Shown: one piece after another, positions 1 through 64,000 of the stretch | Layout: every line of letters starts with the position of its first letter | How positions within the stretch are numbered: the stretch's first letter is position 1 | DNA from: Somniosus microcephalus | Lineage: Eukaryota | Length of the DNA stretch: 64,000 bases | Assembly (NCBI GenBank): GCA_052327205.1 | Contig: CM126204.1 | Location: 323,268,001 to 323,332,000 of the forward strand | Reading direction: 5' to 3' | Made by a program: the position numbers and the translations under genes | The notes under the pieces: generated by a model | Seen by the model: the letters and a program-made list of their open reading frames with translations, nothing else | Database searches by the model: none | Told to the model about the DNA's origin: nothing

Positions 1-107
1 CTGGTTTTCAGCACATGCGCTTCGCATGCCTGAAACCGGCATTTCCGATGTCCCTACGGGTGGGTACACAACTCGTACACACCCATAGGCATCGGAAAAT
101 ATGGGCC
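1..107. mobile_element. Right end of a Harbinger-like TIR element, cut by the window edge
   Basis: Ends GAAAATATGGGCC|aat, the same terminus style as other TIR elements here. Confidence 0.35.
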
Positions 108-1360
108 AATAAATACGATGGCAGCTATGGACTTAAGGTTACAGATATAAAGATAGATTCATCAATCCTATGCTTTTACGGTGTGGGGTTGCACTTGAAG
201 GGAGCATGGCATTACAGTGTTGTAACCCTATTTCTGGCCCAGTGCTCCTTTAATCTACTAAACCATTTATACCATTTAAACTGTAGATATTCTTTTGAAA
301 AGTTTGGAAAAATCAGTTCGAGTAGAAAAGTGTACATTAAAAAAAAATCAATTGGCATTATTTTAATCAATATAGTATGGATTCAAAATAACAAGAACCA
401 AGAAGGGTTAAAGAGGGTAGGGAGCAGGGATCGTGTTCAGGGAGCCATTGTGCTAAAGATTAGCCAGTATTGCCTGAATAACTGAATGGATTGAATGTTA
501 TCTATCATGGCACAAAGAGAGCCATTATTTAATAATTAATACTGAGGCCTTATTCTTCTGCTACTTGTGTAAGGATGAGTGTATCAGGAGACGAGACTTG
601 TCTTTTATTCGATAGCAACTATTATTTAGGCAAAGGCATCATTCCTTTTCATTTGTCACAAGTAGACAACAGTGTCAGCAGAGTTTATGATTTAGCTTTT
701 TTCACCAGATGATCAGCTGTAGCTTTAACTCCTTGCAGTCCGTGGCTATACATGTGATCTGAATGAAGTAAAGGTAAGAGAGGAATATTAGTGCTTCCCC
801 ACAGGGAAGGAGGCAGATTTGCAACCAACAGTTGCAAATGATGTGTCCAGCGGTTTTACTCCCACAAACCCACACCTCCCCCCCCATCTATGGGGACATG
901 CCTGGCCTCCATTTGTTTCCTTGATGGCTTGACTGAGATTGGAAAAGGCACAGTGTAGAGAAAAGCACACAAAATAGGAGAGAAACAACAAATGAAAAAT
1001 GTAAAAATGTCATTGGCTGTGTTTTTTCCCCATACATTGCATGTTACATAGTATAATGGTCCTGTCCTTATAAAGCAGCGTATCCTCCAATCCACCATCT
1101 CAAGGGAGATGCACTAGTGTCACAAAAAAGCACTGAATGATTTGGACCCTTATGGCTACAGATGTAATAAAACCTGAGGTCGTGTGCTGACCTGAGCTGT
1201 GTACATTGTGCTACGCTAGATGCATGGCTGAGAAGTTTATTTCTGTGCACAATGAAATAGGCTCTGTTGTTTTACCATATTTTCATTCTATACTGCAGTA
1301 TCATATGGTCAGCTGTCAGCAAAAAAGGTTTAACTGAGAAATTATACATTGTTTTACTAT

Positions 1361-1818
1361 AAAGAAAGACTTGCATTTATATCACGCCTTTCACGACCAC
1401 CGGACATCTCAAAGCACTTTGCAGCCAATTAAGTACTTTTGGAGTGTAGTCACTGTTGTAATGTTGGAAATACAGCAGCCAATTTGCACACAGCAAGCTC
1501 CCACAAACAGCAATGTGATAATGACCAGATAATCTGTTTTTGTTATGTTGATTGAGGGATAAATATTGGCCAGGACACCAGGGATAACTCCCCTGCTCTT
1601 CTTTGAAATAGTGCCATGGGATCTTTTACATCCACCTGAGAGAGCAGACGGGGCCTCGGTTTAACATCTCATCCGAAAGACAGCACCTCCGACAGTGCAG
1701 CACTCCCTCAGCACTGCACTGGAGTGTCAGCCTAGCTTTATGTGCTCAAGTCCCTGGAGTGGGACTTGAACCCACAACCTTCTGACTCAGGCGAGTGTGC
1801 TACCCACCGAGCCACAGC
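1361..1818 (-). mobile_element. SacSINE1-like DeuSINE, full length
   Basis: Minus strand shows a tRNA-like head (gctgtggctcggtgggtagcac...ggttcaagtccc), a Deu-like central domain and an L2-type tail ataaatgcaagtctttcttt. Confidence 0.8.
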
Positions 1819-3023
1819 ACATTGCTGTGTAGAAAATAATGAATCAGTGGGAGTATTCCTATTGAGGGGCATCAAATTATGTTACAACTCATAGGTTTGT
1901 GACCATCATCTGAACCCCTTATTGAGATACCGTGTAGGTATGATTTTTAAAAATAATCTGTTCCGTGAAACTCATGAGGGTCTTTTGTTCCACTTTGTTT
2001 GCTGACGGCAGAACTATCAGCAGCTGCTGTCACGACAGTAGTGGATGGGCGATGGAATTCATATGAGGATTAATGAATGTGATATAATCGCTGAAAGATT
2101 ATCAAGTGATCGAGTGATAATCAACCCTTGATTATTGGAAAACAACTCAGGAAATGGATATATATAATAAATTAATACTTTTAGGAATACTTCACAACTC
2201 AAACTGACAAATCTTTACTCAGTGGGTGTTAATGAGAATTTTACTGCTCAGCGACACGAGAATTCAGTGCAGTGAAATCAAACATGATAACTCACTGCCG
2301 CGGATGATAACTTAGCAAATTGATTCCACAATGCATTAAAACTTAAAAACAAATCACCAATGGAATAGACTATCGCACCAGTGAAGGCATGTTACCGACA
2401 TTGTTTCACTCATTGGAAAGATCTTCATAACTCATTCACAACCCATGGTGCTAGTTAGTTATTGATCTAGCAAACTTGTTACAGAAATTTTGGAATGCAC
2501 TTCTGCCGTTGCTCTAAGCTGCACAATATTTGAATTAATGTTAAACAGAAATTTAGTGGGTCCTTTTAAAAAAATCCAACCCTTATCTTACCTGCATCCA
2601 GGAGAGGTGCCTGGCAAAAGGGAATAAAATAATAGAGCACTAATTTTAAAGAACAAAAAAAATCAAACTGTTTTCAAGAATTATGGCTAAGAAATGTTTA
2701 TTTCTGTCTCTTTGTTATTTTTTTTGTAAAACAATTTTGGCACTTGAGTATTTATGAGGCAATTGGGAGATCTAACTTTGAGCAACTATCGGGTCTGATA
2801 CTGTGACAGAGTGCAATTTAACCTGAGTAGTGGAGACTAATGCACTGTATAATTTGGCTTCCTCATGCTGGGGGTAACATTCCTCATGCCAAAATGTTTT
2901 AATGAAATGTTGCAATGGTACAAAACTTGATTTCTCATTTTGTGCTCACACCAACTTTTTTGCTCGAATTGTCGACGAGAGGAATTTCACCCCCACTTTT
3001 GAGCTCAGTAGCTCTTCGAAATC

Positions 3024-3458
3024 TCAGCTTTGCTCAGTTGGTAGCACTTTTACCACTGAGACAGAAGGTTGTGGGTTCAAGTACCACTCCAGGACTTTGA
3101 AGACATAATCTAGGCTGATACTGCAGTGCAGTACTGAAGGAGTACATCACTATCGGATCCGTAATTCACCAAACTGGTTTGCATGCCTGTTATAGTGATT
3201 CCAATGAACATTTAAGATCCAGTGGGATTATTCAAAAGAGAACAAAAGATCATTTCTTCCTCAGCCAGCATTACCAAAGAGAGATTAACTCGTCACTTAT
3301 TTCATTGTTGTTTGTGGGATTTTGCTATGCACAAAATGGCTACTGTATTTGCCTATGCTACAACAGTCACTGCACTTTAAAGTAGTTCATAATTTGTGAA
3401 TTATTTTGAGATATTTCTGAGAGCTGTGATAAGGCACTATATAAATTTAAATCTTTCT
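3024..3458 (+). mobile_element. Older SacSINE1-like DeuSINE
   Basis: tRNA-like head gctcagttggtagcac...ggttcaagtacc, body colinear with the 1361-1818 copy, tail atataaatttaaatctttct. Confidence 0.7.
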
Positions 3459-3544
3459 GTTTTTTGTTGTATGCCTTCACACAGATTCTTACCGTTACAT
3501 TAGCTCCTACTCCATCACATAATCCCTGACTGCCGCCCTACTAT

Positions 3545-3713
3545 GGGGTAGACTTTCGACTTGCCGTCCGGGCGTAAAACTGATGTTGCGATTGGCCGCC
3601 CAGTATAGAAACTGCCTAATTTTCATTTCCATTTCAATGAAATAAAAAGCGGGTAGTTTCTATAATGGGCGGCTGATCCATAACGCCGGGGCAGAAGGCT
3701 GAAAATCTACCCT
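3545..3713. mobile_element. Palindromic MITE, PIF/Harbinger-like
   Basis: TIR GGGGTAGACTTTC / GAAAATCTACCCT, 3-bp TSD tat/tat, internally self-complementary. Confidence 0.7.
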
Positions 3714-3844
3714 TATGTGACTCATTGCTGCTGCTTCACGATGTGACTCATCACTGTGGCTCCAGCTGCTCATTTGCATGACCCAAATCCCCCTCGGTTT
3801 CGGCTGTGTGAAGGCAGCAGGAGACTAGGGGAAAACCTACAAAA

Positions 3845-3897
3845 AAAATGCTGGCCTTGCCAGCGTCGCCCACATCCCGTGAATGAATTTTAAAAAA
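3845..3897 (+). mobile_element. LINE 3' tail fragment, same family as 51495-52921
   Basis: aaatgctggccttgccagcgtcgcccacatcccgtgaatgaattttaaaaa matches the tail at 52870-52921. Confidence 0.65.
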
Positions 3898-4604
3898 CTT
3901 GCAGGAAGAGGGAAATAGTTGGGATGCAAGGTATAACACAGATTGAATGTAGTACTGTAGGTAGAAATGGCATCAGATAGTTACGTTGCAAAAGAGGTAA
4001 CAGGTCATCAATCAAGGAGTTCTTTCTCTCCCAGTATTTGTACAGTCAGTATGGAGACGTGCTGCCTATAGACAAGTGTTACCACAGAAATATAGTCTGG
4101 CTCACTATGGACTGCTCAGACCCTTATTTCTGATGGAAATCAGCTCCACTTGTGTTATTATTAGCACTGTATATCGTTTGGAAAAATGCAATGTAATTCC
4201 TGCTCTGGCAATGATTGAGTAAATATGGCAGAGCTCAGAAATGCCTCTGTAGGTGCTGACAGGGTAATGGACAGTGAAGAGACACATATATTCATTTGTC
4301 ATGAGTGGCAACACCACTATTAAGAGCTGTGACAATTTTGAAGTTGGAACAGCTCTGAATCATATGCTTATGGCTGTTTTCTCTGCCATACTGAGAGAAA
4401 TTGAGGCCATCAAATGGAAATGAGAGAAGATAGCCACTTTTAAGTGAAAAAAACATCTGCCTTAGTACAGATACTGGACTCATTTCCTGTCACACTGTAG
4501 GTGTTGCATTACAATCCAACCAATCAGATTTTTCCTTGATTCCTACAGTGGTGCCTCTATTTGTGGAGTGCCCTACTCTCTGCATGCGGGATATTGGTGA
4601 GCTT

Positions 4605-4935
4605 TGAGCCCCTCCCTCCGAGATATCTGCGCTCCTCCAAATCTGGCTTGTTGCGCATCCCCGATTTTAATCGCTACACCATTGGTGGCCGTGCCTTCAG
4701 CTGCCAGGGCCCTAAGCTCTGGAATTCCCTCCCTAAAGCTCTCCGCCTTGCTACCTCTCTCTCCTTCTTTAAGACGCTTCTTAAAACCTACCTCTTTGAC
4801 CAAGCTTTTGGCCATGTGTCCTGATATCTCCATATGTGGCTCGGTGTCAAATTTTGTTTGCTAATGCTCCTGTGAAGCGCCTTGGGACATTTTACTACGT
4901 TAAAGGCACTATAGAAATGCAAGTTGTTGTTGTTG
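4605..4935 (+). mobile_element. L2-clade LINE 3' end
   Basis: ORF2 C-terminus GGRAFSCQGPKLWNSLPKALRLATSLSFFKTLLKTYLF, tail aaatgcaag(ttg)n. Confidence 0.85.
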
Positions 4936-5090
4936 CCATGTATGCATTTCTATTACATGAGGTAGATTTCAATGGAAAGAAAAATCGTACAGCCTGTATA
5001 ACGGGCGACCAATCCATTACCACCAGTTTTCCACCCAGCGGTATGTCTGTAATAGGGAACCCAAAATCTTAAAGTCAAGTTGGTCACACT

Positions 5091-5247
5091 GGGGGTAATT
5101 TTCACTTTCACTGCTTGGGCAGTAAGCTGGCAGAACGGATCGCCCGCCCGTTACAGAACTTTTAATTTCCATCAAGCGGGTTCTATATTTGGTAACTGAT
5201 CCCTCCTCCAGTTTACCATCCAAGCAGTGAAGGTGAAGATTGCCCCC
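5091..5247. mobile_element. Palindromic MITE related to 3545-3713
   Basis: About 40-bp imperfect TIRs: gggggtaattttcactttcactgcttgg / ccaagcagtgaaggtgaagattgccccc. Confidence 0.6.
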
Positions 5248-7262
5248 ATTGTGTTTTGTTCAGTTTAGGAGTACAGGGCATATTTGGTCAGATGTACAAT
5301 ATATATGAAGAATGCTACTTTCTTTGTTGTTCAATGTGTATTCCTCTCCATTGTCATTTGTGGGTTGGTGTGCATAGGAACAGGAGGAGACCATTCAGCC
5401 CCTCGAGTCTGTTCTGCCATTCAATTAGATGGCTGATCTGTATCTTGGCTCCACCTACTGCCATCAATGGTTGTGGTTTGCATCTATTTTTTGTTTTAAT
5501 ATTCATCTGTAATTTTCTGATGGTCTTGTGATGTGTATGTGTCCTTTAAAGCTGGTAGTGTAGGAATGCACATTTGTTTATTTACTTCACTTGACTCGTA
5601 ATGGATACACCTCTCAGGTAATGAATGCATTCACTCTGTGATGGCCTAGTTTGGGTGTGAGCAGTGGGATAGAGTTCAACCTCTACTGATCTAATAGTTG
5701 TAAATTTTACTTATCTAGTGGCAATATTCATCTGATTCCTTGGCAGTCTCGGCAAGGGAGGGGGTTGGTGGCCGGGAGAGAGGGGAGGAGAGGGCACTAA
5801 TCTCTTTATTTATTTGAATTTCTAATTTTGAGGAAACAAATTCTGGCACTTCTGAATCCAAATTCTCATCCCTGACCCACGGTTATACATTAAGCACATT
5901 CTTCAATGCGGTATTCGTATGATACTCATTCATAAATCATCCTTTGTAATTCCATATAAAGTCAGTCCAGCAGCATGCTGTGCATGTAAATTTTTAAAGA
6001 GTTTCATTGAAGATGACATTTTAAATTTGACCAATTTCTATAAAATCTTGCTTTAATGATAGTGTGTCATATTGGCAAAATAAGAGCTGAATGAATGTGA
6101 AATGGGAAAAAAATGAAGCAGTATGTTTGAAATGTAACACTGGGCTACATTTTCCTCTGTGATAAAGTTTAATGAAAAGGTAGATGTGAATAAGTAGGTG
6201 AGCAAGACTGGTAATGTAGTTTACTTCTGTTGTTTCTCTACTAAGATTCTAGCACTATGCTAAAATGTGTTTGTGTAAAATTGCCCATGAAAAAAGAAAT
6301 TGCTTGTTAAGGAATTTTAAGTCTTTGTTATAGGGCAATCAAGACAAACTTAAGTTTGGCTCATAGTGAGACAAATGCAGAGATTGGGCTCATTACCCAC
6401 ATGTGAGGTGGTTTTGTTAATGAGAGGAAAGATTGCAAAGATTCACCAGAGTACTGGCAGAAGCGAATATTGCACTGCTTCCATGTCCCCACTGTGGGTA
6501 TGGCTGTTGCCAGTTATTCCATAATGCAACGGGAGAGGGAAAACAAGAGATAAAAAATGTCTCACCACTCACAGAACTAACAACCCCAGGGGATGGGTAT
6601 ACCACAACGGACACAGCTCCTTGGACCTCCTGAGGACTATAGATGATGATTATATTCTGAAGCAATCAAATGTGCCACAGCTCTTTGATGAAGAAGGAAA
6701 AGTCGGAGGGCTGCTTTTTTTTGATGGAAAAATGGAGCATTGGATGCAAATATGCCTGATTTCTCTGCACAACCTCTGTACCCTAGCAGAGATCAGATGT
6801 AACAATGCACATGTGCGAACTAAGACCCTCATAGAGCAAACATGTAGGGTGCTAAACAAACAATTCAGATAGGTTAGGGAAGGAACCTTACAATATTCCA
6901 CAATGAAGGTGGGCAAAACTGTTGCAGTGTGCTGCATGACCGTATAGCCATGGATAAATCCTTCACCGTGGATTAGGTTAGGAGCAGCAAAAAGGCATTG
7001 AATACAGAAACCATCAGAAGCAGGTGACTTTGCACTACTCTTTCTGTGCATCAGCTCCAGTGTAACTTGAGCCAGTACAAGATTAAGAACATTAAGAACA
7101 GAATGCATCGTATAGTACATTTGCTGTCACATAAATGCATTGGTATATGGTGCATGCACTCAAGCAGCAATATATGGGACTTTAATGCCTGTGGTTTCCA
7201 ACCCCAATCCATGCAGCTGACGTGGAGACATAACTTCCAGATTGTTCTTCGAATGGGTTGGT

Positions 7263-7340
7263 ATAAGAACATAAGAAATTAGGAGCAGGAGTAGGCCATT
7301 CGGCCCCTTGAGCCTGCTCCGCCATTCAATAAGATCATGG
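7263..7340 (-). mobile_element. CR1 LINE 3' tail fragment
   Basis: Reverse complement of the tail of the 19563-21357 element. A similar fragment lies at about 5373-5445. Confidence 0.7.
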
Positions 7341-7480
7341 TATCTTACTAGTACACTGTCATTGCAGCTTTATGGTGTTAAAGTGAGTGAAATATTTTAG
7401 AAAAGATGGTTTTAGAAAGTTTTTCAATTGGGAAGCCTAGTAGGTTAAATATGCAATGCCGACCATCATTTATGGGAGAT

Positions 7481-7699
7481 AACAACAGAAAATGCTGGAA
7501 AAACTCAGCAGGCCAGGCAACATCCGTGGAGAGGGAAACCGAGTCAACGTTTCAGGTCGAAGATCCTTCGTCAGGATGAAGGGTCTTCGACCTGAATCGT
7601 TGACTCGGTTTCCCTCTCCACGGATGTTGCCTGGCCTGCTGAGTTTTTCCAGCATTTTCTGTTGTTATTTCGGATTTCCAGCATCCGCAGTATTTTGCT
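7481..7699. mobile_element. Palindromic Penelope-pLTR-like retro-insertion with hammerhead core
   Basis: 92-bp inverted arms (3 mismatches, 2-nt loop) plus a short tail. Perfect 16-bp TSD atcatttatgggagat at 7465-7480 and 7700-7715. Confidence 0.7.
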
Positions 7700-7934
7700 A
7701 TCATTTATGGGAGATTCATGAGACCATGGGCAGTTCAGATATACAAATAGTTTGTAGCTCAGCTGCTAAATACACTTCCTGGTATCTTAATCAGCCATAC
7801 AGACCAAGAGGCAGTTTGCTCAGTGTGTCAAGTTAAGGAAAAAACTTTAACTTATAGTCCCATTCTAAAGGTCCCCAGCTTTTGTAAATTAATTCTCCTT
7901 TAAATTTGAATATAGATTGTACGCATAAATATAG

Positions 7935-8310
7935 AGAATAAGGGGCAATTTGATAGTTGGTATTTAAAATTATGAAGGGTTGGGACAGAGTTGATTGAAA
8001 CAGTCACCAGTACTGAGGGCTCTAGAACAGAGGAAATAAGATTAAATGTGAGAGATTTAGGATCGAGAGCAGGAGAAACATTTCACATCGAGGGATGTGA
8101 GGCTGTGGAATGTACTGCTGGAGTTAGTGATTAAAGCACAGACCATGCCAACTTTTAAGAATAGGTTAGATAGGCGGTTGACAGAAAGAGGATAAAGGGA
8201 TATGGATACAGGGCTGGAACATGGGATTATGCTACTGCTTGAGTGGAGGGTAAACACCAAGGCGGACTGGTTGGGCCAAATGGCCTGCTTCCATGTTGTA
8301 ATTTCTATGT
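7935..8310 (+). mobile_element. Old CR1 LINE 3' end
   Basis: Degenerate match to the CR1 ORF2 end and 3' UTR (ggttgggccaaatggcctgcttccatgttgtaatttctatg). Confidence 0.7.
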
Positions 8311-9729
8311 GTGCAATGGTGTACGAATTCTATATTTCTAAGTAAAGCTAGAGTGTATGCACAATGCCATTAGTATCTTAAGAATCCTGTCTAATGCTCC
8401 TTGATCAGCATCTCCAGCAGAAGCAAGGGCGCATGTACTGGAGGTGCAAGGTGGAGAAGAGGCTGGATGAGAGGTTTTCTTCCTCCCCTAGTGAAGTCCT
8501 ATCTTGTACTGAGAATTGAAAAATGCAATTGTACTTAATGATGGATGGAAGCACCAATCAGGCAAAGGCAAGGCTCAAGAATCCATGTCTGTGCCTTCAA
8601 GTAAACATTTTTGTTGTTAATCAGATGCATCTACTGTAGTCCTGGGAATACAGTATTGTACTTGCAATGACAGTTGTGCTCCTGTCATCTGGAGGTGCAT
8701 TCTCCAAGTCAAGAAGACCGTGAACAGAGGAAGTACAGAGCGTTGGGGAGATGTAGAGGAAGGAGGATTAGCTTGTGATGTTCTCGTCTTTCTCTTCTGT
8801 GTGAGACTAAAAGTTGAAGTGGGTCTTTTCCATTTTGAAGTGTACAGCTGCTAATCCTACATGGTGCACATTAGATCATCATTACATTAAAAGGAGAGCA
8901 TCAATATCGTACAATTATTATAAATTCTTTTCAACTCTAAACAAATGAATGGATTTTAAGTTTTTACAAGTATTTTATTATGCCTACATTCTAATTGAAA
9001 TGATCACCAGCAACTTAGATGTTTCTTAATGTGTTTGCACTTTCCATATAAAGGATGCTACTCTCTAATACTTCTATAACAACAATATGTAGATGCCAGT
9101 TTCAAATATTGTCAAGCATTTCTGCAATATGATTTGAACATAAGAACAAATAAAATATGCAGAAAGATGTACAGTGTTCCCACATTACATCACACACCTT
9201 TCCAGTGCACCCACCATTAACGTCACAAAATGAGATTGAATGGATTTTGTCTTGTTTTGTTTACCCTGTCCCTCCCATACAGTGTCTTACTGAACGTTGA
9301 TAAAAATTAGAATATTGCAGACAAGTCTTGCTTCATGTATTTATCATTTGTTGCAATGTAATCAGCTATCAGATTTCTTCTGTGCATCATTTCATTAGGT
9401 TATTGCACCTGTGACATGCCCCTTCAACCTGCCTGTTTGGCATTTGTACAGGAGGGTAATTAAAAAAATTACATTTTGCGGCATCTCTTGCACACTCCTA
9501 GAAATTTAAAAAACTGCCGATTGCTTCTAAAGTATTGGGTAACTATAGTACCTAAAAAAAAACATTTCATTCGATTCATCAACTGAGCGAGTCAAAAATA
9601 CCAACCAACAGGTAGGAAACCCTAAAATATGCATCAGTAACGAAATCCACCCTGTTAGCATCACAGGCTATCCTTTCTTATAAGAAAGTGTAACATTAAG
9701 GATTAGTAAATTTACCAATGTGAATGGTT

Positions 9730-10570
9730 GCAGTAGGACGAGGACAGATTGTCCAGTTTGTTGCGTCTCTGTTCCTGCGCTTTGCTTGTCAGCTTTGCAG
9801 CCAGCTCATTTCAATTTGCCCTGTGGCCCTGCTGACACTGTGTGTATGCACAGAAAGTTAAATTCTCCTCTGATCAATAAAGAAGAAGTGTTCCTCCTGC
9901 CCAGTCGATATTTTTTTTATCTGTCTTCTGCCCCATTCTGCTGATGGCAGCTTTTGTGAGGAAAGTCACTCAAGGGCACCAGGCAAGGCTCAGCTACTTT
10001 TTTTTTCCCCTGCTAAAAGTTAACAGATTTGGCCTTTTGCTAATAACAGCTTTATGATTTATCTCTATTTTAATTGGAAAATTTGTGAATTAATTGATTT
10101 TTCTTACTTTCCAATTAACATTGTAATTGCCTGTGTAATAAATTCTTCGGCACCCTACAAATGAGGGTTGACATGAAGATTGAGGGGGACATTGGAAGGC
10201 TGCATGACACACCCTGTGATCTAAAAACACTAATAAAGTATGTTATTTTAACATATCCCTGGGTGAGCTTCCAGGCATAAATTCACAGCTGTGAGGTTAC
10301 AGGAACTGACACTATTAAGTGCTTTGACAGAAAGTTCTGACAGGCCTCCTCATGGGCTGACCTGATTGATCTATAGCTCTGTCCATTGACAGCCTCAGGA
10401 AAGCCAAGCCAAGAGGGAGAAGAGATCAGCTTCCTGGTGCAGGAACTGACTTGCAAGGACTTGGGGCAGCTGTAAACAAGTGGCAGGGCAGAGCAGGGCT
10501 ACACTGTGGGTATAATGTACAGGGGCTGTGTGAGTCTTTATCTAACACATTATGGTCATTTATTTTCGAA
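9730..10570. promoter_or_regulatory. CNE/enhancer-like intronic block
   Basis: Repeat-free and TAAT-rich. TGACAG at 10325, 10338 and 10387 surround TGATTGAT at 10363. Confidence 0.45.
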
Positions 10571-11349
10571 TTGTCAGGGCCAGGTTAGTCGTTTTACAGT
10601 GAGGCGTATTCCCAAAATTTAAAATAAATATGTCTTCCTTGCCTGGTTTTATTTTTAGAATTAATTTTCTCTCTGTGTTATCAAATTAACCCTTTCCTGT
10701 CTACAGCAGAACAGAAACGAAATTCTCAAACGGGCCAATTTCTTTCAATTTAAAAAAAGTTAAATGTATATAGAATACTAAATCGTGAAATACATTGAGC
10801 CCACAAAGTGATGCGCAATGTATTCTGGACATAATCTGTTTACACTTTCAGAAGGTATCCCTTATCTTTTTGTGCAATGTTTTATAAAGAATATTTCCAG
10901 TTCTATGTGTCTGCCTACACAGAATTAATAAACACAGATTTTAAGCGTAAAATTATATTTTATTTTTTAATAATCCACATTCTTCCTAGTTTCAAGTGTT
11001 AACATTTTTTAAAAACTTCGATTTTTTTTTTACCAATCCTTTGTAGATTATGGAGGTTTTCAAATTATATTGGTGGGAGTGTTTCTGACAGTGTTGGAAG
11101 CATTTCTGATGTCATTATCATGATACTTGTGGTGCATTCCATTAGCTGCACAATTAGCAAAGAGGAAACTTTCAATTGAGCGTTTGGATGATTGCAGCTG
11201 CAGTTTTTTGAATAATTCTAAGCAGAAGAAATGTTCCTGATGTCTGAATATGACTTCACAAACAAGGATTTCAACACTAAAATAACAAAAGAGATATATA
11301 AATATACTATGAGAAATGTACCAAGTTATCATTTTCTAATACTCTGAAA

Positions 11350-11516
11350 CAATGCTCCCTGTAAGCTGCGCTTTGTTCTACGTGGCCTTTTTCTTTAAAT
11401 GTGCGGTCCCTTTAAATTTATACGCCTGCGTGGTATTTACAATGGAAAAGCCGGTGAGCGGCCTGCGCGGGACCTTTCCCATTACTGTGCGGTCGCACAG
11501 CTTCAAGGGAACATTG
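11350..11516. mobile_element. hAT-type MITE
   Basis: TIR caatgctccctgtaagctg / cagcttcaagggaacattg, degenerate 8-bp TSD ctctgaaa/ttcagaaa. Confidence 0.7.
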
Positions 11517-12491
11517 TTCAGAAATAACATTTGAAAACATGAATAGGGACATAAAATATATTAGCAGTTATTTTCTGGATCTCGTGCCCTAAATCTCTTC
11601 AGCTTTATGGCTTTTGACTTGCATCCCAGCCTAAACATGAGTTCGCTTCACTTTAGATATTTACACATTGTGTTATGTTCCACACATTTTTTTTTTACAT
11701 TTATGAAAGGCCCAAGCAAACTATGAAAACCTAATTGCAATACGACACCATTAGCTTTTTAAAAAAAAAAAAAATTGCCTAGACTGCAATTATCTTCCAT
11801 CGTGAGATGTAGTGCCCCCTGATGCATGTGTCAGTAAGAAAGGTTAGAGTTTCCAACACATTCTTCTCTTCCCCACGTTATTCCATTGACTAACAAGTAA
11901 TGAGTGAGAGGGCAAGAAAAATGTAACTTGGTGGCTGGATGATTTTCCCTCCAGGCTTCATATGTTCTATAACCTTTCCAAGAAAGCTGTTGATATTCAG
12001 TAAGAAGTGTGATACCAGTGTCTCTTAATTAATTCAATTTGTTCAGCACTGTGTTCTACTGTATTCTGACTAAGAGCTGCCATCATGTTTTAGTTTTAAT
12101 AGTAATTGCGCAGGTATAGAATGATCAGTAAAATAATAATTGATTATTGACTAAGATGCCATATTGGATTTAAGGCCAAATTGCAGATATTCCTAAAATC
12201 CATCTGTCTAGGCTTCTAAAAGCTGTATCTTGGTTAACAGAACACATCCTGTTTTCTCTAATCTGAATTCAACCTGATACTTATGTTACTATTTTTTAAG
12301 AGGACAGGAAGAGCAATTTTGATTGGTTTAGGGATTTGCTTATGTAGGGAGACTTCCACTGGTATTTTGTATGAGAAAATTGAATATAAAGTCCTGTTAC
12401 CCACAAAGACTATTTTTCCTACCCTCTCAAGCTCCATTTTTTTATGGGTGGAAGCAAGCTGTGTGTATTCTGGTGCTATCACAGAGATAGT

Positions 12492-13430
12492 GGCCTAGAA
12501 ATTCCCCATAGTAGCGCCGGCCATTAATGCCGGTTTTCTTGAAAAAATGGCGTCCGCCATTTTGGAGAGGTCAGCAGCGCCTCCGTTGCCTGCGCTCGCC
12601 TCTCCAATGTAAATGTGCAGATCATGACGTCAGTCGGCGCTATAACGCCCTCTCCTAACCACGCATGGAAGAACGTGCGTGCAGCAGTTGTACAGAGATG
12701 CGGTCAGCCCTTCTTAAAGGGACACCCACATCTTTCGGGTAAGTTTCTAATTCAGCTTTTGGACTTTAAAAAAATATTTTATTGAAGTAGTGGCTTGGTG
12801 CAATACATTTAGAACGTTGTTAAAGTGTGCAGGGAGTGCTGCTGGATGCTTGCAAGGTTTTGGATATTAAAGCCTCTGAGAAGACCAGTTGCTCCCAGTC
12901 CTGGGGGCTCTAGTTGCAGTCCCCCTTGGGCTCCAACATCAAATGGAGATGAAGCAGAGACAGCAAAGGGGGCAAGCTGCTCGCAGAGGGAAGAGGAGGA
13001 AGCAGAAGAGTAAGAAGCAGAAGGAAGGAGGCAACCCAGACAGCCCCTTTCTGGCCGTTATCGAATCATCTGCCTGCGGTACCGGTGAACACAACCCCAA
13101 TTCCCCTTTCAACGTTTGTCCCACACCTTACCTTTCCTCTGTTACTGACCATCACAGCGTCCTCTCGGTCACAATGCTGAAATAAAAGCCACCACAAAGC
13201 AAACTTTCCAGTCCAACTTTATCCATATATACATGCAATAATACATCAAGAAATCAACTTATTACCCATATGCATTCTCTTAGTGAATGTCTTGTGTGTG
13301 CCTTTGCCTATCCTACAGATGTCACACAGTGCTACCCCAGTGGCTGCAGCATGGCTGGTGGAAGGCTGCTGACTTTCAGTGGGAGGCACTGCAGATGGCT
13401 TTGCAGTACAACCTCGAGGAGCTGGTAGCT
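12492..13430 (+). mobile_element. Internally deleted PIF/Harbinger transposon
   Basis: Left terminus GGCCTAGAAATTCC. GALVAVPLGLQHQ...QAARRGKRR resembles a shark Harbinger transposase N-terminus (recalled), fused to an acidic C-terminal remnant. Confidence 0.5.
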
Positions 13431-13534
13431 GGGAGTGTCAAATCAAATAATGGTGTTTCTTATTCTTCTTCACTCTCCTCCCCCTCTTCTTGGTGAACCA
13501 CTGGCTGGGCAGACTGGATTTCTTGGGTATCTGA

Positions 13535-15110
13535 AATGAGGAAGGCACAAGGGTCATGAGGGGAGATCGGAGAGAAACTGGAGAAAGATGTGTGTTCAGG
13601 GCTAGAGCAGGGGGGAACCTTAGAGGAAGTTTGGCCCAGTAGACTAGGGGAAGGAAGGACGTGGCAGAGGCAGCTGAACGGATGGTCTCAATCCTAGAGA
13701 CAAAGAAGTCCATGAGCTCCTCACACTTGTTATCGGAGGTGAGGGTGGCGGAGACAGGGGAGAGTGGTTTAAGAAGATGGTTAGCAGTAGAGAATAAGAG
13801 CCGGGGTTTATCTTTGTATTCCAGAATGATTCTGGAGCAGGGCCCGATAATGCTTTATGTGGTCCAGCCAGATTTGGCGGTGAATGGCTAAACCAGTTCA
13901 AGGCTGCGTCCCTTGGATTTGAGGGAGTGAAGATGAGGGCCGTATCAGGGGGAACGGCCAGGGTGAGAGAGAGTAAGGCCTAAAAATTCGGTTGCTTTGC
14001 TCCTCCTAAGAGGGCGCTAACAGGGTGTAAAGCAACGAGTGCCTGGGCGCAACGCCGCCAAAGCCTCCTGCGAAATTCAGTGGGAGGTTAGTGGCAGCGG
14101 TAACCGTTAGCGCCCTGTGGCGCTGCGCCGCCGGCGATAACGTCATCGCCGTGCACAGGGCCCCGCTAGCGCCCCGGCCGCAATCTTCGGTAGCATCCCT
14201 TGACTTACCGCCGGACGCTATGTCCGATGGGGTCAGGGGGGCCTACCTGCGGCCGGGGCGGCACTAATTCAAGGGAAGGTGCCGGGCGGCCATTTTTGTT
14301 GCTGGCCGCCTGCCAGCATCTGCCCCCTCTGCCGTCCCCGGCCTCCTGAGCAGTCCCCCCGCGGAGTGCCGGCTGCGCTCCGTGAGCCCGGCACTTCTCT
14401 TGAAAGCTGGGCTCCTTTGCCGGCACTCCGATCCCTGGTGGCCCAGCTGGGCCCCGGGTCGCGCTGCGCTAGGCCCCTCCCCTTTAATAAGGGGAGGAAG
14501 GCCTGCAGTACCGCAGCGTGACGTGCCGCTGCGGCATGTAGCACCGCGATATTCACTCACAGCGCCCCAAGAGAGAGGCGGGGCGCTTCCAGTAGCACTC
14601 CGCTTCCCTCTTGGGGCACTACCGGTGAATTTCGGCCGCGGGGATACTAATTTTTTCGGGAAAAGTAGCGCCCCAGCGAAGTTAGCGCCCCAAAGGGGGC
14701 ACGACTCAGTTTTTCCCCTTAAGTGTTTTAGTAGGGACTTGGGCATCAAAGGTGCTGGTGACGGTGTGGTTGAGCAGATTGGTAGCTGCAAAAATGTCAT
14801 GGTGAATGGAGGGCCAAAGGCTGGACAGTTAGGATTTCATAAGTGCAGTTGTAAGAGAGTTGGGAGAGAGTTTTTTCCAGGGGTGGACACAGAAGGAAGT
14901 AGGGTTGGGGGTGGATGGAAGGGGGATGTGGGTGGAGAGCGATACGAGGAAGTGGTCAGAGATGGCCTTATCTGCGATTGACACGATGGGAGTAGTGAGG
15001 CCATGAGAGATGGCAAGGTTGAGGGGGTGGCTGTGAATATGGGTTGGGGAGTTTACATGGAGGGAGAGATTAAGGGAGGATAGGAGACTAGTGAACTCAA
15101 ATTCAAAGGA
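13535..15110 (-). mobile_element. L2 LINE ORF2 fragment split by the insertion at 13977-14719
   Basis: Minus-strand MDFFVSRIETIRSAASA and pyrimidine-rich L2-like sequence that resumes after 14720. Confidence 0.7.
13977..14719. mobile_element. GC/CpG-rich Harbinger-like non-autonomous element
   Basis: taa|GGCCTAAAAATTCGG...TTTTTCCCCT|taa interrupts the L2. Repeated TAGCGCCC motifs. Confidence 0.6.
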
Positions 15111-15949
15111 TACAGTGTTACATTAGAAGGCCTAATAAGTGGTAGGAATTAAATCCCAGTGAATTTGATTCAAACATGCAAAGAAATGGACATATTTCTA
15201 TGAGTAGCAAGTAGGGAGGTAGGGGCTTGATATTTTAAGGCAGGAGAGGTGAAAATGGTCTGAGCAAGTCCTATCCTTGGGCTTAAAGTGGGTGATGCGG
15301 ATAAATTGTACAGCCTTTACTCATTTCTATCTTCCTATAAAGGATTAACAAAACTGTATTATACAAACTGTGTCAGAGCATGATCCTCAAAAATATATTA
15401 AAAATCCTTTCGTGCAATACAGTGTTATTAGATTAAAGCAGTTGTATACTGTGCAACAGCAAATAATGGCAAAGAAGCTTTTACATGATTTTCTTATCTT
15501 GAGTTGACGAGGATGAAAAGTACAAAGCTAATAGCAGTCGTGCGTGTGTGTGAAAAAGTATTATTGCAGCTCTTAGCTGGTAAATTTGATGTAAGCTAAC
15601 TCTTCTGATAGGTTTTAGATGAGTGTTTCATTATTGAGCATTTAGCTCTGAGCATTCCCTTCTCTATAACACTGATATATTACAACTTTCGTTTATGTTT
15701 AGATTTGTTTATGGGTCCCTCACCAACAAGAACCCTATCAAACAGCCGCTCCCTCTTACACTCTCTGATATATCATGACACAAGGTATAACATGCATTGA
15801 TTATGAGTTCCTCACTACACAGAAACGTATAAAATGTCCTCTCTCTGTAACATTTTTGGATATATCATGACCTCTGATGTAACACCCATTGTTTCTATTA
15901 ACCCCTTACTGTGAAAGAACAGCATTATATTTGTTAATAAGAAAAAACT

Positions 15950-16625
15950 TTTTTAAAATTCGTTTATGGGATGTAGGCGTCGCTGGCAATGCCAGCATTT
16001 ATTGCCCATCCCTAATTGCCCTTGAGAAGGTGGTGGTGAGCTGCCTTCTTGAACCGCTGCAGTCCGTGTGGTGAAGGTACTCCCATAGTGCTGTTGGGTA
16101 GGGAGTTCCAGGATTTTGACCCAGCGACGATGAAGGATCAGCGATATACTTCTAAGTCAGGATGGTGTGTGACTTGGAGGTGGTGGTGTTTCCATGCCCC
16201 TGCTGCCCTTGTCCTTCTAGGTGGAAGAGGTCACGGGTTTGGGAAGTGCTGCCGAAGAATCCTTGGCGAGTTGCTGCAGTGCATCTTGTAGATGGTACAC
16301 ACTGCAGCCACGGTATGCTGGTGGTGGAGACAATGAATGTTTAAGGTGGTGGATGGGGTGCCAGTCAAGCGGGCTGCTTTGTCCTGGATGGTGTCGAGCT
16401 TCTTGAGTGTTGTTGGAGTTGCACTTATCCAGGCAAGTGGAGAGTATTCCATCACACTCCTTACTTGTGCTTTGTAGATGGTGGAAAAGCTTTGGGGAGT
16501 TGGGAGGTGAGACACTCGCCGCAGAATACCCAGCCTCTGACCTGCTCTTGTTGCCACAGTATTTATGTGGCTGGTCTAGTTAAGTTTCTGGTCAATGGTG
16601 ACCCCCAGGATGTTGGTGGTGGGGG
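15950..16625 (-). mobile_element. CR1-group LINE 3' part, family of 51495-52921
   Basis: ORF ATRAGQRLGILRRV...YKAQVRSVMEYSPLAW, with the tail reverse-complementary to 52850-52921. Confidence 0.85.
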
Positions 16626-16691
16626 AAAAAGTCATCAACGGAAAAGAGATTAGTAGAGGTACCCTTGCCCCTTACATGTTTTAAATTGGTT

Positions 16692-16809
16692 CCGTCGTTT
16701 GGATGAGACGTTAAAACGAGGCCCTGTCTGCTCTCTCAGGTGGACGTAAATGATCCCGTGGCACTATTTCGAAGAAGAGCAGGGGCGTTATCACCGGCAT
16801 CCTGGCCAA
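16692..16809 (+). mobile_element. DeuSINE central-domain fragment
   Basis: Reverse-complement match to 1567-1680. Confidence 0.65.
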
Positions 16810-18251
16810 ATTCGATGGAGCACTTTGGCTAGACTACATATGCCGAATCAACCGAGATTAGACAAGACATGCCTCTGATTAAATAGTGGTCAAAGGAATT
16901 CGTACAAATACATTAAGCATTTCAGTAGTCCAGTTCTTAACATACTCTTGCAAAAATATCTCTGCTATAACACATATTGCTTGTGGATCTTTATATATGT
17001 TCCAAAAATATTTTCCCTTAACACATATTTTGAATGATACCCAATTATAACCTTAAACTCAGTGTTCTAAGGCTAACTGTATCAAGAATTTAGATGATTT
17101 TGTTAAATATTTTGAAATCTTTATAACTTCAAGACTGTGGTCTGCTATTATATTAGTGAGTAATTGCAGGCTATGGACATGGGTATGCAGAGCCTTTATT
17201 GCAGTTGTGATTGGGAGTCCCGAATGGTTGCTGCCTCCCTGGTGCCAGGTGAAAGGGTTATAAAGCTCATGGGAGAGCAGCCAAATGTCATTGGAACTAA
17301 TGACATGGAGTGAGGTACATTTGAAGTATTGCAGAGCGAGTTTATGGATTTAGGCACCAGATTGGAAAACAAAACTGCAAGGGTGGGAATATCCAGCTTG
17401 TTTTCTGTGCCACCCGCTGGACAGATTAAAAGGAGGAAAATTAGGAAGGTCAATGTGTGGCTGCAGGAAGAAAGGGTTCATATTCTTAGGGCACTGGAGA
17501 GATTTCTAGAACAAGAGAAGGCTATACTAAAGGGAGGATGTTCACCTGAACCGAAGCATCACCCATGTCCCTGCAGAAATGGTAGATAGAGCAGTGGTGG
17601 GGGGATTTAAGCTAATACTGCAGGGGGCTGGGGAAAGTGTAGGTTTGAGACCAGAGAGGGACAACCAGGATTATTAAAGCTAGTGGAATAGAAGCAGAAA
17701 GGTTAATTAAAATAAATAGTAAGAAAATACAATGATACGAAAAAGGGAAAGAAATAGACCACGAGGTCGTGAGGGATATAAACACTGTTGTAGAGGAGAC
17801 CAGTGATATCAAAAATTTAAATGAGAAAACCCGGGGGAAAAAAATAAAGGTCAACGTTCCAAACAACTGGAGCCAGAATTGAGTGGTAAGTATGTGAATG
17901 GACAAGTCATTCAAAACAAAATGAGAGTTTGAAGCATTAATAACTATGGAGAGATGTGATACAATAGCTTTAACTCATTCAGAGTGGGGAATGCTTTTTA
18001 GAATGTATTTAGGACTACTTCCTAGATTAGGTTGTTTCTAGTGTAACAAGGAAAAAAGTAGTGCTTGATTTACTCCTGGAAAATGAACTGGGGCAAATAA
18101 TTGATGTGAATGCAGGAGAACAATTACTAAATAATGACCCCAACATATTTACATTCTGTTACAGATAAGCATAGGAAAGAATCTGATTCTGAAAATATTA
18201 GCAGGGATCAAGATGGTTAAGTCACAGGGCATTGATTGCATTCACACACAC

Positions 18252-18575
18252 ACACAGAATCACAGAAACCCCACAGTGCAGATAGAGGCCATTTCGGCCC
18301 ATCGAGCCTGCACCGGCACATATCCCACCCGATCCCCGTAACCCCTACACCAACACATATCCCACCCTATCCCTGTAACCCCACGTATTTAATCCCCCTA
18401 ACACTAAGGGTCAATTTATCATAGCCAATCAACCTAACCCGCACATCTTTGGACTGTGGGAGGAAACCGGAGCACCCGGAGAAAACCCACGCAAACACGG
18501 GGAGAATGTGCAAACTCCACACAGACAGTCGCCCGAGGCCGGATTCGAACCCGGGTCCCTGGCGCTGTGAGGCAA
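18252..18575 (-). mobile_element. HE1-type V-SINE, slightly 5'-truncated
   Basis: V-domain (gtggagtttgcacattctccccgtg..ctccggtttcctcccacagtccaaaga) on the minus strand, nearly identical to the 59529 and 62442 copies. Confidence 0.88.
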
Positions 18576-19190
18576 TCCTCCTTAAATATACAAGTGGTGC
18601 TATGGGACGGGAGAGTAGCTGATATAACCCCCTTGTTCAAGGAGGGAGGTGAGGATAACTTGGGTAACTATGGCTCAGTTAATCTAATATCAGTTGTGAG
18701 TAAACCCTTAGAATCCATAATTTGAGATCAAATTAGTACGAAATGCATGGGTTAATCAAAGATAACCAGCACAGACCTGTTAAAGGCAAGTAGTGTTTCA
18801 TAAATTTAAGTGTTATTTGAAAAATGTTATTGATTGGATAGATAAAAAGGATGTAGTACATAGGGATTTTCAGAAGTTGTTCAATAACGTGTCTCGTAAG
18901 AGTTTTATTAGAAAAATTCAGGCCTGCGGAATAAGACAGAATGTAGCAATAAGGCTAGAAAGTTGGTTGATGGACAGGAAACAAGGAGTTGGGTGTTGCA
19001 CAGGCTGGAGAGTATTGGAAGTGGTGTACCCCAGGGGTGAGTGCTGGGTCTACTTTTGGCATCAATATATATGTAAATGACTTGGGCTTCGATATAGGGA
19101 GCACAACCTTGAGATATTTGCTGATGACGTAACAGCAGTGGGTTTAGGAAACTTTGAAGAGGACTGTAAAGAAACTTCAGGAAGACATAT

Positions 19191-22070
19191 GGGGGAAAAT
19201 TTGGTTGGTTTGCGCCTCCCATTAGCGCCTTAAGAGGGCGCTAATGGGGCACAATGCAACTAGCGCTCATGTGCGGTGATGTTTGCACCGCTCACGAAAT
19301 TGACCAGACATTTTGCGGCGGCACTAAACACTACCACCACGATCTCCTGCGCCCACAGATCGTGACGTCAGTCGAGCGTGCAATGCCCCGGTAGCGCCCC
19401 AGACCGGATATTGAGTGGCGCCCCCTGTCTTACCACCTGCCGCTAGCAACAACAGATTGAGGGGAGCGTTTTGCAGTCGGGAAGGGACTGGGGGAGCGCT
19501 ATTTAAAGGCGACCGCTTCCTGCCTTTTTTTGTCAGCGAAATTTTTGCACCATTCTGAGTGAGTGAGAGAGAGAGGGGAATCAGGGGAATTTATAATGGG
19601 GAACAAAGAAATGGCAGACCAACTAAATACATATTTTGGTTCTGTCTTCACAAAGGAGGACACAAATAACCTCCCAGAGATGCCGGGGAACATAGGGTCT
19701 GATGAAAGGGAGGAACTGAAAGAAATCAGTATTTGTAGGGAAATGGTGTTAGGGAAATTGATGGGATTGAAGGCCGATAAATCCCCAGGGCCTGATAATC
19801 TACATCCTAGGGTACTTAAGGAAGTGGCCCTAGAAATAGTAGATGCATTGCTAATCATCTTCCAACATTCGATGGAATCTGGAACAGTACCCATGGATTG
19901 GAGGGTAGCGAATGTTACCCCACTATTCAAAAAAGGTGGTGGAGAGAAAACGGGGAATTACAGACCGGTAAGCCTGACATCGGTAGTGGGGAAAATGCTA
20001 GAGTCCATTATAAAAGATGTAATAGCAGAGCACTTGGAAAATAGTGACAGGATCGGACAAAGTCAACATGGATTCACAAAAGGTAAATCGTGCTTGACTA
20101 ATCTACTGGAATTTTTTGAGGATGTAACTAGTAAAATAGATAAGGGAAAACCAGTGGATGTGGTGTATCTGGACTTTCAGAAGGCTTTCGATAAGGTCCC
20201 GCATAAGAGATTAGCGTGTAAAGTTAAGGCACATGGGATTGGGGGCAAGATATTGACTTGGATAGAGAACTGGTTGGCAGACAGAAAGCAAAGAGTTGGA
20301 ATAAACGGGTCCTTTTCCGAGTGGCAGGCAGTGACTAGTGGGGTACCGCAGGGATTGGTCCTTGGACCCCAGCTATTCACAATATATATTAATGATCTAG
20401 ACAAGGGAACTAGATGTAATATCTCCAAATTTGCAGACGACACAAAGCTGGGTTGGGCGTGTGTGCTGTGAGGAGAATGTCGAGAAACTGCAGGATGATT
20501 TGGACATGTTGGGTGATTGGGCAGAAACATGGCAGATGCAATATAACGTGGATAAATGTGAGGTTTTCCACTTGGTGGCAAAAACAGGAAGGCAGATTAT
20601 TATCTAAATGGCAATAGATTGGGAGAAGGGGAAGTGCAACGAGACCTGGGTGTTCTTGTGCACCAGTCACTGAAGGTAAGCATGCAGGTGCAGCAGGCGG
20701 TTAAGAAGGCAAATGGTATGTTGGCCTTCGTAGCGAGAGGGTTTGAGTACAGGAACAAGGATGTCTTGCTGCAGTTGTACAGGGCCTTGGTGAGACCACA
20801 TCTCGCGTATTGTGTGTAGTTTTGGTCGCCTTATCTGAGGAAGGATGTTCTTGCCATGGAAGGAGTTCAGCGAAGATTCACCAGGCTGATACCTGGGATG
20901 GCAGGAATGATGTCTGAGGAGAAATTGGGTCGATTGGGCTTGTACTCACTGGAGTTTAGAAGAATGAGAGGTGATTTCATTGAAACTTATAAAATTCTAA
21001 CAGGACTGGACAGACTAGATGCAGGAAGGATGTTCCCGATGGTCGGGGAGTCCAAAACCAGGGGACACAGTCTAAGGATAAAGGGTAGGCCATTTAGGAC
21101 AGAAATGAGGAGGAATTTCTTCACCCAGAGAGTGGTGAACCTGTGGAACTCTGTACCACAGAAGGCGGTGGAGGCCAGTTCATTAAATATATTCAAGAAG
21201 GAGTTGGATATATTTCTTAAGGCTAAAGGGATCAAGGGGTATGGGGAGAAAGCAGGGATCGGGTACTGAATTTGGATGATCAGCCATGATCGCATTGAAT
21301 GGCGGAGCAGGCTCAAGGGGCCGAATGGCCTACTCCTGCTCCTATCTTCTGTTTCTTTGAGAGATTACAGGAGATATTCAAAGCTGTGTTGAGGAGTTTT
21401 GGGTACTGAGCAGCACTTTGCAGGTTCTTTCTGATTTGATCTTCCTTGCATCGATTTAGAAGCGACTATGGGGGCTGCACTCTGAACTCTTTCCCTGGGC
21501 CTCTCCATTGTTCTTTCCAACAGATTTGATGTACAGGTCTCTCCAGGCTGAGATTCAAGGCTGCAATGAGCAGGGTGTGGATGGAAGCAAGATCGACCCT
21601 CCCCTTTAAGAACTGGCTGGCGCTAGTTTGCCTGTGTTCCATTGCTGACTGACATCACATGAGCTTCGCCAGCGCTCTGAGATAGCGCCTTGCTCCTCGG
21701 CCTTTGCGCCTTAAGAGAGGTGTGTAGCACCTGATTTAGCGCTCCAATCACCTCCAGGGGCGATACAAGCCAAGTTTGCAGTCAGAGGCAATAATTAGCA
21801 GCAGGCGCTAAACTTTGTGCCCGGCTGATAATTGCCGAATTTCTCCCCCATAGTATTGGATGGTCAAAGTATATAATCTAGGCTGACACTTAACCAGAAG
21901 AGGAAAGGAGGGAAGTACGAAAGCAGACCCTCACAACCACCATCTGCAGAAAATGAATGAGGGTGATAAAAGCCAAATTTGCAGTCGGAGGTGATAATTA
22001 GCGCCAGGCGCTGAACTTTTCGCCCGACCGATAATCGCACCCCAAACGGGGCGATACTGAATTTCTCCCC
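19191..22070. mobile_element. Harbinger-like TIR element(s) interrupting the old CR1
   Basis: Left end GGGGGAAAATTTGG, two right ends GAATTTCTCCCC at about 21848 and 22070, TAGCGCC motifs. Confidence 0.6.
19563..21357 (+). mobile_element. Young 5'-truncated CR1 LINE, RT domain with few lesions
   Basis: 302-aa ORF with [30 protein letters not shown] and FADD. Frameshifts near 20460 and 20570, stop at 20817, intact 3' UTR. Confidence 0.95.
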
Positions 22071-25000
22071 CATAGAGTTTAGTGGATTGGGCAGACAGAT
22101 GGCAGATGAGTAGAGAACAAGGCAGAGGAATTGGTTTTGAATTACTATAGCAAAGTGCCAGCATAGATACAATGGGACAAATGACCTCCTTCTGTGCTGC
22201 AAACTTCTGTGGTTCTATTGGTCTTTAGGAAGGTAGCGGTGCTGCGATGTTGTCAGTGAGTGAATATTATGGTATGTGTGTACCTCCTAGTCTTATATGA
22301 TCTCTTAGTTACAGAGATCCCAGGGTGGCTTACTCTGAATGCATAAAATTGACTGGAAAGTTAATTATATTGATCATCAGAAATGGGACACTGCAGTATT
22401 GTTATACAACAAAAGTGGACTCGAAGCTTGTTGAATACAACAGGGACTTAAACACTTGAAATCGAGCTATGTTCCTGGGGCTGTGGCCTCACTTCACCCT
22501 TAGAGAAAAGGACAAGAAAGAAAATAATTTAAAGAAAGTGGTTGAAAGTGCTGCTGTTCATCCCCACTCCTCTGTTATAAGTAGGATACATGGTGGAGAA
22601 TCGCTGAATATGAAACTTTCAGTCCAAAATCCAATTATTCAATTGGTTACGCCTTGAACATTTGTGGTTTTCAATTCATAATTTCTTCTTCATTCTATAG
22701 TGCTAAAAGCAAGTCAATAATTTCCTTGAGAAGATAAAAACTTAAAACTAAATACAGGATTTTTTGCCTTTTTCAAAGAATTTATTGACTTTGTTGAATG
22801 CTAGTTTGTGAGGGCTGATCAGCACCCCAAAGGTTAAAGAAGCCTTTTCTCATTTTTAATTGGTTTAACTTTGATCTATTTTATGTAAAGAATCATTGAC
22901 ATTATTCGACAAAATACATAACAGGCTTTTACAGACGTTTGCGAAAAGCTGAATTCTGACAACCAGCACAATCTGTCCCTCTGTTTTCAGTGGATTAATT
23001 ATCGGAAGAGTTGACATCACCTCCCAGACAGCATAGAATGCTCTTTTTATTCTCTGATTCAACTATACAGTCCTCTGGGTTTCACAACAACTCTATAGAA
23101 AAAGAGATAATCTGCCTTTTCTATTTGTTCCACTTTGTACCTTTTCTTTTCTTTTCCTTTTTTTTGTCAAACTGTTAGTCTCTTTTTGACTCCTTCGGAT
23201 TGTCACTGGCAAATTGTAAACCCTCTGCTCCCTTAGAAGTATGTGGATTTGGGATTTTATTTCCTTAAATCCAGAAAACTGGATTATAAGAAAGACAGAA
23301 AAAACTCACACGGGCTGCATTATATACACGATGAAAAGCAAGATGCATGACTGGGGAGTAGGGTGGCAAGAAATTCCAAATCCACTTTATATCCGAGCAC
23401 TCCCCTCCTTCTCTCTTTCTCCCTCTCTCTGTCCCAATAACACTCTCCATTTCCATAATGCATTTATTACATTAGTCCTGCTTTATATTAGATGCTTCTT
23501 TCTGTCTCTCTGGTTTGTATGCTGCTTTAAAACAAAATGTCCTGGAGGAGCTTAGCACCGCATGTCTTCAAGAGACACCTTCAGTGCTCATTTCAAGGCA
23601 TCCGGCCATCTGCCAAATGAAGGTGGATTTAATCTTGTAAAATTAAATTTCGCTCCGCTGACATACTCTTAGGCATCTGCGGCTGAGCGCTGCGGACAAA
23701 CTGAACATGACAGGAGCATTGTTTTTTGTCACATCTACTGTGTTGATCTTTTCAAAGTCTCATAAAAATTTATTGATGTCCCTGTTTGCAGTCTAGGATA
23801 TTAGTGTCTGCAGCACAGATATGATTTGATCTGTCTTCCCTTATTGGCGACCAGCGCTTAGCAATGCTTTTTAATACTTGCTGTCTTATAATCAGTCATT
23901 CCCAAAGTTGCAAGGCGGATGCAGTTAAGATCTGGCCTTTATAGTAAGCTGGTTCCCCCCTGAGGCTGATGGCATTGGTGCTATAAGTATGTAATTTTTG
24001 TACAATACATTCTCAAGTAGATAGATGTATGTTATAGCATCTACATCTTTCAACAGTTAAGTGCCGTGATGAGGAAAGGAGGAGAAAAGAGTTACAAATT
24101 TGATGTGACAAAAAAAATCATTATTTCTCAGTGCTCTGTTTTCGTTTGTAAAAGAATAATGTACATCTGCCATTGCATAATTACTTTAATAAAAAATTTA
24201 TTTCCAACTCATTTTCTAAAGCTGTATAATTGTTTCAAATTGAACTTGTCTAAAAGGGGAAATTTCATAAGAGAGTAGATTGAAACTTCAATAATTTAAA
24301 TGTATAATTGAAGAGTTTTACTTCAGGGTAATTAATAAGAAAATTCTTCCTGGCTAGAATACAGATTAATACGTTCTAAAGGTTAGTAATCTGTTTTATA
24401 GAAAACTAATAAAAAAGAATGTTCCCAGAACGGTTCCAAATATGTTTTGTCACAATCTATCACACACGTCTGTCCATTTGTCATTATTACTCTGCCAGTA
24501 TTTTGCACGCATTTCTTTGGTGTAGTGTTGATTGTGTGGTGTTTTACAGTGTGAAAGTTTTTAGCTGGGTTTATGCATTAAACTTTGCCCAGAGGCTGGT
24601 TAAAGGGATGGAGCTCTAATTGGGAAAGACAGCATTGGTCGAGCCCCAATACTATTCTCCTGCCTGATAACAGCCCCCTGCAAAATCCCACCCACACTTC
24701 TCCACAGAGATAAGGCAATTCTAGGGGAATATCTGTAAAGTAGATGTTCTCCTGCTTGTATTATAGCTGTAGTCTTACAACATTTATTTTGCTGTCACCT
24801 TCTAAGAGTCGCAGTGATGTAGTACCTCAGTGCACATACACAGAGTACACCATTGGATTTGCACCAGTAATTCCACAAACTGTAAATTCTTAATCTCATT
24901 TGTTCCACAAGGAGGCACAGAAGAAAGACCAGGTGCTTCCGCCAAAGAGAAAGAGGAATCAGTAGAGGTAGAAATAACCTGCTGAAGTTTCTCTTACAAA

Positions 25001-27616
25001 CCTTGAGGTAATCTGTTGCAGAACGAGATTGGCAGCGGTCTCCTGCACATTTTATCTTCGGGTATGTGTATGGCATGGGGATACCTAGAGAAGAGAAAAT
25101 GGAGCGTGCAGGGAATGACAGCACCATGCCTAAAACAACAACATGCTGCACCATGGAGTACAAAGACACAGCTTCACCCTGTGATCTCCACCACACCCCA
25201 GTCCCCCACTCCCACACCCTCAGCCATGCTGTGGTATAGAGGTACTAAATGAAAGCCAGCACTTTCCCCACAGGGAAAAATGGAGGATGCTCTCCCGTAC
25301 ATGAGAAGCCTGGGAGCAAGTCACATGATTACCCTCTCAACAGCCTCGGTTTGCAGTGCGTTGAGGCCAAGAAAAGCACAGAGAAGAAAATAATCATCTT
25401 GAAAAGGGAGAGTCTTGCCTAAAAAAACCCACAAGAAATACATTTTGCCAGTGTGTTGCTATTGAGAGAAAGGAAACTATCTGGAGATGGCAGGTTTTAT
25501 CTTTGTAATGCATGGAATATAATAGTCAAAAATGGCCAGTAAATTAGAATATAACAAATTCTGTAATTATTGTTACTGTATAATGATATATGTGAATACC
25601 TGATAAATGAGTACTATTATTGTCCTATATGAGCAGAAATTGAAAATCCCAAAACACTTTTGCTCTGCAGCCTATTAGCTGAATTATTTTAGCTGTTTAT
25701 TTCTATTAATTGAATTCGTTTTTGCCAGATTACACATTTTTTAACAGGTTTCCAGCCCAAATTACATTCACATTGAGTAAAAAAGTCATCACTTCTGCTA
25801 TTTGTACAGTCTCTCTAACGGCAGTAAATTAACTGTAATAATAAAGGATGATGTGATTGTAGATCGTGGCCACACTCTATCTAAGGTGCTGCACCACGGA
25901 ATGAGAGGAAAGGCTTTTTCACTTTTAACTCCTGACAGGACAACATTCCAGTCTTGGCCGTGCCATCGGGTGCAACCCCTGGGCATAGGTCAAGGTCTCC
26001 AACAGAGGGAAGGAAGGAAATTCCAGTTGACCTCATGCATCGCCCAGCAGATGGTTTAAGGGTAGAACTGGTGGAGGTATGATAGCAGATCATCAGCTCA
26101 GCCCTGCAGTTTCTGAAGATGAGGTGAAAATAAAATACTTCAACTTTAGGGTGGAAAAAATATGAAAATAGTATGAATTGTTTATATATTTTGATAAATG
26201 CTATCATACAATTGAAAATGTGGAACTTTTAAGAAATAATGTTACCGTGTAAATCCCTCATAAGTGAATACTTCTGATAAATTAAACATTTTGGAAAGGA
26301 GCAGCATGCTTGATATCCTCCTGCAAATGAGGGTAGTTTTTAAAAATATATTTTTAATTATCATTTTTGTCAACTCTATGATCTCTCTGAGGTAGTCCTG
26401 TCTCTCTCTCTCCAGTTAAACTGTTGGTGATCGATATGATAGTGAGCCTATATCGTTTCTGTTGCTGTGCCATATGCTCCCCAGGAAAATGGGGATCGAA
26501 TAGACGGGAGTGACCAGCTACAGTTTGCACAACTAATCAATGGTTAAAGTGGGAATTCTGTGTAGTATATGGGTGCGGGGGGGGGGGGGGGGCGGTGGTG
26601 GGCAGGTGGTGAAAGATCGTGAAGGAATACTTTTGAAAAATGACAATTTCTGGTTGACAAAAAATATAAATTATCATCCAACTTTATTTATTTAGTTTTT
26701 TGACTGATTATTCAAACAATTTTGAAAGGCTAATATAATCCCTATCAATGATCGCTTAAGGGTAAAGACTAAGAGGGTGTAGGGAGCAGAACCGTTAGCA
26801 TCTGATTCAAGAGCGACCCAGGTAAACGCTCAGGAAATGGGTGAACTGTCTTCCTGTTTAATTACAAACTGCTACTGATCGGTAACTGCCTGTCAGGAGG
26901 TGTTCACAGTAAGTGTCCTCTTCATGTGGAGACGCAACTGACTTTTTCCCTGCATCTCCTCTGGCTCAGGAATTCTCTTTGTAGGGAATCATAGGCACAA
27001 ACCATTTATGTTAAGCAGATTATATATTTTTCCTTGAATCGCTTTTAGTTAGATCCCAGAGGTGGCAATAGAAAGGATGCTATCTCTTTTAATGTGCTAT
27101 CAAATGACTCAAAGTAATATTGCACAGACCTCTAAATCAATGTGATAACTGACCTTTATAATGCAACTCTCAACTTTGTCTCCTAAATCTATTTAAAACA
27201 CCTTGGAATTTTGGTACATGGGTAAAACCTTGTTCAGCTCTGGCTGTCGATAATCTGGAAATCCAATTTTTTCTCTTTTTTTCTCTTCTGCTAAACAGGA
27301 GTAATGTCACTTTGACATGTGTGCGTTTGGACAGCTGATGTGCTTTCAGATGAGATGCAATTTATTGTGTGATGTGTTATACAGAAACTGCCAAAACACA
27401 CACATGATTATTTCGCACTACATATAAATAATTACAACGTGCTTTGCAACAGTTTGCACTGTAGGGAGATTTAAAAAATAATAATACCGGGCAATATTAT
27501 GAATAACAAAAAGCATTAGCATGTTGTAACAGTACTCATGCAGAAAATGATCTGGAACAATGGGCAAGACATGAACTGCAATAAAGTAAAATAATTATTT
27601 CCTGTTTCTTCAACAG

Positions 27617-27662
27617 TAAGCATTCCATGTTGAAGGACAGCACAATCCAGGGGACTGTGAAG
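27617..27662 (+). CDS. RNF220: RNF220 internal coding exon (46 nt, phase 2/0), xKHSMLKDSTIQGTVK
   Basis: Acceptor ttatttcctgtttcttcaacag, donor AAG|gtaagt. Only one open frame, which aligns to human RNF220 SKNSLLKDAMAPGTPK (recalled) and joins in frame to the 45688 exon. Confidence 0.88.
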
Positions 27663-28609
27663 GTAAGTGAGCCTGAGTAAATGTTAAAAATGAGAGAGCT
27701 ATGTCGAAGATGGATGAAAGAGAATGGAAATAAACAAGAAGGAAAGAGAGGAGAGAGACAGAGAGAAAAGAAATCTGCATGCAAGAAATGTGCAAGGTAC
27801 AAAGGAAAAAGAGACCTGAGAAACTAAAAATGATATAGTATTTCAAATGGGGAAATGAAAGAAAGAAGATACAGAGATATGAGAGTGCAAAAAGCTCAAA
27901 GAAATGGAGAGAACTAGGAAGAGAGACTGAGGGACAGAGCCTTTTAACTGGCATGAGAACAGTCTAGTCCCTGGAGCGCCTCATTTCAAGTTAAGTTAGA
28001 ATTAAGTCCTTGTTAAACAAGCACTCTTCAAGGACTTTCAGCTGCCTTCAGAGTGGGATTAAGGAGCAGAAAATATCGCAGGCCCCCGTCAATCCTGTGT
28101 AAGAATAAGCTGTTAAAAGGCAGCACCATAAGATGACTAACTTTTGGCAGCTACTGTAGCCTTTATTGCAGGGACCTTTTTCCTGAATTTGTTGATGCTG
28201 TGAGAATATTAATGTCAAGGACCTTTAAAAGGAGAATTTACAAGACCACTTTCTTTTTTTCAAATATGGCCTCCTTTCCTCTGGAGTCAAGACTTTCTTC
28301 CTCATAACTCATGAATTATTTTATGCCTAAGTAACTGGAATATTATTAGATATGAATGAAGAGTGTCAATAGAATTAAAACAAAATCATTATTTTGTTAA
28401 TTAAAATAAATAATGAACTTAAAACATATCTATTACTCTTTAACCATTGGGCTACACAAGATAACTTTGAAACACAGAGAATATTTAAAACTGTTCTGTT
28501 ATATGGCACTAGAAATTTATTAACTTACCAACTTGATGGATAGACACTGCTTAAGATTTATCATGGTAATATTTCTTCATAAGTTTTCTCTTCTCCACAA
28601 AAAATTCCT

Positions 28610-28987
28610 CTGCCAATTTCTCCCTTCTCCTACTCCTCTGAAGATGCTGACTCCTTGTTGGGTATCCTCTGATGCCTCACCCAAATGACCATTGTTCACA
28701 TGAGCTTCGATGCTGAGTGCCAGAAGGCAAGTTGACTGCAGTGGACATCATATCTGAGCCCGATCCGAGCCTCACCTGATGCCCATATTAGAATGCTTCA
28801 AGCATGGGTGGCTGGAAAATGATCAGGAACAGGAATCCTGACCATTAATCCAAGTGTGTTCAGGGTCAATTGTAGCACTCCTCCTGCCACCATGTCCAAG
28901 ATCAGCAAACTCATTGTAGTAATGGTTGAACCTGGGATCTTCCTTGTCGATATGACTCACTAGGATAAATTCACTATTGGAGGAGCC
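28610..28987 (-). mobile_element. Ancient tRNA-headed SINE-like repeat (family unnamed); related copies at about 36700-36900 and 47385-47772
   Basis: Three degenerate colinear copies, with a B-box-like cccaggttcaacc near the minus-strand 5' end. Confidence 0.45.
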
Positions 28988-29080
28988 AAAATTACAATGT
29001 TATCAAACCTTATTCTTTAACAGATGATTAATATTTTGCAACTCCGTAGTGCCTGCACTAGAGATTTTCTTTATACATGT

Positions 29081-30635
29081 CAAATCAAAATCAAATCAAC
29101 TTTTATTGTCATTGTTAGTGCACAAGTGCAGTACAACGAAATGTAGGCTTGCGGCTCCCGAGAGTGTACATTTAGATTAAGACATTTAAACATTCAACAT
29201 ACATTTGGCTTGTAATACATTAACATAAACATAACCATAATAAAGTGCATTGGCAGATGTGCAGGCTTTAGAGTTTATTTGTGGAGTTCAGTAGGATGAC
29301 AGCCCTGGGAAAGAAGCTGTTCCTAAATCTGGTCGTACGGGTGCGAATGCATCTGTAGCGTCTCCCAGATGGCAGGAGGGCGAACAGACTGTGGCTGGGG
29401 TGGGTAGGGTCTTTGATGATGGACCGTGACCTCCGTAAACAGCGTTTCTGGTATATGTGCTCTATGGTCGGTAGCCGGGTGCCAGTAATGCGTTGGGCAG
29501 TTTTGACTACCCGCTGCAGGGCTTTCCGGTCATAGTAGCTACAGCTGCCATACCATACTGTGATACAGTTTGTCAGGATGCTCTCTATTGTGCAGCGGTA
29601 AAAGTTAGAGAGGATCAGGGGTGACAGGTTACATCCCTTCAGCCTCCTTAGGAAATATAGGCGCTGCTGGGCCTTCTTCACCAGAGAGGAGGTATTGAGG
29701 GACCAGGAGAGGTCTTCCGTGATGTGGACTCCGAGGAACTTAAAGCTGTCCACCCTTTCCACCACAGCCCCACTGATGTGGATGGGGGTGTGACTTCCGC
29801 CTTTAGACTTCCTGAAGTCCACAATGATTTCTTTGGTTTTCTTGATGTTAAGGGCCAGGTTGTTATCAGCGCACCACTTCACGAGATGCTGGACCTCCAC
29901 CCTGTAGGCTGACTCATCGTTGTTGGTGATCTGGCCTACTACCGTGGTATCATCCGCAAACTTGATGATGGTGTTGGAACCATGAACAGCCACACAGTCG
30001 TGGGTGAAGAGGGAGTAGAGGAGGGGGCTCAGCACACATCCTTGTGGGGCCCCCGTGTTCAGGGTCGGGGGGGGGGTGGGGAGGTGTGGTTACCTAATTT
30101 GACAGACTGGGGTCTGTTTGTTGGGAAGTCCAGGGTCCAGTTGCAGAGGGAAGTGTTCAGGCCAAGAGTTTGGAGTTTGGTGGCCAGCTTGTTGGGGACG
30201 ATAGTGTTGAATGCTGAGCTGTAGTCTATGAACAGCATTCTGATGTAGGTCTCCTTACCATCTAAGTGATTCAGTGCCGAGTGTAGAGCAGTTGTGATTG
30301 CATCCTCCGTTGATCTGTTTGCACGATAGGCAAACTGGTGTTGGTCAAGAGAGGCGGGAACACTGGCTTTGATGTGAGCCAGGACCAGTCTCTCGAAACA
30401 CTTCATTATGATGGGTGTGAGTGCGACAGGTCGATAGTCGTTCAGGCACGTCACAGCCGTTTGTTTTGGCACAGGAATAATGGTAGCGGTCTTGAAGCAT
30501 GTAGGGACTACTGCCTGGGCCAATGACAGATTGAAGATGGCGGTGAAGACATCAGCCAGCTGATCAGCACATTCCTTGAGTACCCGTCCAGGGATGCTAT
30601 CCGGTCCAGCAGCCTTTCGTGTGTTCACTCCGCGT
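29081..30635 (-). mobile_element. Rex1/Babar-clade LINE, 5'-truncated, nearly intact RT
   Basis: [58 protein letters not shown]. One frame break at the G-run near 30066-30081, then AATAAA and a (tttga)n tail. Confidence 0.92.
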
Positions 30636-32987
30636 ATCCAGCATTCACATGAAGGATTCTTTGCATCTGGTCACACCACAACATGGACATTAAGCGAGTG
30701 GTACCCCTTTCTGTTAAAAAAAAGTTGTATGGTCATCAGTAGGAGCTTGCAATGGTACATGGTTACCCACCTATTAAACCCTGGACTTTGGGAAACACAG
30801 CAATGCAATAAAACTGGATGGCACTATCATGCTGCTGCCCTGCTGATGTACCAAACCAGATGAGTTCCCTTGCTTTCCTAAGAAGTGTGCCGGTGACCAG
30901 ACAAATGCTTGGCAGTTTATCCCCTGGGCAATATTGCACAGATCCCCCCATGGCTGCTTGAAATGAACATGTGGCGTAAAGGTTGAGTGTGGGTGCCACT
31001 TTCACAACCACAGACAGGCAGATAATCCTGCCTGCAGGTCTTCATTTTTAGGTAGCATGTGCATGAAGGTATTTGTTAGTCATGATTGCTTTCAATGCAA
31101 GAAGAAAGTACTGAACCTCCATGACCAAATTACCAAAGAAAAGAGTTTTGGGGCCAAAAATAAAAATGGAAACTAGGTAGGGCAGTGGGTTAGAATATTG
31201 TCCATTCACCTCTGGCATCTCGATTGAATCCAATCTAAACTGATGGGATTTTAAAGTCTCCTCTCTCTGGCTGGGTATAAGGGCCTCACATGAAATGAAT
31301 TTGGGCAGCTTCACCCCAGTAATAGAATCATAGAATGATAGAATTTTATAGAAGGAGTCCTTTTGTGTTTGTGCCAGCTCTCTAGAAGTGCTATCCACTA
31401 GAAGCATAAGTCCAGAGCACAAAACTGCCCACAACCCTGTTCAGATTGGCACGAAACTTCACTCATAATGATAGGTGATATGTAAAAGGAAAACTCACGG
31501 TAGTGCAGAATGGACACTTTTCAAAGGTTGGTTTCAAGCACATTGTTGGGAAAAAGCAAGGGGAACTTTGCCATGCAGGTAGCCTACACAGTGGCAGCCC
31601 TGAGATTCATCAATACTGACACAAAAAAATTATAATTCCCCAGCATTGATAACTTTCACTTTAATAAGCACATAATTGACTAATAATTCACACATCCGAT
31701 ATTCTGGTGAGCCAGGTTGGGGCTGGGGGGGGGGGGGGAGGTGTTGTCCCTGGGTGCCTGGTTTTCATCTGCAGCCCGCCATCTCTATACTAACAATGCC
31801 CAACCCTCAAAATGGACCAGGTCTTCTGCCAGACGTACTGGCTGCCCTACGGTTACGCTCCGCAGGCTGACTGCCCGAACGCTACTGGGGAGGAGAATCT
31901 ACCCCAACGTTACTCTCGCCCATAAAACATTCAACAAGATAAAATATTAAAATAATGATGAACAAAATACAGTTTTCAAATGAATCACAAATGAACCCCA
32001 CTGAGCTCAGTCCACATGATGCCCATGGTCTGCCCTTAGTCCCAAAAGCTCTTCATTATTAAATTGTTATTTTCACACCGTCTATTCCTACTTGGCCTCC
32101 CCTGCTGAGATTAGCCCATATTTATGGAGAGTTATGTGTTCCAGATATGTTTAAAGAATATTTTCATTCCAGCTATCTGCCTTGGATTTTTCAGGTCCCA
32201 GAGATTAAAAGGTACAGTAATGCTAAAATCTACCGCAGGTTTCACTGCTCTAAGATGTGCAGCTGAATCCGAAAACTAGTTTTCTAAGAAATGTTACACT
32301 TGAATGAGGGTTTCTACAAATTGTGAATAAAAGGAAGCAATTGGTCAACTTCTATCCCACAGCCCACTTAACCATTTATTCAGCAATTCAATACGCAACA
32401 GGAAACTCTTAACAAAGGCATATGAGGAGATTTTTCTGTTTGCTGGGAGTTAATTATCGATAAATTGTGCCCCTCCAGCAAATGATTTCTCACCATAAAT
32501 TTTAATAGGTGGAAATTAATGGGCAGGTGGGCACAATTTCCAAACATGTGCTCCCAGTGTGTACTGAAGGAGAAAATCACCTTATGTTTTATTTTTTAAA
32601 AAGTGATTAGACTCTCAGGTAGAAATTTTTATTTTATGCCCAAACCAGGGCTCAACAGAAATTGGGCCTTAGGCATCATTTTAATAATACTGACGAACTG
32701 CCGGGCCCTGTTGCGCCTCCAGAGGCAGGTCATTGCTTTGCCGGGATCCAATTTGGGCCGTCTCCCTCTCTGGCAGCAACCTGCAGGTAAATCCAGGGCA
32801 GAGGGGGAGGCAAACAGGAGAGGGGCTAGCGCGAGCCGGTAGCAGCTCGCATAATAACGTGGAGGCGGGAGGAGCTCTCTGGACAGGAGGTTCCTCCTTC
32901 TCCTGTGCCACAACTAGCTGCACCTGCATGTTTGTGCTGTGTGTCTTACCCAGTGCAGTGCCCTCTAGTTCACTCTCCCTGGGCTTG

Positions 32988-33167
32988 NNNNNNNNNNNNN
33001 NNNNNNNNNNNNNNNNNNNNNNNNNNNNNNNNNNNNNNNNNNNNNNNNNNNNNNNNNNNNNNNNNNNNNNNNNNNNNNNNNNNNNNNNNNNNNNNNNNNN
33101 NNNNNNNNNNNNNNNNNNNNNNNNNNNNNNNNNNNNNNNNNNNNNNNNNNNNNNNNNNNNNNNNNNN
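32988..33167. other. Assembly gap (180 N)
   Basis: Run of N. Confidence 1.
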
Positions 33168-33307
33168 TTTCCAGCATAGCTAGAGACAGAGGGCAGAAAG
33201 ACAAGTTACATTGATGTCCTGATGAGCAGCTTGCACATATAGCTTTCAGAAGAAGGAGTGGTATAGTAAATGGTTTCAGTTTATGTTTGCTAGCAGTTAG
33301 TGAAAGA

Positions 33308-33460
33308 GAAAGGGAATTGGATATATACTTGAAAAGGACAAGTTTGCAGGGCTATGCGGAAAGAGCAGGGGAGTGGGACTAATTGGTAGCTCTTTCAAAG
33401 AGCCGACACAGGGAGCTGGGACGAATGGCCTCCTTCTGTGCTGTATTATTCTATGATTCT
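33308..33460 (+). mobile_element. CR1 3' tail
   Basis: Colinear with 50605-50745, ends ctgtattattctatgattct. Confidence 0.75.
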
Positions 33461-36357
33461 AAAAGAAGAGCAGCAGAAGTTGGTACTGAATCTTGAACCT
33501 TCTACTTCCCCATCCCTACTCTTTATGGCCTCCCTTCCGATAATTTGGAGGGCTTCTTCCTCACATAGGGTATGAGGTCTAATGTTAGGGGGTCCTTCTT
33601 CTGTGATCTCTTGCAGTTGTTATGGGAAGTCTGCAAAAAGAGTATGAGAAGTTGCAGTTGTGGAGATGAGATGCAGCAATGGCCAAATGGTAGCATGCAG
33701 TCTATAGTAGATGACATATTTATACAACATTCAGCTCCATGTAATGAGAAATTAGAGCCTATTTGCACGCAAATGATTTAACTCTCTGCATGGCTAAAGG
33801 ATAATTTAGTTCTATGAGTTATGTTATGATTAAGAATTCCTTACAGTGTAACTGAAAGGTTTGAGTTTTGGCAGATTAAAATTCTGTGCTTGGATCAAGT
33901 ATGTATTTACCTGGAATCTTTTGTGTTCAAATAGTTTCAATTTTGCAGTTTGAATTTTAACATAGATAGCAGATGCCCACTAAACCTACGTTACGAATTT
34001 GTGTCTGTCGTGGATAAACCTGTCCGGTTCAGTGACATGAGGAGTCAATCTATCTACATCGACAATCAGCACCTAGCTAGCCATCTAATGCATTACAAGC
34101 TTATGGGGTCTCCCGGTTTGCGTAGCACTATTTCTAAAAGACCAGCGGTGTTTGATTTGTGGCCTACCTCACCACATTTAAAACATCTGAGTTCCTTCTC
34201 TTCAGATATCTGCTTTCTGCTTGGCTGCCCCCCTCTGGCCTAGCCCGGGATGGGTTAAGCAGTTGGCTTGCTGAGCCGCTGGTGCGTGGGACAACATAAG
34301 GCAGTTGGCCTCCCACCCATGCGACGGCTTACCTGTGCTTGCGAGGCCATATAAAAATAAGCACGTGTGCCTCACTACTCGATAGTTTTCCACAGTGATC
34401 AAGTAATCAGATTCTTAAATCGTCTGGTACTATCTCCAGAAATGAGTTCCTTAATATTAAATAGGAAAGATCTTCGTAGTCTGTTAATGCCTTTGCTTTC
34501 CAGTCACATCTGCCATGTGTATCAATCTGGATAACCATTTCCCTATCAGTACTGACTGGATACTGTGTTTCTTAAATTTTTGCCTCTATTTTAACTTGGT
34601 TCGCTGGTTGGGAATGGGATAGTAGCAGCCCTAAAATCAGAGTCGTACGCCTACTGGCCCATCCCACCTGTCACCATTTTGCCTAGGGCATTTGCAAGGG
34701 CAGTATTGGGTCCTATGACATACATTGGACCCCAATTGCAATTTTGTGGTACAGGTGGGTGGAGTGTGCGCCATGAACGCGCCATCCATTTGTACCAGGT
34801 GGGCAAGGGCGACCACTGGACGCCACTCACAAAATGGCCCCAGAAATATTCTTTTTTTTTTTGGCGAGACCAGGAGAAGCAGGAGTGGGCCCACAGAAAA
34901 ATCCGAGGTCTCCCCTCGGATCACCTCTCCACCCCCACTACGTCTCCAACTGTCACCTGCAGCTCACCAGCAAAGGGAATTGAGGCCCAGGCCTCTGAAT
35001 GAACCGGGCCTCCTGCCGGCAAGAACAGACAGGTGGTTGGCTAGCATTGCTATGTGTTAGTATGAGACTTTATGCCAGGAATTTCAGGTTTCTTGGTAGA
35101 AATCTGGAGGGAAAATATGACAGTACCGGAGAACAGAATTCCTGTTTTTCATTTTGCACCTTGTGACATCATCGTCTGCCTTTCACATCAGTTAGGGCAT
35201 AAGTCATGTCGAGTACAAAGTTCCCCTACCACTGCTTTGACAATGTACCTCAATTCCCAGTCTCTGAAGAACACTTCTGCAGTACTCTGACATTTCATTT
35301 CTGCACTCACTGCCATCAACTTCTCCCACACGTTGTTCAAACCAGGTTGTAGCGATAACAATGTATTAACCCTACGCCAGCCAATCGCCTCCCAACACGG
35401 AGAAAGCCTATTCAAATTTACTCATCATTCCAGTATTTTTTACACTGCAACAATTTTTGATTCCACAAAGTTAATTAGAACAATCAGTCCTCTCACGTTG
35501 GTGCAGTAGGGAACACTCTTTCTCAAGTTAGTGTTTAGTACATTGCTGTGGCGATGTAGTGGGATCCTTAACCCTGCATCCGTTCAGTGATTGTTGGAAT
35601 CAATGGTATATTTAAAATACAGTTTATAATGCCAGAGAGTTTGGCTGCTAAATAGTGACTGGTTTGAGGAAAGAAGTACAGAAGTACTTGTTCAAACAAA
35701 GGAAAGAAAAAATAGAACCGGAGAGTCAGCTTTACAGTGAGCTGAGTTTTTTTTAAAATTCATTCCACTGACAACCCAGCAGATACGGAAAAAAAAGAGA
35801 GCGAGAGAGAAAGCCTCCCAGATTTCTTCTTTCAGCCGTCTGTAAATGAGGGGATAGCACTTAATAGTCTCAAATGGCTGCCTTAAAGGGAATTCAGTTA
35901 ACAAAATGTCAGAGGGAAATGCACTTCCATTCACTTTATGACACATGATCCTGCACGCGTAGGGAAACAATATTTACAATGTGCTAGCAATTTCAATTCA
36001 TTTTGGAGATGTACGACGAAGATTAATTTGTGGGATAGAAAATAGCAAGGAAAAGATGTCTAATGCTTCTCTCTAAAAAGGAGCTGTCTCGAAGTCAGAG
36101 GTGTTGGAGCCACCAGGCTTGCAAAGATTAATTGCCTTGCTGCTATTAAACCTAAAATTAGCTGGTGGGGGAACATCATGTAAAAGGTTGAAAAGCCATG
36201 AATTATTATTTTTAAGCTCTTACCTTTTGAAGATACTTTTCCCTCTTGCAAATGTCACTTGTGCTGAGCTAGCTGGTTGTGTAAAAGTTATGTTTTTTAA
36301 TCATGCTGCGCAAATTATTTTTTTGATTAATTTTTCCTCGCTTTTATCGTTTCTCAG

Positions 36358-36432
36358 TCTCTCAGCACAACTGCTGACCTGCACGCCACCCATTCTTCCA
36401 GCGCTGAAGGATGTAAAGGAGGGAGAGGACAG
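36358..36432 (+). CDS. RNF220: Candidate alternative cassette exon of RNF220 (75 nt, phase 0/0), SLSTTADLHATHSSSAEGCKGGRGQ
   Basis: Acceptor ttttcctcgcttttatcgtttctcag, donor CAG|gtgaat. Open, frame-preserving, inside a phase-0 intron and a repeat-free block. Confidence 0.5.
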
Positions 36433-36898
36433 GTGAATGAGTCGCAGGGGCCCCTTGATTTTGTGCTTCCTACAGAGCCCAGCGTGGCAGAAATATATCT
36501 AAGTATTGAGTATTCCAGTAACATGTTGCAAAAGACATTGTCCTTTACTGTCACATGGTGCTGTATCATTACGAGTTCTTACATCACAATGCTTTTAGCA
36601 TTCGCTTTCCTTTCACATGGCGTAAACACTATAATGGAGGAATCTGCTGATGACTTTTGAATAAAATTGCATTTAAAAAAAATTCAAATAAACCCCCCCA
36701 TCCCCTCCCCCAAATTGCCGACTGATTTTGGGGTCCAGCCAACCTCCAGTAGCTTATGCGAGTGGCTATTCGTCATATCTGAACCTAGATGGCAGTGAGT
36801 GGTAACAGCCTGTTCAACTGTGGGGTAAAGGACTGTTAAGCCCAATCCTGTCCTCCCTCAATATCCTGCATTTGCAGTTTTCAGCAGGGGCCTTTGGA

Positions 36899-37728
36899 TA
36901 TAGAATCATAGAATAGTACAGCACAGAAGGAGGCCATTCTGCCCATCGAGTCTGCACAATTCAGTTAGTCCCACTCCCCCACTCTTTCCCCATATCCCTG
37001 CAATTTTTTCTCCTTTGAGTATTTATCCAATTCCCTTGTGAAGGTTCATATTGAATCTGTATCCACCACCCTATCAGTGTATTCCAAATCCTAACCACTC
37101 GTTGTGTAAAAATGTTTTTCCTCATGTCGCCTCTGGTTCTTTTGCCAATCACCTTAAATCTGTGCTCTCTGGTTACCAACCCTTCAGCCATTGGAAGTAG
37201 TTTCTCTTTATTTACTCTATCTGAACCCATCATGATTTTAAACACCTCTATCAAATCTCCTCTTAGCCTTCTCTGCTATAAGAAGAACAACCCCAGCTTC
37301 TCCAGTCTCTCCATGTAACTGTAATCCCTCATTTCTGGAACCATTCTAGTAAATCTCTTCTGCATCCTCTCCAAAGCCTTCACGTCCTTCCTAAAGCGTG
37401 GTGCCCAGAATTGGATATAATACTCCAGATGGGGCCGAACTACTGTTTTATAATAGGTTTAACATAACCTCCTGTTTTTTGTACTCTATGCCTCTATTTA
37501 TAAAGCCCAGGATCCCATATGCTTTATTAACTGCTTTGTTAACCTGCCCTGCCACCTTCAAAGATTTGTGCACAAACACCCCAGGTCTCTCTGTTCTTGC
37601 ACCCCCTTTAAAATTGTACCATTTAGCTTGTATTGTCTCTCCTCATTCTTCCTACCAAAATGTATCACCTCACAATTTTCTGTGTTGAATTTCATCTGCC
37701 ATGTGTCTGCCCATTCCACCAGCCTGTC
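36899..37728 (-). mobile_element. CR1 LINE 3' portion
   Basis: Minus ORF IEVFKIM..HRFKVIGKRTRGDMRKNIFTQRVVRIWN, (atagaatc) tail repeats. Confidence 0.88.
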
Positions 37729-38759
37729 TATTACTATCTTCCTCAGTGTTTACTACACTTCTAATCAACCAGGAATGGGAACCCTGGCTGATTGTGGCAT
37801 ACATGCCAACTGTACACATTTCACACGCACAGTCTGAATTTTCAGCGCAGTGTCTGCCGTTGGAAACCAGAGTTGCTCCAGTGTAATTATGCAGATGAGG
37901 CAGGAAGGGTCTTTCCCAGCCTCCTGCCTCAGTTTCCTCTTTGCTTGACCATTGGGCAGCAAACAGAGAGTACCTGCAGAAACCTGGCAGTAGGCCTTTC
38001 ACTTCAAACCTCTGAAGTAAGTGGTGACTGGTGAGTAGTTTTTTTTTATTCCCTCCCATGATAAATTCCAGGTCTCTCCAGCAGCAGCCAGACAGAAGGT
38101 CCTGATGCAAGCGGCCAGGAGTATATCCAGCTCATGCAAATGGCCCGTGTCAGGAAAATTGTGGGCAGTTCACTCAAATGCACAGTGCGTGTCTGGTTCA
38201 CTGGACCTACTGTGTACCCAGTGGGGGCCTGCAGAGGAAAACTGGCCCTAATTTTCCCACAAGAAATGAGGGGAAATCCCCATTTTCTTTGTCACAATCT
38301 TCCAGTATACAAGTGATTCAAATAGTGGGTATATCTGCAGCTTAAGTCATGACAAGCCTGCACTTTCACCTTAACTACATGTCATAGATATTCAGGTCTA
38401 TTTTTGAGTCTGCTTTTTTGAGGCTGGGTCAGCTTTTCCTCGTTTTGCAGGCTAGCATATGTGTAGTACAAACTTGGCTATAGTTTTGATAGAGGGCTTT
38501 CACAACCACTATGGATGCTGCGATAGCTGCACCTCCACATCATTCTCTCCAGCTAGAGAAAGCAAGAGAAATGTTAGGATTTACAGACACAGTCCTTACT
38601 GGCATGAGTTCACAATTCCAAGGCAAGGAAGGCAGTAGATTATAAGCTGCTAAATGTAGGAGTGTTGGTAATCTGGAAGATACCGCTAAATTGGGTTAAA
38701 TAAGAAGTTGTCGTCCATCACTGCTCCCATGCATATACCATTTTGTTTTACAAAATAAT

Positions 38760-40364
38760 GGCCCGGAATTTGCGGTGGGTAATAACAGCGAACGAACAGC
38801 ATTCACTGCTATTACCCCTTTGAAACTGACAGCAACCTCAGGATTTAGCGCATGTGCATCCTAACGCAGAAATCCTGAAGTGATGGTCAGTCATTCACTG
38901 CTCCGACACTGGCTGCAGTGTGACCCGCCTTCCTCCCTCCCCCCACATATCTGGCAATCTGTGTATTCGGGAATTCAGTGAAACTGATGAAAACTTCAGC
39001 ATTTCCTCGGTAATTTTGCTGTTAAATACCCCATTAAATGTTAGGTCTTGTTGAATTAGGTGTATCTGGGATTTTAACAGCGTATTGACTGCTAAACAAA
39101 CATTATGGGGTCGATTTTCATGGAGCCGTCAGGCGGGGTTTCAGGCGTGTGGGGGGGGGGAATCCCGAATTTGGGGGTCCCGACACCAAAACCCCGCTCC
39201 ACGCAACTTTCAGAGGCGGCGGGTACCCGCCCCGCAATGGGACCCGCCGACCCCAGGCGGGAAGGGATTAGTGCCAATTAACTGCCTGTTAACAGGCAGT
39301 TTTTAGCCTAATCCCTATTTTGAGGGGTTTCGTGTGGGTTTCCCGATGGCTCCAAACCACACCAGGTTAGAGCAGGCGGGCCGTCGGGTTGGAGGGGTCG
39401 CGATGTCGGCGCTCAAGTGAGTGATGGGTGCATGAGTGCAAAGGTAAGTGTGTTTGGTGTGTCTAAAGTGTGTAAAGAACTTTTACTTACCTGTACTTAC
39501 CTTAACAGCCTTTCTTCCTGCAGGCGTCAGGAGCCCATCACTTGGCCGGCACTTAAAGCTGAATGGCTGCGATCTGTGAAAAGTGACAGCCTTCAGCTTT
39601 GAGTGCTGCTGAGAGTTCTAACTGAGTCTATGCAGAAGGACTCAGGTTGGAACTCAGACTGTCAGTGTTTCACAGCTTGAAACAGCTGTGAAACACTGAT
39701 ATTTCATCTGTCAAGAACTCTTGACAGATGAAATTGCAGTCTGTGACGTCACCTGTTGCCGGGTGGCCCTTAATTGGCCTGCTGAGCCCGCTGGGCGGGC
39801 TCAACAAGGTCAATCAAGGGAAAATCACGCGGATTGGCCGGATGTCGATGTAGGCGGGTCAAAAACCCGAAAGTTGTAGTCCCGCCTTCTTCCCGACAGC
39901 TTCGGGAAAATCGACCCCTATGACTCTGCAAAACAAATTTAAATTTTGTTGGGTGTCAAATTTTTCCATTTTAATAAAGAAATTATAATTTTTAAGAAAC
40001 TTTAAAAAAATTATCTATTTTAAAAGTGTGTTTATCTTTATTTCAGGTTTACTTTTTCCCCATGTGAGAGCCCCAATCTTTGCTTTGCTCTCTATAACAT
40101 TTTTAAAAAGTTAGAATCAAAGGAGCTTACTCACTTCCTGGTTCACTGTCGGTGAGAATTCTGCATTGTGATTGGTTGCTTAGACAGCTTGTTGACCTCA
40201 CAACAGCTCGCGCTATGGAATTCCCACTAAACGACACTGATCTCAACTGCATGTTGAAAAAGCCAAACTTCTCGCCACAGAGATCACGAGATCTTTGTGA
40301 GAAGCTTTCTTCGGGGCCGGCGGGCGAACGCCTTTGCTTCGCCACTGACTGCAAATTACGGGCA
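38760..40364. mobile_element. Harbinger-like non-autonomous element (outer)
   Basis: TIR GGCCCGGAATTTGC / GCAAATTACGGGCA, TSD aat/aat. Confidence 0.7.
39107..39918. mobile_element. Harbinger-like MITE nested in 38760-40364
   Basis: Perfect 13-bp TIR GGGGTCGATTTTC / GAAAATCGACCCC, TSD tat/tat. Confidence 0.82.
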
Positions 40365-43159
40365 AATATTTTTTGTTGCTCCCCTCATCTGACAAACTGA
40401 GAGAGGCAAACTGGAAAGCCTGCTAATTCATGTCACAGGAAGGTTAAGTACTCCAGCACTTTTTCCCCATAATCCTTACTGTTACTGTTTTTAAAAAAAA
40501 ATCTTTAAGCTTCAGGATCACTATATTGGGAGGGTGCACTATTGGTTAGTTAATGACAATTTAAGATAAGATATTTTGATAGCATTCCTGGATTTTCCTT
40601 TAAATCATTTAAATTTGGATGGTTACTATTAAATGTGAATTTCCAGCAGCTCAAGGTTGCACGTCTGATGGCTGCATCTATATGAACCTTAAAATCATTC
40701 AATTCGGAAAGTATACCGATTCCCACTCTGTGGTTTCCTGCTGTATAATAACCATGGACACTTTTTGTAACAGCTTAGCTCATAATCATTTATTGTATAG
40801 CGAAATAAGAAATTTCCTGTCACCACAGCACCAAACTGTTGGAATAAAGATCGCAAAATATTGTCATAAATTTAGCACTGGCAGAATTATTTCTTCTTAA
40901 CAAGGACTTTAATTGGCTTTAATGAAGCTTCTGCTAAGACTTCTAACAAAAGTTTGTAATAATAAAGTTACAACATATCTCATTAATTTAAAGTGGTTGA
41001 GAGTCACATTGATTTCCCTTTAAATGAAACTTTTATTATCACAGAGTATGTATTTAAATAAAATCAAAATCTTTTTTCCCTCTTGTAGATTATTCAACAC
41101 TGCATTTTCCCTCGTTTGGGTGCCAATCTTTTCATAACACGCTGCTGATGCCCTTCGCATTATCCAGTAGGAAGTGTGATTTATGGGGAGGGGTAGTCAG
41201 AAGCTGCCAGATGGAAAAAGTTGCTATTGTCCAGCACTCTACACAGCTGAGAAATGAAGGTCACCCAAAGTAAGGCTCGCAAGTTTAAGCGACAGGCGTC
41301 ACCTGGGACTTAAACATGTGACCCAGTTGGGAGCGAAACTGTCTATTTATGTATGTCAGTCATTTATGAACAAACTACACTCTGTGCTCATCACTAAAAT
41401 ACCTGATTCTCCATGTCAGTTTGAGCTATATGTGCCTGATGAACAGCTGATATTGGACATGATAGAAAGAATTTAAGCTGGTCCAAATCGGCTTCCGGTG
41501 ATATTTATGATATGTTGCAGCCTGTATCACTATGATAGGTTGATAAGTTTTTAAAAATCTTTAAAAGTGTTGCGGTGTTAATATCTTACCACTAGATGTC
41601 CCCAGCACATTTAGTAAATATCACATTTTATTCACAAGGCATGTGCTAAAGACACAAGTTGCATACATTTGTGCTATTTCTTCACTACATCACCCATCAG
41701 CCACATTCTCATCTAGCTGAGTACCACAACTGGCAACTCCAACTGTTGGCCCTCATGAAAAATGGAATGTGCTTTACAGTGTTGGATGATTGATAGTGTC
41801 TCATTTCTGCATTGCAGTTCAAAATAACAATATTTATTGTTAAAAAAATAAAATGCTGAAATTGTAACTACTAGCATGCATCCCTTTTTGTCATCACCAA
41901 ATAATCGATTATTCACCCAGGCAACCTGCAACTGTTTGGCATTAAAAGATCTATTATTTGTGACACTCCTATAATACACTACAGCTGCAGAAGGACAGTA
42001 TTATTTGGTATCAGTGGTTCTGCACTTTCACTTACGCATGCAAGGGAGGTGTTTGGAAGTGAACAGCTCCACAGTATTTAAGAATAGTTTATTAAGCTGA
42101 ACTGCAGCCGTATGTAGAAGAGGGCTTGAGATTGACATGTTTGGGATTAGTTCGGCCCTACATTTTTCAGAGGTCGTCTCCATGGATCTCAGAGGCTGCG
42201 AAATAAATGGGCCTTGCTTTAGCAGCTGGCCAAAAGTATGAAACCAATACATAACATTTAATTCCACTGTCTGCATAGGGAGAACACCGATTATTCAGTT
42301 ATTTGATTAATACAGGAATGAGCTTCTACTTGACTAAAACTATTGTGGTCTATTAATCATTTGACCTCTATTTTGAATAAAAGGTTTTGGAAGGGAAAGA
42401 AAGAATAATTTACATTACAAAAATACTGCCTCGGTACATCCTGGAGATCAGACCAGCCCTAGGACTAGAGAAGAAGGAAATGTTAAATCAGTGGTTAAAG
42501 AAGAAGTATCACTGTCAAGGCTTCTTTTATAACTTAAACATTTACAAAGGATTATGATTACCCTTAGCATACTTTTCTCCCTGTTTGTTTCTGCTGATTA
42601 AAATATATACATCCATTTTTTGTTTAATTGGTGATAGCTGATGACATCACTGGGGAGAGGGGGTTGACAAGGAGCAGCTATTGGGTATGACCATTGCACA
42701 AGATTGTGGATTGATATGTTTGGTGAAGCATCCTGGGCTACTGAATGAATCTCTAATGTTGGTAATTCAGCTCTTTCACACTGTCAGCCATAATACCTCC
42801 AGTTGCCTTTATGATGTCATTATTTAAAACAAAAAATATTTGCTAAATCGTCAGCATAAATAACCAATCAATACTAATTGCAGTTCTTACTAATAGTTTA
42901 AAAAAAAAATTAGACTGTGAATGTTTTACTCTTTAAATACTAGATACAGAGTTGTGCAATTCCTGTTGTCCATATGTAGCAAAGAAAGTATTTATTTAGA
43001 GGATTAATGATAGGGAGTGATGATTTATTAAAGATTGTTGGAAAGTATCCAACCCATGTGCCCAGAGGACATGCGTGAGTTACTGGCTCCCTGGCATCAC
43101 AATAGTTTTATGTGAATGATTGGGAGCAGAGTGACAAGCATGATTCTAACACTCGCTGC

Positions 43160-43560
43160 TATGTTATGAGGATAGACTGACAGAATTTGACTTGTTCTCA
43201 TTGAAGAAAAAGATATGGCGTGATTCAGGTCTTTAAAATGCCGCAAGGTAGGGATAACGTGGATGTAAGCAGGTTATTTAACTTAAAATTTGATTGTAGG
43301 ACTAGAGCACACAAGTACAAAATTGGCAAGCCTCAAGCAAGACTAGAGATTAGAAGAAATTGTTTTTTCCCCATAGAGTTGTAGATATGTAGAACAGATT
43401 CCTATCAAAAGTAGTTAATGTTATGTTGATTAAATCCTTTAAAAAGACCAGAACAAAATATCTGGCTATGAAAGGGATTGAAGTTTGCAGCAATAAGTAT
43501 AGGCTCAGATAATACAAATTACAAGGAGTACTATGGGACAAGACTTCTTGGGACTAAAGG
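43160..43560 (+). mobile_element. Very old CR1 3' fragment
   Basis: Degenerate end of ORF2 (ttatgaggatagact...gactagagcacacaagtacaaaatt). Confidence 0.55.
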
Positions 43561-44744
43561 AACAGGTCAGAGCTTAAGAATGTTAGATGGATATCCTTGA
43601 GTTTTTGCTCAACAGCCTTTGGGCTCAAGAAGAGATTACACTGAAGTTTATTTTCATGGAAACGTTCTGAGTGGTTATTTGCCTCTCTCAGCAGATTGAA
43701 TAACTTAGGGAGAGAGCATGATTGTACAAGTTATTTGCAGCCCATTGGAAAGAGTGGGCTTAATGGAGCATATGGGCTTTTCTCATTTGGTATTTGCTTC
43801 TCACTTTTATTATGATTCTCACCCTAAGTGCTTTATTAATAAATAATAGACTGCCACTGGAATATTATTACTTTGTATATGTTACTATATCGCTGTATAC
43901 AGCTAATTGTGACTCCAAGTAGATGCATATTTGTTTCTGGTACAATTCTGGCACAAGTCAAGGTTTTCAATGTTACATTGCTATTTCCCAGTTGCTCTTA
44001 TTAAACAGAATGCTGACCCATTTCACAGTACAGTGTAACAATTATCCATGTTCTGAATATCCGGCACATTGAATGTTGCCTCTTTAGCTTAATTTCAACT
44101 GAGGCAAGTTAGAAATACACCATTCATACCTTAGTCCTTTCTAGAGAAACAGTAATTTATCGCAGTTCAGTTACAGTATAGATGATAAAACTAATCAAGG
44201 TATGAAGGTTGTGAAGCACTTTGGAACTCCAACGCATTATATTACTGAGCGGTAGAACTCTGCCTGCGCTTGAGATTTCCCCAAATGTTGAGTTCCAAAT
44301 TTCAACCATACTGATTTGGGGAAGTGCTGATCAGCAGGGAAGCCATGTGATAGCATGGAAATAAAGAACAACTATCAAAAAAGAGGCACAGAGAGACAAA
44401 AGTATGAAAGCTCTAAAAACGAGAAACAGCCAAAAGTACAAATACTTAAATTCTGCAAATATACAGCAGCTACCAATCTCAGACAGGTAGCTGCAGTGCA
44501 AGTACCAGGCAAGCAATTTATATTGGTTGGCTAGAATTCCCAATTCTCCTGCTCAAGAGAACTGTTGCATGTGTGGTTATAAACATAAGCGGAGCTCCTC
44601 TCTCAATAGTTAAAATTTAAAAGTTTAGTGCGCACAGGAAGCAATCCTCCCTGCTCTATAAACTTTCAAATTAACTCCAAATAGATTTGAAGAGTGTCCA
44701 GGCAGTTCACTCGACTTCCTGACCGCTTTTTGAACCAGTTTGAC

Positions 44745-45036
44745 ACCACACTTGAGTTACACTCCAATTTGGCCTCTTGCGCATCCCCGGTTGTAATTGC
44801 TCCACCATTGGCGGACATGCCTTCAGGCTGCCTAGGCTCTAATCGCTGGAATTCCCTCCCTGAACCTTTCTGCCTCTCTACCTCTCTCTCCTCCTTCAAG
44901 ATGCTTCTTAAAACATACCTCTCGCCTGTCCTTAAATCTCCTTACGTCACATTTTGTTTGATAATGTTCCTGTGAAGTGTCTTGGGATGTTTTACTATGT
45001 TAAAGGTGCTATATAAATGCAAGTCGTTGTTGTTGT
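44745..45036 (+). mobile_element. L2 LINE 3' end
   Basis: WNSLPEPFCLSTSLSSFKMLLKTYL, colinear with 4605-4935, same tail. Confidence 0.8.
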
Positions 45037-45687
45037 TACACTCCATGTAGTGTCAAGCCAAAGGGATTGAAGACTACCTTCTTTAGGGAGTTTCACGTCG
45101 CTTTTCACTGGATTTGGCTCATGCTCTGACTCCCATGGTGTACATTACAACTTTAGCATCACATCACAGCAGAAACTGCTTCATAGCAATGTTAGCATAG
45201 TAAGAGAAGGCGGGTAGAAAGGAGAAATAAAACCAATGATGTAGACCAGAGGATAAGCTAGTTATGTAAAGAATAGCAAAACATATATGTTGCCATGGCA
45301 TCCTAACTGATAACCTGAGCGTCTTTATAATGGTTGGGGTTGTATTGCTGCAATTCTCATGAAAGCTCTGAGAAATGTTAGAGTTTCTGTGCGGAGAAAA
45401 GAAGAATGACTACACAGAAGTGTGGACACTTCCTTCTGAGGAAGAGAAGCCGGTGCCCAGCACAATGGTTTGAGTTGATCAGAAGAGCTTGTGCCTGGGA
45501 CGTTGCCAGGATTCTTTGGATCTTGTTGCACTGGTGTCTGTGCTCCTTTAACAATATGAACTGTAATCGTATTTCAACAATATTAATATTTTCCAATGTC
45601 TTACATGGGGTTTTTCATATTCAATAAGTACAGAATGTTGTATTGCGACTGATGTTCTTTTGATGGATTTTTTTTCTCTCTCTACAG

Positions 45688-45783
45688 TCTGTTCTGCTAT
45701 CAGCACCAATTAAAAGGGAAGGGGAATCTCCTACAGCGTCGCCTCTCTCTGCAGATGACACTCATCATTCAGACAGATACCAG
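45688..45783 (+). CDS. RNF220: RNF220 internal coding exon (96 nt, phase 0/0), SVLLSAPIKREGESPTASPLSADDTHHSDRYQ
   Basis: Polypyrimidine tract plus tacag, donor CAG|gtggga. Peptide matches human SLLLSASIKREGESPTASPHSSATDDLHHSDRYQ (recalled). Confidence 0.95.
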
Positions 45784-46391
45784 GTGGGAAAGGGGGAAGA
45801 ACGGCATCCATTGACTGTTGTAAGAACCCAGGTGCAAAGTGATTTTTATGCATATCTGGACAGTGTTCCAACTATTTTTATTCTTTTAAAGGGGGAGAGA
45901 TATTACTATCAGGAAACCATTTCAAAAAGAATCTCATCAACAGGACGTAATTTATATAGAGAGTGTCACCAATAGGACTCGCTTTTCAATCAGGACTTCA
46001 TTTAAATGGGAAATCTCATCAGCAAGGCCCATTTAAAATAGGAATTCTCACTAGCAGGATCCCTTTTAAAAATCGAAGTCTTACAGTGAGTAATGATGGA
46101 AGGAGAAAGTGACCCTGGGGTGAGTACTCCGAATTCTGGGCAATGACCCCAATATGAGTCCCAGGCAATTATTATTTTTTCCAAAACAAAAAAAATCAAA
46201 ATAATGTCATTTGTCCTGAAATGTTGCAGAAACTTCACCGTGTTAGTCAAACAGCGCCCTTGAAGCAAGTCATTTCCTATCACTAGTAACAAATGAATGG
46301 TTTGTCATTAAACCAGTTTGTAGAAGGGCATGCTCGTCTACTTTCCAGGAGCTTTTACTTAAAAGTGGTAGGCCATTAAAATAAATGGCAT

Positions 46392-46495
46392 ATAAAAACA
46401 GAACATGCTGGAAATATTCAGCAGGTCAGGCAGCATCTGTGGCGAGAGAAACAGAGTTAACGTTTCAGGTCGATGGCCTTTCGTGAGAACTGGGA
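46392..46495 (-). mobile_element. Single-arm copy of the Penelope-pLTR-like repeat
   Basis: Homologous to the 7481 arm. Minus strand reads cagtt-CTCACGA-aaggccatcgacct-GAAAC-gtt-aact. Confidence 0.65.
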
Positions 46496-49400
46496 AAACA
46501 TGGCATGTTTTTAGTGGTAGAATTCCATTATTGGATAAATATATTCTAGCAAAAGCGTTTGTGAAACTGTTCATAATGTCATCCCCCAAAAAACCACAAT
46601 TTTCTTGGTATGTGAGTTGTAGGCATGTTATTAGCTTTCATTTAGCTTTAGTTTCTCATTTGATTTTTTTTTTCCCCCAAGAGCTGGCGATGGTAACCTT
46701 TTCAGAGATGTGTCAGCGAGAGCATAAGTGCCAAGGATCGCAGACACAGAATGCCTCACTCTGTGGAAAAAATTAGCTGGATAAAGATCAGGCGACTCCA
46801 GGGGGACCATTCATTTTGGTGCCTCAACAGGATGTGCTATGGCACAGTTGGATATGGATTTGGCCCCATGATTTCACATGCAGTGAGATTATCAGCTGGC
46901 CCATGCCATCATAGGTAGGGGTTTGGGAAAAATAGTATCTGTTACATCAATCATCCTCTGCTGCTTTGAGCCAATGGCTAACTTGATAGCAACATTGAGG
47001 ACTTGGGGAATGGGTTTCCTTGGCCGCCCTTGGGGGAAGCAAAAGAAGAAAAATAAAGGCGTTTTGCAGTCTAACTAAGATCCTTTTAACTGAAGGAATT
47101 TCTGGAATGGTTACAGATAGCATTTTTCCTATTTTTTGTTGCAATCTTATTAATCAACAGTAAAAAAACAAGTTATTCTAATAAAGACATTACGGGAAAG
47201 CCCAGTTGAGCTGACATAAAAGGCCTGTAAGCTTAAGAAGAGCAGGTCAATAAAAAGAGCTATTATAATTAAACCAAAGTGCTTTAACGTAGGCAGACTC
47301 CGGATATCAAATAACCAAAGTTTTCATGATTTTAATTATAGCATAAAGCTAGTTTAAAAACAAAATAATCTTTCAACATTTATTTTCCAATTTCTTCTCT
47401 TCTAAGGCTTTAACTTATGCTGAAGTATGTTTCCTCAGGCATCAATATAGCTCTCCACTATCTTGAACGAGGAACTATTCATTTGTTAACTCGGGAGGTG
47501 AGCTTTAGCAAGCTATTCAATCACAGGGACCATCATAGTCAAACCTGATCTGTTCTCAGCTGGAGTTCGCACACACACACTTTCCAGACGCTGGATAATG
47601 ATCAAGACCGGGAACCTGGGTTGATTTACCTTTCCATAGCTCGAGAGTCCTGAGACCAATTACAGTGCACCTACTGTTGCCACAGCTCATATCAGTTAAC
47701 TCAGCTCAAACCATGTTCTGTATGGCCCAGTACCATTCCAGATGGTGCATTTGCCAGCTCAGTCATTGGAGGAACACTGAAAAAAAAATAATAATCAGCA
47801 CAAATAATGACCATCAAGTGGATTATTTTGGTGGGCACAGAAGCTGTTCTATATGTCTAATTTTAGCACTTTCACAATGTGTGAACTATGTACATTTTTA
47901 TCTGAACAGTTTTAGCTGTCAAATAAAAATGAGAAAATAAAATGCCTCACAGTATGAGGCTGGAACATCACTAAATGCTAATTTTTCTGTTTGATTTCAA
48001 AAATAATGATTGTAACAGTAAGTTTAACATACTTTGCCCATTTTTTGCAATCAAGATTTTGAGTAAATGTTAGTCTCTATCCTTTGTGTACAGATTTATT
48101 CGTCCCTGTTGCATGTCATGAACGCTTAAAAAAAATGAACTCAATGTTGCTAAGAAGCATCTTTTCCTTTTGCTGTGCGTCTGATCTGTACGGAAACCCA
48201 TCACCATGTTTAAAAGTCTCCAGACCACTCTACTGAGAAATGCAGAGATACATAGATTCTGTTGCCTTATATGGAGTACACACACCCGACTTACCTAAGC
48301 TCAAAGATTTTAGGCGAAGGTTGGTAAAGCCAGGGCTGAGAGACCTCCAAGTGTGCACATGGGTACCGCTGGAGTTTAACCAACTAAAACCCATACAGCC
48401 TACCAGCTTCCTGCTGCTTCACCATTGGTTTGAAAAGTTATCTGGAGCTGAGCGAAAAGAATCCCAGGCCCAATGACAGGTCTACCCCTCCAGGGTCCAT
48501 TAATGAGCTGGATTGGCTGGTCAATTATCAACTGCCCTGAAGTACTGTGGGCCTGCCTGACTTAATATCAAGCTTACTGTGTGTGCCCCAGGGGTTTAAT
48601 TTGGTTCCGAACTTCCATTGCTGGGCAGATCATCTGGGAGTTACCTCAACACCAAAGAGATCTCATCGTGCAGCTACCTTGACCCAAAGCGACCCCGTTT
48701 AGCTCCCCCTGCACCCGCACCCCCCCCCCCCCGCCAACTTCCCACTCAAAACTAGGATAGTCAACCTAAGGGGCGTAACTCTATTGTATTGCCTAATTAG
48801 AGAAATTTAGAAAATGTTTAATTTTGCAAAAATGTGTTTTTATTTTTTTCTGTGTTATTGCACTTGCATTCTTCCGTGATTCTAAATTCAGTAAAGTGTC
48901 AATCTCTTAATGTGGAATCCTTTTGCTTTGTTTTTATTGAAGAAGATGATATAACATATAGTGTAAAACATGTGTTGGAGTGTAATGTAAATGTATAACA
49001 GGAGAAATAGGTAATTAATACTGGCACTGTCATTCATCCCTGAAACCAGACCTTGAGGGAGAAATTCCTTCTGTCAAAGGTTTTACTGGAGAGTCGATGT
49101 GAGTACAAAGTGGGAAATCCTGTTTTACACTCGTGACAATTTTTTGCTAAAAGTGAGGGGAGAAATTTCAATCCCTTTGTGTCTGAGCTGTGTTCCTTTG
49201 GTTACTTCATTTATAGAAAGAGTCAAGGAAGGACAGCAAGGATTATACTATGTTTTAAAACTATGGAGACAGGCTGAGAAAATTAAATATATTCTCATTG
49301 GAAAAAAGAAAATCATGATGAGAAGGGGAAGAGATCATGGCCAACATTTTGAAAATCAGGAGGGGAACAGGTGGGGGGAGAGGGGAGAGGGGATGTTGCG

Positions 49401-50251
49401 AAGCTATTTGCATTGAATCAAAATAGAAACTGAGGCTTGAATGTAAACGAATGTAGCCAAAACCTAAATGTCATTTAAGGAGTAAGCACTTTGCACTTTT
49501 AACGTATAGAACAGACTATCAAGTAACAAAGTGAATGTGGATTATGTTGAAGTATTTAAAAAAAAAAAGAAATGGACACATTCCTGAATAGAGCATCAGT
49601 CGCAGGATATGAGGAAGAGATAATCTATCTGACCAGATTCTGAACATCAAGTTAAAATGGTAAACTAGACGAGTTGAATGATCTTTTCTTTTTTCTACCA
49701 TCTTGTGTTCTTCTCTCTCGCTGTTCATAACTTAATCGGAAATTCCAGGAACATGTTGAAGCTTGTTACTATTGTCTTATTTTGTGAAATATACCTTATT
49801 TTCTGAATTTTGTGTAACTGGGAGATTTCTGTCTCTCACGTCATCATATTGAGGCTGCCATTACTTCTCTGAAGGTGCTGCTGCTGCTGTGTTTTTGCCA
49901 TGTGACTGGATGTAGTCAGAATTTCTAACTCAATGGCATTTCATGAGTGGCAACTCTATTCCACAACAATCACACATACAAACGTGCATACCATTGTCTG
50001 TTAACTGCATAATTCTGAATCATTTAGGTCACAGATGACAGTAGTGTGATTGTTCATGAATGTGGGTGTCAGCGTCAAATGTGGATGAGTTGGAAGATCT
50101 GACAGCCAGGCATTTTCTTATTGCAGCATTATGGTGGACGTACTCTTGATAATAAGGCCACTAAACAGGATTTACTGGAACGTAGTACACTATAAATTAC
50201 TAGGACCTTGGATACAGGTAATTGCTAAATTACAGTGAAAAGTACAATAGG

Positions 50252-50745
50252 ATGTCAAGGTCTTGGAGAGGGTGCAGACGACACTTACCAGAATGGTACC
50301 AGGGATGAGGGGCTTCAGTTATGTGGAGAGACTAGAAAATCTGGATTTGTTCTCCTTAGAGCAGAGAAGGTTAAGGGGAGATTTACTAGAGGTGTTAAAA
50401 ATTATGAGGGGCTTTAATAGAGTAAATAAGGGGAAACTGTTTCCACTGGCAGGAGGGTTCGTAACCAGAGGGCACAGATTTAAGATAGTTAGCAAAAGAA
50501 CCAGAGGGGAGATGAGTAGAATTATTTTTTTACACAGCAAGTTGTTATGATCTGGAATGCAATGATTAAAAGGGTAGTGAAAGCAGATTCAATAATAACT
50601 TTCAAAAGGGAATTGGATAAATACTTGAAATTTGCAGAGCTATGGGGAAAGGGCAGGGGTGTGGGACTAATTGGACAGCTCTTTCAAAGAGCCGGCACAG
50701 GCGCGATGGACTGAATGGCCTCCTTCTGTACTGTATGATTCTATA
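50252..50745 (+). mobile_element. CR1 LINE 3' end
   Basis: ERVQ..TRMVPGMRGFSYVERLENLDLFSLEQRRLRGDL, CR1 tail. Confidence 0.88.
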
Positions 50746-51494
50746 TTTCTACACAGTGAAAGGAAAAGCCTACGTGGCCTAATTGGTGTTTGAGTATCTC
50801 AGCAAGTGAATTATTGGATCCTCACTACTTCTAATTATAAATAGTTTGGATAATTGATGTTCTCCTGTAGTTGATGAAAATGTGTGTTTTACTGTGTTGT
50901 GCTATCATTAACCTCTCACATGCAGAAGAGACACAATGCCTAAGAATCTTCTCTCCACGAGGAACTGTTGACTCCGTGTTAAGCTCACCTGTTGTCTGCA
51001 ACCTTATTTTTGCATCGTTGTTCACTTTTAACAAGTTTATTCTTCAGGCTGATCCAGCATGAGTTTACTTAATAGAACTGTGATCCAAAACAAATAACTC
51101 TTAATTTATTTATTTTTTACTTTCTTATTATGCTTTAATACCATATATGTTGAAATGTTGCCCAATTGTCCATTATCAGGCAAAAATAATAATTATCTGC
51201 TGTTCAGTTGCTACTAAGAAGCCCCAACACCTTCTCAGAGCAACTAGGGATGGTCAATAAATGTGGCCTTGCCAACATCCTGAGAACAAACAAAAAAACA
51301 CTGATGCTTGTGGGTATTTTCCCTCTGCCACCATGGGCACATGCTGCTGAATTTGTGATTTTACAGGTATGCCTGCAAAACAATTACAGTACAGGGTAGT
51401 TTATGCTAAGTAGTATATAACATGGAAAGCCATTCCCAGCCTTGGAATACCTTCACATTGATGCAAAACTATTATTCTTCAAGTTCAGGTAGTG

Positions 51495-52921
51495 TGGAAG
51501 AACTAGCCGTGCCTCTAGCCAAACTGTTCCAGTACAGCTACAACACTGGCATCGACCTGACAAATTGAAAAATTGCCTAGGTACGTCCTATCCACAAAAA
51601 GCAGGACAAATCCAATCCAACCAATTACCGCCCCATTAGTTTACTCTCAATCATCAGCAAAGTGATGGAAGATATCGTCGACAGTGCTATCAAGTGGCAC
51701 TTAGTCACCAATAACCTGCTTACCGATGCTTAGTTTGGGTTCCACCAGGACCACTCGGCTTCAGATCTCATTGCAGCCTTGGTCCAAACATGGACAAAAG
51801 AGCTGAATTCCAGAGATGAGGTGAGAGTGACTGCCCTTGACATCGAGCATTTGACTGAGTCTGGCATCAAGGAGCCTTAGTAAAATTGAAATCAATGGGA
51901 ATCAGGGGGAAAACTCTCCACTGGCTGGAGTCCTACCTAGCACAAAGGAAGATGGTTGTGGTTGTTGGAGGTCAATCATCACAGGCCCAGGACATCGCTG
52001 CAGGAGTTCCTCAGGGCAGTGTCCTAGGCACCACCATCTTCATTAATGACCATCCCTCCATCATAAGGTCAGAAGTGGGGCTGTTTGCTGATGATTGCAG
52101 TGTTCAGTTCCATTCACAACTCCTCAGATAATGAAGCAGTCTGTGCCTGCATGCAGCAAGATCTGGACAACATTCAAGTAATATTCGTGCTACACAAGTG
52201 CCAGGCAATGACCATCTCCAACAAGAGAACGTCTAACCCATGACATTCAATGGCATTACCATCATCAAATCCCCCACCATCAACATCCTGGGGTCACCAT
52301 TGAGCAGAAATTTAACTGGACCAGCCACATAAATATTGTGGCTACAAGAGCATGTCAGAGGCTGGGTATTCTGCGGCAAGTGACTCACCTCCTGACTCCT
52401 CAAAGCCTTTCCACCATCTACAAGGCACAAGTCAGGAGTGTGATGGAATACTCTCTACTTGCCTGGATGAGCTCGACATCATCCAGGACAAAGCAGCCCG
52501 CTTGATTGGCACCCCATCTACCACCTTAAACATTCACTCCCTCCACCACCGGCGCACCGTGTACCATCCACAGGATGCACTGCAGCAACTCACCTAGGCT
52601 TCTTTGACAGCACCTCCCAAACCCACGACCTCTACTACCTAGAAGGACAAGGGCAGCAGGCGCATGGGAACACCATTACCTGCAAGTTCCCCTCCAAGTC
52701 ACACACCACCCTGACTTGGAAATATATTGCTGTTCCTTCTTCATCGCTGGGTCAAAATCCTGGAACTCCCTCCCTAACAGCACTGTGGGAGTGCCTTCAC
52801 CACACGGACTGCAGTGGTTCAAGAAGGCAGCTCACCACCAACTTCTCAAGGGCAATTAGGGATGGGCAATAAATGCTGGCTTTGCCAGCAATGCCCACAT
52901 CCTGTAAATGAATTTTAAAAA
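51495..52921 (+). mobile_element. CR1-group LINE, 5'-truncated, decayed RT
   Basis: NYRPISLLSIISKVME, AGVPQGSVLG and FADD motifs, complete 3' tail. Confidence 0.88.
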
Positions 52922-53489
52922 CTGTCGCAGGTCATGATACATAGCTGTACCTTCCATTCAACATTGTCATCACAACCTTGCGACCTTTGCTGGAGTGCCT
53001 GCCCACAAAATGATTAAGAAGTTATTTAAAAAATAATTCGTATATGTTGCTATCTAAAGTGGTTTAGAAAACTTTTACGACCCACTGGAGCAATGTGTAA
53101 CATCATCTAAACTTCCTGAATTGAATCTTGTAGAGTAATATTAGTATATATGTAAAAAAAATAGAAAACGAGTTCATCTTTCTTTCCATTAAAAAAAAAG
53201 TCTCGTCACTTTAATAGCTGACATATTAGCTGTCCTCTCCCCGTTCCAGTGAGCGGTATCACTTCGCTAAGGAATTTTCAGTCCAAGGCACTCCTCTAAA
53301 AAGTGAATGCAATTTTTTCCATTATTTGTAAAACTGGTTAAAAATGGACTTTGTGTTTTGAATGCATAGAAATATTTTTAAATCAATTTTGTGTAATTAT
53401 TTAAGGACTGAATGGTCTGTTAGAAAAAGCAGGGACCGGTGCCGAAGAGGCTTTGGTTCAGACTGCAGGGTGGAATTCAGGCAGTGCGC

Positions 53490-53700
53490 TTCAATGCTAG
53501 TCTGCTGCCACCTATCGGCCAATCGGCGCATGTGCGCCGTGTACTTTGCACTTTCACCTTTCGCTGGCGGTCACGTGACCCGACTGTTTCCAAGGCCTGG
53601 CGTAAGCTGAACACGATGCAGCCTCTTGGTTTGAATCTAATGACATCCTCTCTGTTTCTGTGACTTGCCCGGATCGGATTATAAAGGTGTAAAGTTCCCA
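53490..53700 (+). promoter_or_regulatory. Putative internal promoter of RNF220
   Basis: CpG-containing patch with GGCCAATCGG (CCAAT 53519-53523), NRF1-like GCGCATGTGCGC (53526-53537), palindromic E-box GGTCACGTGACC (53569-53580) and TATAAAG (53680-53686). Confidence 0.55.
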
Positions 53701-53712
53701 GCTGCTACATTC

Positions 53713-53805
53713 ATGCCAAGTAATATTGACAGATTCTCCCATTTTAATCCTGCAATGGACCCAGCAGTAATGGAGGATACAGAACAGACCAATGGCAAGG
53801 AGGAA
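53713..53805 (+). CDS. RNF220: Candidate alternative first coding exon of a short RNF220 isoform, MPSNIDRFSHFNPAMDPAVMEDTEQTNGKEE
   Basis: In-frame ATGs at 53713, 53755 (gcaATGg, strong Kozak) and 53770. Donor GAA|gtaggt is phase 0, and a 153-nt intron leads to the phase-0 exon at 53959. Confidence 0.55.
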
Positions 53806-53958
53806 GTAGGTTTTGTTTACATCCTGTGCAGTTAGGCAATGAGAGAATCCACTGCAATCCAGCTGCTTCAGGCAGATTTTTCACAGATATTCAAGCAGAA
53901 TCTGACAGTTTGAGTGCCTCTTGTTTATTTTTCACCTTTCTTTTCTGTTTTTCTTTAG

Positions 53959-54001
53959 ACATTTTTGCGAGTAAGGTCCAACAGGCAAGCAAGGCTGAAT
54001 G
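53959..54001 (+). CDS. RNF220: RNF220 internal coding exon (43 nt, phase 0/1), TFLRVRSNRQARLN(A)
   Basis: Acceptor ttttctgtttttctttag, donor ATG|gtaagg. Matches human TFLRVRANRQTRLNA, the residues directly after HSDRYQ. Confidence 0.95.
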
Positions 54002-54724
54002 GTAAGGTTATGTTGACTGATAACGCAACTTTTTAATATTGATTTGGGAAAAAGCTGCTTTTTTTGGAAGGACGGGTTGGAATTACAGTGACATATTTTG
54101 AAAAATATATCCAAACGTATGCTTTGAAGTTGTAATCTATCATTGTTTTCCGCATTCCTGAATTTTCCATTGCAAGTGTTTAATAAGCAAACTTAATGTT
54201 AAGTTGAGTAACTTTTTGCCTATTTATTTTGAATGGGAGGAAGTGACGCACTAATAGTTGTTGCACTAGTACCTATACTTTCAATATCAACACTTTTATA
54301 GCTATGATGATTTCGTCCAATCTTTATAGTGCTCTTATATTTATATTGTAGTTTTGTTCTTTTAAAAACGTATATTCAATAAATCATAAAAGTTCTTTGT
54401 AAGCAACTCCGCAGAGTGCTCTAGCCATTGCCATCTACACTGTCAACAAAGGCTATCCCAAAACAGAATAAAGACACCACCATCAAACTCACAGTGTAAA
54501 CTTTAAAAAATGCCACAACATCATGACCATTATGGAATGATTACAATGGAATCGCTTCTCAGAGTTCAGATATAACAGTTATAAACTAGCTGGGCTTTGC
54601 TCTTCTGGTATATGACATCATCTGAGGTGTCGGTTAGATCACTGTTTTATATTCACTCTCAGCTACAGTCTCTTTTGTAGCTTTTCTAATGTAATTTCTA
54701 GCTGTAACTTTTTGTAGTGGGTAC

Positions 54725-57653
54725 TAGGGCAGTGAATGAATCGCACTTAACTTCTGCAATTAATGGGTAGGTTTTTTGGAGATTCATTGTTCAAACAAGT
54801 GAATGAGGCCAGCACACTGCACCCACCATTTCACCCTGGACAGAATGACCATTCCCAGGACCTTAAAGCTTGAGTCTGTGCCTGCGCCCCCCTGTCATAA
54901 ACCCAAGTCGGTGCCTGCCCCCACCCTGCCATGGTCCGTGCCCACCCTCGTCAAGACCCGAGTCCGTACCCGCCCCCACCCCGGCACGGCCCGAGTCCGT
55001 GCCCGCCCCCACCCCCGTCACGGCCAGGTGCCTGCCTGACCCCACCCCTGCCAAGACCCGAGTCCGTGCCCACCCTCGTCAAGACCCGAGTCCGTGCCCA
55101 CCCTCGTCAAGACCCGAGTCCGTACCCACCCTCGCCCTGTCATGGCCCGAGTCCGTGCCCGCCCCCACCCTCACCCTGTCAATGGCCCGAGTCCGTGCCC
55201 GCCCCCACCCCCGTCACGGCCAAGTGCCTGCCTGACCCCACCCCTGTCAAGACCCGAGTCCGTGCCCATCCCTGTCAAGACCCAAGTCTGTGCCCACCCC
55301 TGTCACGGCCCGAATCCATTCCCGCCCCCACCCTGTCACGGCTGAGTCCCTGCCTGACCCCGCCCCCACCCCCGTCAAGACTCGAGTCCGTGCCCACCCC
55401 CACCCCCGTCAAAGCCCGAGTCCGTGCCCACCCCTCTCACGGCCCGAATCCATTCCCGCCCCCACCTTGTCACGGCTGAGTCCCTGCCTGACCCCGCCCC
55501 CACCCCCGTCAAGGCCCGAATCCGTGCCCACCCCGTCAAGGCCCATGTCTATGCCCGCCCCCACCCCAGTCATGGCCCGCGTCCGTGCCCACCCTCACCC
55601 CCGTCATGGCCCGTGTCCGTGCCCGCCTCCACCCCTGTCATGGCCCGAGTCTGTCCCCACCCCCGTCACGGCCGGAGTCCGTGCCCGCCCCCACCCCAGT
55701 CACGGCCCATGTCCGTGCCCACCCTCACCCCCGTCACGGCCCGTGCCTGCCTCCACCCCTGTCATGGCCCGAGTCTGTGCCCGCCCCCAGCCCCGTCATG
55801 GCCCGAGCCCGTGCCCGCCCCCAGCCCCGTCATGGCCCGAGCCCGTGCCCGCCCCCAGCCCCGTCATGGCCCGAGTCTGTGCCCGCCCCCAGCCCCGTCA
55901 CGGCCCGAGTCCGTGCCCGCCCCCAGCCCCGTCACGGCCCGAGTCCGTGCCCGCCCCCAGCCCCGTCACGGCCCGAGTCCATGCCCGCCCCCAGCCCCGT
56001 CACGGCCCGAGTCCGTGCCCGCCCCCAGCCCCGTCACGGCCCGAGTCCGTGCCCGCCCCCAGCCCCGTCACGGCCCGAGTCCGTGCCCGCCCCCCGTCAC
56101 GGCCCGAGTCCGTGCCCGCCCCCAGCCCCGTCACGGCCCGAGTCCGTGCCCGCCCCCAGCCCCGTCACGGCCCGAGTCCGTGCCAGCCCCGTCACGGCCC
56201 GAGTCCGTGCCCGCCCCGTCGCGGCCCGAGTCCGTGCCCGCCCCGTCGCGGCCCGAGTCCGTGCCCGCCCCGTCGCGGCCCGAGTCCGTGCCCGCCCCGT
56301 CGCGGCCCGAGTCCGTGCCCGCCCCGTCGCGGCCCGAGTCCGTGCCCGCCCCGTCGCGGCCCGAGTCCGTGCCCGCCCCGTCGCGGCCCGAGTCCGTGCC
56401 CGCCCCGTCGCGGCCCGAGTCCGTGCCCGCCCCGTCGCGGCCCGAGTCCGTGCCCGCCCCGTCGCGGCCCGAGTCCGTGCCCGCCCCGTCGCGGCCCGAG
56501 TCCGTGCCCGCCCCGTCGCGGCCCGAGTCCGTGCCCGCCCCGTCGCGGCCCGAGTCCGTGCCCGCCCCGTCGCGGCCCGAGTCCGTGCCCGCCCCGTCGC
56601 GGCCCGAGTCCGTGCCCGCCCCGTCGCGGCCCGAGTCCGTGCCCGCCCCGTCGCGGCCCGAGTCCGTGCCCGCCCCGTCGCGGCCCGAGTCCGTGCCCGC
56701 CACGGCCCGAGCCCGTTCACGGCCCGAGCCCGTGCCCCCCCCGTCACGGCCCGAGCCCGCGCCCGCCCCGTCACGGCCCGAGCCCGCGCCCGCCCCGTCA
56801 CGGCCCGAGCCCGCCCCGTCACGGCCCGTGCCCGCCCCGTCACGGCCCGAGCCCGTGCCCGCCCCCGCCCCGTCACGGCCCGAGCCCGCCCCCGCCCCGT
56901 CACGGCCCGAGCCCGCCCCCGCCCCGTCACGGCCCGTGCCCGCCCCGTCACGGCCCGTGCCCGCCCCCGTCACGGCCCGTGCCCGCCCCCGTCACGGCCC
57001 GCGCCCGCCCCCGTCACGGCCCGCGCCCGCCCCGTCACGGCCCGCGCCCGCCCCGTCACGGCCCGAGTCCGCGCCCGCCCCGTCACGGCCCGAGTCCGCG
57101 CCCGCCCCGTCACGGCCCGAGTCCGCGCCCGCCCCGTCACGGCCCGAGTCCGCGCCCGCCCCGTCACGGCCCGAGTCCGCGCCCGCCCCGTCACGGCCCG
57201 AGTCCGCGCCCGCCCCGTCACGGCCCGAGTCCGCGCCCGCCCCGTCACGGCCCGAGCCCGCGCCCGCCCCCAGCCCCGTCACGGCCCGAGCCCGCGCCCG
57301 CCCCCAGCCCCGTCACGGCCCGAGCCCTCGCCCGCCCCCAGCCCCGTCACGGCCCGAGCCCGTGCCCGCCCCCAGCCCCGTCACGGCTCGAGTTCGTATC
57401 CCCCAACTACAAAATTTCCTGAACAAGTTCCATTTATTTTTCTGTTGCTTTTCCAGAAATAGAAAAATAGGAAAAAAGGATTTATAGTCTGGGTTGGTTT
57501 TTGGATGATAACAGCATCAATAATAATATAAACTTGAATAAGATGGTTGTAATTGTATCAATTAAATTTGCGATTAAAACCAAGATTAACAGATAAAAAA
57601 ATTTAATTGTGGGATTAATTGCGATTAATAATTTTTACTGGCTTTCAGCCCTA
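54725..57653. mobile_element. hAT-type non-autonomous element enclosing the minisatellite
   Basis: Termini TAGGGCAG...CAGCCCTA, subterminal gcgattaa motifs, 8-bp TSD gtgggtac/ttgggtac (7/8). Confidence 0.72.
54870..57395. repeat. GC/CpG-rich minisatellite with 27- and 34-bp units
   Basis: 18 perfect 27-mers (gtcgcggcccgagtccgtgcccgcccc) from 56218 to about 56700, 34-mers at about 55770-56170, a second 27-mer variant at about 57050-57245, degenerate edges. Confidence 0.97.
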
Positions 57654-58253
57654 TTGGGTACTAATCTGTGTGCGTAGAAATGTGATGAAAAACTTGAAAG
57701 ACTATTTGCTATATTCCTTTAATTACTATAGTTGTCCAGATTGAAATTCCTCATATTCAATATTATGGCCAGTTATGTAGAGAATAAGATACCTAGAAGT
57801 GATTAGTAGACGGTAAACTTATTGAGAGGTTTAAGCAGCATCATAAACTGCGAACCAAATTGGAGTAGTTAATAACTGGTATTGAAATGTTATTGATACT
57901 TAGAAATATGAACCGTCTGTGTACAGTTGTACTTCAATTTTCCCTCTCGAGTGTTTGAGTGTTGAAGTGGGTGGGGTGTCAATAGTGCAGCTAAGTGGAC
58001 CTTTTTTCAATTGTTATTGAGAAATGAAGGTGAAGAGCCACATGAAAGGAAGAGTGAGGCACAAAACCTTCCAGGCAGCTAGAACAACATCAGTTACTCC
58101 ACTGGCACAAGTAGCACCAAAAGGGCAGTTGTAATGGAGAAAGGGTAAAGATTGTCCCAGTTGGCTGACTTTTAGTTGTAAACAAGACAGGTCTGATTTA
58201 CACCGACTATTTTGTTGTACAGGATTCTGCAAGAGGTTTTCAAGTTTCATGTA

Positions 58254-58587
58254 CAGGAAACTTTCTGGTATCCGGCACTGATGGGACCGAGCTGGTGCCG
58301 TACCATCAGAACTGCCGTAGAAACCAGCGCTCATGTTAAAACATACGGAGCTTTTGAACTCCGTGTGAATCAACAAACCCTGTTGCTTAGCAACAGCTTC
58401 AAAACAGTCGGCCGCAGCTTAAAAGCGTCTCTGTAGCTAAGCAACAGCTTCAGCTAGATCTTGCAGAGCCTGACTGGGAAAAAAAAAGCAACGAGAAGTA
58501 AAAAAACTTATAGGAAACGGCTCCTGAATTTTGCCGGTAGATAGAGCTTTCCGGACATTTAACCTCCGGTTAAACGAAAGTTTCCTG
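58254..58587. mobile_element. Tc1/mariner (pogo/Tigger-like) MITE
   Basis: ta|CAGGAAACTTTC...GAAAGTTTCCTG|ta: perfect 12-bp TIR and TA TSD. Confidence 0.8.
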
Positions 58588-59528
58588 TAGTTGATGTCCA
58601 TATTGAATGATTATTTATAATTAAACTGCAAGCTCAGCCTGCAATAATCTGTAGTTGGCTATTTGGAGATAATCCAGTCTGCCTGTCTTTATTTATTTAC
58701 CTATAAATAAAACTTTTCCATCATTAACTGTCATTCGCCCCAATCATAACTATAAAATTGCTACATTTTGAGCCTGCAAAAAAAAAGAGTAATATGACTT
58801 TAACTTCACATGTAAACCAATTTCAAAGATATTCCAAATGTTGAATTTTCATTTAATTCATATGCACTCACGGTTCCCTGTTCCTTCATTCCTCTGTAGA
58901 GTACTGGAATTAGGCAGCTAGTCTATCAAAACCATGACAACTGTCACTGCTCCACCAGTGTAATAGAACCATAGCATGCTGTATAGATATGGCTGAGAGC
59001 TAAAGGGTTGCAGGAAGTTTGCAAAAGCCTCTGTAGGAAGCATCCTGTGTGTTGGTGCAGAGTGCAACAAGTGTACTTGCGGGATTATGTGGGGTCGTTG
59101 GCAAGTTCATCAGGCCAGTCTGCGAGCAGTGCACCCCTATTACTTACAAGCCCTGTATTACTTGAGGAATGAGGTAGTATTGGAAAGGATGAGTTGATGT
59201 GGCAACCTACTGTCACCCAACAGTTCAATCCTTGTATGTGTTTAGGAGAGAGGGAGAGGAGTGGGACCTTCTCAGATGATTGCAGCTTCCTGGCGATGGA
59301 ACTACCCAGATGGCGCTGAATGGTAAAAGGCAGTCTTTGAATAGATTTATAGTTGCTGCACTAGTTAGAAGGGTTTCACTTTGGGTACGAGAGTATTTGC
59401 AGTAGATAACCCAATATATATAGCCCTGAAATGTGCTTGTTGTTTTAAATGGTACATTTATGGCCATAATTTCTACTCGGGTGTTGAGTTTAAAAATAAA
59501 TTCCAGCTTTTGATATTCTCATTAGCAT

Positions 59529-59871
59529 ATCACAGAATCACAGAAACCCCACAGTGCAGATAGAGGCCATTTCGGCCCATCGAGCCTGCACCGACACATA
59601 TCCCACCCGATCCCCGTAACCCCAACACATATCCCACCCTATCCCTGTAACCCCACCTATTTAATCCCCCTAACACTAAGGGTCAATTTATCATAGCCAA
59701 TCAACCTAACCCGCACATCTTTGGACTGTGGGAGGAAACCGGAGCACCCGGAGAAAACCCACGCAAACACGGGGAGAATGTGCAAACTCCACACAGACAG
59801 TCGCCCGAGGCCGGATTCGAACCCGGGCCTCTGGCGCTGTGAGGCAACAGTGCTAACCACTATGCCACCGT
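59529..59871 (-). mobile_element. HE1-type V-SINE, full length
   Basis: tRNA head (A box tggcatagtggttag, B box ggttcgaatcc), V-domain, CR1-type tail. Confidence 0.9.
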
Positions 59872-60323
59872 CTTGGAACTGAAGCTCCGAATCTATACTA
59901 CAGCAGGTCTTAAATTCGGCTGTGTCTTTAACAATATGCCATATGTAATCATATATAGAATGTTTACGGAATCAACTACCCATTTTATCAAAAATTTTCA
60001 GCAATTAATCTCGCAGTATGAGTGTTGTCATAAGTCAATGATACAGAATTGACTGTATTTCTCAGCAATTCTGACAGGAGGTGGTAACATTAAAATGAAC
60101 CTGAATATGATTCAAACAATATAGTTTGAAAAATAGTAAATGCCCTGGAATGATTACATATATATGCTAACACAGTGGCTGAAGTCTGTTATGGGGCAGT
60201 AACATAATTTGAGGGCTCAGATGTTGTCAAGACAACAAAGCTTGAGTGGTTCGTTAAATGTCATCTTAACCCTGAGATGTGTTGCATCTTTGAAAGGTCT
60301 CCAGCCAGTAAGTGTATTGAATA

Positions 60324-60527
60324 AAAAGCAAAATACTGTACACGCTGCAATAAAAACTGAAAATGCTGGGAACACTCAGCAGACCAGGCAGCATCTGTGG
60401 AGGGAGGACGGCAGGGTTAATGTCTCACAAAGAAAGGGCACCGACCTAAAACGTTAACCTTGTCTGCCTCTCTCCACAGATGCTGCCTGACTTACTGAGT
60501 GTTTCTGGCATTTTCTGTGTTTATTTC
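60324..60527. mobile_element. Older palindromic Penelope-pLTR-like insertion
   Basis: Inverted arms at about 60349-60420 and 60454-60525, 13-bp TSD agtgtattgaata/agtgtatggaata. Confidence 0.68.
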
Positions 60528-61574
60528 AGTGTATGGAATAGTTGTATTTCAATTTTAGCAAGTGTTTTGTTTTCCTGCCCATGTTGAGTGTTTTTGGCAG
60601 ATAGTGTCCAACCGCACGCTCATCCAATTGAGTTATTTGATTTAAACTGAAGTGCTATTGCACTGCTTGAGTTTCATGATGAAGCAGTCACCTAATGCAC
60701 CACGCGGGCCACCCCCACCTGTGCATTATTCAGTTTGGTCACTGGTTGCAAGAAAATAGTGTTGCTCTGCTATCCATTGTATAAGGTGAAAGAGAAATGC
60801 GAGAAAATCTTAGGAGAATTACATAAATTTCTTTTCAGTCCAAGATAATTATCACTTTAAACAGACAGGTGCCTGTAAAGGTCTGGGCTGTTGTGTGAAG
60901 TGCATTTTTACTTTATGTACCTGCATCCTTACTTTATATTCGCTAAGTCCTGGGAGACATCCTTCTTCAAAGTATATGCCATACTCCAACAGCAGTCAAG
61001 GAGCGGGGGAGGGATCCTTGCATCGCACGCATGGTAGTTGTCACTGTTGGATGGAGCCTGTTGTTTCATTGATCATTTTTTTAATATATAGAATCTCTTG
61101 TCAAGTTGTTGTGCCTAAGTAATTGGCTGTGTAGATCTCAGTCTTTCACTCAGATGCCCAGTTATTTTTTCTCTCGCAAACCTTCCCCTCTATTGCCAAA
61201 ATAAGTTACAGGATCTGACAATTGCTAGTGTGCTAAAGGCATCTCGTGGTAATTGAAGCTGATTGATGCCCCTGGTATGGGCTGTACTATTAGCAGCTTG
61301 TATGTCCTCGGATGGTGATACCTCTCGCTCTTGCGCTCTCTCTCACACACGTCAAGAAATCTGGTAGAGAATGACTTAACACCCTATTGCCGCTGTCAGT
61401 GGACCGTGTTTGGAAGATAACATACTATGGGTGAGGATGTGACTTTTCTCTACGCAATTTTATAGTAATAAACTTTAAAATATTTTAGGGACAAAAGCTT
61501 ACAAATATCCAGCCTGGTTGCATCTCTATCCGTTTAGTGCCATGACATATTGAAAGAAGAAAGACCTTGTATTT

Positions 61575-62845
61575 ACATAAGAACATAAGAAATAGGAGCA
61601 GGAGTCAGTGATTTGGCCCTTTGAGATAGCTCCGCCATTCAATAAGATCATGGCTGATCTTCTACCTCAACTCCACCTTCCTGCATTATCCCCATATCCC
61701 TTAGTATCCGAAAATCTATCGCTCTCTGTCTAGAATATACTCAATGACTGAGCCTCCACAGCCCTCGGGGGTAGAGAATTCCAAAGATTCACCACCCTCT
61801 GAGTGAAGAAATTTCTCCTCATCTCAGTCCTAAATGGCCGATCCCTTATTCTGAGACTGTGACCCCCCGGTTCTAGACTCCCCAGCCAGGGGAAACATCC
61901 TCCCAGCATCTACCCTCTCAAGCCCCTTAGAATTTATACGTTTCAATGACATCACCTCTCATTCTTAAAAGCTCTAGGGAATATAGGCCTAGTCTCCTCA
62001 ATCTCTCCTCATAGGACAATCCCCCATCCCAGGAATCAGTCTAGTGAACCTTTGTTGCACTCCCTCTAAGGCAAGTAGGTAAGGAGACCAAAACTGTACA
62101 CAGTACTCCAGATGTGGTCACACCAAGGCCCTATATAATTGCAGTAAGACTTCTTTACTCTAATACTCCAATCCTTTTGTAATAAAGGTTAACATACCAT
62201 TCGCATTCCTAATTGCTGTACCTGCATGTTAACTTTCTGTGATTTGTGCACAAGGACACCTAGGTCCCTCTGAATACCAACATTTCCCAATCTCTCACCA
62301 TTTAAAAAATATTCTGCATTACTATTTTTCCTACCAAAGTGGATAACTTCACATTTCTCCACATTATATTCCATCTGCCATGTTCTTACCCACTCACTTA
62401 ACCTGTCTATACCCCCTTGAAGACTCTTTACATCCTCATTACAGCACGGTGGCATAGTGGTTAGCACTGTTGCCTCCCAGCGCCAGGGACCCGGGTTCGA
62501 ATCCGGCCTCGGGCGACTGTCTGTGTGGAGTTTGCACATTCTCCCCGTGTTTGCGTGGGTTTCCTCCGGGTGCTCCGGTTTCCTCCCACAGTCCAAAGAT
62601 GTGCAAGTTAGGTTGATTGGCTGTGATAAATTGACCCTTAGTGTTAGGGGGATTAAATACGTGGGTTACGGGGATAGGGTGGGATATGTGTTGGTGTAGG
62701 GGTTACGGGGATCGGGTGGGATATGTGTCGGTGCAGGCTCGATGGGCCGAAATGGCCTCTATCTGCACTGTGGGGTTTCTGTGATTTCTGTGATTCTCAC
62801 AACTTAGTTCCCCACCTAGCTTTGTATCATCAGCAAACTTGTATA
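61575..62845 (-). mobile_element. CR1 LINE 3' portion split by an HE1 SINE
   Basis: WQMEYNVEKCEVIHFGRKN...QRDLGVLVHKSQKV on the minus strand, acataagaacataagaa tail, resumes at about 62797. Confidence 0.88.
62442..62797 (+). mobile_element. HE1-type V-SINE, full length
   Basis: Near-identical inverted counterpart of 59529-59871. Confidence 0.9.
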
Positions 62846-62862
62846 GCGTCTTTCTCTACGTC

Positions 62863-63226
62863 CCATAGCCAATGAAGTACTTTTGAAGTGTAGCCACTGT
62901 TGTAATGCAGGGAAGCACAGCAGCCAAGGTCCAATAAACAGCAAATTGTTTGAGTGGTGTTGGTTGAGGGGTTAATGTTGGAACTGACAATTCGAGAACT
63001 CCCCTGCTCCACTTCGAATAGTGCAATGGAATCTTTTGCACCCGCCTGAGGGCGCAGGCAGGGACTTGGTTTAACCCAAAGCACAATGCCTCCGACAGTG
63101 CAGCGCTCCTGTAGTACTGCACTGAAGTGTCAGCCTAGGTTATTTGTTCAAGTGTTTGAATAGGAATTGAACCCGTGATCTTTTGGCTCCGAGGTGGGAG
63201 TGCTGTCACCGAGTCGAAGCTGACAC
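62863..63226 (-). mobile_element. SacSINE1-like DeuSINE, 3'-truncated
   Basis: Colinear with 1420-1818. Confidence 0.72.
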
Positions 63227-64000
63227 TACATTGGCTCATCTTTGCATGGAGCTTTGGCAACGAGGAATCCTGGTTCAGTTCTAAAGCTGCTGGGTCGTTG
63301 CCCTCAATTGTGTTGTTGTGGAGAAGTGCTGAGCACAGGGCAGGTGGCTCTCCAGGAGAAAGGAGAGGAAGAAAACAGATAATTCTCGCTTAGCTAGTGT
63401 CACAGAAATCTTGGCAGCTGGCCAGAGTGGCAGTGGTGGAGTTCTGATGTCAGGACACCTAACTACCATCTTGGCTGCAGATAATGTGTGGACTGATCAA
63501 TCTTCAATGCCTTTTTAGCATTTTCTAGCCATTTTCACAGTTTGGCTCACACTGATTACATCTTGTGACTGTCATGGGCTGCAAGGTTGACGAGGGGTAA
63601 CCTTCTTGCCATCTATAATATGTCGATAAACAAGATCCTGTCTGCATCTTGTCATTCCTTTGGGTTCACATCAATAACAGGTTTCCTAATTAACCACAAA
63701 GAGTATTTCAGTTTGTTTGTGCAGATATCCCTGGAGACTAATGGATACTCTAACTAAGAGAGAATGCTCTGAAAACACCGAACTGCTTTCCCATATCCTT
63801 ATGGTAGTATGGGGAGGGTCAGTGGGGGGATCACACGTGTAGCTGGTGGGTCTAACAATACAGCTGAGAATGTAGGAATCCCACATGGTAGTGCTGTTGT
63901 AGACCATTGGAAACACATGAAGGGTGTTAGCTTGTAGCGATTACCAATCTCTTTCAAATTATCAGGATTGACTGCAAACCAATATGGTGGGAATATTGGC

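Follow-up and report, generated by a model that had tools for sequence, protein, structure and literature searches.

The insertion at positions 7481-7699 of the 64,000-nucleotide stretch of Somniosus microcephalus DNA analysed here (the window) is best explained as a short Penelope-like element (PLE) insertion, in which both target strands would have primed reverse transcription on an uncleaved pLTR RNA and for which no self-cleavage is predicted. We give this explanation as a whole a probability of about 0.8. Its firmest part is the PLE origin, which is very probable by analogy: the anatomy of this locus (insertion A) matches that of published PLE insertions, and A is likely the shortest form of such an insertion. 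The evidence for identity comes from three loci, insertion A and its relatives B and C in the same window.

Insertion A comprises 219 bp between two identical 16-mers, which a repeat search placed at 7465-7480 and 7700-7715 of the plus strand with 100% identity (16 of 16 bases; chance at a given place 5e-10). The left arm, 7481-7574, is a tailless copy of the repeat unit with its sense on the minus strand; the right arm, 7575-7666, has its sense on the strand of the host gene RNF220a (plus). Over 7481-7572 and 7575-7666 the arms are head-to-head reverse complements of 92 bp with 3 mismatches (97% identity), and the inverted repeat runs 5 nt further into the left TSD, to 7476. There is no ORF between the arms. 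A tail of 33 nt, 7667-7699, is found on the right arm only and holds a 5-bp stem-loop at 7671-7687. The arms with their three mismatches, the perfect TSD and the one-sided tail had all been described in the original prediction, and each is confirmed. The mismatches are T.T at 7550/7597, T.G at 7564/7583 and G.T at 7570/7577. It had also been claimed that two of them become G-U pairs in RNA; this is correct for 7564/7583 and 7570/7577 solely in plus-strand RNA, and on the minus strand they are A.C.

The two unpaired central bases, 7573-7574, belong to the left arm, and the first base of the right arm is G5 of the hammerhead core. The inversion junction is the dinucleotide GA at 7575-7576, as located from the sequence and a stem I count of 2. 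In the right-arm core these two bases are G5-A6, and for the left arm they can also be read as its two stem I bases; we infer that the dinucleotide is a candidate microhomology, and these 2 nt may carry the left arm to 7576. In the template RNA, the 5 nt that open the tail could pair with the closing 5 nt of the left TSD, one of the pairs being G.U. A 10-nt direct repeat is found at 7646-7655 and 7675-7684; the first copy stops 11 nt short of the arm end and the second 15 nt short of the tail end. Both copies sit in small stem-loops, the first of which is kept in relative B and in the left arm of relative C, and the repeat with its stem-loops is a candidate signal marking both reverse transcription start sites. 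The positions of stem-loops in A were taken from the hairpin list of a sigma-70 scan, whose promoter output is irrelevant to this host.

Alignment within the window identified both relatives. Relative B is a single tailless arm on the minus strand at 46392-46494, about 84-86% identical to the arms of A (85-86% over 79 shared columns) and flanked by a candidate duplication (46380-46391/46495-46506, 10 of 12 bases). B is antisense to RNF220a and follows an exon of that gene at a distance of about 600 bp. Relative C, at 60324-60527, is an older head-to-head palindrome with arms about 75% alike, an asymmetric junction and a 13-bp duplication (60311-60323/60528-60540, 12 of 13 bases). Its tail is on the left, homologous to that of A and 8 nt shorter. 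A profile from the five arms gave no further copy in the window except for one weak candidate, at 26.8 kb (E 0.38). Extrapolated from this one window, three loci in 64 kb, or one in every 20 kb, would mean that the family is very abundant. A 46-bp imperfect palindrome at 39695-39740 (87%) is unrelated to the arm family by BLAST.

The ends of the five arms fall on two shared positions, the arm end in 3 of 5 and the tail end in 2 of 5. Relative to the predicted cleavage site, the arms start about 29-31, 27, 36-41, 9 and 27 nt upstream, and none of the five starts exactly at it. Across 79 columns, 7 private variants are common to both arms of A and 3 to both arms of C, and none is common across loci in 4 cross-locus pairs. 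These observations bear on whether the palindrome itself could be the mobile unit, that is, a non-autonomous hairpin element that PLE machinery copies whole from a palindromic master. Two of the three loci are palindromic, of the same design, and they are the only long inverted repeats in the window. However, the junctions of A and C differ, the private variants are specific to each locus, B has one arm and a candidate duplication of its own, and the tail sits on an arm of different length in A and in C. We therefore regard copying from a palindromic master as improbable.

It is less probable still that the palindrome is a fold-back artefact of assembly or library construction. All 3 mismatches between the arms of A lie in the innermost 23 of the 92 pairs, where hairpin reads err, and this would suit an artefact. 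The perfect 16-bp duplication, the homology of the tail with that of C, and the independent occurrence of C, an older palindrome flanked by a separate duplication, led us to reject this explanation, the least probable of those considered.

A minimal type I hammerhead motif was located on the minus strand of the left arm, at 7574-7546, by a descriptor search and by comparison with the published consensus. It reads CUGACGA-A-GGAUC-UUC-GACCU-GAAA-C-G-U-U. The CUGACGA box (7574-7568) is followed by an extra A (7567) and by stem II (7566-7562/7558-7554), and the 3' half consists of GAAA (7553-7550) and C-G-U-U (7549-7546), with predicted cleavage after 7546. Four of the 5 pairs of stem II form, one position being A.C, and the closing pair is G-U, not the usual G-C. 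A palindromic loopless helix III is present as ACGU at 7550-7547 of the minus strand. Stem I has 2 bp, below the 3-5 bp of minimal type I hammerheads. The boxes and stems are those of the original prediction, which had extended the motif over 7541-7574; its span needs correction, since it ends at 7546. The motif fits the minimal-hammerhead consensus of PLEs presented in PMC4209133, in whose supplement C-G-U-U/C is the commonest helix III row. According to the same source, minimal hammerheads sit in PLE pLTRs; most occur in truncated, scattered copies, and some form pairs on opposite strands.

The bare two-box motif on its own is not significant, because its 2 matches in the window (0.80 expected) are reached in 21 of 100 shuffles. 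Once stem II and the self-complementary ACGU are included, the full descriptor has one match in 64 kb, at minus 7574-7546; it matched in 2 of 300 shuffles of the window, and shuffling the 125-nt unit 100000 times produced no match. This descriptor was drafted from the supplement of PMC4209133 once the site was known. The original prediction had proposed a check with hammerhead covariance models, and this was negative: Rfam gave no hammerhead match at the site (E up to 10) or in the window (gathering scores). At gathering scores the window had no Rfam match of any kind. The site had 6 weak matches (plastid psbJ, mir-4667 and others), all below gathering, and the top three of these are generic hairpin matches.

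The CUGANGA and GAAA boxes with NUH are complete in one of the five arms of the window, the left arm of A. The right-arm core (7575-7601, plus strand) is dead by alignment and core comparison: C3 and U4 are missing and GAAA has become GAAU at 7597 (A15.1 to U), with all 5 pairs of stem II retained. Relative B keeps a stem I of 4 bp, and its core reads CUCACGA (a G5-to-C change). A complete core together with stem I is present in none of the copies in the window. In the alignment of 4 cores, pairing is kept in 85% of stem II cells, the closing pair is G-U or A-U rather than G-C, and one stem I position is altered on both sides. Covariation on these 4 rows, an underpowered sample, was not above that of shuffles (181-500 of 500 shuffles reach it). 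Single-strand folds of the isolated motifs gave no hammerhead fold for the left arm of A or the right arm of C, and dimer folds gave no hammerhead dimer, a result uninformative for helices so short. From the sequence, self-cleavage of insertion A is predicted to be absent on both strands. Doubt about cleavage had already been expressed in the original prediction, and it deserves strengthening, as the only complete core lies antisense to RNF220a and that of the plus strand is dead. An active ribozyme in RNF220a pre-mRNA was rejected on the loss of C3 and U4, the A15.1 to U change and the locking of the core in the hairpin.

The hammerhead boxes would be coincidental if insertion A were a MITE of a DNA transposon (DDE) with its arms as TIRs. 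The insertion is indeed short, non-coding, palindromic and flanked by a duplication, and it lacks an Rfam hammerhead match. DDE transposons have a fixed TSD length. The duplications of this family vary (16 bp in A, 13 bp in C and about 7-12 bp in B), one terminus of A is a 33-nt tail and not a TIR, a single-arm copy exists, and none of the shuffled units matched the full descriptor. Frogs are known to have palindromic Harbinger MITEs (PMC5625713), but the tail at one terminus and the varying TSD lengths largely refute such an origin here. We rejected it as very improbable.

In published descriptions, PLE insertions carry an inverted 5' pLTR in head-to-head arrangement, a tail of 30-40 nt at one end only and duplications of 8-10 bp; the tail is optional, and solo pLTRs occur (PMC3846280, PMC8557442). 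The tail of A, at 33 nt and at one end, is inside this range. The original prediction of a PLE-derived element thus stands on anatomy (inverted pLTR, one-sided tail, variable TSD and minimal hammerhead), whereas the linkage to RT or GIY-YIG ORFs was not found. Pfam searches of 372 window ORFs gave no GIY-YIG domain and no PLE RT linked to the unit. These comprised 150 of the 218 ORFs of at least 38 aa in 1-16 kb, namely those starting before 11.1 kb, and 222 ORFs of at least 62 aa from 11 kb on, excluding N-containing ORFs and those of the 54.8-57.5-kb repeat. RVT_1 was matched by 4 window ORFs only, at 19.6, 29.3, 30.1 and 51.9 kb, none of which adjoins an arm and which we take to be LINE-type. 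The broken retrotransposon ORFs with RVT_1 occupy 19563-21269, 29268-30670 and 51859-52128, and the one at 29.3 kb additionally matches PF09004. A repeat fragment near insertion A, at 7264-7340, has 3 more copies at 5375, 21284 and 61578 (84-94%), the one at 21.3 kb lying next to a LINE fragment with an RT; the repeat is probably a CR1-type 3' end or a partner SINE.

Translation of the insertion revealed a stop-free frame of 41 codons (7576-7698, plus strand), opened by an ATG inside the core, which is possibly the start of the ORF of a parent PLE. The frame is stop-free in all 3 arms translated, two of which are not independent, and the other two frames hold stops. Among 1.84 billion protein representatives it had one match, P0002, a short singleton of 76 aa that is 59% identical, keeps the 41-codon frame and looks like another copy of the repeat read through. 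The protein searches found no long homologue (0 of 6 longer candidates) and no near candidate. Because PLE ORFs start within the pLTR (PMC11167929, PMC3846280), the stop-free frame and the database match are suggestive of such a start. The unit may be either a separate non-autonomous family or a short 5' (abortive) product of the pLTR of an autonomous PLE. One prokaryotic genome scan contained 0 stray copies of the unit, with none in plasmids; a single match in another prokaryotic scan was treated as chance, as it had by eye no similarity beyond the pattern.

How the two arms arose can be approached from the lizard PLE described in PMC11167929. Its protein cleaves and extends both target strands in vitro, and two internal start sites are used on an RNA that remains uncleaved, the spacing between them equalling the genomic tail. 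Its ORF starts in the ribozyme, and the protein-assisted ribozyme is dispensable for insertion in vitro. By analogy, both target strands rather probably primed reverse transcription at insertion A. A PLE GIY-YIG endonuclease, supplied by an autonomous copy elsewhere, would nick the strands 16 bp apart in AT-rich DNA. Priming by the top-strand end would take place where the arms end (7481/7666), the proximal RNA site, and the bottom-strand end would use a distal site at the tail end (7699), 33 nt farther along. Both cDNAs would pass the predicted cleavage site and stop in the 5' (CUGA) box of the ribozyme, and they would then be joined via the 2-nt GA overlap at 7575-7576, followed by fill-in. 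On this model, each locus would form its own palindrome anew on insertion, and the palindrome is probably not the mobile unit. The private variants shared by the two arms of a locus could also stem from arm homogenisation.

The main rival retains the PLE origin and has the second arm made by self-priming (fold-back) at a small palindrome near the ribozyme. Self-priming on an antisense template has been proposed for the head-to-head junction palindromes of rotifer Penelope (PMC3846280), the junction of A lies in a hairpin-rich region, and the arms are 97% identical. However, the central 2 nt of A follow the orientation of the tailless arm and the tail sits on the other arm. Self-priming from the tailless arm could not supply the tail, and from the cDNA of the tailed arm the central 2 nt would face the other way, so that neither arm alone templates the whole by simple fold-back. 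Moreover, the possible priming stem is just 2 bp with a 2-nt loop, and the extension of both target strands by the lizard protein (PMC11167929) favours two primers. We consider self-priming unlikely. The two-strand reading of the junction is based on 2 nt and on a presumed subfamily sequence.

Within two-strand priming, we also considered that the hammerhead mainly serves to pair two pLTR RNAs via ACGU in a dimeric RT-endonuclease and not to cut. Each target strand would copy its own RNA, and both cDNAs would stall at the paired cores and join there. This role is quite unlikely in our estimate, and its consequences would be broad. Head-to-head palindromes would be a routine product of an abundant chondrichthyan family and their junctions a genome-wide footprint of the PLE mechanism. 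Hairpins of 90 bp would be seeded in the introns of sharks and rays and could be a main substrate of A-to-I editing, and the three arm differences in the ribozyme region would reflect two template RNAs.

The age of insertion A was estimated from the arm mismatches. Three differences in 92 bp correspond to 1.6% per arm (Poisson range 0.6-8.8 for the count). At a shark mutation rate of 7e-10 per base per generation (PMC10587355), this gives about 2e7 generations. Judged by its sequence, A is much younger than C. The claim that the element was recently mobile is accordingly supported only relative to its neighbours. The clustering of the 3 mismatches in the innermost pairs, inside the ribozyme region (7549-7574/7575-7598), has a post hoc P of about 0.014-0.02. 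The outer 69 pairs and the 16-bp TSD show no difference at all, which counts against an age as high as that estimated. CpG decay may explain one of the inner mismatches; errors of the RT or of the reads, homogenisation of the arms, or copying from two template RNAs are further possible causes.

Three consecutive RNF220a coding exons on the plus strand were identified by tblastn among the matches listed, at 27618-27662 (the nearest downstream of A), at 45688-45783 and from 53959. The exon at 45688-45783, also found by protein search, is 91-97% identical to chondrichthyan RNF220a and 76-88% to that of bony vertebrates (95 matches among 98 candidates), and 32 of 32 residues match two sharks by tblastn. 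Among the same matches listed, the preceding coding exon was not found in the window. Since the exons lie downstream on the plus strand and the preceding one is outside the window, insertion A is likely in an RNF220a intron. Elsewhere in the window, an RNF220a intron contains a GC-rich 27/54-bp minisatellite of about 2.5 kb (54941-57397) that is open in several frames. In a GC-rich stretch at 14200-14980, either strand has long open frames, none with a Pfam match; the stretch may be a repeat or an island around an internal promoter. An assembly gap of 180 N spans 32988-33167.

Insertion A folds with -195.8 kcal/mol on the plus strand and -184.2 kcal/mol on the minus strand (z about -28 and -26), and none of 200 shuffles was as stable. 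In the model, the plus-strand transcript carries the dead right-arm core, and the hairpin on either strand would sequester the core. The exon matches confirm the host gene named in the earlier claim of a dsRNA of about 90 bp in RNF220 pre-mRNA, and place it on the plus strand; the hairpin itself is a prediction. The 92-bp hairpin would likely be a passive ADAR substrate in RNF220a pre-mRNA. Heavy editing of frog palindromic repeats and lizard Penelope, and about 200,000 edited sites in elephant-shark brain, are reported in PMC5625713.

The architecture and the ribozyme class found here are already described in other animals. In the literature searched, a description of the hammerhead of this family in cartilaginous fishes was not found; Repbase and Dfam, which were outside the search, probably hold the repeat. 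Retrozymes have been reported in one chondrichthyan (bioRxiv 10.64898/2026.07.22.740005). The single locus is of small weight, being one copy, if a well-preserved one, of a dispersed repeat whose PLE architecture is known, and its value is that of a clean test case for the PLE mechanism. The origin of PLE inverted repeats and tails and the role of the weak hammerheads are stated as open questions in PMC8557442, PMC11167929 and PMC3846280. In very short copies with intact TSDs, the priming sites and the inversion junction can be read directly, so that a count of such copies across the genome could tell two-strand priming apart from self-priming.

Insertion A resembles the products of L1 twin priming, in which both target strands prime and a TSD and an inversion junction with microhomology are formed. 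In L1 inversions, however, the template is split into two non-overlapping parts, whereas in A one stretch is copied twice and there is no poly(A). With the EN+ PLEs (Penelope/Poseidon and Neptune) described in PMC3846280 and PMC8557442, the family shares head-to-head repeats, the 30-40-nt tail at one end, a variable short TSD, solo pLTR copies and possibly a pLTR with an ORF start. Insertion A differs from them in having no ORF between the repeats and in its TSD of 16 bp against 8-10 bp, and its arms are just 92-96 nt compared with 181-218 bp for rotifer pLTRs. Partial-tandem (direct pLTR-ORF-pLTR) copies of the unit number zero in the 64-kb window.

The motif shares with the minimal PLE hammerheads of PMC4209133 the CUGANGA box with an extra nucleotide, a 5-bp stem II, a short stem I and the loopless palindromic helix III in GAAA-C-G-U-U, and opposite-strand motif pairs like that of insertion A are described there for Schistosoma. 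In contrast to the highly conserved G10.1-C11.1 of that source, the closing pair is G-U in A and A-U in its relatives. The copy in A is damaged, and none of the Fig. S3 rows examined is chondrichthyan. Animal non-LTR retrozymes (PMC7229834, bioRxiv 10.64898/2026.07.22.740005) are likewise non-coding, with a type I hammerhead and a link to PLE pLTRs. Retrozymes form head-to-tail tandems that are cleaved to circles (PMC7229834), whereas insertion A is head-to-head, dispersed, probably intronic and apparently a copy of uncleaved RNA. A non-LTR retrozyme tandem was rejected, as no head-to-tail tandem of the unit was found.

The Anolis Poseidon element PAc (PMC11167929) was studied with its protein in vitro, whereas insertion A is known from its sequence, with no protein. 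As described there, the start sites of PAc lie in an AC-rich stem-loop and its priming is non-homologous; the ends of A are U-rich, and 5 target nt could pair at the proximal site. In both, the ribozyme is followed about 90-125 nt on by two start sites (putative in A) bracketing the tail, the template appears to be uncleaved, and the target is AT-rich with ATT.

What the first reader, a model, noticed from the sequence alone, without database searches (positions are those of the whole stretch)
53490..54001. Internal promoter and alternative first exon predicting an N-truncated RNF220
Seen: a CCAAT box, NRF1-like palindrome, GTCACGTGAC (USF/MiT-TFE-type E-box) and TATAAAG within 200 bp. These are followed by a 31-codon open frame with three in-frame ATGs, ending in a phase-0 donor (GAA|gtaggt) 153 nt before the phase-0 TFLRVR exon. 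Inference: a second transcript encoding M..EE-TFLRVR..RING that lacks the N-terminal half. I recall an N-deleted Rnf220 isoform in mouse (unverified); if orthologous, this two-promoter design would date to the jawed-vertebrate ancestor.
Basis: partly seen in the sequence, partly recalled or inferred. Interest (0 to 1): 0.75.

Follow-up and report, generated by a model that had tools for sequence, protein, structure and literature searches.

The report
Shark copy of short RNF220 start
Inside an intron of a shark's RNF220 ubiquitin-ligase gene lies an extra exon that RNA reads show spliced onto the next exon; it likely serves as the first exon of a short protein form already described in human and mouse, so that form likely dates back to the ancestor of jawed vertebrates.

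Summary
The exon is real and the isoform is known. All coordinates check out. Same-species RNA joins 53805 to 53959 (6 read pairs, probably copies of one molecule; none in a second run), as does a spliced contig from a relative. The 31-residue start is already in RefSeq for other sharks and rays (e.g. XP_041063991.1, 29/31 identical). Its last 12 codons match the short-isoform starts of bony vertebrates at the same junction (best of 245 intron frames, z 6). This fits exon 5a of deltaN-RNF220 (PMC12296455). The promoter reading needs correcting. The TATA box lies inside transcribed sequence, and the CCAAT box is lost in both relatives checked. No start site was mapped. Two points I did not find in print: the long N-terminal half is present from coral to shark, against the paper's suggestion that the short form is original; and the mammalian second start (M38) is Asn in cartilaginous fishes and hagfish. 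The scan had no earlier RNF220 note.

The parts
27618..27662 (+). Upstream coding exon of the long rnf220a isoform (residues 254-268 of the 568-aa shark protein)
   Evidence: tblastn 100% identical to P0018
45688..45783 (+). Last long-isoform-specific exon, ending DRYQ with a phase-0 donor; shows that the new start lies inside the gene
   Evidence: tblastn 100% identical to P0018 269-300; splice sites
53426..53700 (.). Small CpG-rich patch (GC 53-56%, CpG observed/expected 0.8-0.95), candidate internal promoter
   Evidence: about ten other patches of the window reach the same CpG count, so this is not specific alone
53503..53518 (-).
   Evidence: 2 mismatches to the consensus printed in PMC7381335 (about 1.2 such hits expected per 64 kb); read-through residues unchanged in a ray-type contig; one change (53514 A>G) at a degenerate position of a recalled consensus in organism H. 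Binding untested
53519..53523 (+). CCAAT box, probably not functional
   Evidence: 53521 A>G in organism H; incompatible with the ray-type read-through; common by chance
53526..53535 (.). NRF1-like site, one mismatch to a recalled core
   Evidence: 53530 A>C in organism H; the fewest-change codons for the ray-type read-through give a perfect match to that core (inference)
53570..53579 (.). Palindromic E-box GTCACGTGAC
   Evidence: unique in window; core compatible with the ray-type read-through, 3' flank changed there
53581..53805 (+). Alternative 5' exon (counterpart of mammalian exon 5a). The 5' end is a minimum from a relative's contig; same-species reads reach back to 53687
   Evidence: tables 2, 5, 6, 8
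53616..53663 (+). Out-of-frame upstream ORF of 15 codons (second ATG at 53640) in the putative 5' UTR
   Evidence: translation untested
53680..53686 (+). TATAAAG, inside the transcribed leader and probably not the core promoter
   Evidence: relative's contig covers it from 53581; same-species fragment starts at 53687; the Mustelus model P0009 has its ATG at this position (inference)
53713..53805 (+). 31-codon frame. ATG 53713 has a weak context; ATGs 53755 and 53770 have G at -3 and +4
   Evidence: the same N-terminus in 10 of the 14 members of P0003's cluster
53806..53958 (+). 153-nt GT..AG intron, conserved in a ray-type contig; holds a possible second (GC) donor after 53871
   Evidence: junction; conservation; P0013 maps to 53839-53871
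53959..54001 (+). Shared 43-nt exon TFLRVRSNRQARLN; the next exon was not found in the window

Best explanation
This is an RNA-supported alternative exon of shark rnf220a, spliced in frame to the shared TFLRVR exon, that likely acts as a first exon driven by a likely TATA-less, CpG-rich internal promoter and is likely the orthologue of mammalian exon 5a, so it would yield the short deltaN-RNF220 E3 ligase. Mechanism, step by step. (1) Shown: the exon is transcribed on the + strand and joined 53805>53959. (2) Inferred: transcription starts at dispersed sites at or above about 53580, just downstream of a CTCF-like/NRF1-like/E-box module of the kind typical of broadly active promoters (own knowledge). 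(3) Inferred: ribosomes pass a 15-codon upstream ORF and the weak ATG at 53713, and start mostly at 53755 (17 extra residues, about 311 aa; mammals add 18 and make 308 aa). (4) By homology: the product keeps the basic nuclear-signal region, the RNF220 domain and the RING finger but lacks about 300 N-terminal residues. (5) By analogy with mouse and human, untested in shark: it is the broadly expressed form.
For: Junction 53805>53959 GT..AG in a same-species-labelled stranded RNA run (6 pairs, 99+% alike) and in a 1640-nt contig of a relative that continues into the next exon. The N-terminus is 29/31 identical to P0003 (white and basking shark RefSeq models) and 30/31 to catshark; 10 of 14 cluster members carry it. 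Of 101 fetched proteins with a short, non-DRYQ start joined to TF[LM]RVR, 74 end in the same G-K/R-x-E type motif. Against 54 distinct bony-vertebrate starts, the frame ending at 53805 scores 15.8, the next of 245 open GT-ending frames 3.9 (z 6.0); 0 of 2000 shuffles reach it. The mammalian start is 18 aa, which gives 308 aa and puts the second Met at 38, as in PMC12296455. That paper maps a broadly active H3K4me3-marked start to exon 5a. No read or contig showed a splice into the exon from upstream (tiny sample). Conservation in organism H rises at about 53500: 22 substitutions in 53379-53499, against at most 38 in 53531-54200.
Against: The six read pairs have one start position and look like copies of one molecule among 16.7 million records; the second same-species run gave none. 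That low count does not show a dominant isoform. No cap-based or chromatin data exist here, and contigs cannot show a start. No transcription-factor binding was tested; the CTCF-like and NRF1-like hits are within chance on their own. Organism H's status at the E-box and TATA is unseen, because 33 rows of the difference table were cut. Ray-type motif states are back-inferred from a translated read-through. Which ATG is used is untested; non-coding neighbours are as conserved as codons 1-14 (intron start 9/9 read-through residues), so peptide conservation does not prove those codons are translated. The human isoform 4 record itself was not among the 15 of 181 cluster members listed.
Confidence: 0.88

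Rival explanations
1. One reading: a CCAAT/TATA promoter starting transcription about 30 nt below TATAAAG (near 53710), with translation from the second or third ATG.
For: TATAAAG is present, cannot be the one unlisted change (C>T) in organism A and is compatible with the ray-type read-through. Two start zones could coexist.
Against: The same-species fragment begins at 53687, above the predicted start; the relative's contig begins 100 nt above the TATA. The Mustelus model places an ATG on it. CCAAT is lost in both relatives checked.
Confidence: 0.1
2. The exon is an internal cassette, or a later exon of a transcript starting further upstream, not a first exon.
For: No start site was mapped. 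The legend in PMC7288745 puts a zebrafish rnf220a frameshift that truncates the protein to 37 aa in the third exon, which fits exon 5a plus two exons but says nothing about sharks.
Against: No joint or loose end on the 5' side. An in-frame stop at 53641-53643 closes the frame upstream. Orthologous proteins start in this exon, and the human exon carries a promoter mark (PMC12296455).
Confidence: 0.06
3. Independent (convergent) recruitment of a first exon in the same intron in sharks and in bony vertebrates.
For: The peptide is short and compositionally simple; tetrapod starts are diverged and GC-rich; no shark-to-bony-vertebrate DNA alignment could be made; no chimaera short form was seen.
Against: Same junction and phase, a shared C-terminal motif, and a column-for-column match of the shark's last 12 codons to gar, bowfin and zebrafish starts.
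Confidence: 0.05

Closest known systems
[quoted passage not shown] 2025, PMC12296455
   Same: Internal start exon just before the TFLRVR exon, phase 0, short leader peptide ending in EE, about 300-325 aa, includes the 26-aa extension (P0003 versus P0018: 294 versus 268 shared residues).
   Different: The shark exon has three in-frame ATGs (31, 17 or 12 residues) against one annotated 18-residue start. The M38 codon that makes mammalian form 4b is Asn in cartilaginous fishes. Tissue dominance and function are untested in shark.
RefSeq and GenBank models of elasmobranch RNF220a short isoforms (XP_041063991.1, XP_078417122.1, XP_048457984.1, XP_051867781.1, XP_059840122.1, GCB62874.1)
   Same: Same 31-residue N-terminus and junction, 325 aa.
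   Different: Predicted models with no promoter analysis seen; they take the first ATG; stingray and devil-ray models have lost the third ATG.
Zebrafish Rnf220a NP_001070038.1 (307 aa)
   Same: 12-residue start that aligns to the shark's third-ATG peptide at the same junction.
   Different: Lacks the two upstream in-frame ATGs; has Met at the 4b position.

Membership tests
deltaN-RNF220 (exon 5a isoform) | Host gene is RNF220, with long-isoform exons upstream | tested here: met
   Three exons match the shark 568-aa RNF220a
deltaN-RNF220 (exon 5a isoform) | Extra exon spliced in frame to the TFLRVR exon | tested here: met
   Junction 53805>53959 in X23 (probably one molecule) and X1
deltaN-RNF220 (exon 5a isoform) | Leader peptide homologous to the bony-vertebrate short-isoform start | tested here: met
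   Best of 245 frames, z 6.0; 0 of 2000 shuffles
deltaN-RNF220 (exon 5a isoform) | Transcription starts in this exon (own promoter, H3K4me3 or CAGE signal) | tested here: inconclusive
   No upstream splice seen and coverage ends at 53581 or 53687, but the sample is tiny and contigs cannot show a start
deltaN-RNF220 (exon 5a isoform) | Transcript continues to the RNF220 domain and RING finger | tested here: inconclusive
   Downstream exons were not found in the window; X1 continues into the next exon; relatives' models are full length
deltaN-RNF220 (exon 5a isoform) | Predominant isoform outside the brain | not testable with these tools
   Only 12 reads laid in X23; the long-isoform junction was outside the laid stretch
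deltaN-RNF220 form 4b | Second start codon at M38 (RIGK-M-KR) | tested here: not met
   Of 225 fetched proteins with this motif, 180 have M, 10 L and 35 N; the N rows are cartilaginous fishes (two unnamed Logan rows among them) plus hagfish; X1's next exon reads AAC there. This species' own exon is outside the window
TATA-box core promoter | Start about 30 nt below the TATA; TATA not transcribed | tested here: not met
   Transcribed sequence begins above the predicted start in X23 and X1; a minor TATA-driven start is not excluded

The most novel reading that the evidence does not exclude
The long RNF220 is the ancestral protein: its N-terminal half is present in coral, insects, brachiopod, annelid, acorn worm, amphioxus, hagfish and shark. 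The short form is a vertebrate add-on made by an internal housekeeping-type promoter that was in place by the jawed-vertebrate ancestor and took over broad expression. The 4b start codon came later, in bony vertebrates. Sharks keep the intermediate state, with two promoters and no 4b codon, and vary the N-terminus instead through three ATGs and a second splice donor. This reverses the order suggested in PMC12296455.
Probability: 0.6. Interest if true: 0.42.

Novelty: already known. Interest (0 to 1): 0.27.

Why it matters
RNF220 patterns the spinal cord and is mutated in a familial leukodystrophy, and the usual exon-2 knockout mouse may spare the short form (PMC12296455). A shark orthologue shows that the two-start design has been kept across jawed vertebrates, so both forms probably matter. 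The conserved 80-bp module gives a compact target for finding what drives the short form. The comparison also corrects one evolutionary suggestion in that paper. It is a single-gene detail, not a new kind of system.

Tried and rejected
No whole genome is held for this window, so exons beyond it and genome-wide copy number were not checked. No indexed RNA holder was listed for the stretch; raw-read runs with the same species label were laid instead. X24 gave only 3 poorly matching reads on the polypyrimidine tract. The single lay covered 53001-54200 only, so the long-to-short junction ratio was not measured. Origin before jawed vertebrates was tested and is unsupported. Lamprey 'Rnf220-like' proteins are annotated as short only, but their starts score no better than their own shuffles (339 to 1168 of 2000 reach the score). 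A tree of 23 C-terminal halves did not resolve their placement, and four paralogue rows were badly trimmed. No hagfish or lamprey short isoform appeared among the 120 listed of 426 hits. Coupling of the 26-aa extension to the short form (81 of 101 against 4 of 43 long rows) was rejected as biased, because the search's 569-aa cap excludes long forms that carry it. Paper searches for RNF220 with shark (8 papers), cartilaginous (2), amphioxus plus evolution (2), alternative promoter (6) and NRF1 plus promoter (5) showed, from listings only, nothing on the isoform's evolution beyond PMC12296455 and its preprint. That paper's supplement could not be read and its figures are not held; Fig. 1d and S Tables 1-2 may include alignments that bear on conservation. 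Subscription journals are mostly not covered. The scan's own index had no RNF220 note. No structure or complex prediction was run, as it would not bear on the question.

Full report
Setting. The window is an intron-rich part of a shark rnf220a gene on the + strand. Three exons match the 568-aa shark protein P0018: 27618-27662, 45688-45783 (ending DRYQ) and 53959-54001 (TFLRVR...). Residues 1-253 and those after 314 gave no match in the window. The finding therefore lies in the intron between the last long-specific exon and the first shared exon.

Observation. Their weight differs. The E-box palindrome is unique in 64 kb (0.03 expected). CCAAT and TATAAA are common here (38% and 9% of 200-nt windows). 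The NRF1-like site is one mismatch from a core that I recalled, and recurs twice elsewhere. The patch is CpG-rich, though about ten other patches are as rich. It is not a repeat.

RNA. I laid 4 of the 24 listed runs on 53001-54200. In X23, a stranded RNA run with the same species label as the best DNA holder, 6 read pairs join 53805 to 53959 (GT..AG), with mate orientation that fits a + strand RNA. They share one start and one end (53687) and are probably copies of one molecule, among 16.7 million records read (about 24% of the run). X24 showed nothing on the exon. In X1, from a related species, one 1640-nt contig covers 53581-53805 and 53959-54001 and runs on into the next exon. No joint or loose end enters the exon from upstream. 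The junction is thus shown by two independent sources; the level is low or unknown, and the start site is not mapped.

Proteins. A 40-codon query from the window found P0003, annotated as RNF220a isoforms of white and basking shark, 325 aa, 29/31 identical over the leader. Ten of the 14 members of its cluster carry this leader, covering sharks, sawfish, stingrays and devil rays. ATG1 and ATG2 are kept in 10 of 10, ATG3 in 6 of 10. Bony vertebrates have short leaders at the same junction: 12 residues in zebrafish, gar and bowfin, 8-13 in frogs and lizards, 18 in placental mammals, 22 in marsupials. A profile of 54 distinct bony-vertebrate leaders, chosen by junction and not by likeness, ranks the frame ending at 53805 first of 245 open GT-ending frames in the intron (15.8 against 3.9 for the next; z 6.0); 0 of 2000 shuffles reach that score.

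Literature. PMC12296455 (I read parts 1 and 2 of 3: abstract, results, discussion and the first references; figures and supplement not seen) describes a 308-aa deltaN-RNF220 starting in exon 5a. It is dominant outside brain, has the strongest H3K4me3 peak in most human tissues, is needed for myoblast differentiation, and has a second start at M38. The 18-residue mammalian leader gives exactly 308 aa and M38, which ties the fetched proteins to that isoform. Of the preprint, PMC7288745, PMC7381335 and the fly Tey preprint I saw passages only; a term search in PMC6349408 found no passage.

Promoter. Two DNA-level comparisons were possible: organism H's contigs (table cut after 53530 for changes seen only there) and a ray-type read-through ORF, P0002, that runs without gaps along 53485-53832. 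CCAAT is changed in both. The NRF1-like site changes in ways that a recalled NRF1 motif allows, and the fewest-change reading for the ray is a perfect core (inference). The E-box core is compatible with the ray, its 3' flank is not. A CTCF-like site at 53503-53518 (two mismatches to the consensus printed in PMC7381335) is unchanged in the ray read-through; alone it is within chance. The TATAAAG lies inside X1's contig, the X23 fragment starts above where a TATA would place the start, and the Mustelus model has its ATG there. The likeliest design is a TATA-less, CpG-rich promoter centred on 53503-53579. This is inferred; no binding was tested.

Translation. ATG1 has a weak context; ATG2 and ATG3 are strong. 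ATG2 is both strong and kept in all ten proteins, so it is my best guess for the main start (about 311 aa). ATG3 lines up with the ray-finned fish start. Codons 1-14 are conserved (12 of 14 in the ray-type read-through), but so is the adjacent intron (9 of 9), so their translation is not shown.

Evolution. The paper suggests that the short form is the original one because zebrafish and fly have only short forms. The data here point the other way. Sharks, chimaera, sturgeon, coelacanth and frog have the long form. Its N-terminal half aligns with hagfish, amphioxus, acorn worm, brachiopod, annelid, coral, scorpion, horseshoe crab and two insect proteins; all 10 tested score 167-644 against shuffle maxima of 53-75. 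These ten were picked from the 150 listed representatives as likely long forms; many other listed representatives show no match to the first 200 residues, and whether invertebrates also make a short form at this junction was not tested. The M38 position is Asn in 35 rows (cartilaginous fishes and hagfish) against Met in 180 and Leu in 10, so form 4b looks like a bony-vertebrate addition. A pre-gnathostome origin of the short start was tested on lamprey proteins and is unsupported. I found none of these points in the paper searches listed under Tried and rejected.

Verdict. The isoform is published in mammals and annotated in other sharks, so it is already known; the evolutionary corrections add modest interest.

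Noticed in passing
window 53839-53871: A stingray model (P0013, XP_059840123.1) starts in this intron segment and uses a second donor. Here that donor is GC (CAG|GCAGAT) and the segment follows an in-frame stop at 53833, so its use would turn the 31-codon frame into an upstream ORF. No read supported it (0 of 6).
   Followed up: partly
window 53616-53663: A 15-codon out-of-frame upstream ORF in the putative leader; it appears intact in organism A's contig and is compatible with the ray-type read-through.
   Followed up: partly
window 54941-57397: A very GC-rich (74-85%) tandem array of about 27-nt units, 2.5 kb long with high CpG content, 1 kb downstream of the shared exon. It gives long spurious ORFs and many CTCF-like matches.
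   Followed up: no
P0007 (XP_059829990.1): A stingray 'RNF220-like' protein of 323 aa with the short-isoform leader lies on a different, longer contig than the main gene; possibly a retrocopy of the short mRNA.
   Followed up: no
P0169 cluster (lampreys): Lampreys have an 'Rnf220-like' gene annotated only as a 310-348-aa short protein with an acidic leader; the leader's likeness to the gnathostome one is not above shuffles.
   Followed up: partly
P0236 (unnamed representative): An arthropod-like RNF220 with a 28-residue unrelated start joined at the position equivalent to the TFLRVR junction; either an invertebrate short form or a mis-predicted start.
   Followed up: no
window 13976-14700, 19226-19500, 39076-39300: Other CpG-rich patches in the long introns; not examined.
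   Followed up: no
window 36361-36432: A devil-ray model (P0011) includes a segment matching here at 71%, a possible cassette exon between the two upstream exons.
   Followed up: no
window 29271-30089 (-), 50251-50547, 51859-52869: Frames that look like LINE reverse-transcriptase fragments (family names recalled, not searched).
   Followed up: no
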